Assembly: GCF_006345805.1 (NCBI RefSeq)
Contig: NW_021832231.1
Span: 620,001 to 684,000 of the forward strand
DNA from: Octopus sinensis
Taxonomy: Eukaryota
DNA: 64,000 nucleotides
Reading direction: 5' to 3'
Shown: piece by piece, positions 1 through 64,000 of the stretch
Layout: every line of letters starts with the position of its first letter
Numbering within the stretch: position 1 is the stretch's first letter
Made by a program: the position numbers and the translations under genes
The notes under the pieces: model-generated
What the model was told of the DNA's origin: nothing
The model's database searches: none
Seen by the model: only the letters and a program-made list of their open reading frames with translations

Positions 1-901
1 ATATCTCTCCAATATAGAAGTCCCTGAATCCTCCGAACCTATAAAAAAGAAAAATATTGAAATGATACATATTTTGTGCCTCTGCTATCTTGGGTCTCTC
101 ATAACAAAGTCTAATTTAACTCCAACGGCTATTCTAAGGCTTGTGGAAAGTAATAAAAAGGATGAGCTCATAAAAATGTCTCGTAAGTGTCAAAAATTTT
201 ATAAATCACCTTCACATGTTCCAAACTCTCTCGGAATATCTTATTCGTTTTTCTGTAAAAAAATAACCACTGTGGCAAATATTTGTCGTCTTGTGAATTT
301 GGTACCAATTTCAATGTCATGGTTGTGTCCGTTGTTTGTCCGGAAGTTGGGATTGCCAGGGGACATGAACAGTTTATTGAGAAATTTGTGTCCACATGTC
401 GGAGAACCTGACATATTCCGATCACCTTGTTATGAACTAAGGGCTTTGGCGATAATTTTTGTCGGACTAAGTTTTTTGCCAATGTCGAACTTTTTTGGTT
501 TATAATTTATGTGAAAATTTTTTTTAGATGAGGTGTTTTTTGAGTCTGACTCATGGGCCAAAGATTTGAATCGTGAAGTACAGGATGTATTTCTGAATAA
601 CGATACAAATATTGCTAATTATAGAATAGGATTAATCTCTGCATTTATGCCATACACTGGAACCGAAAGTACTTCTCAATCAAAGCCAAAAATACTTAAA
701 CGGAAAGAAAGTAGAATTTTATTTGATCGGGTTTTGGAATTTTGGTGCAATGAACCTGGAAATTTTAAGAAAAAGTATCTAATTCGTCAACTGCAGAGAC
801 CCTTTTTGGACAAAATTCTTGAATTGTTTCCTTATCTTCATATATCAGGAGATCACGTTGTCGCAAGAGTTAATTTTATTGTAAATAAATTATGTTTTTA
901 A
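1..901 (+). CDS. TAF1B: 3' part of TAF1B/Rrn7-like RNA polymerase I initiation factor (5'-partial; intron 498-527)
   Basis: Removing the 30-nt GT-AG intron 498-527 joins ORFs 62-505 and 533-901 in frame. LCLCYL..LTPTAILRLVE, LFVRKLGLPGDMNSLL and YELRALAIIFVGLSFL resemble the TAF1B motifs LAFCYL..ITLSDLLRFVE, KYLMEVNLPDEMHSL and YDVQAVAIIVVVLKLL. Confidence 0.6.
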
Positions 902-1127
902 ATAAAAAGTATACATAGTTTTTATTCAGTGCATTATTATGGTCACTTTGATATTATTTGCTGCTAAGAAATATTATTAATTGTTTGTTATTTTGATATC
1001 TTTTTAATGAAATGCAATTATTTTGTTTGTTGTGCTATCCATTCCGCTAAATAATTGTAATTTATAAAATTGATAATTTGATTAAATAACGTATACAAAA
1101 TAAAAGTATTTGTTTCCATAGTAGTAG

Positions 1128-2409
1128 ATGGATAACGATTACTCCCATATTTATGTGTGTACAGCACTTGAGGATGCTATAAACAAACTAAAAATATTAG
1201 GAGCCAGTGAGTTCTTTAAACTAAATACAAACAAATATTTATCAAAGGTGAAAAATAAAAAAATTAATTACAGCAAATTAGTAACGACATAAACAATATA
1301 TTAACAAACCATCAAGATTTATTTGACAAATATAAAGACATAATTCAAGAAAATAAAAGTGAAAATGAGTAAATTATGCTAAGGCAAAGTTAAAGTTCAT
1401 TTGAACAACTTTGAATTCGAACTTCGCTATTGCATTGAGGCAGTAGAAAATCTCAGAAAAGCAAATCAAGACCGGTTTTGTTTGATTTATATCTGAATTA
1501 GAATTTCGGTTGAAACTCTTTTGACAAATCTAAAAAATGAGTTGACTACTTCTCAGACGTTTTCAGCTTTACAGGCTGTTGTGGATAAAGAAATTCATGA
1601 AAAACAAAAAATCAGAGACACCTTAGACGAGTAAAATGGTTTATTTTAGTATTAGACAATCAATTAATAAATCTGAGATAAAGAGGCTGACAAAAATTAT
1701 TTGCGAGTTCAAAAAAGAAAGAGAAATGGAAGTTCAGAAGAAAAATGAAATTATTGCTCATTTAAAAGACAAAATACAAGAGCTTAAAGCCAAAACTTCA
1801 ATGGAACAGAAATATATTGATAAGCTCAGTAATGTAGAAGTTGGTAAAGAACGTGCGAAAAGTTTAACAAGCGAAAAAAATCTAAAAGACGAAATCATAG
1901 TTCTTATTTTGGAATTAGTACTTATTATTTAGCAAATTTCAAATCAGAATGAAAGTGAAGAGAGGAGCAGTTCAGAAATGATAAATTTCATTCAAAGACA
2001 AATCGATGTAGCTTTTATTTACCATAAAACAGAAACTTAATCTAAAAATCGATGAATGGAATCAAAATTACGACGTGGACATTGAAGACAAACAGCGAGA
2101 ACTCGAAGATCTCAAAAACCTCAAAGCGGCCAATCGAAAGCAACTTGAACGGCTCAAGATCCTCGTTTAAATTTATTTATGAATAAAATAGTGCTATGAT
2201 TATCGACATATCATTGCTTCCCACAATTACGAAACAGAAAAGGCTGAATACGAGAGAAATACTGAAATGAATCTTAATGATGCTGCAGAAACTGTTGGAA
2301 AATTTGTGTGTCACTTTCATAGATTCAAGCTTGGTTCAGAGGAGTAATCGCAAGACACGGGCTTGCAAATGTCGGAAAGAAAAAAGGGAAAAAGGCCGCA
2401 AAGAAATAA
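1128..2409 (+). CDS. IQCG: IQ-motif coiled-coil protein, dynein regulatory complex subunit DRC9; multi-exon
   Basis: Spliced C-terminus KIDEWNQNYDVDIEDKQRELEDLKNLKAANRKQLERL...AAETIQAWFRGVIAR..KKKGKKAAKK matches the IQCG architecture; several ~25-30 nt introns. Confidence 0.8.
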
Positions 2410-2462
2410 ACTAACAATTTATGAAAACTAATAAAATCATTATCAAATATTTCGAAAATTTG

Positions 2463-3060
2463 TTATAGATCACATAAAAGGATTATAATTATCGTTAATT
2501 TAGCTTTTCCTCCTTTTAAACAGCTATTCCGTTGACCGGTCACAACACGACACTTCTCGTTTTCGTATTGTAGTAAGAAAGCTGACTCCTCTGTAAGGTC
2601 AACTGACACTCCCAGTTCTTCTCTGGCGATATGACTATTCATTTCCTTCGCAACTTGGTGGTTGTCAACCTTTGTGACATGTCTATATTCAGCGATAATG
2701 CTTTCCAGCGTTTTTTTGATTGTCACTGATTAAATTTACACCTTATTTGAGACATTTGTTAGAACTTTGTCACTTCTCCTTCCCATGGCAATAAGACAGG
2801 GACTATCGTGACTTTTGCCTTGTGGATCTATGCCATTTCTAAAGTAAGTAAATCATACTTGTGGAATTTCTCTAATTCGACTTGATGTAACCCAGATCTC
2901 ATTTTGTGTTTTATTAAACACAAAAATATCTGGCTTGTTGTTTGTAACTTGACTATCAGTTTGCAACGCCATGTCTACTTTTATTTTAACACGACTGTCT
3001 GTCTTTATACCAACTGACTGAACCGTATGTAACAATTTCATTATGTCATCATTTTTGTAC
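2463..3060 (-). mobile_element. Degenerate 3' fragment of REL-endonuclease (R4-like) non-LTR retrotransposon
   Basis: VDMALQTDSQVTNNKPDIFVFNK (PD motif) and ...WEGEVTKF...TIKKTLESII, with frameshifts and stops. Confidence 0.7.
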
Positions 3061-3109
3061 ACAGGCTGAATTTTATTGATTTTTCTTTGAACTTCTTCAG
3101 GACGCAAAA

Positions 3110-3900
3110 ATACACTGAATATTTTATTGCATTTTATTTATTCAGATGAATTTATACATGATTGGATCTTTAGCAACACAATTAGAAACAAGGAAGATTA
3201 ATCATAAATGAGTTCTAGATGCGTTAAAAAGGTAAAACATAAATACAATTCTTTTACAACATTTCAAAGTTTCTTCGACTTTCCAAATTGGATTCTTGTG
3301 AGAGAGATTGCTGATTAAGAAAAATCTTTTTTGATTGAAATAAACGAATTATCAATGGACACTCCAAGAAAATGATCTCAGATGTCCCGAAATATTTAGA
3401 AACCAAAATTACTCACCTTGAACTGGTTTGATAAGAAAATCGAAAAGACCAGATAACTGTAATTTCTTGAGATGCAGTAATATAAATACAGCATAGAAAT
3501 ATTTGGTCTTTTGAACAGGAATTTTCATTATTTAAAGCACCGTTCGCTTTCGGTGCTTCCAATGAAGATAAAGGTTTACAAATGGAATTGTTGGAGATGC
3601 AATCGGATTCTATACTAAAGGCTAATATTTGGAGGCTAGAGTACCCGCTTTCTTTACGCATCTTACTGAAAAGTTTAAAACTTTAAAAATTTTGCTGCTA
3701 AAATAATTGCTATATTTAGTTCGACATGCGTGTTTGAACAACTTTTTCATTTATGAGATTAACAAAAACTGTTCATAGAACACGACTCACAGATCAAAAT
3801 TTGTCGGCTTTAACTAAAGTCGGGACTACACGAATAATTGAGCCCGAAATATCAAAAATTGTATTGGAAAAAAGATGTCAATCATCCGGAAGTAGGTCTA
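3110..3900 (+). mobile_element. Degenerate hAT (GTF2IRD2/SPIN-like) transposase remnant
   Basis: + strand, across frameshifts: LFKAPFAF..LQMELLEMQSDSILK..IFSSTCVFEQLFSFM..RTRLTDQNL, the hAT C-terminal dimerisation region. Confidence 0.7.
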
Positions 3901-3984
3901 AGCACCATTAAAAGATGTTGATTACATATTTATAATATGACCTTTTGGCGTCGGTAATCCATAATCCATATTTATAATAAGGTA

Positions 3985-4320
3985 ATCAATAATGCAAAGG
4001 TGAATGTCGTACCGTTGGTTATTACGTGGGATGGAATAACATCCAGATTCTATAAACACTACCAGAACTCCCTACAAGTCCAGGAATCTACACGAGCTTA
4101 TATCCAGTCAATCGTGATCAAGAGAATATTGGAAAGCATGCGCCCGGAGTATAAACTCCTTCCTACAGCGGCGAAGCATGCAATTAAATCGGACTCGAGA
4201 ACAACCACAAAAGTGGCCTGCCCTGTAAAATGGATAAATGTACCCGTCGAAGACACTTGCTCGGGCTCGAAGAGGAGAAGAATCGACTGAAAGCAGACGC
4301 AATAATTAAAAATCAATTTT
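3985..4320 (+). mobile_element. 3' fragment of the R4-like REL retrotransposon family
   Basis: VVPLVITWDGITSRFYKHY...AYIQSIVIKRILES, homologous to the fragments at 2463, 9330 and 14110. Confidence 0.7.
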
Positions 4321-4640
4321 ATCTGGACTTTTCAAATAAATCTTAGAATTTTTGGTTTTTCACTAAAATAAATAATCTTTCCTTGATGAACAATTATGAT
4401 AAATGCGAAACGTAGATAAAACAACCAGAACTGATTCACTGTGAAAAACAACAAGGCAGACATCTTTTTGTATGAAAGACAAGAAAAACAATCACGTTTA
4501 TTAAGATTGGAATCGGACTAATGATCTCTTTAAGAAATGAAGCCTTCGTACATAGTTTACTTAAATCAATTAATAAGTTTAATGAATAAATATTAACTAA
4601 ATTATTTATATTTAATTGTAAAAAACTGTTCTAGTGTGGT

Positions 4641-5743
4641 ATGAACTCTGAAATACAGGACGAAAAGATTTCAAACTGGAGGAAAATCCATTTACTGTAT
4701 CCATATGTAAGAAATATGTCCAATGCAGTTCTAAATTCACTCAAGTCGGAAGGTTAGACATACTTGCATACAAAAGGGGTATACGTTAAGACAGGAGCCT
4801 GGGATCAAAAAGAGGAAGTCCGACTAGTAAAAAATTTTAACAAGTTTTGCAAAGTATTCGTCTATTTTTAATAAATATTAATTCATAAAATATACTTTTT
4901 GTAGAAACATCCAGAATATATGAAACTTTTATGTCTAAATAAACCTAGAAGTAGGAATTGGACGGAGATTTCTGTCCCGTATTATAAAAAATTAGGTTCC
5001 TACTTAAAAATAATCAAAAGGAAGGAAATTGAACAGATCCTTGGGGGCAATACACAGGAAGATATTGTACAACATGGCTCCTCGAAGGGGGGAAAGGTTT
5101 ACAACTGAGGAGGAAAGCCTCATCAAGACTTTCCGAAGTGAACATGGCAACAAATTTTCAATGATTGGTGAACTTGTTGGTCGTTCGGGAAAGAGTGTAC
5201 ATGACCACTGTCGTAAATTTGACCTGCCAATGCCAAAGGGTGGATGGTTTATTGAACTTGTATTAGTCAACGGGCGATGGTCCTCTGAGGAAGAAGAGGC
5301 TTTGTTGAAGGCAGTCGAATCGGAGGAACTGCGTGAGACGGGGCCTATCTCATGGGAAAATGTTGCAAAATTAGTACCTTGGCGAAATTACTATCAATGT
5401 CGGTTTCATTGGGAGAAAAGTTTCAGACTGCGACTAAAGTTTAAACGACGATTATCCTCTACGCTGCCAGATCAGAATAAATTACTAAAAATGTGCTCTT
5501 TGGTCTTTCTAATTTAGAATATTTAATTCTGATGTGATTACTGAGACTGATCTTGATTGGGAACAAATCAGAGATGAACACTTTCCTCAAAAAAATTTAA
5601 ATTATTTGGTTCATTGCTTTTATCAGATTAAACTTCGATTCAGTCATATTTCAATTCGAAGACTAGATGGTTTGTTTTGTATATTATACTAAATAGAGTT
5701 TACGAGAAAGGCATTGGCAGAAATGGATGAATCACATAACTAA
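4641..5743 (+). CDS. TTF1: Myb/SANT-repeat protein, TTF1/DMTF1/Reb1 family (Pol I termination factor-like)
   Basis: Six introns (e.g. 4753-4776, 4996-5020, 5240-5266) give GVYVKTGAWDQKEE..RFTTEEE..HGNKFSMIGELVGRS..GRWSSEEE..ISWENVAKLVPWRNYYQCRFHW..ETDLDWEQI, collinear with the TTF1 C-terminal half. DMTF1 not excluded. Confidence 0.7.
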
Positions 5744-6054
5744 GATAATGTCCACATTTTTGTTTTTCAAAATTATTCGTGCGATCTTATTGTATTTCTA
5801 GAATTAAGGTCTGCTAGTTTCTAATGAGCAAAATGTAAAGTAGATGATAAAATTTTAACTTTTTAATTATTGTAAAAAAACAAGAATTAGTCATCACAAG
5901 TTAAAACAGGATGGATTATACATTTAGAATATTCATAACGAGCATAAATAAATAAACTAATTAACTAAGGGTAAAAATTTCTCTTACCCCTGGAATAGTG
6001 AATCAGTTCTTCCATGTTTTCAAGTCCTTCCCACTTTTTTTCGGTGTCTTAGAC

Positions 6055-6873
6055 CAGCGGTTCTCAAATGCGGCCCCCGGGGCCGCATGTGGCCCCCAGG
6101 ATTTTTTTTGCGGCCCCTCTAGAGTAACTAACTTTTTTAATTTTTTAATAATGTCTAAATTTAATTATTCATTCTTAAGGTTAAACATATCCATAATTGG
6201 TGATTTAATTAATCAATTTGAAGCACGTTTTGGGGTACATTTATATAAATTTAATTTTTAGAATTTCAAAGAATTCCTTCCTTTAATGAAAATATTTGCA
6301 ACTCCATTCAGCGTGGAAATTAAGGATGCGCCTGCAAAATTCAACTAGAACTCATTAATTTACAACATGATATAGAACTGGCGGAATTGTTCAAAAATGC
6401 GTCTATTATTAATTTTTACGAATTAATTCCTCAAGACAAATTCAAAAATATAACACACAATGCATATATGAATATATCAATGTTAAATCTACATATTTAT
6501 GCGAATCAATATTTAGTAAAATGATTCGAATAAAAAATAAATATCGTAACAAGCTCACGGATAATCACTTGAGTCAGCTTTTACGAACTTCTTCGACTTT
6601 ACTTATTCCGATTTCAAAAACTTAATAAAGAAATAATACTTTCTTTTTAGTTACAACGCCTTTTGTAGATTTTTTAGCTTTTATTTTTTATAAAGGAAAT
6701 GGAAATTAAAAGAGTAAAAAAACTCATTACGCATCAGCAGTGGCTGCACTTCGGATTGCAAACGAGTTACTGGATTGGAAAATATAAAAATATATAAAAT
6801 ATTTTTTTGCGGCCCGTGAAGCTAATCTTAATTATCGATTTGGCCCTTGAGCTAAAAAGGTTGAGAACCCCTG
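6055..6873 (+). mobile_element. Non-autonomous hAT/Buster element, copy 1
   Basis: TIRs CAGCGGTTCTCAA / TTGAGAACCCCTG; perfect 8-bp TSD TCTTAGAC (6047-6054, 6874-6881); internal transposase C-terminal remnant. Confidence 0.95.
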
Positions 6874-7329
6874 TCTTAGACATATGATACTCATCTCTAA
6901 AATAACAATCTTTCCGGTGACCTTATTTTATGAGTTTTATTGAACTAGACAATAATCGGCGTGAGTATTGCGGTATCACATTAATGCATGCATTCGAATT
7001 CTCAGAACCTATTGAACTTGATGTGTTCACAACTTTCTAGACTGTCACAAGCTATACTTGTCGCAAAGAAAAAAATGGTAAGGGTTTCACTACCTCGTTA
7101 TGCCTGTATGTAGAACCATGATGAACCATTCTCCTGATTATTCGTAGCTAAGTTGTCATCGCTTTACTTTTACAATAAATACCCTAATTCCTTTGACTAT
7201 AAAAAGGTCGTATCGTGTACTTTGTCCCTTCCGCTATGCCAATAACTACATTTTCCATTCTAACTAAGTTTATCTCCCTCCTTGGGTTATTATAGGGTTT
7301 TTTGAGCTTTAACGTTGAAAGCGCAACCA

Positions 7330-7640
7330 TTTGTGCTGACTCTTCAAACATTAGTGTTAATGCATCAACATTAGTGTCGAAGGATTTCAACTTTAATACT
7401 GTCAATAATGGATTATCATCGACCAAACCAAGAATTTAATGTTTGTGCAAATCATTCAATTTGGAAGAATAATTTCCACTACGAGGTTTGCTCTCAATAT
7501 CTCCGAATTTTTTCCATTCAAAACGTATTCTGCTTATGGAGGCATATTCAGATAGTGACTTATTTCTTTGTTAGATTTTCCATTAATTGAATATTCAGCA
7601 ATCAGTTTATTGGTTTTTGGTTGTTTAGAACATTTCATAA
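7330..7640 (-). mobile_element. Tc1/IS630-like transposase N-terminal remnant
   Basis: GKSNKEISHYLNM..KKFGDIESKPRSGNYSSKLND..ILGLVDDNPLLT, an HTH-type region with stops. Confidence 0.5.
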
Positions 7641-7748
7641 TTAAGTTTTTTCGAGAGATTAACTTAATGTAAATAAAAAAATATGCTTACTATTGCAAAC
7701 CGTTTGAGAAATAAATTATATACATACAATCATTTAAAAATAATTTAG

Positions 7749-8517
7749 CTATATACAACCACATTTTCTCACTCGAAAATCATGAAAAAGTGTTTGGTGA
7801 TATTTATGTCCTCGACTATGTCTATGTGATATGAATACATGCTGATAATCCATCTCCACCGGAGCACAACACAGTTCGGGAACTGAACCAAAAAAACGTT
7901 GTCCAACTAGGAACTGGAGAATCGCATGATTTGTCATTCCTGCCCACTCATTCCCAGCCAGACTGCAGTGACCAAAACAATATGTGAAATTTATTAAAGG
8001 CAGAACAATCCAATCAATTGAATATTCGCTGGGTCTGATTATCTTCCAACGAGTCTGACACCTCAGGTTAGTATCGGCACTCCTTTTTGATTTGACATTT
8101 TTTGAAATTTTGGGAATCTCATGATTTGTGATTTTGCATTGAAAATTAATATTATTTATAAACTGTTCACCGATGGTTATTTCTTGTGAAATAGTAGAAA
8201 TTTTAATTGTTATTTTTTCCAAATTTAAATTTTTTGTACATAAAATTGTAATATTTTTCTTGTTTTGTGATTTCAGAGTGCATCTCGATGAACATATCTG
8301 GTAATATTTATTGGTGATTATTGTATATGTACCCACCCCATTATTCATTTCTAGAATATAATTTATATTTGTAACCAATAAGAAGAACAGTCTCTGCCAA
8401 ATGAGTAACTGCGACCTCGAAATCATTGACTATATTCTTGTCTATAATGATTTCACTATCAAAAACTTCGAATGTAGTATATTTGGGAAAAAATATACAT
8501 ATAATAAAATATAACAT
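7749..8517 (-). CDS. TGF-beta/BMP superfamily ligand, ~247 aa (intron 8351-8375)
   Basis: Hydrophobic start MLYFIICIFF; one 25-nt GT-AG intron restores the frame; basic cleavage site KSKR; seven-Cys knot C..WIVLP..YCFGHC..TNHAILQ..CCAP..KCGC. Confidence 0.92.
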
Positions 8518-9329
8518 TTATAGATGTCCATCGTTCTTCGATGTTCGTAAATTATTTATGCAACAAACTAAATTCGCTGTTGTCAATATATTTTTGTCAA
8601 TATATTGATACTATTTCCTCTATTTAACTATAATTGAATGAAAAGTTATATAAAAAATTTATTTAAAGGGGCCTTTTCAATATTTCTTATATATTTTTAT
8701 ATTGCGTGACTTTTATTGATCTAACTACCTCGACTAAGATTTTAAGGAATTATCACGTGTTTCGCAATCATTCTAAAAAGTAAACAAAATTAAGAATTCA
8801 GCGATTTTAAATTCAAAAAAATTTAAACAGAAATAAGCTCATCAAAGAATATATGCTTTCTTCTAATAAAAAAATTAATGCCATAAAGGCAGTTAAAAAA
8901 GAAAACCAATGACCTTTGAAAACCAATGAAATTAAAAAAAATTCCCGTCTAAAATTGCCAAAAAGAAGTGTTAAAACAGCCAGCTAGTTTTGAAGTCCTC
9001 GAGACGACCATGAAGCTGATTAACTTTAAGATCTAAACAGAGGTAAATCTCGATTCGTACGAATTCGTCATTTAAGAGCAATCCCGGGAGGTCAAAGGGA
9101 CAGCACTAACTCAATCGCCGGAATGGATCTGGCCGGCAGTGTTCAAACTAGCTAAATTATGTTGGTCCGAACGGATTTTTTTATAAAAGAAGTATAAATT
9201 CGAATTTAATTTCTCAAAGGTTAATTTCGATTTTCCGAATTATAAGAGAAAAATGAACAGGAAATGGGAGTTGATGTGTCAAAATATGAATAAAACATCG
9301 GAGACATAGTGTTTATTAATAAAAAGAAA

Positions 9330-9680
9330 CTAATTAACTAAGTAATTTTTCCAAGTCCAGGGCCTTCGAAGTGAACAGAGGATGACACTCCAAGCACCTC
9401 CTCCTCTTCTCTGGCACTGTAGACCTCCGAGAAGGTGCAGTCCAGCGCCTCTCACTGACTAAACGTCAGGAAAGAACTGGGTCGGCAACCATCAAACGAG
9501 ACACTCTCCAGAGTCCTCTTAAGAACAGTTGACTGTATATAAGCCTGTAGAGACTTATCTACACCCAACTGTCTTAAGTACCGCTTGTGGTATTTGGTGA
9601 CAAGTCCATCCCATGTCATCACATACGGAATGACATGGACTTTGTACTGGTGCATCAGTCCTAGCTCGTTTGGTGTTATT
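9330..9680 (-). mobile_element. 3' fragment of the R4-like REL retrotransposon family
   Basis: NELGLMHQYKVHVIPYVMTWDGLVTKYHKRYLRQLG..AYIQSTVLKRTLESVSFD. Confidence 0.75.
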
Positions 9681-9689
9681 TTAAAATTA

Positions 9690-9977
9690 GTTAAAAGGTT
9701 CGCATTCAAAAGAATTATGAGACGAATCATTCCTGGAGATTATTTAGGTTTGAATATCCATATCTGAATGCAGTCACTATTGTTGCAAAATTGTCTAACA
9801 ATCTGGTCAATGTGGAAAATAATGACCGATCAGTAATGAAATTACAGATCAAACAACTCAAGAAGTTAGATAACAGTTAGAAATAATTGTCTTGATCTAT
9901 TAATATAAAAGTTAATTTGACACTGATTGACATTGAGTGAATTTGATTGGTCGCGTCTAGCGCTCGTTTGCGCGACA
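9690..9977 (+). mobile_element. Probable 3' end of a Ginger-type element
   Basis: VRIQKNYETN...VMKLQIKQLKKL resembles the C-terminus of the Ginger ORF at 45422-45661; followed by a GC-rich end ...GCGCGACA. Confidence 0.4.
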
Positions 9978-10126
9978 TAACGGCATCCCACTCCATTTGG
10001 GAAAATTTTCGGATTTCCAGATTTAATTAAAAAACTAAATATAAAAACTTTGTTCTTTATAAAAAACAATTAAATATTATAACAAATGAAATCAAATAAA
10101 AGATTATAAAGTATACATTTGTGGTG

Positions 10127-13100
10127 ATGCCTTCAACTCCCATTTTTCAAAATTCCATTTTAAAAGGAGTCTCGAATCTCATTAAACAATCCTTTCAACA
10201 CGAAGCTGATATGTGTGAATTAATTATTCAATTTATTCTTCGCTATTTAAAGCACAACTTACTTATTGGACAATTTTCAGACCCCAAGGACACCAAATTA
10301 GTGTCAGACTATCTCAAATTTCTCAAAACTTCGATCAAAGAGTAATAATTTATTAATCAAATATTTTCTTGTGGTGCCATAATAAATTAAGGTGTAATTC
10401 ATGTGGATCCAATTTTCTTCGTTTCAATGGACCAGAGACTGTAATGATGTTATGTGACTACGACTATTCTGTTCTTTTTGACTATCCTTCTCCCGACATT
10501 GTAAGAATATTGAACAATGAATGTTCACTTGATGTCCATTCTAATGTAGAAAACCCGGCTGAACTAATTTGTATAGCAAATGGTCACACTTTAGTGCATT
10601 TCAATGGAAAATACGTGAATGAATTACTTATTGAAAATGGACTCATGTGGCCAGATTTAAACAGTTATTTTAAACAAAAGGGAGAGCCTTTGCGCGGGAA
10701 AATAACTGCGATTGAAAATTTGGAGCAAATTATATTCCTGGACAGTGACCGTTCCAAAAAATCAATCCATGACTGCATCAGACACCTCATTTCGACCCTC
10801 GATGTCTCCTCTCTTCAACCATTGGAGTATTCCTCCCAGTCTCCGAGTATTGGGCAGGGAGTTCTCTACATTGGAAAAGATCAGCAGGCTCGGGCTGTGG
10901 TTTTTTTTGTTTTTTGAGTATAAGATTTTGGGAATTGTGGAGACCTTATTAAAAATTTGGTTGGTTGACAGTGGAGAGATAAGAACGGTGACTGTTTCCG
11001 AGTGTTATGAGATTGACCCCAGTCGTATCGAGTTTCCGACATGTTCAAGAATGTGTAGATTATATGGTCTTGGAGTGGTTGTTTATATTAGGTGTGTCCC
11101 CCACTCCTGTCGGGTTTGGTCTCCTAGAAGACTGTCTTGATTGCTTAGCGGGTCTCAATTCTAACCAAGTTTGTGTTGATTTTAAATAATATTAGTTTGT
11201 TGCTGATATGAGGTTTATGGAACATTTTATTTCAGTGGCTTACCACATGACCAAGCCATCTCTATTTTTGCAGGCATTGAGTCGACTGGTTGGGTCACTC
11301 CATGCCTCCTATCCTCATAATGTCCGGATTACAACTTTCTTTAAGGATTTAGAACAAATAGTCCACAGTATTCTCTGGTTGTATTTTATTTAGATAATTT
11401 GGGATATTCCTCTCTCCAGAGTTTTGTGGATTTGCCACTCTCCACAATGCCCGACCCGCAGACTACAGTTCTGGATATGCTTGTTCCCAATAGAAAGAGA
11501 GATGTGACGAATAGGGAATATTTGGTTGTGTTAATTAGTGTTAATTAATTAAGGAGGAAATAGTTGTGGAGTTGAAGAATTTGATAGCAGTACGTGGGCA
11601 TGTCAATGGTTTATGTACTCACATAATAAACACTTTTCTACGCTATACTAAATTAATGTTGATTAATCGTACGCCGTCCGTCGAATATATTTCTTTTATT
11701 TTGAAATATCTATCAAAAAATATTCAAAGTTGTAAAATTTGTTCAAAGGCATTTGTTGACTTGGGAGGGGTAAGTGTCCTTATTTGTCTATGTCTGCCAA
11801 ATAACCCGGTTATATATGACACCTCTCCCATTCAGGGGGTATTCGATGTTGGGGGAGTTTATAGTGTCCATACCTCCAGTGAAGATGTCATTGGTTTGGA
11901 TTTCTTACTATTTGGGTAGATATTCGTGAGATTGATGGATTGTCTATTCCTGCGGCCTTGGTTGAAAGGGGGGATTTGTGGGCTATTAAGGAGGGTGGGG
12001 TTGAGTTGTGTCCTCAGCCTGTTTCGATGAGGATTTTGGACATCAAGTCCAGCACTTGTGTTGTCTGTGAAGTTCAGGATGGACGAGAAATTGAATTGGA
12101 GAGACTTTTAGAGGCAGCAACATGTCTAAACCATGTTTCCCGTCAATCATTACAACGTAATTGTATTTACATTTTAATTACCGCCAAAAATAAACTATTT
12201 CGTGTCAGGGTTAGACATTTTTATTTATTTTTTACAGTTAAATGAAATTAAATCAAATAATGCCAAAGTGTTGAAAATAGATTACGGAGAGAGATTGACT
12301 GTCCCTGTGTCTTCTCTATTCGAATGTCCTCAGGAGATTAGAGATCATCCCCTCCTAATGGGAGATTATAGATTATATGGCTTGGAATATTCATTAATTG
12401 CCTATAGGAGTTCATAGTAAGCCGATTACTTGTGAAATATTTGCTTCCCTTGTTGATTGTGTTCACACTGCAGTTAAATTAGCAGAATGGCCTGTTGGTT
12501 CATTGGATACTTTTATTGGTTTCCTGTCTACAAATCTCATCGCAAACTTTCAATCGTTGGGATGTTCTTTCCTTTCCGTTCTTAAGTTGTTGGTCGAAGA
12601 TGAAAGCTATTTCGAACCCGCGTCGATTATTCCTCTTTTTCCAGCTATTTCAGGTTGTGTATATTTATTATTCTTAGGTTTTCTGCGTAAAAGTGATGAA
12701 GGGACGAAGAGGGAGGCAGCCGAGTTCATAGAGGCTGTATGTAAAAAGCAGATGACTGGAAATGACGAGAGGAAGACGTCAATTCTTTCAACTTTGAGAA
12801 GAATTTGTGGATATTCCAGGACTTCCCTAAAATCTTCCCAACCTGTGGCTAGCTCGCCGATTAACATGAAACTGGGTTGTGTAATTAGGATAATGTGATC
12901 AGGGCTTCGATCTGATCTGAGAAATGATGGATGTACACATTTAGTTGACGTCGAAGACATTCTATCCTTTGATTTTTCCATTCTTGATAGCATTTTTGTA
13001 GCATTTTTGAATTCCGGATGTGTTTGTAAAATATATTTTGGAGTGGACAAAGACGGTCTCGTAAAAGGGACGAACTGCAATAGTCGTCCCCGCAGAGACT

Positions 13101-13426
13101 CCTACAGATTGACAGTGGATAGAATTAATGTTCGAATCAGGCCTAATTTGGTCCAACGTTGTATTAATGCTGAGTTTGTCTCGGTTAAGGGCGACACGTC
13201 GTTTGTTGCCAGTTTGTGATTCATGGCTTATTTGGTAGTCATTACAATTGATTCGCGTTATTTGAGGACGTTGTTTTGTGATCTGAATTATGTGTATTGG
13301 AGACGCACCGAAGGGGGTGATTGCGTGAAAATGAGCTCGAATGATATTCAGAATATAATCGGTCTTTGGACTGAAGCCGAAATTCTTAATGAAATTGATG
13401 CTTTGAACTGTCGTCTCAGTCATTGA
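10127..13426 (+). CDS. ~985-aa protein: two (helical + extended Tudor) modules, a helical linker and a C-terminal Schlafen/AlbA_2 domain; 12 introns
   Basis: Hand-splicing 12 introns (24-50 nt) gives one open frame of 2958 nt. Tudors: ARAVIL..KIWLVDSGEIRTV..CRLYGV and LFRVRL..KVLKIDYGERLTV..YRLYGV. C-terminus VAFLNSG..KIYFGVDKDGLVKG..RDSYRLTVDRI..IRP..AEFVSV..VYWRR is collinear with SLFNL1. Confidence 0.8.
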
Positions 13427-14109
13427 TTCTAGTTTTTCAAAAAAAAATCTTAGTTTTTTTAAGTTTTCTTTTACGAAATATATGCACAGTCCATTATTTG
13501 TATGAATTCGCATGTAGTCGTGATTAGATGGAACCGAATTGGAATTGAAATTACCTGGTGACATCAATGAATTGTTAGTTTGCATTAGCATAGATCGCAA
13601 TGAATCATGGAGAATAGATTATTGTGGAGAATATAAACTACCTGTGTGCTCTGACAAAAAATCAGCTTAAGAGATTCGCAGTATTTTAAAATTTGTATTA
13701 CCAAAAAAGGGCGCGGCTGGAGGAGCGGATTAGGAGTCGGGTTTTCTTGTGCGGTTGCTGCGTTTATGGATATTTCATTTGGAATATTTATATTCTACAA
13801 GTTGAATTACTTCTGATTTATATTGCAGAAAAAAATTCTAGTCCAATCAGTTTAGAATCTTTCGGAAGTTTCAAAAAAGTCCAAAAATTATATCTCAAAT
13901 TTCCTAGAACGGAATTTTACTAGACATCATTACAAATTTACTATTCACTAAACAAAATTTTGACTAATTTTTTTTTGAAAATCTTAATTTTTTCAATTTA
14001 TTTTTTTAATTAATTTTAAAGCCATTCATTTTGACTAACCATTTTGACTAATTATTTTTTATTGCTAAAACTGAGGGAAAGATATCTAATAATCGAATAT
14101 CAAAATTAG

Positions 14110-14690
14110 TTAATTACTCTCTTAAGACATACCGCAAAGATGGGGAGGTATGTCGATGCGCAGTCCAGATTTAAGGAGTATCCCCTCAACAGGCATTAAT
14201 AACCCGTTTCTCGTCTCAGCTTGCATGCTCTCTAAGGTTTTCCGCAGCACCAGTGACTGATATGCCTTTATCATATTTTCCACTCCGAGCACATCCAAAT
14301 GGTTAATGAATTATGAGGAAATAGCTTTATGTCGCACATAAATAGGAGGTGGTTAGGACGATTTCCCTTCTCTCTCGGTTTCCCATCATTAGTTTCTGGA
14401 ATTTTCCACTGAGTATTTGCTTCAAATAATCGATTAATCTATGCAGTATACTCCTGTTGATTATAACTTGTCACGATGTTTTATTTTCTAACGTTATCCC
14501 GAATAAGTTTCTCGGTAAACACTATCATCCGACACGGAAGACCAGAGTTTTGCAGTATCTGGACTACGAAATCGTAATCGATAAACATAACTGATTTTCA
14601 TTTTTCCGATTGATACTCTGACAATTTCCAAGTTTATTAAATTATTTACATTATTACTAAGCATTGGATTTATAAATTTTAAAATTACAA
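14110..14690 (-). mobile_element. Internally deleted R4-like retrotransposon remnant
   Basis: NHLLFMCDIKLF (degenerate RT xxDD motif) and LGVENMIKAYQSLVLRKTLESMQ. Confidence 0.6.
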
Positions 14691-14693
14691 ATA

Positions 14694-16442
14694 CAGTCTT
14701 CCCTCTATTGATCGCAATTTTTGGGACCAAGCCAAAATTGGCGACTAAGAGAATTGGCGAGTAGAGAAATAATCAAATCTTATTTTCTATCAACAAAAAA
14801 TTTCTATAATTTTTAACTATCTAAACATTTAAATAAATAGCCGAAACATTTATTTAAAAACCAAAATTTTAAGTAAAGTAATCATTTATAGTTTTTTGTA
14901 TGATTCTTTTCTCTATATTTTTTTGCATTTTTAATAAACTTTCTAGCATATTCACATCAAATTATCGTCATGTGAAAAATATTTTTGAGGTCCGAAATAC
15001 ATTTTATCGCATCTCGATGTGTAATACAGTTGTTTCTTTCACAATCTTCAGTAATTGAACTGTCTAAAATTGCATTTCATCGTTATTTTCATAGTATTGT
15101 TTTGAACAAATCATGAAGTTCGTCATTTTCAGAGTACGTAAAGTCTATAAACTCCTCCTCTTTATGGGATCTTGTGATCATTAATTTTCTATAATTTTTC
15201 GAAATTTTTTATTTTATGGTCTCCCATAATAGGTTCTTCAATTCGTTTTTCCCATTTGGCGTGCTGAAAACATTTGATATTGTATCCACTGACACATCTT
15301 TCCAGGTAGATAAGAAAATAAGACTGCATCTTTCAGGTTAATTTTTATAGCATTCAATAGTTGCGTCACCGTAGTTATTTGTTCAATTATATGTTTAAAT
15401 TTAAATTTGTTGAAATGAGATTTGAATGATCTAATGATTCCTGATCCATCGGTTTAAGCACAGTAGTCGTGTTTTTTGGTAAATATAAAACTTCTATCAT
15501 ACTTAATTCGATTGTTATTCTATGCGAAGGACAATGGTCTACAACCAAAAGTATCTTTTTTTGTTTTTGTTTGAGAGTCTTGTTCCATATACAACCATTC
15601 GTTAAATATTCCATGTTCATCCAAGCCTTTGAAGAATTTCGGTATTGTAAATATTCATCAACGTTCAAGTTTTTAAAACACCTTGGTTCTTAAACTGCCC
15701 GATCATCAAAGGGGTTATTTTATCGGATCCAGTCATATTTGCACAAAGCATTAATGAAAATCTGAAAATTGGCTAAAAATGTTAAACCTATCTTTAAGTA
15801 ATTTTTGTCCTGGTGGCGGCGTTTCCTGCAGACATCCGCAGTATATCCCAATTCACCATGAAAAATCTTAGTTTTACATTGTGCCTTTTTTGAACTTTTC
15901 AAGCCATCTTTACTGGCTTTAAATTCGAAGAGACCGTTTAACGCAGCAATTTCAGTTGCTTTCGACAAAATTATCTCATCATTGAGGCAAACTCCAATAG
16001 ATTCCATGTAATCTATCAAGCAATGATTTCAGAATCAATTGCTGAATATCTAAGTTTCGAAAAACGAGAACTTCTCCCATAAATTGGATTAATTCCAAGA
16101 ACATCTGTTTGTTCAATTTAAGATCGTTAATTGCACGTCTCGAAATGATTTTTTGAAACGCGACGAAAAAATTTCTGAAACACGCCTTTAACTTAGAGAA
16201 GAATTATCAATAGATAATTATAATTTCTATTTTTTTGATCATAAGATAAAAAACACGCGGTATAAATATTTGAAAAAATTATTTTTTTAATATTAAATTT
16301 AATTGTTTAATACAAAAACGTGGCGAGTAAGAGAATTGGCGCGAGCAATGGAATTTCCTTAGTAAAATGGCATTTTTTCAAAAAAGTGGCGAGTTATAGA
16401 AATGGCGAGCAATAGAATTGGCGAGCAATAGAGGGTAAACTG
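14694..16442 (-). mobile_element. pogo/Tigger DNA transposon with degenerate transposase
   Basis: TA TSD at 14692-93 and 16443-44; TIR CAGT(C/T)T(T/A)CCCTCTATTG(A/C)TCGC; subterminal TGGCGAG repeats; CENP-B HTH (LNGLFEFKAS) and DDE_1 (LLVVDHCPSH..YLPKNTT..PMDQ). Confidence 0.92.
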
Positions 16443-16749
16443 TATCTACAAAACTAGTATCTCTTGACTGTAAATATGAAACAAAGAAAATTACCAAATC
16501 ACTATATGACTTAAGATAAAAGTATGGCTGTCTAGTATTAACAAAGATTACAAGTGTGGTTTAAAAATATTTCAATCTGATAACACATTTAGGAAGAAAT
16601 GCAAATCAATCAAGAAACAAAAAGATTTAATGATTGAAGCCGGAGAAAGAAACAATTCCCAAAATGTTAACAAATAGTTGGAAAAAAACTACAGGAGTAG
16701 ACTTATCTGGGGCTTCTGAGCAGCAGAGATTGTTTAAGAAGAAAGTTAA

Positions 16750-18650
16750 TTAATTGAATTGTCTATTATGTCATGGTTAGGGTTTTTGATGTAGATTGAT
16801 TAGTTTTATTTTACTTTCAATTTCAATAATTTTTTCAATTTTGGAAGACATGCTCGCATCTATTTTATTAAAAAAAATACATTTGATCATTTTTAATTCT
16901 TCCGACGAAAATAAACCTGAAGAAATCCAATCTTGAATATCCACGACCTGCTTAAAATCATTGTAGTCTCCCAAATAGATGAACCACGGAATACCAGGAT
17001 TAAGTCCCTTCTCCAACTCATAATCAAGCAAAACACGTGCCGCATTCATAGAACCAAATTTAGCCGCAACTGCCAATGGAGTTTCTCCATTTATGTTTCG
17101 AATTGTATGATCTGCTCCGTTGTTTACAAGGAGGCGAATTATAGAACTCTCTCCAAATAATGCTGTGGAATAATGAAGAACACTTTAATTCATTATTATA
17201 AATAAAACGTGTTATTTGTGTCCACAATGCAACTATTTGGATCCGCCCCTTCTCCCAATAGATATTCCATAACTTCAAATATATCATCACTGAAATGTAA
17301 ATTTAGACAAATCAGCCATTTTATTTCGTTTGCCGAAGCCATACAAAGAAGTATTCTTAGCTCGTCTTCCTTAAAACAAAAACCATGTTCTTGTAACCTA
17401 TCGCATAATAGTCTGTTCGAGTACATTTTTGCACAAGAAATGTGACCTCCAATTATTGAATAAAATAAAAGACTCTTTGGGTTTCTTTGATCCTCGTTTA
17501 ATATTGCCTTAAAGATTGAGTTTTTGTCGTGATCCAAAAACGTCAAGCACAGAGCCTCACGTCCGTTTAATGCAGAAACATGGATCGGTAACATTGACTT
17601 GAATTACACCCTAATCAAACCTCAGCATTTCTTGCAGCAATATCATAACCGTCTTTTAATAGAAGATTGACAAGCTTAGACGTATTTTCTCCCTTTCGAC
17701 TAGCAAAACAATGAAGAGGTGTATTTCCATCGTAGTCTCTTTCATTTCTATTGATTTGGTTGCTTAAAATTATCTGGTTTATCAAGTTCTTTTAAAATAC
17801 CTTTAGGACTGCTGTAGATTTAACTTCATAAAGAACACTTTGTCCGTTTTTATCAACCATGTCAACATTAGCACCAAGATTTAGCAAAGTTTTGACGCAG
17901 TCCTCAGAATCAATCGACACAGCCAGATGTAGTAATGTCGTAATTCCTTGAATTCTATTCAAAGTTTATTTTAATTAAAAAACCTCGTGTTCAAATTTGT
18001 TATCATTTTCCTAACAATTTCAATCAGGGAATCAGGTGAATATAATTTTTTCAAGTCAATTGTCGATTTGGCTATGATTTGTTCTGAATTAAAAATGTAT
18101 GTAAATTTCCTAACTTTCTGCTAAAACTGATGAAGGAAACAGTTCTAAAGGAGTACGCCCGTGCCGATCTGGAATACTTAGTGATGCCCCCCATTCTACT
18201 AATATCTGAAAATAGGTACATTTTCAACCTCTGCTGCTGAGTATTGTTTTGCATTGAGAGCACAGTGAAGAGGACTGTTTCCATTACAGTCATACAAATC
18301 GACTAAAGCCCCTCCTTCGAGGAGTATTCTGATTATATCCAAAAATAATAACTTTATAGTCAAAATACTTTTAATCCTTTACTCGCAGCAACATTCAGGA
18401 GCGGTTTACTGGATTTTTTATTACAAAGAGTTTTAAAATCAACTCCAAATACATTTCTCATAAACTTGACGGATTTGAAATCGTTTTTTAGAATGAGTTT
18501 CAATAAAACGTTTACAAAATATTCCTTACAAATTGGGAATACGTGTGCTATAACTTGGCATCCTTCAGAAAGTTTAATTTTGCCAACATTTAGGACGTTG
18601 TAAATCTTTCTCGATATTAAAATAATATCATTACATTATATTTTTGCATT
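16750..18650 (-). CDS. Multi-ankyrin-repeat protein, multi-exon (ends approximate)
   Basis: Repeats GNSPLHCA, TLLHLAV..LLNLGANVD, DYDGNTPLH, LPIHVSA, LLGEGADPN and GETPLAVAAK. Confidence 0.75.
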
Positions 18651-18699
18651 ATTTCCTCTATATTTGTGTTAATTAAATCTATAAAGTTAATTTTAGAAT

Positions 18700-20050
18700 T
18701 ACTCATAAATTGGCGATTCTTAAATGTTAAGATTTTAGCAGTAATCTTATCTTCCAAAATACATGTTTTATTAAAAGTTTTAATATCTTGGGACATGAAA
18801 TATATTTTTAACTCACGTTCAATCTATTTTTGATTAAAACGGAATTATACTCCAAAGTATGAGTATAACTGACTACTTTCAAAAGATGAAGGTAATGTCA
18901 ATTTGATAAATCGAATAGAAAAAATACGCTTCAATTTTTGGTATATCTAAATATATAAGCAATCATGTTATTACATTATGAACTACTTCATCAATATTTT
19001 TAAAATAATCCTTTTTACAGTCCATGTTCACGTCGAAAAAGTCATTTTTTTGATTTTCCAATAAACGATAGCGGTACTATTTATAAAAAATGTTTTAATT
19101 ACCGGCGTCGGCATTATTTTATTATGATTTTCCAGTTCTTTAATAAAATCAAAAATAGACAAAAAATATATTGTTGAGATTGACACATTACTCTAAAATA
19201 GTATTCCATATTATTAACAAGATCTGAAGCTGTCATATAAAATGACGACTGTACAAGTTCCGACAACTGGAATAATGCCAAATCAACCGTCCATCTACGT
19301 AAAGATTTTAAACAGTATACATGCAGTCTGGAAACACATCTGCAGAGAACAAAAAAGGAATTATACAGTTTATAAACTTTGACAGTTTTTGAGTATTGCA
19401 CAGCTCATCAAAACTCTACTTTTAACAAAATGTTCATAACTTTTAAGGAGAAATTGTTATCACGCGTTTTATACTTAAATATGATAATTAATCTTACTCG
19501 AATGTAGTCACGAAGTATCTTAACCAGACACGTTGTATGGTTTTTGACCCAGTCCTGGTGTATATAAGGCTGGTTCGTATTCAACTCTTTTTTTGTTGAT
19601 TTGTGTAACAGATATACGTCATAGACAACAAAACACGACAGGAGACTATGAATCTAATTGTCAATAAAACAAATAATTATTAATTATTACTTGAGATATA
19701 TTTCCTTCGATAATCTGGGAAATATCGAATGAAGATCTTGATAGAAAAATATCCCTAATTTCTAAGATTGTTTGTTTACTTTTTATGTATTTGTTTGAGT
19801 ATTTTATTTACTTTTGATTTATCTGATACTTCAAATCTTTAAATTATTTTAGAGAATAATACTCTCTGTGAACTTGGTCCACATTAGTGAATAGCATTGC
19901 AAATTTTACAAAAACCTGATAAACGAATAAATCTTCGATTTTTGATATCGAAATTCCGATATCATTTAGTTTTCTGTTGGCCCACATTAAATAAACATCT
20001 TTCAGTTTCATCAAACAAAATGTAGAATCCAATAGATACAATGTTGATTT
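18700..20050 (-). CDS. Uncharacterised intron-rich gene
   Basis: Successive coding-like segments (ORFs 19114-19401, 19844-20041) separated by mini-intron-like gaps; no family recognised. Confidence 0.35.
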
Positions 20051-20179
20051 AAACGTTTGGTTTAAATAGTTTTGTATTTGTATTTTTCAAAAGTTAGGAT
20101 TAAAATATAAATCTCTGAAAACAAATTATTTACAGTGAAATTTATTGTCCTATTAATTAGTTCCACCAGAAAGAAAAAT

Positions 20180-21710
20180 TCTTATTGACGGATAGCAAAG
20201 AAATTACCCCAGACTATATCTGGGAAGATTTTTTTGGCCATATACCTGTGTTCAGATGGGTCGTCGGCAACTCGCTCAAAAAATGACCAGATCCTCGAAA
20301 CAAGCTTTTTGTAGAATTTTCCTGACATCTAGACTGCCAGGGGAATAAAAACCATTTCGACATAGCACATTTTTCTCATTTCTTCCTTTGGCCCGTTTGA
20401 ATGAGACTTCAGGGTTTTTGAGTGATGTTCTTGTGTTCTGGGCAGAAAGGAGTTTACAAACGTGACTTCCAATTATATTACTACAAATTTATTGTTAATT
20501 GGCAAGTTGTATCAGATGATATAGGTAACCCAAGTTTACTCAAGAGCAGCGGTTCTCAATGCGGCCCCCGGGGCCCGCATGTGGCCCCCAGATATTTTTT
20601 GCGGCCCCTCTAGAGTAACTAACTTTTTTTAATTTTTAATAATGTTTATTCTTAGGTTAAACATATCTATAATTGGTGATTTAATTAATCAATTTAAGCA
20701 CGTTTTGGGTACTTTATATAAATTTTATTTTTAGAATTTAAAGAATTCCTTCCTTTAATGAAAATATTCGCAACTCTATCAGCGGTGAACATTAAGTGAT
20801 GCCCTGCAAATTTTCAACTAAACTCATTAATTACAACTAGAACTCATTATTTACTGGCGGCATTGTTCAAAAATGCGTCCATTATTAATTTTTACGATTA
20901 ATTCCTCAAGAAAATTCAAAAATATAACACACAATGCATATATTACATCAATGTTTGGATCTAAATATTTATGGAATCAATATTAGTAAAAATTCGAATA
21001 AAAAATAAATATCGTAACAACTCACGGATATCACTCGAGTCAGTTTTTACGAACTCTTCGATTTACTTATTCCGATTTCAAAAACTTAATAACAAATAAT
21101 ACTCTTTAGTTACAACGCTTTGTAGATTTTTTATACTTTATTTCTTTATAAAGGAAATGAATTAAAAAAGGAAAAAGAGTCCAAAAAACTTCATTACGCA
21201 TCCTCATGGCTGCACTTCGGATTGCAAGCGAGTTACCGGCTGGAAAATATAAAAATATATAAAATATTTTTTTGTGCGGCCCGCGAAGCTAATCTTAAAT
21301 TATCGATTTGGCCCTTGAGCTAAAAAGGTTGAGAACCCCTGCTCAAGAGCAAGGCAATCATCTATACTAAACTATATTCGCTGCTATTGTTTGAGATAGA
21401 ACCGTGCCAATCATTTCTCTTGACAAGAAGATCATTTCTCAGCTGCGGTGGCCAGACCGATAGCTTAAAGAAAAAATGATATTCAGGATTTTGCACTTTC
21501 CACAGTTGAATGCAAAAGCTTAAAAATTCGGCACAGTTATTCTAGCTTTCTCAGAATGGTTTCAGGGGTTCCTCCAATTGCACAATCATCCAGATATCAT
21601 ACTTTAAGATCAGTTTTACAGGATCTTAGGGTTTTTTGAATTACGAGAGAGATTAGGAGTAAACCCAGAGGGCCGCCTTGTTGAATTCCACTTTCGATTA
21701 TGGCTGTTCA
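20180..21710 (-). mobile_element. Old degenerate CRE-clade retrotransposon interrupted by the hAT element
   Basis: SGIQQGGPLG..YLDDCAIGG at ~21560-21700 and a C-terminal FIPLAV..GNF at ~20190-20360. Confidence 0.65.
20547..21341 (+). mobile_element. Non-autonomous hAT/Buster element, copy 2
   Basis: Same TIRs and body as 6055-6873; 8-bp TSD CTCAAGAG (20539-20546, 21342-21349). Confidence 0.95.
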
Positions 21711-21852
21711 AAATATGAGTGCAATAATAATTTAGCCCATAAAAGGGTGGCGGATTTCACAATAATTTTTGAAAAATCAGCATAAATATTATCAAAAAAT
21801 AAGAAAAGCTAATTAGACTCGAATTAAGAAATAATATAATATAACTTATCAA

Positions 21853-23408
21853 TCAAATCCACTGTTCGGTAGGCATAAACGAAACGTCAATCAACTTCCA
21901 GGCAGTCATAGGATCGAGGGAACTCTGATTCCTACATAAAGCCCAAACATGCATATAGCTATGTATTTGTTCCTATTCTCTTTAATACATCACACACGAC
22001 CATATCTCCCTCCACCAATTTATTCGATTTGTCCACCACAGCCATCACTTGTTGCGCATTAAACGAAATCACAAGAACAGGTCCTTGCTCCACCATTTTC
22101 GCATCCACCAACTACAACATACAAAACGACTCCAAACATCGACGTTGCTGATATCCAAAATTCTTCCACGGAGAGTGTTGCCTTTTTCCGTCCCCACGAG
22201 CTGAGAAAGCACACTGAACGACTAAAAACTCACAAACAAGACATAACTGCTTGATAACACCAATCCATAAGAATTTCCTTGTCTCCTTTAACCAATGCCT
22301 TCTTTAACACAACAATCATAAACCTCCAGAATATTTGGAATTAACACATGCTCACAAAAATCAATAAACTTTTCTTTTTCAAAAGTGGGATCATATTTGG
22401 AGATTTCAGTGAGGACAAGAGACATTGCAGATGTGGAGAACATCCCACCTTAAATACAACCATTTCCAAATACCCAAGACATCGGAGACCTTGTTTGTGA
22501 CAAATCTAGACAAGCGGGCAGCCACATGGTCACTTTCGTCATAACGAGCCTTAAGACTGAACATTTCTGGACGAATATATTAGATTAGAGTACTGTTTAT
22601 ATATGTGTTATTCTCTTTCATATTCTGCCAACTCTGACTCCACTGGGACTCCTTCGACACAACAACTCCCGATGTTTTACTAAATATGAATTGATCAATG
22701 TTTATGATTATAAAATAAACTGCCATACTCGTCGGGTTTAATCCCCTCCGTCCGTAGTAATTCTGACCGTTTGGTGAGTTTAGATGGGGGCCTGTAGATG
22801 GAGTGCTTCTTGGTGATTTCCATGTCAATTCCCCGTGCAGTCTGTCTGGTTAAAGCACATATTTGACTCAACCTTGGCCAATGACTGATAAGGACGAGTT
22901 TTTTCTATATTTTGCTTATGTCGGCCTATATACTCAGAGGCCTTTTCCAAATCAATGTTGTCTTTTCCTTTCTGCACGAATTTGCTGTCCTGGATCTTCC
23001 TGAAGGACTAAAGGAGGGTCAATGGCTCACTAACGTTTGATATTGTGTTCTGGATTTGTCCCACAAACCGAGTCACATGTTCACTCTGCTCGATTGATTT
23101 CTAAAATTTTTAAAAATTTTTTAAACGTATTTTTCCCGGGCTTTTTTTAAAGCTTCAGAATTGTCTAGTTTGTGAGCTTCTTGACGGAATTTTTTCAGGT
23201 TTTCCTAAATAATTGTTTGTCTGGGGTTTAAAAAGACTTTCAATTCTTTGTTTTTGGCGAACTCTTCCTTAGTGTTGCGAATAAGACGAGAAATGAAGTT
23301 TTCCCCGCTCATTTCTCGACGAATGAGCCAAGAAAAATCCTAATATTTAAAATCCTGTCGAAATACAGCATAAAAAGATGCGGTTCGAAAACGACCCACA
23401 GTGAACAT
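21853..23408 (-). CDS. TIMM44: Mitochondrial import inner membrane translocase subunit TIM44
   Basis: Presequence MFTVGRFRTASF; KEEFAKNKELK, GVVVSKESQW, YDESDH, DWCYQA, MVEQGPVLVISFNAQQ, VWALCRNQ..AWKLID. Two apparent 1-bp homopolymer indels. Confidence 0.92.
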
Positions 23409-23529
23409 ATTGCACACTTAATATTATTGAAAATATTAAATTAATTAATAATATAAATTAATAAAATTATTCTTCTCCATGTTGATACGTTTATTACATA
23501 AATCTCTACCCTTATTACTATTATTCATA

Positions 23530-24130
23530 CTATACTGTCCCCCACTGCAAAATCAACTAACCAAATGGAGGAGACTGATCATTTTATTTAATCATTTTCC
23601 AAACTTTTTGGTCCCCAATTGGTTGGCTGATTACTGTGGTCTTCCTCGTATTCTTGGCATCACTCAAGAGCACTCAGACCAACAGGAAAGGGCGGTTATT
23701 CAAGTCTAAATTTGTCTAAATTGGCTAGAATTGTGAGTTCTTCCATTTGTTGGTACTTTGTGGTCAAATCTATGGTTTATTTCGAGAGTAATTTCGGGAA
23801 TTGTGATTTACATGGAGTGTGGTCAGACAAGTTTAGCTGTCAGACCAAAGGGGGAACGTGGATTCCTTTATTTAACATTTCCGGCCACACTTTTTTGATT
23901 TTTTTGAGTTCAATTCTCATAAAAATTGGGTTTAGCTCGGTTTCTGACAGGTTTGTTAATTTTGTTTGGTTTTGTAGTCTTTCTGTGGCCATGAGAGTTC
24001 TGACTTTGGCATATAATATTCTTTCTTTAGTCTGGGCAGTAATTACTACTTGTTTGTATATGTATAGGTCACTTTGATGTCTACTTTTGTGGTATATCAT
24101 ACTTTTCTCGAAAGTTTGTGTGGTTACATT
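23530..24130 (-). mobile_element. Possible degenerate LTR (Gypsy-like) fragment
   Basis: Intronless, stop-ridden pol-like text and a PPT-like GTGGGGGACAGT; weak. Confidence 0.3.
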
Positions 24131-24614
24131 TTATCTCTCTTATGTTGCTACTTGATTGAAAAACTTACTTTGATTCTTTTTGATAAATCTTTAAATTAAT
24201 TATTTTATTTAATTAGTCGGAATGATTTTTTGTTTTTGTATTTATTTAAGTCAAAAATGACAGTTTTTTGCTATATAAAATGGATAGCTTAAATCCTAGA
24301 AATATATCTACTTGTTTAATAAAATTAAGATCCTTAAAAGAAAATACTTTTAAGCTCTTTTGACATATCTCCACTTTTACAATATCTCCATTCACATCAT
24401 CTCAATCTGAGTAGTTCTGATATTTCTACTTTGATTCCCGACATAACTGATCGTTTTGTTTTTATAAATCGTGCAAACTGATGACTAGGCGTCGGCTAGA
24501 GCGACATAGGTCTCAGGTTCGAGTCTGCTCCAATATAAAAGTAGAAGTGAGGCTAAAATGCTACACGAAATAAACATTGAGGCCAGTTTTTAATTTTATT
24601 ACAAAAATTATAAA

Positions 24615-25192
24615 TTATTTAAACAATTGCTTATGAAACCCAATTTCAGTGTCCATGTGGACTGCACGTTCAAGCGCATCTCCCAATTTCTCGTTTTCGT
24701 GGAGGAGATATTTACACCTGGAGACCAATTTATCCCTAAAATTAAACAAATCTCGAACCAATTTTCACCAGTAGCCGACCTCCCAACTAAATCATCCTGC
24801 AGGCACTGGAGTCTCTCCAAGGACATATTTCGTTTCTTACGAAGTTTACGGAATATTAAAGACAAGGACGGGTGCATGAGAGTACTCGGGTGATGAGCTC
24901 GTCCACATATTTCCTCCACCTTGGCCTTCAACCGCCCTTCGTCCAATTTTCGAAGAGTCAGTTCTGCGGAAACTTGTCCCAATTGGTAGAGCAATTGATC
25001 TGGGCATAAATTAGTTTGTCAACCATGAATAGCATTTGTGTCTACAGAGGATAGTCTTATATGTTTATATATAATAATTACATATTTATTAGTTGTTCGT
25101 TACTTAGAGAATTCAGGCTTACTATTAAAGGGTCTCCGTCCTAATATTTTTATTAGATTGCTAACTGTTGTGTCACTATCCGTAGATATCAT
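24615..25192 (-). CDS. WTAP: Minimal WTAP/Fl(2)d m6A-writer subunit, ~159 aa, 4 introns
   Basis: STLMHPSLSLIFRKLR..LQCLQDDL..DKLVSRCKYLLHENEKLG..MDTEIGFHKQ parallels WTAP STMVDPAINLFFLKMK..LEQAQNEL..KKLMAKCRMLIQENQELG..LEAELALQKK; introns of 25, 26, 24 and 23 nt keep the frame. Confidence 0.72.
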
Positions 25193-25287
25193 GGTTATAA
25201 CAAGCACAACAAACAAACAATTATTTAATTAAAAATTTATAATATTAAATCAAAACCTTAAAAACAAAAATCAGATTAAATGACAAG

Positions 25288-25875
25288 TTAATTAAGAAGC
25301 AAATCATTGGCCAATTTGTCGGCAATTGACTGTCCTCTCAAAAGAGCCACCAACTGAACAGCAAACTTCATTGCAGTACCTGGTCCTCGACTTGTGAGAA
25401 AATTCCCATCAATTTCAACGTCATTTCCAGTAGTGACATTCTTAAAATGGCCATAATCCTCTATAGTCTTTTTCAAGGCAGGATAGCAGGTGACAGTCCT
25501 CCCCTCCCCAACCTTGTGGGCAGCCAAACACATGGGGGCAGCACATATGGCAGAGACCACCATTCCAGAGACTTGGTGGTTCTTTAATATTTTGCCCACG
25601 ATGGGACTCTCTATGAGGTTCTGGACCCCACCCATTCCTCCGGGACAAACCACAGCGTCGAATAGCATATCGGACATGTCATTTGTGAGGCAGACACTGG
25701 GAAGTATGGTTGTTCCGTTAGCACAGGTTATTGGAGTTGTGAGGCCTGCGGTTGTGACTTGTACCTTTAACTATTGAGGTAGTAAAACCTCAGCACGTGT
25801 GAGAATGTCGATCACAGAGACTGATTCAATATCCTCACAACCATCAGCAAGGAGAACAAGAGCGGTTACAGGCAT
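25288..25875 (-). CDS. PARK7: DJ-1/PfpI glyoxalase-deglycase, 187 aa (intron 25765-25788)
   Basis: ALVLLADGCEDIE..DILTRA, DAVVCPGG, AICAAP (catalytic Cys), TSRGPGT. Confidence 0.95.
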
Positions 25876-25969
25876 ACTATTTTATACTGTTTGAATAATT
25901 TAAACTATTTTATATGAATTAAATTGTTTTTATAAATTAATTAAAATAATTTTGAATTGATTTCGTATA

Positions 25970-26096
25970 TTCATCGCTATTCTCCGTGGCAACACACATG
26001 CGGTACTTTCCGCAGGAGGGTGCGAGCTTTAGCCCCCCCAGAATTTCCCCTCTGTACATTCCTAACTTAATTTGTTTTCTTCTTCCAAAAAAAAAC
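25970..26096 (+). mobile_element. ~125-bp 3' tail of CRE element with A-tract
   Basis: Near-identical to the reverse complement of 30255-30365; ends in an A run. Confidence 0.85.
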
Positions 26097-26179
26097 ATTA
26101 TTTTAATCAAAAATTAGTTAAATAAATTTTGAGGAATTAAGAAACACGATAAAGCTGATTTTTTAAAGGTTTTAGGTGT

Positions 26180-26420
26180 AAATATAATATGTACTGATAC
26201 ACGTAATCTGGTTATAGTTAACCTTGTCAACACGGTGCCAGTAACTATCTCCACTCATCAGTATATTAGAATTTCCAAATTCATATATTCGAAAATTATG
26301 TAAAGAATTCAAATTAACTAAATACTTGCATGACTAGTATCTAGAGTCCTGTCATTGTTGAACGTTTGAATCAGACAAAATCAGCTCTATATCAAAAATG
26401 ATGTCTAAAACACGGATAAG
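26180..26420 (+). mobile_element. rve integrase remnant
   Basis: EFPNSYIRKLCKEFKL and IVERLNQT across frameshifts. Confidence 0.5.
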
Positions 26421-26948
26421 TTTTGGATTTTAAGATACTAAATATTCTGTATTTTTCTATTTGTAGTTTAACAAGAAAACGTTTTAACTTTTTTATTTCA
26501 AAATAGATTTTTGTCAACACGTTTCCAAAGAATGGACCAATAATGATATGGATAAATCTACATATTTATTCTTACTGGAAAATAAAGCAAGTGGTCATTT
26601 TTGGCGACCAACTCTATGTTTTTTTCAGTATACAGAAAAAATGTTCAGCTAAAAATGCTGTCGCGATGCGCCTGGTCGGATACGATGAGCCATCACACAG
26701 GAGACATCGGTTTGAATATGATACGTATTTTGTTTAAACACCAAAAATTTTCTTTCTAGAATTCGAACTATTTATGGATAATTAAATTTTTACAATTTGC
26801 CGATTCTCGGTTATTATTTTGTCGCCATACTAGTATTGGTCACTACCCTTAAATTATTATTAAGGCTATACTTCTAGGGACCCTCAAATTGCGTAATGTA
26901 ACCAAAAAATATAAATGGAAATAAACGGATTATCGTGAAAATGTATCT

Positions 26949-29848
26949 CTAATTCAAACCAGAGAATTCTTGAGATTCATCTAAGACAGGCAGTATATCC
27001 CTGGACAAGGGAACGTTCCAAATATCGGAAGCATACTGAGCCACAGCACGGTCACTAGAGAAGAACCCAGCAGCAACGATGTTGTTCAAGCACATTGTAT
27101 TCCACACATTAGAATTCTATCAAAATACGGCACACAACATACCAAGTAAGCAGCCTCTACCAAAAGCTGTTTCTGAATATAATCATCATAGTCACTCATG
27201 ACCATGAAAGGATCATCAGACAGCATAGTTTGACATATTTCGCAGAATAAATTAGGCTCCTCCCTGCTGAAAAATCCGCCTCTTATTTGTTCAATACATT
27301 CAATTAATTGAGGACTCCTTGGATAATAAAAACGACGATTGTATCTACACTTCTTTACTTACAAAATACCCAGAAGTGTAATTTTCCTTAACTTCGTGGA
27401 TTGTCATTCCGAATATAAATATATTTTCCATCCCAACCTGTTCGGCCATTTCTACATTGGGCCCATCAAACGTCCCCAGAGTGACAGCCCCGTTCAACTG
27501 GCAATAAATCAACTGACCAACCATAAATTTCATGTTTCCAGTTCCAGACGCTTCAGTTCCTGCGAGTGAGAGTTGTTCACTCAAATCAGCTGCAGGGACC
27601 ATTTTCTCTGCAAACGACATTTTATAATCCGGAAGGACAAACACCCTCAGGTCTTTATTGGTCTCCGGATCACTGTTCACCACAGCAGCCACATTGCATA
27701 TCAATTTGATGATGAGTTTTGCAATTCTGTAGCCGGGAGGAGCCTTCCCCCCAATTATGACAGTCCTGGGGACGACAGTGTAGTCATCCAAACCAGCCTT
27801 GACCCGTTTGAGGCGGTTGTAGAGCGTTATTATATGAAGGCAGCTCAGAAGGTGTCGTTTACTTTCTTGAACTGGTTTGATATGCACATCAAACATGGTC
27901 GAGGGGTCAATCAAGAATCCAAACAACTTTTTAACATACAAAGCGAATTTATTTTTATTACTCTATGACATACTGAAACACACAACCTGTTTTATCAAAC
28001 AAATCTCGTCAATAATCTGTCGATCTGACACAAGTGGCCTCAGTTTGTTCAACTCACGCAAATCTGTTATGAATCCGTCGCCAATTTGCTAAAAGTAATA
28101 CTTTAAACGTACACGGCGAATAAAATCTGTCAAAGATGGATTGCAGTAGACTAGCCATCTCCTGGGAGTGATTCCGTTGGTTTTGTTTTGAAACTTGGCA
28201 GGAGTCATTTTATAAAAATCAGGAAATCTTGTGATTTATACAAAATATATATACACGTCAGTTTTTACTAATTTTGAATGAAGTTTGGCGACTCCGTTGA
28301 CGGAATGTGACCCCACTATGCAAAGATTGGCCATGTTGACACGTTTATTACGATCCTCCTCAATCAGACTCATTCTCTCCAAGACATCCTCGTCATTGGG
28401 CCAAAACTCAGAGACCGCCTTGCAAAATCACTGCACATTCAACCTGTAAATGCTTGCGATTTATTTTATGGATTATCTGCATTATTCTGGGCAACAATTT
28501 AGTCAACATTTTTAGTGGCCATCGCTCGAGTGCCTCGGGAAGGAGAGTGTGGTTGGTATATCCGAACGTTCTTGTGCAGATATCCCAAGAATAAGACCAA
28601 TCAAGGCCTTCGACGTCCACCAACAGTCTCATCAATTCAGGAACAGCCAAGGATGGACTCGTATCGTTCATTTGAATGGCCACCTACTAATTTATAATAA
28701 CCAATTGCCTTTTCTGGAAACTGGTCGAATGAAGTCCTAGGTTCTTTCGAGTCCTTGTACCGCCGAATAATATCCTGGAGAGTCGCTGAGGCCAGGAAGT
28801 ACTCTTGTTTGAGACGGAGTTCCTTACCTTCAAATCTCTTGAAATAAAGGGCATGAATACCTCGTCATTTGGGTAGAGAACACGTGTTATGCTTTCAGCA
28901 AGGTATGGGTCTCTCATAGCTTTGCCGTAATTTCCTGAGTGGACTAGACAGTGACGAAAACTAATAACTTACAGCAATCCAGAAATAATACGGCTGAGGG
29001 TTTGGCAGCCCACAAACGCATAGTTATGACGTGGTTATTCCCATATCCGGGGACAGGTGTGTCGTAGGGAATTGCATACACAACCTACTTATTAAGAAAA
29101 AGATCACTTCAGTGTCAATCCACTGTGTTTGTCCATCCACTCTGATTGTTTTTCCGTAAAACTTAACAGGAACGATATATTCCTGGATGCACCTCTCCCA
29201 GGGATTGCTATACTTTATCCAATTGTCAAGCTCTTCTCTCTTAATTAATTTAAATAAAATTTAGACATGGTCGGTATCGTAAATTACTTGAGTAAATACG
29301 CCATATTCATAGCGCAGTCCATAACCCATGCCTGCAATGCCCAAAGTAGCCATCGAGTCAAGATAACAGGCAGCCAGTCTTCCCAGTCCACCATTTCCTA
29401 AACCAATTTCAGGTTCCATGTTTTCTAATTCTTCCAAATCTAGTCCCAGCTGGTTAAATAAGAACATGTTGGACATACTTGATAAACGGCTTCTTCGCAC
29501 TGCCCGTCTATTCCAACGTTTATCATGGAATTTATCAAAAGACGACCGACGTAGAATTCAATGGACAAATAATAAATTCTCTGGGAAAATAAGATCAAGG
29601 AAAACCTTGGAATCCAGTTTGTGATGGTGTTGGCTCGTTCTGATCCACCGGGAAGCCATTTTGTCGCACACCGTGTGAGCCAAAGAGATGTAATAATCAC
29701 GTTTGGTAGCAATATTGCGGTCCTTGAGGCGAGAGTTGTGCAAATGACGATTAAAGCTTTGTTTAATGTCTCTTACATCCTTTGGGTCTTGAATATTCCT
29801 TCCACTGTTCTCCTCTCGTTTTTTAGTGTCAAAAAATGGATATTGCAT
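26949..29848 (-). CDS. PYG: Glycogen phosphorylase, divergent; multi-exon, full-length copy
   Basis: [48 protein letters not shown] (PLP Lys), GFFSSDR; introns e.g. 27117-27142, 27345-27369, 27498-27521. Confidence 0.95.
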
Positions 29849-30244
29849 TTAAATAGATTATATAACTCAGAAATAATGTTAATAATGTTAATAATTCAAA
29901 AAATCTTTTATTTGTTTCTAATTAAAGATTCCCTAAAAATAAAATAGCAGATAACAAAAAATTAAATTTATTAATTTCGATCCTAAATGTCCTACATACT
30001 ATATTTAAAAAAATATGTGATTTATTGATACTGGTTTGAGACTGGTTCAGCCAAAGGGATCCCTAATCTCTTACGACTAATGAGTGTTAAAAGTATTCCT
30101 CGATATCCGTCCCTTTATGATATCCGTGGGAGTACTCGATGTTCCTTATGATTTACTATTATCTCAAAAAATGATTTACTATTATCATTTATGTTAATCG
30201 CGTCCAACAAAAAAATATAGTGCATCCCAGAAAGAATATCCGTT

Positions 30245-30795
30245 TTTTCATTTTGAAAACAAATTAAGTTAGGAATGTACAGAGGGGAAATTCTGGGGGG
30301 GTTAAAGCTCGCACCCTCCTGCGGAAAGTACCGCATGTGTGTTGCCACGGAGAATGGCGATGGATATCCGCTGCAATAGCCACGAAACCTCGCGTGGCTC
30401 TTTCGTCCTGTGGGCCAATTTCCTCCCGATGTCGCTGATGAAAGCCGAGGTTAGAGGCCCTGCGACGCCCGATGTCTCCAAAGCGATTGGTACGAATATA
30501 AAACGGCGTCCAAGTTCTTGGTATTTTTTGATTTTGGCCGTCTCAGCCTTTTCCGTAGCGGACCTGGGGGGAAGTGACAGATGACATGATTGCCGATGGA
30601 GAGAAAGAGTCGATGCACGTAGCATCCCAGACAGAGCACTTGCCCCCCGAAAAGGAAAGATTGTCATTCCGTCTGGGCGTTTGCCGTCACCACGGTCCAA
30701 TCCGACAGGCTCAAGTTGTGACGGAAAGCCTGCAGCCTTGAGGGCTCTAACCACGACGTCATTTAACGAGGCGTGGCGGGGACTTCGACCGGCAC
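30245..30795 (-). mobile_element. 5'-truncated CRE-clade element (REL endonuclease and 3' UTR)
   Basis: [51 protein letters not shown]. Confidence 0.85.
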
Positions 30796-31330
30796 GAACT
30801 TATATCTAAACAACATGGAAATCCCTTTTAAAAAATCCCAGAAAATCCTCGGCGTGACTTACGATAGTCATATGTGTTTCTCCCAACAAGTTGAAAATGT
30901 TACTACCAGCTGCATGAAGAAACTGAACATCTTAAAAGTGTTTCTCTGAAAATGCAAAAAATGGATCAGCTTCTTCACACGACAATCAATCTACCGGCAA
31001 TACATGGAACCCTCCATTAGTTATGCTTGTGGGGAGGGTTTGTCAGTCAAACAAACCACGAAAAAATCGAAAAAACTCAAGAAAGATTTCGGAAAGCACT
31101 ACAAGGAACGAATGAAGATCTATCCATCTATCCATCGCCTCATTTTAAGAAATCTTGAGAAGAAACCATAGGCCTACATGCCCTACAACTCCACCACCGC
31201 GCCCTCATATAAATTGTGCCGGGATTAGTAAGCAGCACCGGGCAAAGATGAGGACCCTCCTCAGAGAAGCGGGGATCACCTGATTAATTAGTTCTATGTT
31301 TTGGACGGGGAGCTTGGTTCTAATGATAAT
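30796..31330 (+). mobile_element. 3' fragment of I-like LINE
   Basis: KSQKILGVTYDSHMCFSQQVE..KKLNILK; ends with GGGATCACCTGATTAATTAG, like the element ending near 36720. Confidence 0.7.
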
Positions 31331-31465
31331 GAGTTCAGATTCTAGTGAATGACCTAAATTAGCTATTTATTTATTAGCTATGAAATTAATTAGGCTAAAA
31401 CTTTTAGTTAATTAAACATATAATATTCTTATTTATAATTAATTTTTTTTCAATAATAAATAAAG

Positions 31466-32186
31466 ATGTCAATTGAAATGAATAAATCTTGTGGTTCATT
31501 TATTGATTCTGTAAAAAATTCCAAGATCTCCTCTCCCAAATCAATATTAGAACCAACAATATGTTTTTCTACCGACAATGTAACCAATAAATCTATTATT
31601 ATTCCTACAGTTGGGAAACACAAATTCCATCACGCTGCTTATGCTGGGAACTGCGAAATGCTCAAATCCCTTCTAGTGGCGGGTATCGAAAAGAACATTA
31701 AAAATAAAATAAACCGAACTGCTCTTCATATTGCCTGTCAAATGGGTCACTTGGACGCAGTTCAATTACTCCTGTCCGCTGAAGTGGATGTCAATATCGT
31801 AGATATGGTATAGGGTAGTCAACTGACCCGAAAGTTGGGAATGACTCCTCTACATTGGGCTGTTGAGTCTGGAAACATTGAAATAGTCATGTCGTTGGCC
31901 AAAAAGACGGAGGATTTGCTTATGGCGGACAAAGTCTACTCCAATTGGCTGTATTGGTAGTTCAGGAGATCAGTATTTGATATTGCGGCTGGGAAAGATA
32001 AGAAGGACATACTCCAATTTCTGTTAAAGGCATTTGCTGATGTCTGAGAGTTGATAGTTCTTGAATGAAAAGTCGAAATTTCGTGAAACTCAGTCTGGGA
32101 AGATGCCGATATGTTTTGAGGACGCAGAAGGTAAACTTACGTGGAATACGGTCGATGTTATTGCTTCGGATCACGATTTATTTTGA
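31466..32186 (+). CDS. GABPB: Short ankyrin protein, GABP-beta-like
   Basis: KNKINRTALH..DVNIVDM|LGMTPLHWA..DK|FRRSVFDIA parallels GABPB1 RTKVDRTPLH..DVNAKDMLKMTALHWA..SKFCKTAFDI; 27-nt introns; 3' end uncertain (32047 or 32186). Confidence 0.6.
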
Positions 32187-32249
32187 CTTATTTTTGAATT
32201 TTATTTATTAAGATTGTGTTATTTGAAAATATTGTGTCATTTATTATTT

Positions 32250-33900
32250 CAGGATTTGTATTTTTAATTTTGCAGTAGCCATAGTCAGAGGCAATACTCT
32301 GGCTATCTGCTAATGACGATTTTTCTCTTGACCTAATTTGATTATAATTTTGCAGTCTATCATACATGCAATTTCAAGTGCCTTTTAACCGTGTATTTTT
32401 TCCTCAATAAAGATTAAAAATTTACAACAAATTTATGTGATAAAGACTTATTAATCCACTCGTAACAGCTGGAAATTAATTTCCTTTTTTAATAAGGAAA
32501 TAGGCAACATCACTTTTTAATTGTCTGTCATCAAATTTGTTACGACTCTTTTCTTCAATTTCTAAATATTCTTCATTCAAATGAATTGCTCCAATTATGA
32601 GGTTACTGACTAAATTTATTTTTTCAAAGATTTTGATCCCGTGGCTGTCTTTGTCCATCATACTCTCCAGGGGTCGGAAAATATTTCGAAAGCAAATTCT
32701 TGACATTCTCGGAAATATTGAAAAATTTAAGAGCCATCTTTAACCGCTTGTCCAAAGCAAAAATTTAATAATAATTAAGAATTCATTTTAAAGAATAAAA
32801 TTATTTAGTCTCAAAAATGAGAAATTTGATTCCTCATTTCTTTGGAGAGTTGTTTAATGTCTGAGTCGAAACTAGTTAATTTTAATCTGAGGTTTGATTT
32901 TAAGACTGTAATTTTTTTTCTTAATCTCAATTTGTTAGCAAACTTCATGTGCAATTTTTTTAATTCATAAAAAGAGTCCAGAAGAGAACTCCGAGTATTT
33001 GATTCATCTATTGATATAAAAATCGAATTATTTAATTTTATGTCAATAACTTGTTGAATAGATACATTCGAAGACATCTTAAATGTCCTTCGGAAACTAT
33101 TTTTGCAGATAAAAATATATTTATTATCTTTTCATGATTTCTGTTTTATTTAAAAAAATAGTGAAATACTTTTCCACAGGTTTCAATAAAATATGACTTG
33201 ATCTTCCCAGGATTCCCTTTTTCCCTTTTTTCGATCTCATGACTTATCAAAAAACTAGCAATATTTGTATTCCTGGACTGTTGCCAATATTTAAAAACTG
33301 AATTTTTAATCTCAATATTTTGATCAAGTTTTTCACACAGGTTTCTTTCGTGAGTCACCAATTGAATTTTTTGCAGCGTTGTGCTAAAATGTTTCTCTAA
33401 ATTTAATTTTTTGTTTTGATTTAAAGTTGCCTGACAAATAAGGGATTTTTGAAGTTTTTATGAGTTAGATTTAATACAAAAGATTCACTCCATTTTGATT
33501 TAAAATGACAAATATGACCAATAATACATCTCAGGGGAAGACTGACAATGAAAAAGAATTCAGAATTTAATTAATTACTTTTTGAGAGGTTAGCTACAGT
33601 TTGTTAATTCGGTCAATTTTATATATTCTACTTATTTCTCGATTAAGTGATTTATCGTTTCTACCTGTAATTAATTAATTTGTTTTTCGCACTTTATACT
33701 ATTTCGCACTTTATTCAAGAAACTGAATTGAAAGCAAAGAGGAGCGTTGTACTTATATGTTAGTGGTTCCCGAATTAAACGTGCTATGATATTGTGAGCT
33801 GTTTCGTTAGCTGTTCTGCATAATAAGAATTATAACAGAAAATCATTTTTTGAGTCACCCGAGTCTTCATGGTTTTGGGGAAAAATCTTGATTTCCATCC
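32250..33900 (-). CDS. Uncharacterised coiled-coil protein, multi-exon
   Basis: Chain of K/E/L-rich ORFs (32476, 32811, 33146) separated by mini-intron-sized gaps. Confidence 0.45.
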
Positions 33901-34249
33901 TTTGCGTAAACAGTCAAGCAATTCTTTCGCAAAAAATTAATTTAATACAAAAAATTAAAAACAACAAAATTGTTTATACTTTTGGTTAAACCAGGAAAAA
34001 TCAATTGAAAAGATTGAAAATTTTAATAAGGAATAAAAATTATTATTTTGCCAGATTTTTAAAAAAATAATAGAAATAAAAAAATATCTATTCAAAAACA
34101 GTATTCCTAAATCTTGTGCGAATTTCCCCACTATTTAGATACATCAGGTGAGATATCACTATAAGCATTTGACATGGAAGATATATTAATAATTGGTCAG
34201 TCGGCTTGATTATTTACGTATATAAACCGTAATTCAAATCTAAATATCC

Positions 34250-34930
34250 TTTATTTGTTTGAAAGGTGTTTGCTACATATCTTAAATACAAAAAATTTTA
34301 CGATTTTATATTTTGTATAAAATCAAAAGCTGAACTTTGAAAACTTAACAAATGTTTTTAAAAAATGGAAAATATGTGACATGGGCAAAACAAGATTGAA
34401 TATGAGTGTCGACAAAGATACTTCATTGTTCAAAATGACATAATCAGAAAAGTCATTCGAAATTGTGAAGTATGTAAATTTGCCTGTCCATTAAGAGTTT
34501 TAATTCTTTTTAATTTTTAATGTAGGTTGGTGATATGAATCATCATATTTTTGCTTCTACTCCGAATGAAAGGTTTCGGCTAGATCTTGTAGATTTAAAA
34601 AAGTTTTCAGTCTCAAATAATAATTACAGATGGATTTTAACAGTCATCGATGTTTATAGTAGGTCTTTCAACAATTTATTCAGATTTGCATTTGTCAGAC
34701 CACTTTTTCATAAATCTTCAAAAGAAGTATGCAACAACTTAAGATCACTTTTTCTACCTTGCAAAATTTTGCAATCAGATAATGGTTCAGAATTCAAGAA
34801 TGTGTCTCTAAGAAATCTATGCAAAGAGTTCAATGTAGTTCAGATACATGGAAAACCAAACAATCCCCTTACACAGGGGATTATAGAACGTTTTAATCAA
34901 ACCATCACCCGAAAACACTCCAATATGATT
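34250..34930 (+). mobile_element. Ginger/KRBA2-like rve integrase with mini-introns, truncated by a LINE tail
   Basis: CEVC, RFRLDLVD, WILTVIDVYSR|FAF, LQSDNGSEF, QGIIERFNQT; introns 34497-34525 and 34663-34683. Confidence 0.8.
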
Positions 34931-35135
34931 TTTTTATTTATTTATAGACCAATGACGGGTAAGCCAGTTAATTATTATAATCCCCGTGATCCCCGATTCA
35001 AGCGAGGGAGATCTTTCTGAAAGGTTCGATCCTGCCCACATGATCGGCCTGAGACGACGATGTCCCAGGGTCAGAGTTCTAGAAGTCTTTTTTTCGGTAG
35101 GCATTAAGTCTTCGCGGCGAGTACATCCTTTCCGT
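34930..35135 (-). mobile_element. Short 3' tail of I-like LINE, antisense
   Basis: Minus strand reads ..RTLTLGHRRLR.., then GGGGATCAC, then AAATAAATAAAAAAA. Confidence 0.55.
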
Positions 35136-35139
35136 ATTC

Positions 35140-36778
35140 AATAAGTTGACTATCCTAAACGACCCATACGCTCATACAAGGACACCAACCCGCAGAAGAG
35201 ACAGCCCATCATCTCCGGACCTGTCCCTCTGCACTCCATCCTTGGCTGGATACATCTTGTGGAATGTTCGTTATGGTTTCTCGAGCGACCATAACCCCAT
35301 TGTACTGACACTTAGAAGGCCTTTCTGTCCAACGCGCCGTCCTACGAAGTTCAAAAATTACTCGAAGGCTAACTGGCATGGTTTCGGGCTGTATGTGGAC
35401 AACTGCCTGCTCGATCTCTCTATGGAAAATTGCTCGGTGGAAAGGACGGCCAACTGATTCGGACTAATAATGGATTCAAGTGGAGTCGTCTCGTTGGACG
35501 ATTATGTCACAGAAATTCCTGTGCCACCTTCTAAAAAACGCTAAGAAGGATCAATTGTCTTATCGGTGAGCAGGACGGAGGAACTGAGGTCGTTGCCCAC
35601 AATTCCTCGGAACCTGCTCGCAAACTTGCAAACAAGATTATGAAGTACTACGTATCGATCAGCCATAAAGACTTTTCTCGCACTCCACATATTGAACGAC
35701 TCGGACCGCGACCAGAACCGTATTCCACCTTCTTAACACCGGATGATGTTGACAAGGCTATTAAATCTCTACGTCCCACCCGTGCTTGTGGCCCCGACGG
35801 GATTTGTGCTGTTCACCTCAAACACCTGGGACCCCGGCACGGACCGTACTATATAACGACTCCATCAACTTACGTACGATACCTAATATATGGAAAAACT
35901 CCCTAATTACGCCAATTCTAAAGCCTGGGAAACCAAAGGATGTTCCTTCTTCATACCGCCCGATCTCAATAACTTGTATTTTATCGAAAGTATTGAAAAA
36001 ACTTGTATTAACGCGAATCTCTCCTGTCCTACAATTGCCAGAATTTCAGCACGGTTTTAGACCAGATCGTTCTACAACGACCCATTTGTGTTCTGTCTCC
36101 CAGTTTATTACTGACGGTTTCAGCATGAAAACTAATGACCCAGACATTATGTTCTTATCCTATGCGGACGACCTGATTATCGCTGCAAGAGATAAATCTC
36201 CTTCTGTGTCTGTTGCAATGGTCCAGTCACACCTTAACCGTGTATGTGATTGGCTATCTGCTAACATGTTGTGTGTGTCTGCATCTAAATCCAAATTCAC
36301 CCTTTTCACTACTGATAGAAAATTCAAGAATGGACCGGAATCATTCATTGGAGACAATCCTATTCCCTCTTCGCGTACCCAGAAGATCCTTGGCGTGGTT
36401 TTCGACTCCTTAATGACGTTCTCATGTCACGTGGAGGAGGCTCTAGCTAAAGGTCTTCGGAAGTGGAACGTCTTGAAAGCGCTGTTAAAAAAGAGTCCCT
36501 TCCCCTTGAAAGATTGTGTCAGCAAGGTCTACCAACAATTGATTGCCCCGACGGTTGGGTATGCCTGCTCAGCCTGGACGTTTGCAATTGCTTGTTCGAA
36601 AGCGGAACGTTTGAACTTACTCAGAAGGCGGCCGTCTCGGGGTTACGGTTGGGTCATCAGAAGATCATTTAAGGAGAGTCCAGCTGTTGTTGGAGGAAGG
36701 GATCACCTAATTAGTTAGTTTTGACCTATCTTTCTCGGTGATCTTGGAGTTAATAAATAAATGTCTAATTAAAAAAAT
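35140..36778 (+). mobile_element. I/Jockey-like LINE (APE + RT), internally deleted
   Basis: SPDLSL..SDHNPI (APE); GPDGI, SYRPIS, QHGFR, YADD, KILGV. The RT segment between GFS and YADD is missing; A-rich tail. Confidence 0.88.
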
Positions 36779-37015
36779 CGGACATAACGAGGAAGGAAAT
36801 ACAATCAGTTCCATTTTTACACATATAAAATTAATTAATGTTCACTTTATTTTATTAATAATAAAAAAAATTGTTTGTATTAAATTAATTTTTAAAAATT
36901 TATTTTAATATAGAACTATATTTAAATATAGAATTTATTTAAATATAGAACTATCTTGTGTGGCAATTTTTACCAACGTTATAGAACCCTAAAACAATAC
37001 GAATATAAATTTGAT

Positions 37016-40000
37016 ATGGCAAACCATATTCTCGACTTAACCAAATCACACATTTATTTATTAAAATGTAATTTTTTTCAAAAAATGGTACTTTAATACC
37101 TATTTTATACATATTCCAGATTACAGAGTCAATGCTCAAAATAATCGAGGAATTCGATTCCTTACAGACAAATATCAGCACCGAAAGTAATTTATTTAAA
37201 TTTAAACAGAATTTGACATTATTCCCGTCATCAAGACATTTGTTGACGCCCTATCCCGCTCTGCAGAATGCTCGATCGAATTCTCCCTCCTAAACCTGAA
37301 AACGCTAAAAAAGATTTTGTATTTTCTGTCCAACTGTACATTCGAAATGACTATTTTTAGCCCAAATTGACCGATCTGTAAAGTCGAATGTCGCTTTCAT
37401 CACAGTTAATTCGATTGTTGGCATCAAAAGTGTCACTGATGGGGAAAATGGGGAATTTTTAGTTGCCAATATTGTGGAGGTTGGTCACTGAAAGTTTTTT
37501 TTAAAGATTTTTGGAGCAATTTTGACTTCTAGTTTGGTTACTTGTCTGTCTTGTGGTCTCATTTGCGACTCTCTGCGGTGGTGCTTCTCGTTTTATTTCG
37601 ACCTCCACCTCAACAGTTAGTATTAATTTTATTTAATTACAATATTTATTTAATACTTAACTATTTAAGAGTGGATTCGTAAAAGATTAGAAGGAATAAT
37701 AACCGATTCAATTTATTTGATATTCACAAATATGCCCTCAGTTTCGATTCAACCAGACAAACCATCTGCCGAGGACACCTCTTCCTTGGACTCCCACACC
37801 ACCGAGAGTATTGACGGGCTACTTAATGCCTCAGTGGATAGTCGAGTCTCCAACAAATGCACGAGGGAGATTCTGAGATTTCTCGTATCTCTGATTGACG
37901 TGGAAGACAAACACAATGACGAGATTCGAGTTGTTTTTGGTCTGGAATTGCTTTCGATTGTCCTCTCAACTCCTAATTTGTCATCCCAGACACACCTCAC
38001 TCCTCTCATTCGAACAGAAATGTCGAAAAAGCTATTTATTGTATATTGGTTAACCAATGAATTAATTTAGTTGGCGGGGACTAATTCATTCAATCTGTTC
38101 AGTCGGTCTTTGATTCTGTCCTTCAACATGTTTTCAAAGTTACTGCCATTTTTGAGAATTCCATTCGAAGTAGTGTTCAAATTAATGGTCAGTTATATAT
38201 TGTCAAACTGGTCGGCCGGCTGGGGAGTGGGACGTGTGTGTCTGCGGCCAATGACCTCGCCTGTGAACTGTTGTGTGGCTTCCTGAGTCAAGAAGATGTG
38301 CCCCTCCAGTTGTACGTTAACTATGATTGCCACCCCTCGTCCGCCAATGTCCTCGAACTTATAATCTCGGCCCTTTTTAAGGTGAGGGAGTAACTTATTG
38401 CAGCAAGTGTCATTTATTGGGACATCTTCCTCGAATGGTGTCTTTTCTGCCAGCTGCATGTCTTCACTCCGCAGTCTGTTGTCTCCTCTCGAACATATTT
38501 ACAAACGGAACCAAATGTCCTCTCCCATGTCAGGTAGGAATGTCTAACCACGTTTTAGACACATTCCGAACGATACATCGACACGGGAACCACTGCAGTG
38601 TTCTACAAACCCCACAAAAACTCAGCCCCGTTGATATAAGTCACAAAATGGAGCACAAGAAGGTTATTTCACAAAAATATTTGCAGAGAGTGCATGAGTG
38701 TATAAAAATGTTTGGGGACAGTCCAAGCCGGTGTTTTCAACGACTTGTGGAGTTGGGGGCAGTTCCGAGCTGTGATCCCGCGGATTTGGTCTCTTTTATA
38801 TCAGAATACTACGAATATATCGACATTACTGCCCTCGGAATATTCTTTGGCAAGCAGAGCAACAGAGATGTATTGACAGCTTTCTTGGAGTTGTGTTGTT
38901 TGTCAGTGATGGTAGGTCGTATGACTTTGCTGGTCTGAGAATGGACTCTGCGATTCGGAAGTTCCTCGACGACTTTCATTTGCCAGGCGAGGCCCCGGTC
39001 ATTGCGAATATTTTGGAGGTTTTCGTGAGGCGTTTTATGGTGATGGTGAGTGGATATTGGTAGAAGTGTAATGAGGGAGTGTTTGGGAGTTACGACGAGG
39101 CATTTCTCCTGGCCAATGGAATAATGGTCCTCAACGTGGACCAGCACAACAAATTACTACAAGCCACTAACAAACCAATGACATGTCACGTATTCCCTGA
39201 TTGCTCATTTCCTCAGGAATTTATTGAGAGTGTCGGAGGGACTAAAAACCTGAACGAATGCACAGAAATGCTCAAACAGATATATAATTCTGTCAAGTTA
39301 GTCACCTGCTTGTAGTCTAGGATGTCTGAGATTGTAATAACTGCCACCAAGAGTGGAAGTAGTAGAGACAAATATCTCTGGAATGTATTGGTCGCTGTTA
39401 TTTGTAGAAAAAACACGAAACTTGTACCAACGACAGTTATATCCAGGCTGAAGGGAGTTTGTGTGACTCTGAAATATTTCTTCTCTTCTGGAGTTCTTCT
39501 GTGGCTGCTCTATCTTACGTTTTTGATAAGGAAATAACTGCAATGTCAGTACAGGATATCCTCGAGTCCTACAAGTTAATTAAATATCATTAATTGATTA
39601 GGAAATGTGCTTCGATTGCAGTCCACTTTAACTTGATTGCCATTTTTGACTCGATCACAATCGCCTTGTTTAGAATGTCGCATCTCCTTAATGATTCTCA
39701 CGTTTTTAATGGTTGACCAATTTTTTAATAGAATGGCGGGAAAACGTCTTTTGTCGAAATTTTTGCAAATAATGAGAAGGCGCAATTGGCTGGGAAAACT
39801 GCTTTTGATTTGGTGGCACAGCACGGGGATCTCATGCGTGATGGATGGAAGAATGTTTTGGAGGCTCTCCTCAGTTTATACACAGCCAGACTCCTCCCAT
39901 CAACTTTGATTGAAGTTGGTCGTTGTTTATATACTCCAGGTGGACAGTCTGTTTGAAAGTGGGAAGAAGCGTTCTCTTAATAAAGTTCTCGATCTCAAAA

Positions 40001-41878
40001 AAACCTCAAAAAACTCTACAGGCGCACTCTCGTCTTTGTTTAACTTTTTTTCGTCAAACAACAACGAGAACACATTGAGGGGTGAATGTCCATCATTGAG
40101 CAAGGCACAGAGCATTGTGTCCGAATGGAAGATTGAAATGATTGTGAGTAATATGAAGTCCCTACACAGCCAATCCCTTGTTGAATTTATTAAGGTTAGT
40201 CAAGAACTCCCAGACCTGTTTAGATACTGACTGATTGTATTCTCGATCCAAATTGCCTAGTGGGAGTGCACGGTTGCAGTATGTCAGAACCCTCTCTTCT
40301 TTTTTATGACATTCTTGTCCGAGTTGCAATCAATAATCGGTTTGGGTGGTTGGATTCATTAACAGAGATCGACTGTCACTGTTTTTCCAGTCAGTCAAAA
40401 CATGTGTGCTTCATTTGGTTACCAGTTCTGCTTATCCGGCCTTACTGGTGGAGGAAGTCATCCACGGGTATCTCCGAATACTTACTTCCTTCATAAACCA
40501 GGAGGTGATTCCATATGAGGTAAAAGGATTATTTAATTCTGGAGGTGATGAGCTTAATGACTTGTTTCTTGTCTTTGAATTTGGACAAAATAGAGTATTC
40601 CCGGACATCTTTGCTGCTTGTGGGTTTCGTGGCCACTTTCCTGCAGAATCATTACTTACTGCTGGAGTGTTCCGACGGTCTCCCAATATGTTTTCTGGTC
40701 ATTGAAGTATTCACTGCCTGTGTGGTCCTGCCTGATAATTTGATAAGTCACTGTCAGCAAAGTTTGTCCAATAATGTTTAAATTCCATTTAGAGACTCAA
40801 TGTTCCGCCGGCGATGATTTGAGTCGGTGGTTTGACTATGTGAGCACTGACCGAATCCCCATCGGGGCAATACAGATGACCAAACTGTCTATCGGAGTGG
40901 ATATCCTCGAGCAGCTTGTGAACGGGGGGTTTTGTGCAGAGGTGACCCACCTGGAATCATTCGTCCATTTCATAGCAGCTCTGTGTTCGGCCGTCTATCA
41001 ATGTTATTTTGACAATTTGAACTAAATAGGTCACACGGAGAAGGAGAAAACGTTACAGGACGTAGAACCTTCAGTAGCCACGGAATATTTGTCAAAACTA
41101 TCACTGAAAGTTGATTTGAATGTGTATTCTGCAGGTTATGGACGCGACCAGTTCTGTTTGTGTGCAGTTGGCTAGTTCAGAGAGAGTGAAGAGTTCTGAC
41201 TGGTGGCGTGTTCTCCTAAGCCGTATATTCTGATGAACTACATAGAAATGGCACTATACACTCAGGACGATCGTCCTGTTATCAGATTGTACTCATTCGA
41301 CTGCATTCAAAAGTCTCTTGTGCATGACCGGTTGTTCGTCATTGGCAGTCAGACGTGGAATCAGTGTTTTAGCATGGTGTGCTGTTGTGTGGCTATTTCA
41401 GATCATTTTCCCTATATTCAGTCGAATGTTGGCTCGCAGTCAGGAAGGGGAGGACGTGGTGAGGATAAGGGCTGTTTCCATGCTTTGCAAAGTATTTTTA
41501 TTTTTTATATCCTCAGATTTTTATAAGAAATGTCAACTTTTTTGCGAGTTGTGACAGCTTTGGTGTTTTTTGGAAGAAAATTGTCGAATTGGTTTGTGCA
41601 ATGGCAGCCTCGTCAGACAAGAACGAGTCATTGGTTAATTTGGCTTATCTATTTCTCAGAGAAATGGCATTTTAGATCAGTTTAAGACTGTTTTGATGGT
41701 TGTCAAGTCGATGAGGTTGCTCTGTCGTCAGGAATCGGGTTCCGAATTGTTGGTTGAGACTGTGGAACGACTGAGGCAACTTGCACCTGAGTTGGTGGGA
41801 GAGTTGACCGAGAAAGATGAGCCCAAGGAAGACCCTAAGGAAGAGTGTGTTCTATATCCTCCACTCCCAATTATATAA
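37016..41878 (+). CDS. GBF1: Golgi Arf-GEF GBF1 (DCB-HUS-Sec7-HDS), many mini-introns
   Basis: HUS box LYVNYDC; Sec7 catalytic FHLPGEAPVI; IMVLNVDQHN; MRDGWKNVLE; INNRDRL. Confidence 0.9.
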
Positions 41879-42044
41879 ACAATTTAACATATATTTATGT
41901 AATAAATATTGTACTCATAATGTCCTATTTATATTGAATACAGCGGCGTTACAGCAACTCTATTCAGTTTGAAAATGCGATAATTATCAATCCAAAATGA
42001 TATCTTTGTCCAGTATATTTTATGAAGATGCAATAATTATCACT

Positions 42045-43988
42045 CCAATTTGCGCACGTTGTTGTTGTGGTGCACTTTTTCTGTTTATTTGTTATTCAAT
42101 TATCTGTTGTTTCTATGTAATATTTCTGATCTATCTAATCCTTTCCTATCCATCTAATCTTTCTCTGTCTATTTCTTTCTATCCATTATTTGTTCTGTTC
42201 TCATTCTTTCATTTCCTTCATTTCATCCCACTTTTAATCCCGTTTCCCCCTGCTCAATCTGCAACATGGTTTAACAAAAGAAAGAAGGGCCGTCCCTGCT
42301 TATCGTGTTCTCTGTTCTTTCATTTTTCTTGTGTCTCCCTTTACCGCCGCACTTCGGAACGTATTCCATCTTGAGTCTGTCCCGCTTGTCTTTCCGGCAC
42401 CCCATTACTTTCTCCCCCCATCCGCCATTGCCACTCTCGGCACTCGCTGCTCCGCAGATTCCTTCCCTTTCTCTGACCCTGTATTCGGGACCCATTCTAG
42501 CCCTTTTGTTCTCAAATCCATCAAACTCCTCCGCCGCCTCCGGCAAATCCCGTACAGAATCCCAAAAGCTGCTCGTATCCTAGCTGCTTCCTCTTTGTCC
42601 ACCTCAATTAATGACGCTGGCCTCCGACGGGCAATCTTATTGGCTTAGGTTGTTCTGCTTTGCCTCTTTCGGCCTCGGCTTTCTCCCATCCAGTAACAAA
42701 ACCTCCCCCTCGCTTGCTACGACCGTCAAACATGAACTGTCCTCGTACGACGGGAACTGTTTTTCTCCTGGCTGGCTCCAGGCCTATCTCGCCAATTCAG
42801 AGTCCCCCTTAATCCCCAAATCGGAATGCACCTCCGTACGATGACGACTACCTCTACAGAAAAGTTAATTGCAAACTTATGGACGGCGATGTCCGCGGTA
42901 CTGTCAGGCTTTTCGCCTCGTCGAGTTCCCTTTTGTCATCGACACCCGCAGTTCTGAAATCTCTCAGAGAAAAACATCCCTCTCAGCCCCACGACTTGAG
43001 ACCTCAGCCGCCTCCTGCCACTCTCGCTGTCAATCCCTTCATGGTCTCGGAAGACCTCGTACTGAAAGCCTTGAGGAATTTTTCCCCAGGAAGCAGCGGT
43101 GGAGTAGACGGCCTGAGGCCTGGTCATCTAAAAGATCTAACTTCTCCCACCACCGCCGAAACTGGACGGAGGTTGCTACGCTCGATTACCAACTTGTGCA
43201 ACCGTTTCATTTCGGGCTCTCTCCCTGACTTTGCACGTGGAATTTTCTTTTCCGCCAACCTTACTGCCCTTGGGAAAAAGGACAACGGCGTGAGACCCAT
43301 TGCCGTTGGGAATATCTTTCGGAGGCTCTCTGCCAAACTTCTGTGCCACGCAATTGTCCCCTTTTTGTCTCAGGAGTTTCTCCCCGTCCAACTCGGGGTT
43401 GGTGTCCCAAACTGCTGCGAAGCGGCCGTTCATTCGATCCGTGAACTCATTGAATCTTCTCAGTCGGCAAACTAGACGTCTTAAACGCCTTTAATACCAT
43501 CAGAAGTGACCACCTTCTGGAGTGCTGCCGCGAACTGGTTCCGTTTGCTTATCCCCTCGTACATCTTTCATACGCTTCCCCGAGTATCCTTATGTTCGAA
43601 GATGTTCCCATCTCTTCGGCCACCGGGGTCCAACAGGGCGATCCCCTGGGTCCTGTCCTTTTTGCCTTGGGCGTTAACAGCATCGCTCACTCTGTTCGAT
43701 CCCCAGTTGACATATGGTAGCTGGATGACGCGACCATTTGCGGTCCCCCCGATGCTGTTTTTGACGACCTTCGTTTTATCCTTCCTTCCCTCTCGGACAT
43801 CGGCCTATCTATAAATGCCGATAAATCCGAAATCGTGAACATTGTCACTTCACTGCTTCAATTTCCACGTCCGGATCACGGACAAATCAAATTTTTTTTC
43901 TATGCAAATCTGGCTTTCGACGATCCAGGCTGGACTCAGGCATCCCTGCCTGTGCGCTGGGGCGGCCTTGGCTTGAGATCCTCTAGAC
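42045..43988 (+). mobile_element. CRE-clade non-LTR retrotransposon 5' part (PHD finger + RT), frameshifted, interrupted by hAT
   Basis: GSSGGVDGLRP, VRPIAVG, QLGVG, NAFNTI, GVQQGDPLGP, LDDA, LPVRWGGLG; pyrimidine-rich leader. Confidence 0.88.
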
Positions 43989-46900
43989 CAGTGGTTCTCA
44001 ACCTTTATTTTTGTATCGCCCCCTTGGAATTTTTTTCGCCCCTCCAATTTTTATATCGCCCCCTTATTTCATTAGTAAAAATTTTTATTTAAAAAATAAG
44101 AGTTTTAATGAGATCCTTGTGGTTGATGAAGATTGACAAGTTTTTCAAAATTTGTACTTCTTTCGTAAGTGTAATTCTAATGTCGCCTCTTTCTTCTATA
44201 TTTAGTTTGTTTCTTTTTTCCGATCATACTATTCAGAGTGCTGAATCCTCTCTCTACGCAGTATGACGTAGGAAAACATAATATTATTGGCATCATTTTT
44301 TCCCATATCTCGGGAATTTCATTTTTATAGATTTTTCTCCCCAGAATTGTGTCAGGTTTTCATTTTTAAATTTTATTTTCAGTTCTTCGTCGTTTTTTAG
44401 TTCTATTAATTCTTCTTGACATTCATCATCAGAATCATAATGAATGGGCAACCAAGGATTAATCATCCAATCAGAAAAGTTTAAATTAATTAAATCTTCA
44501 AATCTTTTTTTCAAATTTTGTTCCAAAGATTCTAAATGAAATTCATAAATTTTCAGATCGTTGTCATCAAAAGTGTGGTCATAAAAATCGAATTTTCCAA
44601 ATTTTATATTACTTAAATTAAATTTGTAAAATTGAATTTTTTCAATGAATGTATTTATAATTTGTTTGCAATCAATTAAATTAACATAATCTCCTTATAA
44701 AGCCAATGAAACTTCATCCAATTTAAATAAAAAATATTTTTTCTATGAATTTTGCAGGAATTAAACAATTTAAATTCTTCTTGTAATCTTAAAAAATCAA
44801 CAATTGCATCAAATAATATCACAAATCTTTCAAGACAATTTCCCTTGGATAACCATCTTACTTCGGTATGTAAAAGTAACCTAACATAATCTTCATTTTG
44901 ATCAGTGCAGTATTCACGAAAAATACGATCGTACTTGCTGTTTCTTTTAATTTTATTGACTTTGATAACAATTTGCATTGATGCATTCAATTCTTCAGAT
45001 AATTTTTTGCAATTAAATGATGCCGATGTAAAATACAATGAATTGAAGTGGACATTGGAGATTTTTGTTTTAGAAAAGCTAAAAAACCACGATATTTTCC
45101 AACCATAGCCATTGCGCCATCAGTTGCGCACGATAAAATATGTTCAAATGGAATATCATTTGTCACCGGTTTTATAGCCCACCGGGTTGGATAACCCACC
45201 ATCGAAAAAACTACCAAAAAAATATAAATATAATCTAAAAATCATCAGAAAATATAATTAACTTTGATTTTCATCTTTTTTATTAGTTTTTATATTTCTG
45301 CCTGTTGCATAAATCACACATCATTCATTTGTGCTTTACATTTTTAAAATAAATAAAATTTTATTTAATGGGAGTCAATAAAAAATAAGAATTAATTCAT
45401 TAAAAAAAATTAAAATTTTAATCAAATTTTTTTTAATCTACTTAAATGCACGTTTGATACTGTTTTTCCATTATCTTTATTAATAGTACACGTAGTTTCA
45501 AATTTTTCTGAAACTGTGTACTTATTTATTTCCAGTTCGTCATCGTCATATAATGGGTATCTACGGTTACCAGGGTTATCATCCCTGTCGTGTTTCAGCA
45601 GCACTGTATCTCCAATTTCAATGTCTTCTGCGTCATATTTCCACTTACGACGTTTTTTCATTTTCTCTCAGCTTTAACAAGGTTTTCATGCACTTGTTTC
45701 TCAGTTCTTTTATCGTCATTTTCAAAATAATTCGAATTGACTCATCACTTGGTTTTGGATTTGTTCCGTCGAACATAACAATGCATTTATTTGATCTTCT
45801 GTTCTCTCCGAATCTCTTTTATCCCCATAAAATTTTAAAGGGCACCCATTCGTAGTTTCATGTTGTGTAGTGTTATATTTGTATACAATTTCTTGATAAA
45901 ATTCTTGAATTTCCCTAGCATTCCGTTGTATGCACTTGTAGAGCTAATCTATCTTTTATTGATTGATTAAACTTACAATAAATTGACTATAAGGAACCTC
46001 TCCACTTGCCCCTGAACGCAGGGTGCTCTAGGTCGTCCACATATATGAGTGTGTTAATTCGGAGCACATTAATTCCATGCATTTATTCTTGAACTCTTTC
46101 CCATTGTCTGTTTGCAAGATAAACGGGGGTCGGATTGAGAAAAAATCTTTTTTAACTTTCTTGTTATTCTTCAGCTGATTTCGTTTTTGCAAGTTTTACA
46201 CTGCAAATTTGGAAAAGGAGTCGATTACAACAACCAACTAAGGCTTATTCAAAAAAGACCCATCCATAATTGCTGTTAAGGTTTGAATATCTCCTTAGAT
46301 CCACTAAATCTGCAATATACCGATCTCTAGGTCCTCTTGCAATTATGGGGGTGATAGTTGGTTTTATTGTCATGAAATTTTTCGACTAACACTGATTAAC
46401 AATTACTTGGCAATAGACACATTTTGCTATCACACTACAAATTTCTTCCTTGTTACTGAATAAATTTGGTTCTTAGTAACGAGAGCATTCTGTCTCTATC
46501 AAAATGAGTATTCATATGCTCGATCTTCAATTGTTTTGAAATGGATACCTCAATAATTTTTAACTTTAGCTCACTTTCTTCTAGAGTAAAAAAACGCAGT
46601 TTTTTATTTCCGACTTTTATATACGTTTTTTCAGGAACTTTGAAGCAAAAACGATTTTAAGCGTCCTGAGCCTTCTCCTTTTCTCTTTATCGTATATAGT
46701 AGTGGTGTCATCAAAATTTTTTATTTCATTAAGTTGGTTGTCGTTAATTTCAAAGAAACCATTTCTAATTGAATTTTATTGAACAACCCTACTTATTTTC
46801 ACGGTTTTTAAGCTTTATGAATAAAAGTTATAGTTTTCACGCTAAATATTTAAAACAAAAAGAACAATAAATTATTAAAATAATTAAGAAAGTCATTTTT

Positions 46901-47757
46901 TCCAATGAAATTAAATATATGACAAATATTATTATTATAAAATATGGCAGTAGGTGGGTTATCCAACCCAGTGGGCTATAAAACCGGTGACATCATTTAA
47001 GAATAAATAAGATTCAAACATTTTGAATATTGACAATCCTGTAGTATCCGTGACTAAAGATTTTGCAAATAATAACTCTTCTTGCAAAATAGAATCATCA
47101 TCGAAATATCTTTATAAAAAGTATTTATAAAAAGTAATACCTTACATATGTCATCAAAATTGAATGATTATCAACGACAACTGATTCGTCAAGTTGGACT
47201 GAAAACTTGCGTTCTCTGAGAAATAAAATTAAAGATTGTTCAATTTCATTAGAAATTTCATCATTTTCTTCGTATAGTGTCGTTGCTTAATGGAATAGTC
47301 TTCATAATATTTGAAGAATCTTTTTGTAAGATATCGTTATAAATAAATTTAAAAACAAGGACGGATGAACATTTTCTGCAATCGAATGGGCATTACCTAT
47401 AAATTAAATAATATACCATTTTTTGCGATTAATCTCTGCAACTTTATATGAATAAGATAATCCAGAGACATTTTGAGATATATTTTTATTAAAGATTGAC
47501 GGTAAGGTGTTTTTATTTTCAAATTCTTTTTTAATTCTAAAAAAAGTCTGGCTTTTTTCCAATTGAATTATGATGTTTTTCGCTTTAAATGTTCAATCAA
47601 ACGAGACGGTTTCATTGCCTCATTCGAAAAAATTGTACCACATTGAAGACAAAGTGGTTTATTAGGATCTTGAGGATCTTTAATAAATCCAGAGCAATAT
47701 ATTCATCTTTATACATTCTGACTTTTTTTGAACACGACCCATAAAGATAACTAGAAA
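43989..47757 (-). mobile_element. hAT/Buster (ZBED5/SCAND3-like) transposon, degenerate, one TIR lost
   Basis: TIR CAGTGGTTCTCAACCT at 43989 after CTCTAGAC; BED (PLCLQCG..NEAMKPSRL), QLDES, TDGA, HCILHR, HTEVRWLSKG, FPTSY. Confidence 0.9.
45161..46992 (-). mobile_element. Ginger2/TDD-like integrase DNA transposon nested in the hAT
   Basis: ~40-bp TIR TGTCACCGGTTTTATAGCCCAC..GGTTGGATAACCCACC; 5-bp TSD TCATT; ADLVDL, VIDSFSKFA, LQTDNGKEF, QGQVER; excision restores the hAT frame (YLFLNDIPFE). Confidence 0.93.
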
Positions 47758-50418
47758 TCTGAATATAATCATCATAGTTCCTCATGACCATGAAAGGATC
47801 ATCAGAGAGCATAGTTTGACATATTTCGCAGAATAAATTAGGCTCCTCCCTGCTGAAAAATCCGCCTCTTATTTGTTCAATACATTCATTAATGAGGACT
47901 CCTTGGATAATAAAAACGACGATTGTATCTACACTTCTTTACTTACAAATATACCCAGAAGTGTAATTTTCCTTAACTTCGTGGATTGTCATTCCGAATA
48001 TAAAATATTTTCCATCCCAACCTGTTCGGCCATTTCTACATTAGGCCCATCAAACGTCCCAGAGTGACAGCCCCGTTCAACTGGCAATAAATCAACTGAC
48101 CAACCATAAATTTCATGTTTCCAGTTCCAGACGCTTCAGTTCCTGCGAGTGAGAGTTGTTCACTCAAATCAGCTGCAGGGACCATTTTCTCTGCAAACGA
48201 CATTTTATAATCCGGAGGACAAACACCCTCAGGTCTTTATTGGTCTCCGGATCACTGTTCACCACAGCAGCCACATGCATATCAATTTTATGATGAGTTT
48301 TGCAATTCTGTAGCCGGGAGGAGCCTTCCCCCCAATTATGACGTCCTGGGACGACAGTGTAGTCATCCAAACCAGCCTTGACCCGTTTGAGGCGGTTGTA
48401 GAGCGTTATTATATGAAGGCAGCTCAGAAGGTGTCGTTTACTTTCTTGAACTGGTTTGATATGCAATCCAAACATGGTCGAGGGGTCAATCAAGAATCCA
48501 AACACTTTTTTAACATACAAAGCGAATTTTTTTATTACTCTATGACATACTGAAACCACAACCTGTTTTATCAAACAAATCTCGTCAATAATCTGTCGAT
48601 CTGACACAAGTGGCCTCAGTTTGTTCAACTCACGCAAATCTGTTATGAATCCGTCGCCAATTTGCTAAAAGTAATACTTAAAACGTACACGGCGAATAAA
48701 ATCTGTCAAAGATGGATTGCAGTAGACTAGCCATCTCCTGGGAGTGATTCCGTTGGTTTTGTTTTGAAACTGGCAGGAGTCATTTTATAAAATCAGGAAA
48801 TCTTGTGATTATACAAAATATTATACACGTCAGTTTTTACTAATTTGAATGAAGTTTGGCGACTCCGTTGACGGAATGTGACCCCACTATGCAAAGATTG
48901 GCCATGTTGACACGTTTGTTACGATCCTCCTCAATCAGACTCATTCTCTCCAAGACATCCTCGTCATTGGGCCAAAAACTCAGAGACCGCCTTGCAAAAT
49001 CACTGCACATTCAACCTGTAAATGCTTGCGATTTATTTTATGGATTATCTGCATTATTCTGGCAACAATTTAGTCAACATTTTTAGTGGCCATCGCTCGA
49101 GTGCCTCGGGAAGGATAGTGTGGTTGGTATATCCGAACGTTCTTTTGCAGATATCCCAAGAATAGACCAATCAAGGCCTTCGACGTCCACCAACAGTCTC
49201 ATCAATTCAGGAACAGCCAAGGATGGACTCGTATCGTTCATTTGAATGGCCACCTACTAATTTATAATAACCAATTGCCTTTTCTGGAAACTGGTCGAAT
49301 GAAGTCCTAGGTTCTTTCGAGTCCTTGTACCGCCGAATAATATCCTGGAGAGTCGCTGAGGCCAGGAAGTACTCTTGTTTGAGACGGAGTTCCTTATCTT
49401 TAAATCTCTTGAAATAAAGGACATTAATACCTCGTCATTTGGATAGAGGACACGTGTTATGCTTTCAGAAAGGTATGGGTCTCTCATAGCTTTGCCGTAA
49501 TCTCCTGAGTGGACTAGACAGTGACGAAAACTAATAACTTACAGCAATCCAGAAATAATACGGCTGAGGGTTTGGCAGCCCACAAACGCATAGTTATGAC
49601 GTGGTTATTCCCATATCCCGGGACAGGTGTGTCGTAGGGAATTGCATACACAACCTACTTATTAAGAAAAAGATCACTTCAGTGTCAATCCACTGTGTTT
49701 GTCCATCCACTCTGATTGTTTTTCCGTAAAACTTAACAGGAACGATATATTCCTGGATGCACCTCTCCCAGGGATTGCTATACTTTATCCAATTGTCAAG
49801 CTCTTCTCTCTTAATTAATTTAAAATAAAATTTAGACATGGTCGGTATCGTAAATTACTTGAGTAAATACGCCATATTCATAGCGCAGTCCATAACCCAT
49901 GCCTGCAATGCCCAAAGTAGCCATCGAGTCAAGATAACAGGCAGCCAGTCTTCCCAGTCCACCATTTCCTAAACCAATTTCAGGTTCCATGTTTTCTAAT
50001 TCTTCCAAATCTAGTCCCAGCTGGTTAAATAAGAACATGTTGGACATACTTGATAAACGGCTTCTTCGCACTGCCCGTCTATTCCAACGTTTATCATGGA
50101 ATTTATCAAAAGACGACCGACGTAGAATTCAATGGACAAATAATAAATTCTCTGGGAAAATAAGATCAAGGAAAACCTTGGAATCCAGTTTGTGATGGTG
50201 TTGGCTCGTTCTGATCCACCGGGAAGCCATTTTGTCGCACACCGTGTGAGCCAAAGAGATGTAATAATCACGTTTGGTAGCAATATTGCGGTCCTTGAGG
50301 CGAGAGTTGTGCAAATGACGATTAAAGCTTTGTTTAATGTCTCTTACATCCTTTGGGTCTTGAATATCCTTCCACTGTTCTCCTCTCGTTTTTTAGTGTC
50401 AAAAAATGGATATTGCAT
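47758..50418 (-). pseudogene. PYG: 3'-truncated glycogen phosphorylase copy with many 1-bp indels
   Basis: Lacks the last ~65 codons, is fused to the hAT 5' region and has frameshifts relative to copy 1. Confidence 0.8.
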
Positions 50419-51896
50419 TTAAATAGATTATATAACTCAGAAATAATGTTAATAATGTTAATAATTCAAAAAATCTTTATTTGTTTCTAATTAAAGATTC
50501 CAAAAATAAAATAGCAGATAACAAAAATTAAATTTATTAATTTCGATCCTAAATGTCCTACATACTATATTTAAAAAATATGTGATTTATTGATACTGGT
50601 TTGAGACTGGTTCAGCCAAAGGGATCCCTAATCTCTACGACTAATGAGTGTTAAAAGTATTCCTCGATATCCGTCCCTTTATGATATCCGTGGAGTACTC
50701 GATGTTCCTTATGATTTACTATTATCTCAAAAAATGATTTACTATTATCATTTATGTTAATCGCGTCCAACAAAAAAATATAGTGCATCCCAGAAAGAAT
50801 ATCCGTTTTTTTCATTTTGAAAACAAATTAAGTTAGGAATGTACAGAGGGGAAATTCTGGGGGGGTTAAAGCTCGCACCCTCCTGCGGAAAGTACCGCAT
50901 GTGTGTTGCCACGGAGAATGGCGATGGATATCCGCTGCAATAGCCACGAAACCTCGCGTGGCTCTTTCGTCCTGTGGGCCAATTTCCTCCCGATGTCGCT
51001 GATGAAAGCCGAGGTTAGGGCCCTGCGACGCCCGATGTCTCCAAAGCGATTGGTACGAATATAAAACGGCGTCCAAGTTCTTGGTATTTTTTGATTTTGG
51101 CCGTCTCAGCCTTTTCCGTAGCGGACCTGGGGGGAAGTGACAGATGACATGATTGCCGATGGAGAGAAAGAGTCGATGCACGTAGCATCCCAGACAGAGC
51201 ACTTGCCCCCGAAAAGGAAAGATTGTCATTCCGTCTGGGCGTTTGCCGTCACCACGGTCCAATCCGACAGGCTCAAGTTGTGACGGAAAGCCTGCAGCCT
51301 TGAGGGCTCTACCCACGACGTCCATTTTAACGAGGCGTGGCGGGGACTGCATGAAGAAACTGAACATCCTAAAGTGTTCCTCTGAAAATGCAAAAAATGG
51401 ATCAGCTTCTTCACACGACAATCAATCTACCGGCAATACATGGAACCCTCCATTAGTTATGCTTGTGGGGAGGTTTGTCAGTCAAACAAACCACGAAAAA
51501 ATCGAAAAAACTCAAGAAAGATTTCGGAAAGCACTACAAGGAACGAATGAGATCTATCCATCTATCCATCGCCTCATTTTAAGAAATCTTGGGAAGGAAC
51601 CATAAGCCTACAGGCCCTACAACTCCACCACACGCGCCCTCATAGAAATTGTGCCGGATTAGTAAGCAGCACCGGGCAAAGATGAGGACCCTCCTCAGAG
51701 AAGCGGGGATCACCTGATTAATTAGTTCTATGTTTTGGACGGGGAGCTTGGTTCTAATGATAATGAGTTCAGATTCTAGTGAATGACCTAAATTAGCTAT
51801 TTATTTATTAGCTATGAAATTAATAGGCTAAAACTTTTAGTTAATTAAACATTAATATTCTTATTTATAATTATTTTTTTTCAATAATAAATAAAG

Positions 51897-52614
51897 ATGT
51901 CAATTGAAATGAATAAATCTTGTGGTTCATTATTGATTCTGTAAAAAATTCCAAGATCTCCTCTCCCAAATCAATATTAGAACCAACAATATGTTTTTTA
52001 CACCGACAATGTAACCAATAAATCTATTATTATTCTACAGTTGGGAAATACAACATTCCATCACGCTGCTTATGCTGGGAACTGCGAATGCTCAAATCCC
52101 TTCTAGTGGCGGGTATCGAAAAGAACATTAAAATAAAATAAACCGAACTGCTCTTCATATTGCCTGTCAAATGGGTCACTTGGACGCAGTTCAATTACTC
52201 CTGTCCGCTGAAGTGGATGTCAATATAGTAGATATGGTATAGGGTAGTCCCTGACTCGAAAGTTGGAAATGACTCCTCTACATTGGGCTGTTGAGTCTGG
52301 AAACATTGAAATAGTCATGTCGTTGGCCAAAAAGACGGAGGATTTGCTTATGGCGGACAAAGTCTACTCCAATTGGCTGTATTGGTAGTTCAGGAGATCA
52401 GTATTTGATATTGCGGCTGGGAAAGATAAGAAGGACATACTCCAATTTCTGTTAAAGGCATTTGCTGATGTCTGAGAGTTGATAGTTCTTGAATGAAAAG
52501 TCGAAATTTCGTGAAACTCAGTCTGGGAAGATGCCGATATGTTTTGAGGACGCAGAAGGTAAACTTACGTGGAATACGGTCGATGTTATTGCTTCGGATC
52601 ACGATTTATTTTGA
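51897..52614 (+). pseudogene. GABPB: GABPB-like copy 2 (frameshifted as assembled)
   Basis: Homologous to 31466-32186 with several 1-bp indels in exon 1. Confidence 0.55.
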
Positions 52615-55566
52615 CTTATTTTTGAATTTTATTTATTAAGATTGTGTTATTTGAAAATATTGTGTCATTTATTATTTCAGGATTTGTATTTTTAATTTTG
52701 CAGTAGCCATAGTCAGAGGCAATACTCTGGCTATCTGCTAATGACGATTTTTCTCTTGACCTAATTTGATTATAATTTTGCAGTCTATCATACATGCAAT
52801 TTCAAGTGCCTTTTAACCGTGTATTTTTTCCTCAATAAAGATTAAAAATTTACAACAAATTTATGTGATAAAGACTTATTAATCCACTCGTAACAGCTGG
52901 AAATTAATTTCCTTTTTTAATAAGGAAATAGGCAACATCACTTTTTAATTGTCTGTCATCAAATTTGTTACGACTCTTTTCTTCAATTTCTAAATATTCT
53001 TCATTCAAATGAATTGCTCCAATTATGAGGTTACTGACTAAATTTATTTTTTCAAAGATTTTGATCCCGTGGCTGTCTTTGTCCATCATACTCTCCAGGG
53101 GTCGGAAAATATTTCGAAAGCAAATTCTTGACATTCTCGGAAATATTGAAAAATTTAAGAGCCATCTTTAACCGCTTGTCCAAAGCAAAAATTTAATAAT
53201 AATTAAGAATTCATTTTAAAGAATAAAATTATTTAGTCTCAAAAATGAGAAATTTGATTCCTCATTTCTTTGGAGAGTTGTTTAATGTCTGAGTCGAAAC
53301 TAGTTAATTTTAATCTGAGGTTTGATTTTAAGACTGTAATTTTTTTTCTTAATCTCAATTTGTTAGCAAACTTCATGTGCAATTTTTTTAATTCATAAAA
53401 AGAGTCCAGAAGAGAACTCCGAGTATTTGATTCATCTATTGATATAAAAATCGAATTATTTAATTTTATGTCAATAACTTGTTGAATAGATACATTCGAA
53501 GACATCTTAAATGTCCTTCGGAAACTATTTTTGCAGATAAAAATATATTTATTATCTTTTCATGATTTCTGTTTTATTTAAAAAAATAGTGAAATACTTT
53601 TCCACAGGTTTCAATAAAATATGACTTGATCTTCCCAGGATTCCCTTTTTCCCTTTTTTCGATCTCATGACTTATCAAAAAACTAGCAATATTTGTATTC
53701 CTGGACTGTTGCCAATATTTAAAAACTGAATTTTTAATCTCAATATTTTGATCAAGTTTTTCACACAGGTTTCTTTCGTGAGTCACCAATTGAATTTTTT
53801 GCAGCGTTGTGCTAAAATGTTTCTCTAAATTTAATTTTTTGTTTTGATTTAAAGTTGCCTGACAAATAAGGGATTTTTGAAGTTTTTATGAGTTAGATTT
53901 AATACAAAAGATTCACTCCATTTTGATTTAAAATGACAAATATGACCAATAATACATCTCAGGGGAAGACTGACAATGAAAAAGAATTCAGAATTTAATT
54001 AATTACTTTTTGAGAGGTTAGCTACAGTTTGTTAATTCGGTCAATTTTATATATTCTACTTATTTCTCGATTAAGTGATTTATCGTTTCTACCTGTAATT
54101 AATTAATTTGTTTTTCGCACTTTATACTATTTCGCACTTTATTCAAGAAACTGAATTGAAAGCAAAGAGGAGCGTTGTACTTATATGTTAGTGGTTCCCG
54201 AATTAAACGTGCTATGATATTGTGAGCTGTTTCGTTAGCTGTTCTGCATAATAAGAATTATAACAGAAAATCATTTTTTGAGTCACCCGAGTCTTCATGG
54301 TTTTGGGGAAAAATCTTGATTTCCATCCTTTGCGTAAACAGTCAAGCAATTCTTTCGCAAAAAATTAATTTAATACAAAAAATTAAAAACAACAAAATTG
54401 TTTATACTTTTGGTTAAACCTGGAAAAATGAATGAAAAGATTGAAAATTTTAATAAGGAATAAAAATTATTATTTTGCCAGATTTTTAAAAAAATAATAG
54501 AAATAAAAAAATATCTATTCAAAAACAGTATTCATAAATCTTGAGCGAATTTCCCAACTATTTAGATACATCAGATGAGATATCACTATAAGCATTTGAC
54601 ATGGAAGACATATTCATAATTGGTCAGTCGGCTTGATTATTTACGTATATAAACCATAATTCAAATCTAAATGTCCTTTATTTGTTTGAAATGTGTTTGC
54701 TACATATCTTAAATACAAAAAATTTTACGATTTTATATTTTGTATAAAAGCAAAAGCTGAACTTTGAAAACATAACAAATGTTTTAAAAAAATCGAAAAT
54801 ATGTGACATGGGCAAAACAAGATTGAATATGAGTGTCGACAAAGATACTTCATTGTTCAAAATGACATAATCAGAAAAGTCATTCGAAATTGTGAAGTAT
54901 GTAAATTTGCCTGTCCATTAAGAGTTTTAATTCTTTTTAATTTTTAATGTAGGTTGGTGATATGAATCATCATATTTTTGCTTCTTCTCCGAATGAAAGG
55001 TTTCGGCTAGATCTTGTAGATCTAAAAAAGTTTTCAGTCTCAAATAATAATTACAGATGGATTTTAACAGTCATCGATGTTTATAGTAGGTCTTTCAACA
55101 ATTTATTCAGATTTGCATTTGTCAGACCACTTTTTCATAAATCTTCAAAAGAAGTATGCAACAACTTAAGATCACTTTTTCTACCTTGCAAAATTTTGCA
55201 ATCAGATAATGGTTCAGAATTCAAGAATGTGTCTCTAAGAAATCTATGCAAAGAGTTCAATGTAGTTCAGATACATGGAAAACCAAACAATCCCCTTACA
55301 CAGGGGATTATAGAACGTTTTAATCAAACCATCACCCGAAAACACTCCAATATGATTTTTTTATTTATTTATAGACCAATGACGGGTAAGCCAGTTAATT
55401 ATTATAATCCCCGTGATCCCCGATTCAAGCGAGGGAGATCTTTCTGAAAGGTTCGATCCTGCCCACATGATCGGCCTGAGACGACGATGTCCCAGGGTCA
55501 GAGTTCTAGAAGTCTTTTTTTCGGTAGGCATTAAGTCTTCGCGGCGAGTACATCCTTTCCGTATTC

Positions 55567-57205
55567 AATAAGTTGACTATCCTAAACGACCCATACGCTC
55601 ATACAAGGACACCAACCCGCAGAAGAGACAGCCCATCATCTCCGGACCTGTCCCTCTGCACTCCATCCTTGGCTGGATACATCTTGTGGAATGTTCGTTA
55701 TGGTTTCTCGAGCGACCATAACCCCATTGTACTGACACTTAGAAGGCCTTTCTGTCCAACGCGCCGTCCTACGAAGTTCAAAAATTACTCGAAGGCTAAC
55801 TGGCATGGTTTCGGGCTGTATGTGGACAACTGCCTGCTCGATCTCTCTATGGAAAATTGCTCGGTGGAAAGGACGGCCAACTGATTCGGACTAATAATGG
55901 ATTCAAGTGGAGTCGTCTCGTTGGACGATTATGTCACAGAAATTCCTGTGCCACCTTCTAAAAAACGCTAAGAAGGATCAATTGTCTTATCGGTGAGCAG
56001 GACGGAGGAACTGAGGTCGTTGCCCACAATTCCTCGGAACCTGCTCGCAAACTTGCAAACAAGATTATGAAGTACTACGTATCGATCAGCCATAAAGACT
56101 TTTCTCGCACTCCACATATTGAACGACTCGGACCGCGACCAGAACCGTATTCCACCTTCTTAACACCGGATGATGTTGACAAGGCTATTAAATCTCTACG
56201 TCCCACCCGTGCTTGTGGCCCCGACGGGATTTGTGCTGTTCACCTCAAACACCTGGGACCCCGGCACGGACCGTACTATATAACGACTCCATCAACTTAC
56301 GTACGATACCTAATATATGGAAAAACTCCCTAATTACGCCAATTCTAAAGCCTGGGAAACCAAAGGATGTTCCTTCTTCATACCGCCCGATCTCAATAAC
56401 TTGTATTTTATCGAAAGTATTGAAAAAACTTGTATTAACGCGAATCTCTCCTGTCCTACAATTGCCAGAATTTCAGCACGGTTTTAGACCAGATCGTTCT
56501 ACAACGACCCATTTGTGTTCTGTCTCCCAGTTTATTACTGACGGTTTCAGCATGAAAACTAATGACCCAGACATTATGTTCTTATCCTATGCGGACGACC
56601 TGATTATCGCTGCAAGAGATAAATCTCCTTCTGTGTCTGTTGCAATGGTCCAGTCACACCTTAACCGTGTATGTGATTGGCTATCTGCTAACATGTTGTG
56701 TGTGTCTGCATCTAAATCCAAATTCACCCTTTTCACTACTGATAGAAAATTCAAGAATGGACCGGAATCATTCATTGGAGACAATCCTATTCCCTCTTCG
56801 CGTACCCAGAAGATCCTTGGCGTGGTTTTCGACTCCTTAATGACGTTCTCATGTCACGTGGAGGAGGCTCTAGCTAAAGGTCTTCGGAAGTGGAACGTCT
56901 TGAAAGCGCTGTTAAAAAAGAGTCCCTTCCCCTTGAAAGATTGTGTCAGCAAGGTCTACCAACAATTGATTGCCCCGACGGTTGGGTATGCCTGCTCAGC
57001 CTGGACGTTTGCAATTGCTTGTTCGAAAGCGGAACGTTTGAACTTACTCAGAAGGCGGCCGTCTCGGGGTTACGGTTGGGTCATCAGAAGATCATTTAAG
57101 GAGAGTCCAGCTGTTGTTGGAGGAAGGGATCACCTAATTAGTTAGTTTTGACCTATCTTTCTCGGTGATCTTGGAGTTAATAAATAAATGTCTAATTAAA
57201 AAAAT
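55567..57205 (+). mobile_element. I-like LINE, copy 2
   Basis: Same ORF translations as 35140-36778. Confidence 0.88.
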
Positions 57206-57442
57206 CGGACATAACGAGGAAGGAAATACAATCAGTTCCATTTTTACACATATAAAATTAATTAATGTTCACTTTATTTTATTAATAATAAAAAAAATTG
57301 TTTGTATTAAATTAATTTTTAAAAATTTATTTTAATATAGAACTATATTTAAATATAGAATTTATTTAAATATAGAACTATCTTGTGTGGCAATTTTTAC
57401 CAACGTTATAGAACCCTAAAACAATACGAATATAAATTTGAT

Positions 57443-60400
57443 ATGGCAAACCATATTCTCGACTTAACCAAATCACACATTTATTTATTAAAATGTAATT
57501 TTTTTCAAAAAATGGTACTTTAATACCTATTTTATACATATTCCAGATTACAGAGTCAATGCTCAAAATAATCGAGGAATTCGATTCCTTACAGACAAAT
57601 ATCAGCACCGAAAGTAATTTATTTAAATTTAAACAGAATTTGACATTATTCCCGTCATCAAGACATTTGTTGACGCCCTATCCCGCTCTGCAGAATGCTC
57701 GATCGAATTCTCCCTCCTAAACCTGAAAACGCTAAAAAAGATTTTGTATTTTCTGTCCAACTGTACATTCGAAATGACTATTTTTAGCCCAAATTGACCG
57801 ATCTGTAAAGTCGAATGTCGCTTTCATCACAGTTAATTCGATTGTTGGCATCAAAAGTGTCACTGATGGGGAAAATGGGGAATTTTTAGTTGCCAATATT
57901 GTGGAGGTTGGTCACTGAAAGTTTTTTTTAAAGATTTTTGGAGCAATTTTGACTTCTAGTTTGGTTACTTGTCTGTCTTGTGGTCTCATTTGCGACTCTC
58001 TGCGGTGGTGCTTCTCGTTTTATTTCGACCTCCACCTCAACAGTTAGTATTAATTTTATTTAATTACAATATTTATTTAATACTTAACTATTTAAGAGTG
58101 GATTCGTAAAAGATTAGAAGGAATAATAACCGATTCAATTTATTTGATATTCACAAATATGCCCTCAGTTTCGATTCAACCAGACAAACCATCTGCCGAG
58201 GACACCTCTTCCTTGGACTCCCACACCACCGAGAGTATTGACGGGCTACTTAATGCCTCAGTGGATAGTCGAGTCTCCAACAAATGCACGAGGGAGATTC
58301 TGAGATTTCTCGTATCTCTGATTGACGTGGAAGACAAACACAATGACGAGATTCGAGTTGTTTTTGGTCTGGAATTGCTTTCGATTGTCCTCTCAACTCC
58401 TAATTTGTCATCCCAGACACACCTCACTCCTCTCATTCGAACAGAAATGTCGAAAAAGCTATTTATTGTATATTGGTTAACCAATGAATTAATTTAGTTG
58501 GCGGGGACTAATTCATTCAATCTGTTCAGTCGGTCTTTGATTCTGTCCTTCAACATGTTTTCAAAGTTACTGCCATTTTTGAGAATTCCATTCGAAGTAG
58601 TGTTCAAATTAATGGTCAGTTATATATTGTCAAACTGGTCGGCCGGCTGGGGAGTGGGACGTGTGTGTCTGCGGCCAATGACCTCGCCTGTGAACTGTTG
58701 TGTGGCTTCCTGAGTCAAGAAGATGTGCCCCTCCAGTTGTACGTTAACTATGATTGCCACCCCTCGTCCGCCAATGTCCTCGAACTTATAATCTCGGCCC
58801 TTTTTAAGGTGAGGGAGTAACTTATTGCAGCAAGTGTCATTTATTGGGACATCTTCCTCGAATGGTGTCTTTTCTGCCAGCTGCATGTCTTCACTCCGCA
58901 GTCTGTTGTCTCCTCTCGAACATATTTACAAACGGAACCAAATGTCCTCTCCCATGTCAGGTAGGAATGTCTAACCACGTTTTAGACACATTCCGAACGA
59001 TACATCGACACGGGAACCACTGCAGTGTTCTACAAACCCCACAAAAACTCAGCCCCGTTGATATAAGTCACAAAATGGAGCACAAGAAGGTTATTTCACA
59101 AAAATATTTGCAGAGAGTGCATGAGTGTATAAAAATGTTTGGGGACAGTCCAAGCCGGTGTTTTCAACGACTTGTGGAGTTGGGGGCAGTTCCGAGCTGT
59201 GATCCCGCGGATTTGGTCTCTTTTATATCAGAATACTACGAATATATCGACATTACTGCCCTCGGAATATTCTTTGGCAAGCAGAGCAACAGAGATGTAT
59301 TGACAGCTTTCTTGGAGTTGTGTTGTTTGTCAGTGATGGTAGGTCGTATGACTTTGCTGGTCTGAGAATGGACTCTGCGATTCGGAAGTTCCTCGACGAC
59401 TTTCATTTGCCAGGCGAGGCCCCGGTCATTGCGAATATTTTGGAGGTTTTCGTGAGGCGTTTTATGGTGATGGTGAGTGGATATTGGTAGAAGTGTAATG
59501 AGGGAGTGTTTGGGAGTTACGACGAGGCATTTCTCCTGGCCAATGGAATAATGGTCCTCAACGTGGACCAGCACAACAAATTACTACAAGCCACTAACAA
59601 ACCAATGACATGTCACGTATTCCCTGATTGCTCATTTCCTCAGGAATTTATTGAGAGTGTCGGAGGGACTAAAAACCTGAACGAATGCACAGAAATGCTC
59701 AAACAGATATATAATTCTGTCAAGTTAGTCACCTGCTTGTAGTCTAGGATGTCTGAGATTGTAATAACTGCCACCAAGAGTGGAAGTAGTAGAGACAAAT
59801 ATCTCTGGAATGTATTGGTCGCTGTTATTTGTAGAAAAAACACGAAACTTGTACCAACGACAGTTATATCCAGGCTGAAGGGAGTTTGTGTGACTCTGAA
59901 ATATTTCTTCTCTTCTGGAGTTCTTCTGTGGCTGCTCTATCTTACGTTTTTGATAAGGAAATAACTGCAATGTCAGTACAGGATATCCTCGAGTCCTACA
60001 AGTTAATTAAATATCATTAATTGATTAGGAAATGTGCTTCGATTGCAGTCCACTTTAACTTGATTGCCATTTTTGACTCGATCACAATCGCCTTGTTTAG
60101 AATGTCGCATCTCCTTAATGATTCTCACGTTTTTAATGGTTGACCAATTTTTTAATAGAATGGCGGGAAAACGTCTTTTGTCGAAATTTTTGCAAATAAT
60201 GAGAAGGCGCAATTGGCTGGGAAAACTGCTTTTGATTTGGTGGCACAGCACGGGGATCTCATGCGTGATGGATGGAAGAATGTTTTGGAGGCTCTCCTCA
60301 GTTTATACACAGCCAGACTCCTCCCATCAACTTTGATTGAAGTTGGTCGTTGTTTATATACTCCAGGTGGACAGTCTGTTTGAAAGTGGGAAGAAGCGTT

Positions 60401-62305
60401 CTCTTAATAAAGTTCTCGATCTCAAAAAAACCTCAAAAAACTCTACAGGCGCACTCTCGTCTTTGTTTAACTTTTTTTCGTCAAACAACAACGAGAACAC
60501 ATTGAGGGGTGAATGTCCATCATTGAGCAAGGCACAGAGCATTGTGTCCGAATGGAAGATTGAAATGATTGTGAGTAATATGAAGTCCCTACACAGCCAA
60601 TCCCTTGTTGAATTTATTAAGGTTAGTCAAGAACTCCCAGACCTGTTTAGATACTGACTGATTGTATTCTCGATCCAAATTGCCTAGTGGGAGTGCACGG
60701 TTGCAGTATGTCAGAACCCTCTCTTCTTTTTTATGACATTCTTGTCCGAGTTGCAATCAATAATCGGTTTGGGTGGTTGGATTCATTAACAGAGATCGAC
60801 TGTCACTGTTTTTCCAGTCAGTCAAAACATGTGTGCTTCATTTGGTTACCAGTTCTGCTTATCCGGCCTTACTGGTGGAGGAAGTCATCCACGGGTATCT
60901 CCGAATACTTACTTCCTTCATAAACCAGGAGGTGATTCCATATGAGGTAAAAGGATTATTTAATTCTGGAGGTGATGAGCTTAATGACTTGTTTCTTGTC
61001 TTTGAATTTGGACAAAATAGAGTATTCCCGGACATCTTTGCTGCTTGTGGGTTTCGTGGCCACTTTCCTGCAGAATCATTACTTACTGCTGGAGTGTTCC
61101 GACGGTCTCCCAATATGTTTTCTGGTCATTGAAGTATTCACTGCCTGTGTGGTCCTGCCTGATAATTTGATAAGTCACTGTCAGCAAAGTTTGTCCAATA
61201 ATGTTTAAATTCCATTTAGAGACTCAATGTTCCGCCGGCGATGATTTGAGTCGGTGGTTTGACTATGTGAGCACTGACCGAATCCCCATCGGGGCAATAC
61301 AGATGACCAAACTGTCTATCGGAGTGGATATCCTCGAGCAGCTTGTGAACGGGGGGTTTTGTGCAGAGGTGACCCACCTGGAATCATTCGTCCATTTCAT
61401 AGCAGCTCTGTGTTCGGCCGTCTATCAATGTTATTTTGACAATTTGAACTAAATAGGTCACACGGAGAAGGAGAAAACGTTACAGGACGTAGAACCTTCA
61501 GTAGCCACGGAATATTTGTCAAAACTATCACTGAAAGTTGATTTGAATGTGTATTCTGCAGGTTATGGACGCGACCAGTTCTGTTTGTGTGCAGTTGGCT
61601 AGTTCAGAGAGAGTGAAGAGTTCTGACTGGTGGCGTGTTCTCCTAAGCCGTATATTCTGATGAACTACATAGAAATGGCACTATACACTCAGGACGATCG
61701 TCCTGTTATCAGATTGTACTCATTCGACTGCATTCAAAAGTCTCTTGTGCATGACCGGTTGTTCGTCATTGGCAGTCAGACGTGGAATCAGTGTTTTAGC
61801 ATGGTGTGCTGTTGTGTGGCTATTTCAGATCATTTTCCCTATATTCAGTCGAATGTTGGCTCGCAGTCAGGAAGGGGAGGACGTGGTGAGGATAAGGGCT
61901 GTTTCCATGCTTTGCAAAGTATTTTTATTTTTTATATCCTCAGATTTTTATAAGAAATGTCAACTTTTTTGCGAGTTGTGACAGCTTTGGTGTTTTTTGG
62001 AAGAAAATTGTCGAATTGGTTTGTGCAATGGCAGCCTCGTCAGACAAGAACGAGTCATTGGTTAATTTGGCTTATCTATTTCTCAGAGAAATGGCATTTT
62101 AGATCAGTTTAAGACTGTTTTGATGGTTGTCAAGTCGATGAGGTTGCTCTGTCGTCAGGAATCGGGTTCCGAATTGTTGGTCGAGACTGTGGAACGACTG
62201 AGGCAACTTGCACCTGAGTTGGTGGGAGAGTTGACCGAGAAAGATGAGCCCAAGGAAGACCCTAAGGAAGAGTGTGTTCTATATCCTCCACTCCCAATTA
62301 TATAA
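57443..62305 (+). CDS. GBF1: GBF1 copy 2, essentially identical
   Basis: All ORF translations match copy 1 at offset 20427. Confidence 0.88.
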
Positions 62306-62419
62306 ACAATTTAACATATATTTATGTAATAAATATTGTACTCATAATGTCCTATTTATATTGAATACAGCGGCGTTACAGCAACTCTAGTCAGTTTGAA
62401 AATGCGATAATTATCACTC

Positions 62420-63786
62420 CAATTTGCGCACGCTGTTGTTGTGGTGACCTTTTCTGTTTATTTGTTATTCAATTATCTGTTGTTTCTATGTAATATTTCT
62501 GATCTATCTAATCCTTTCCTATCCATCTAATCTTTCTCTGTCTATTTCTTTCTATCCATTATTCGTTCTGTTCTCATTCTTTTATTTCCTTCATCTCATC
62601 CCAATTTTAATCCCGTTTCCCCCTGCTCAATCTGCAACATGGTTAACAAAAGAAAGAAGGGCCGTCCCTGCTCATCGTGTTCTCTGTTCTTTCATCTTTC
62701 TTGTGTCTTTCTTTCCCGCCGCACTTCGGAACGTATTCCAGCTTGGGTCTGTCCCGCTTGTCTTTCCGGCACTCCATTACTTTCACCCCCATCCGCCATT
62801 GCCACTCTCGGCACTCGCTGCTCCGCAGATTCCTTTCCTTTCTCTGACCCTGTATTCGGGACCCATTCTAGCCCTTTTGTTCTCAAATCCATCAAACTCC
62901 TCCGCCGCCTCCGGCAAATCCCGTACAGAATCCCAAAAGCTGCTCGTATCCTAGCTGCTTCCTCTTTGTCCACCTCAATTAATGACGCTGGCCTCCGACG
63001 GGCAATCTTATTGGCTTAGGTTGTTCTGCTTTGCCTCTTTCGGCCTCGGCTTTCTCCCATCCAGTAACAAAACCTCCCCCTCGCTTGCTACGACCGTCAA
63101 ACATGAACTGTCCTCGTACGACGGGAACTGTTTTTCTTCTGGCTGGCTCCAGGCCTATCTCGCCAATTCAGAGTCTCCCTTAATCCCCAAATCGGAATGC
63201 ACCTCCGTACGATGACGACTACCTCTACAGAAAAGTTAATTGCAAACTTATGGACGGCGATGTCCGCGGTACTGTCAGGCTTGTCGCCTCGTCGAGTTCC
63301 CTTTTGTCATCGACACCCGCAGTTCTGAAATCTCTCAGAGAAAAACATCCCTCTCAGCCCCACGACTTCAGACCTCAGCCGCCTCCTGCCACTCTCGCTT
63401 TCAATCCCTTCATGGTCTCGGAAGACCTCGTACTGAAAGGAATTTTTCCCCAGGAAGCAGCGGTGGAGTAGACGGCCTGAGGCCTGGTCACCTAAAAGAT
63501 CTGACTTCTCCCACCACCGCCGAAACTGGACGGAAGTTGTTACGCTCAATTACCAACTTGTGCAACCGTTTTATTTCCGGCTCTCTCCCTGACTTTGCAT
63601 GTGGAATTTTCTTTTCCGCCAACCTTACTGCCCTTGGGAAAAAGGACAACGGCGTGAGACTCATTGCCGTTGGGAATATCTTTCGGAGGCTCTCTGCCAA
63701 ACTTCTGTGCCACGCAATTGTCCCCTTTTTGTCTCAGGAGTTTTTCCCCGTCCAACTCGGGGTCGGTGTCCCAAACTGCTGCGAAG
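62420..63786 (+). mobile_element. CRE-clade element copy 2 with in-frame PHD finger
   Basis: CSIC..CSSC..FHLSC..WVCPAC followed by RT motifs; homology ends after PNCCE. Confidence 0.88.
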
Positions 63787-64000
63787 GCCGGCTGTTTCGT
63801 GAGGCCATTTATTAGCTTAGATATCTTTTTACTTTTATAAATTAACAAGTTTATTTTCCAAAAAAAGCAGGCAGACTGTTGACCATCTAGCCACGCGGTG
63901 TGGTAGGATGCTAAACAGTGATTATCTCCGAAGACAAAACGAATGGTAAAGTATATTCATCTCCACTTGTGTCGAATGTATGGAATTAAACGAAGCAGGA

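Follow-up and report, generated by a model that had tools for sequence, protein, structure and literature searches.

Among the described systems closest to the locus reported here are PUCH (TOFU-1 and TOFU-2 together with SLFL-3/4) and the PETISCO subunit TOFU-6 of C. elegans. In the available sections of their description, each PUCH protein carries a single Schlafen fold, and TOFU-1, the subunit without catalytic residues, binds TOFU-2 and also the extended Tudor domain of TOFU-6 away from the methyl-arginine cage, so that a Schlafen protein is tied to an extended Tudor whose cage is unused (PMC10567574). The AlbA_2 fold is likewise found in the mammalian SLFN11/13/14 and SAMD9 tRNases, as excerpts of two reports describe them (PMC10359600, PMC12680541), and SLFNL1 is presented in parts of two papers as a protein of unknown function with a single C-terminal Schlafen fold (PMC12492265, PMC10567574). 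Excerpts from the discussions of the same two papers raise the question whether Schlafen-domain nucleases take part in piRNA biogenesis outside nematodes (PMC10567574, PMC12492265). A further point of comparison is provided by the extended-Tudor piRNA scaffolds Papi/TDRD2, TDRD1 and SND1.

The window examined here, a 64,000-nucleotide stretch of an assembly labelled Octopus sinensis, holds a gene whose predicted product joins such elements in one chain (Table 1). Our preferred reading, to which we assign a probability of roughly 40%, is that the product is a non-cutting scaffold subunit that pairs with a separate, stand-alone Schlafen-like protein, most likely in piRNA or germ-granule RNA processing, and possibly as part of a small-RNA defence against transposons. 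In contrast to PUCH and PETISCO, the family to which the gene belongs unites a partial Tudor module, a Schlafen domain and an armadillo (ARM) solenoid in a single polypeptide, has no membrane helix or SPRY domain that could be seen, and has members among ticks, in one nemertean and in the probable dicyemid. Unlike SLFN11/13/14 and SAMD9, it has one Schlafen lobe only, no helicase or STAND module was seen, and catalytic carboxylates are missing. SLFNL1 is set apart by its description, the available parts of which have it keeping the catalytic residues that the window protein lacks (PMC12492265) and mention no Tudor or ARM part (PMC12492265, PMC10567574). The architecture had been proposed to be functionally undescribed, and our literature search indeed found no description of an ARM-Tudor-Schlafen arrangement.

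Table 1. Features of the ARM-Tudor-Schlafen gene, in window positions.
Feature	Position	Strand	Evidence
Complete gene: 14 exons encoding 977 aa, or 984 aa if 12 introns are assumed	10127..13426	+	gene model from DNA
Repeat unit 1 (aa 1-407), a Tudor module between two helical parts	10127..11524	+	
Intron 1, 50 nt, least certain junction; exon 1 backed by internal repeat	10342..10391	+	
Probable extra intron, 24 nt, in frame, stop-free	10571..10594	+	inferred: its removal closes a gap of 9 residues in the comparison with unit 2; intron 11894-11919 has the same phase
Tudor module 1 (extended Tudor, N-terminal part), cage 1/5	10687..11102	+	Pfam E 0.0026; family profile 26.6 bits
Intron linking the two repeat units, 29 nt; no ATG inside	11525..11553	+	
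Repeat unit 2, aa 408-812	11554..12874	+	
Helical segment with one armadillo-type helix pair; unit 1 counterpart 10166-10461	11554..11802	+	weak PDB sequence match
Tudor module 2, cage 2/5	12015..12418	+	Pfam E 6.9e-5; family profile 11.8 bits
GC-AG intron, matching GT-AG intron 11067-11091 in codon and phase	12380..12407	+	
Helical segment after Tudor 2; counterpart 11103-11398	12419..12823	+	ARM repeats seen in relatives
Schlafen/AlbA_2 domain without catalytic residues	12860..13387	+	Pfam, family profile
Intron linking helical region to Schlafen exon, 27 nt, in frame, contains TGA	12876..12902	+	

Sequence comparison indicates that the fusion is not a local oddity, since the nearest relatives found are uncharacterised tick (e.g. 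XP_037518385.1) and nemertean (Tubulanus polymorphus, XP_074653860.1) proteins with this architecture, in which a partial Tudor module interrupts an armadillo solenoid and a Schlafen/AlbA_2 domain forms the C-terminus; the shared domain order bears out the original prediction that Tudor and Schlafen parts occur in one polypeptide also outside nematodes. Four of the five matches in a search of 1.84 billion representatives are members of this tick and nemertean family, three with a Tudor match, and a profile search gathered 36 proteins, 22 assigned to ticks and one to a nemertean. A family profile of 29 full-length relatives, with the window protein left out, has three matches in the spliced model, at 26.6, 11.8 and, in the Schlafen domain, 48.6 bits, against a best score of 19.7 among 20 host Tudor loci, and the match between window and family spans 144 profile columns (probability 94%, E 1.3e-7). 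The nemertean protein in turn has the window gene as its best match in the 2.7 Gb assembly, so that the two are best matches in both directions tested, and domain order and the Tudor-to-helix junction agree as well, as do the degenerate cage and active site. The relatives have one ARM-Tudor unit, where the window gene has two, and keep the glutamate at the position of E209 in pig SLFN11, which the window protein no longer carries. In the AlphaFold model of a tick member (P0034, pLDDT 76.6), residues 27-506 match one ARM solenoid (Z 16.7, rmsd 3.4, 221 aa), residues 213-334 the Papi extended Tudor (Z 14.2, rmsd 2.1, 121 of 213 aa, with ARM helices directly after) and residues 543-730 the AlbA domain of SAMD9 (Z 13.9, rmsd 3.1, 160 aa). 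A tree of the Schlafen domains is uninformative on the place of the window protein, as its end branch is 3.52 long and grouping with stand-alone genes is not rejected (p-AU 0.17); the nemertean member stands beside stand-alone genes (85/95).

Other searches returned little. No family-profile match was found in seven other small-contig stretches (six Tudor loci and one PIWI locus), and searching exon by exon for a host orthologue gave none in two rounds, one of which used a stricter initial filter, which is not evidence of loss. Word-indexed searches matched the Schlafen exon to none of 80 candidates among longer proteins and the nemertean protein to itself only, among 7990 scored; a PDB sequence search using the C-terminal third, translated without splicing, gave no matches, and the ESM Atlas no usable match to two relatives. 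For the nemertean protein, a fold predicted from the single sequence reached pLDDT 37 and was discarded, and a protein with repeated AlbA_2 domains and no Tudor (P0002), whose top score came from 12 repeated stretches, was excluded from the family. One of 206 metagenome stretches held an ordinary bacterial AlbA_2 gene (L066), retained as a control only.

The ticks also supply an argument for a different function, since they hold many diverged paralogues per species (five entries in Rhipicephalus microplus, three in Amblyomma americanum; 27-98% identity within tick-type members). Expansion and rapid change are given as marks of conflict genes (10.1101/674358), so the tick expansion suggests a role in conflict and fits antiviral defence too. 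The protein could instead serve innate immunity independently of piRNAs, as an RNA sensor or effector. Its ARM-Tudor part would then sense a signal of viral origin or of stress, while its dead Schlafen domain would bind tRNA or structured RNA, or activate or restrain an active Schlafen partner. The closest solved folds, SLFN11 and SAMD9, are indeed described as antiviral tRNases (PMC10359600, PMC12680541). Against this, the window gene is single-copy in its assembly (one match of one), and the relevant terms do not occur in those supplements that could be read of two studies on virus infection in ticks, a weak point because gene names may differ there; on balance we consider an immune role somewhat unlikely.

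The two Tudor modules of the original prediction were recovered in a Pfam search on nine raw frames of the gene, with matches at 10952-11140 (18.3 bits) and 12178-12414 (23.3 bits), under and over the cut-off of 23 bits, respectively, and the barrel is further indicated by the family profile and by the structure matches of the relative's model. The reading of these modules as a PIWI-binding scaffold fares less well, as they retain one and two of the four aromatics plus asparagine that make up the cage of TDRD methyl-arginine readers. By this alignment, with SND1 F740/Y766/N768 as the reference (PMC3281842), the methyl-arginine cage is lost in the window gene. The loss appears general in the family, the cage aromatic being present in 0 of 32 relatives at strand β2 and in 1 of 31 at strand β3, against 11 and 12, respectively, of 14 host Tudor domains taken as a control. 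Scoring also included two positions that we take to be the rest of the cage. In the relative's model the barrel, the preceding strands and the helix superpose on the extended-Tudor scaffolds at 2.0-2.6 Å, but in contrast to those proteins the alignment covers about 115-125 of 200 residues, with ARM helices coming directly after it. As the module spans about 60% of the extended-Tudor fold, the surface that TOFU-1 binds may be incomplete, and upstream strands might complete the fold out of order.

The model of the tick relative predicts that the Tudor module is inserted in one continuous armadillo solenoid. The ARM-like helices proposed earlier are seen around the Tudor module in the relatives by Pfam (Arm in 7 of 35, ARMC5 in 11 of 35) and by fold comparison; in the window protein they come down to one weak helix-pair match, for which designed ARM proteins are the top two of 12 PDB sequence matches with single stretches of just 4-5 bits, and its helical segments alone score 12.5 and 13.1 against those of the family, below the shuffle maxima of 19.2 and 17.7.

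The Schlafen domain is recognised within one exon by Pfam SLFN_AlbA_2 at 12899-13216 (23.8 bits, E 6.8e-5, just under the cut-off of 25.3), and a profile that includes this exon matches SLFN11, SLFN5, SLFN12 and SAMD9 chains; the comparison of the fold itself with SAMD9 and SLFN structures comes from the relative's model. The single match corresponds to one SLFN fold per chain, as in the SLFL/PUCH subunits, and all the predicted motifs (AFLNS, xxxGVDxDGLVxG, RLxVD and VxxRR) are in the sequence. This is the best-conserved part of the family, with invariant C-x-F-L-N, G, V-x-G, P and R columns, and 34 of 34 relatives keep the glutamate at E209, both of which suggest that a site facing RNA or a partner has been retained. 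This conservation also argues against a protein-only scaffold in a pathway unrelated to small RNAs, in which Tudor and Schlafen chemistry would both be lost; such a function would agree with the degenerate cage and active site, with the strong divergence of the window copy (end branch above) and with the role of ARM solenoids as general binding platforms, and we judge it improbable.

The coupling to an active Schlafen RNase that had been proposed for the domain is not supported by its active site, as N820 (12923), H825 (12938), V827 (12944) and K862 (13049) stand at the positions of pig SLFN11 E204, E209, K211 and D248, so that the whole triad E204/E209/D248 and K211 are replaced. By the alignment of 35 relatives, the family is without two of the three catalytic carboxylates, no acidic residue being found at E204 (0 of 34) or D248 (0 of 35), and K211 is mostly R, while a host stand-alone gene (L001) and L066 have the canonical set. 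A nuclease with a rewired site, using neighbouring conserved acids or completed by a homodimer, would come nearest to the earlier idea, and the window protein and 32 of 34 relatives do have an Asp beside the E204 position, a D or E follows the D248 position in 35 of 35, and D248A impairs pig SLFN11 only partly. We consider it very unlikely, as the canonical controls hold the neighbouring acids besides the catalytic ones, and E204A and E209A each abolish pig SLFN11 activity, according to the sections available of that study (PMC10359600), whereas the window protein lacks both residues in an ungapped 26-residue spacing to the FLN motif.

The gene itself was confirmed at the sequence level as a single spliced frame. 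As predicted, an open frame of about 985 residues lies behind 12 mini-introns: the 12-intron model runs from ATG 10127 to TGA 13424-13426 and gives 984 codons with no internal stop, all introns but the first being 24-29 nt long. The count of 12 was probably one short, since the internal repeat points to the additional intron of Table 1; it also favours donor 10900 over 10897. The repeat is a tandem duplication of residues 1-414 and 415-820 in the 984-aa model (local score 137, maximum 65 in 500 shuffles, 22% identity across 283 columns), rising to 152 in the 977-aa model (maximum 61 in 300 shuffles), and on this evidence the ARM-Tudor unit is present twice. Each of the four introns inside unit 2 is matched by one of identical phase in unit 1: two pairs align exactly, a third differs by no more than 3 residues and the fourth, outside the aligned part, lies at 85 versus 86 residues from a shared RLYG motif, although two of the four matches depend on splice choices derived from the repeat itself. 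The duplication with its position-matched introns thus supports the gene model. The glycogen phosphorylase gene of the same window, read by eye over 12 junction stretches as a control, has ten introns of 23-29 nt, including one GC-AG and one stop-free in-frame intron; transcript contigs from four same-label runs gave no match on the stretch. A Pfam CDtoxinA match (E 0.017) and a minus-strand frame at 12962-13618 (218 codons) were taken as chance. That the long frame is a modelling artefact, whether of two or three neighbouring genes or of a duplicate in decay, is hardly credible: the model is indeed built from DNA, intron 1 has twice the usual length, and the 891 short GT/GC-AG candidates (18-70 nt) mean that a frame could be threaded by chance, but the introns match between repeat units, the relatives keep an identical domain order, the spliced model is free of frameshifts and stops, and neither joining intron leaves room or a start codon for separate genes, the Schlafen frame having no ATG of its own until its final 30 codons.

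If the product, with its cage-less Tudor modules and its Schlafen domain without catalytic residues, is a non-cutting scaffold subunit, as we favour, pairing with a stand-alone Schlafen-like protein would yield the RNA-processing nuclease. It would then resemble a TOFU-1 to which a Tudor module has been fused. The dead domain may be the RNA-binding or dimerising half, as TOFU-1 and SLFL-3/4 are for TOFU-2, and the ARM-Tudor part would dock the nuclease on precursor-handling proteins, which in C. elegans is done in trans by the extended Tudor of TOFU-6; the doubled unit may offer two docking platforms. A simple hydropathy scan shows no sign of an SLFL-3/4-type membrane anchor, its top 19-residue mean (1.86) lying inside an ARM-type helix and none at the C-terminus.

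The contig likely belongs to a dicyemid parasite co-assembled with its mollusc host. Other tiny-intron contigs carry a PIWI gene (L004/L058), whose N-terminus is rich in RG and whose catalytic motifs look intact, and a stand-alone Schlafen-like gene (L002), the only such partner found on them, in which K and E are swapped at the E209 and K211 positions, so it may be inactive too. All nine PLDc_2 matches in the search for Zucchini/PLD lie on chromosome-scale contigs and none on small ones, a weak absence because tiny introns break matches and the parasite share of the assembly is uncertain. The piRNA or germ-granule role is drawn from analogy and co-occurrence. Tudor and PIWI genes occur together commonly among animals, so co-occurrence does not tie the window gene to the piRNA pathway. 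Of the transposon-defence or RNA-processing module first envisaged, the fused architecture outside nematodes is supported, and the coupling of a PIWI-binding Tudor scaffold to an active RNase is not.

Retention of the gene in a probable dicyemid suggests that its function is needed, given the gene count of about 5,000 in Dicyema japonicum (PMC6736024). An ancient protostome pair of a fused ARM-Tudor pseudo-Schlafen and a stand-alone Schlafen-like subunit, kept even in a dicyemid whose genome ranks among the most reduced in animals, might process piRNA precursors beside or instead of Zucchini, and PUCH-type nucleases would then not be a nematode invention; we hold this wider scenario to be unlikely. 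As the protein alone should neither cut RNA nor read methyl-arginine, the partner is the thing to seek. By fusing the pair of domain types whose mutual binding is seen in PUCH-PETISCO of nematodes, the family provides a named and testable candidate, and tick cell lines would make its testing easy.

Present sequence evidence assigns the window protein to an undescribed protostome family of ARM-Tudor-pseudo-Schlafen proteins, as a diverged member with an internal doubling. The frame that the original prediction read across 12 mini-introns (10127 to 13426) stands as a splice model of 984 amino acids, and the raw frames of the gene, which is single-copy in the assembly, match TUDOR twice and SLFN_AlbA_2 once in Pfam, two of the three matches falling under the Pfam cut-off. 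Residues 1-820 are a tandem duplication with 22% identity over 283 columns, scoring 137 against a maximum of 65 in 500 shuffles. Comparison of the repeats suggests a 13th intron and a donor at 10900, giving a model of 977 residues. Each of the four introns in unit 2 is matched by one of the same phase in unit 1, two of these matches depending on our repeat-guided choices, and in one pair a GT-AG and a GC-AG intron fall in the same codon.

The overall fold is taken from the AlphaFold model of the tick member P0034 (35 sequences, pLDDT 76.6, pTM 0.61). First, the helices on either side of its Tudor module align as a single armadillo solenoid (residues 27-506, Z 16.7, rmsd 3.4, 221 aligned), although Z values of this size for helical repeats are only moderately over background; the sequence profile of the family likewise matches ARM proteins. 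Next, the Tudor module is an insertion corresponding to 121 of 213 residues of the Papi extended Tudor (Z 14.2, rmsd 2.1); the two extended Tudors originally proposed hold as TUDOR matches and may be extended only in part. Finally, the C-terminal domain resembles the SAMD9 AlbA domain (Z 13.9, rmsd 3.1, 160 aligned), and Foldseek gives the same Tudor and Schlafen assignments. By this relative's fold, the window protein is predicted to be an ARM-Tudor unit present twice and followed by a Schlafen domain; the ARM character of its own helical parts is weakly indicated.

A full scan of the C-terminal third against 1.84 billion representatives gives five matches, four of them uncharacterised proteins of ticks and the nemertean Tubulanus polymorphus, three also with TUDOR; these relatives outside nematodes share the proposed combination. 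The remaining match, P0002, a protein of 2,337 aa built from some 22 tandemly repeated AlbA_2 stretches without a Tudor, was excluded from the family. A profile of four Schlafen domains finds 36 proteins (22 from named ticks of seven genera, 13 from other assemblies and one nemertean), and since this search scored only 7,992 candidates, other phyla may be missed. The 13 have their whole frame on contigs of 2.7-4.8 kb, likely transcripts. Pfam at E 0.01 detects AlbA_2 in 29, TUDOR in 20, ARMC5 in 11 and Arm in 7 of 35 members. A family profile of 29 full-length members, the window protein excluded, scores 26.6 bits on Tudor 1 with the helix after it, 11.8 on Tudor 2 and 48.6 on the Schlafen domain of the spliced model; among 20 control host Tudor loci, some handicapped by exon breaks, the top score is 19.7 and six rows exceed that of Tudor 2. 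Used as a profile, the two units align with the family in 144 columns that span the Tudor-helix junction (probability 94%), and their helical parts alone do no better than shuffles. The top match of the nemertean protein in the assembly is the window gene, above the host stand-alone Schlafen-like gene L001. Because a tree of 21 Schlafen domains left the long window branch unplaced, membership is assigned from best hits, the order of the domains and a degeneracy shared with the family.

The component domains are known, and no description of their combination was found in the accessible literature, as originally stated; subscription papers and bioRxiv supplements may hold a mention. Papers on Schlafen with Tudor and piRNA give no description among the matches listed, and those on Schlafen with AlbA and Tudor are unrelated. 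The source names examined are 'uncharacterized' or give single domains. The papers on metazoan domain architecture examined, in their accessible parts, do not mention Tudor; the tick literature has no Schlafen among the matches listed, that on SLFL and PUCH yields the PUCH paper only, and neither SLFNL1 in invertebrates nor four family gene identifiers retrieved a paper. The available part of PMC12492265 deals with vertebrates, and a term search of the supplements of PMC12342294, PMC4652421 and PMC6736024 found no terms for the architecture.

In pig SLFN11, E204A, E209A and K211A abolish cleavage and D248A impairs it, according to the accessible part of PMC10359600. Mapped by alignment to chain 7fex, the E204 position is acidic in none of 34 relatives and D248 in none of 35, E209 is retained in 34 of 34 and K211 is R in 28, 34 of the 35 relatives being tick-type, which makes the counts interdependent. 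At the four positions the window protein carries N820, H825, V827 and K862. L001 and the bacterial control L066 carry all four catalytic residues, which fixes the alignment register. The Tudor cage is likewise lost in the family, relatives and host domains differing at the beta-2 aromatic (0/32 versus 11/14), the beta-3 aromatic (1/31 versus 12/14), the beta-4 Tyr (8/31 versus 13/14) and the Asn (7/31 versus 8/14). The window units retain one and two of five cage residues, two of these positions being assumed. The other three follow PMC3281842, in its available part. By the residues tested, the window protein is neither an active Schlafen RNase nor a methyl-arginine reader, and the proposed coupling of a PIWI-binding Tudor scaffold to an active RNase is not borne out; overall the original observation is confirmed and its interpretation partly supported.

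The assembly holding the window (G000:C8702:620001-684000) has 2.72 Gb in 13,516 contigs. Long-intron genes and molluscan haemocyanin, with 35 of its 37 matches placed on C5 and C28, lie on the chromosome-scale contigs. Introns of 23-29 nt occur in the window, even in glycogen phosphorylase, and among 51 animal genomes, myxobolid myxozoans and Dicyema japonicum are the only ones with comparably short introns (PMC13644364, accessible part). Because of these introns and because the renal sacs of cephalopods are inhabited by dicyemids (PMC6736024, accessible part), we infer a dicyemid, sequenced together with its host, as the source of the contig.

Features of the window and of related loci
Feature	Position	Strand	Remark
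Extra intron	10571-10594	+	Repeat-guided inference
C-terminal helix	13340-13423		Amphipathic, coiled-coil-like, after the Schlafen domain; similar by eye in P0007 and L001 C-termini; possibly a pairing helix
TGF-beta family ligand	7749-8429	-	Pfam E 5.9e-11; divergent to the window gene, in a probable dicyemid
Glycogen phosphorylase pieces	27348-27962 and 48167-48664	-	One is an additional, frameshifted piece of the gene, 21 kb from the intact-looking copy
Doubled block, at least 7.4 kb	34526-41900 and 54953-62327		Copies 99.96% identical, 20.4 kb apart, with a long gene piece and frames resembling integrase and reverse transcriptase; either a recent duplication or an artefact of assembly
PIWI-like gene L005/L065	G000:C8702:420,000-427,000	-	Diverged; about 200 kb from the window gene, same contig
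Tiny-intron Schlafen-like gene L002	G000:C10215, about 112,400-113,200	-	Stand-alone
Host Schlafen-like gene L001	L001:1393-2169 (G000:C26)		Intronless, host chromosome, single Schlafen domain

PUCH, the C. elegans piRNA 5' nuclease, is a trimer of single-Schlafen proteins. Its catalytic residues were located in TOFU-2 and not in TOFU-1, which binds the TOFU-6 extended Tudor away from the cage (PMC10567574, accessible part). By analogy, the window protein would be a scaffold and non-catalytic subunit, and a stand-alone Schlafen-like protein would be its working partner, a reading to which we give a probability of roughly 0.4. Other tiny-intron contigs supply the context that this would need, namely a PIWI gene (L004/L058) whose N-terminus is RG-rich and whose catalytic motifs look intact, and L002, which groups with L001 (94/89) and shares its His/Cys-rich insert; L001 is a candidate active TOFU-2-like enzyme of the mollusc. 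Two points speak against the reading. L002 has K and E swapped at the E209/K211 positions, possibly a compensatory charge swap, since these residues form a salt bridge in SLFN11 (PMC10359600, accessible part). Co-occurrence with PIWI is unspecific. A second, degenerate PIWI-like gene, L005/L065, is probably non-slicing because its catalytic motifs are altered. Further PIWI-type copies lie on small contigs (L009, L014, L015 (G000:C12468), L016 (G000:C7758)), those of G000:C12468 resembling L004 with stops within the matched stretch. Another Tudor gene, its cage mostly intact, is present on several small contigs in near-identical copies (L060, L061, L063; G000:C12464, C12760).

The expansion of the family in ticks favours an immune role independent of piRNAs, a rival that seems unlikely yet deserves weight; a pure protein scaffold appears less probable still. 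A nuclease that is active through a rewired site is quite improbable. A modelling artefact is the least credible, and in the predicted splice model the joining introns leave a separate gene neither space nor a start codon. The scaffold-with-partner reading is preferred because a dead Schlafen domain and a cageless Tudor recall the TOFU-1/TOFU-6 pairing; whereas in PUCH/PETISCO these two pair in trans, the window protein may be like a fused TOFU-1/TOFU-6 module in one chain.
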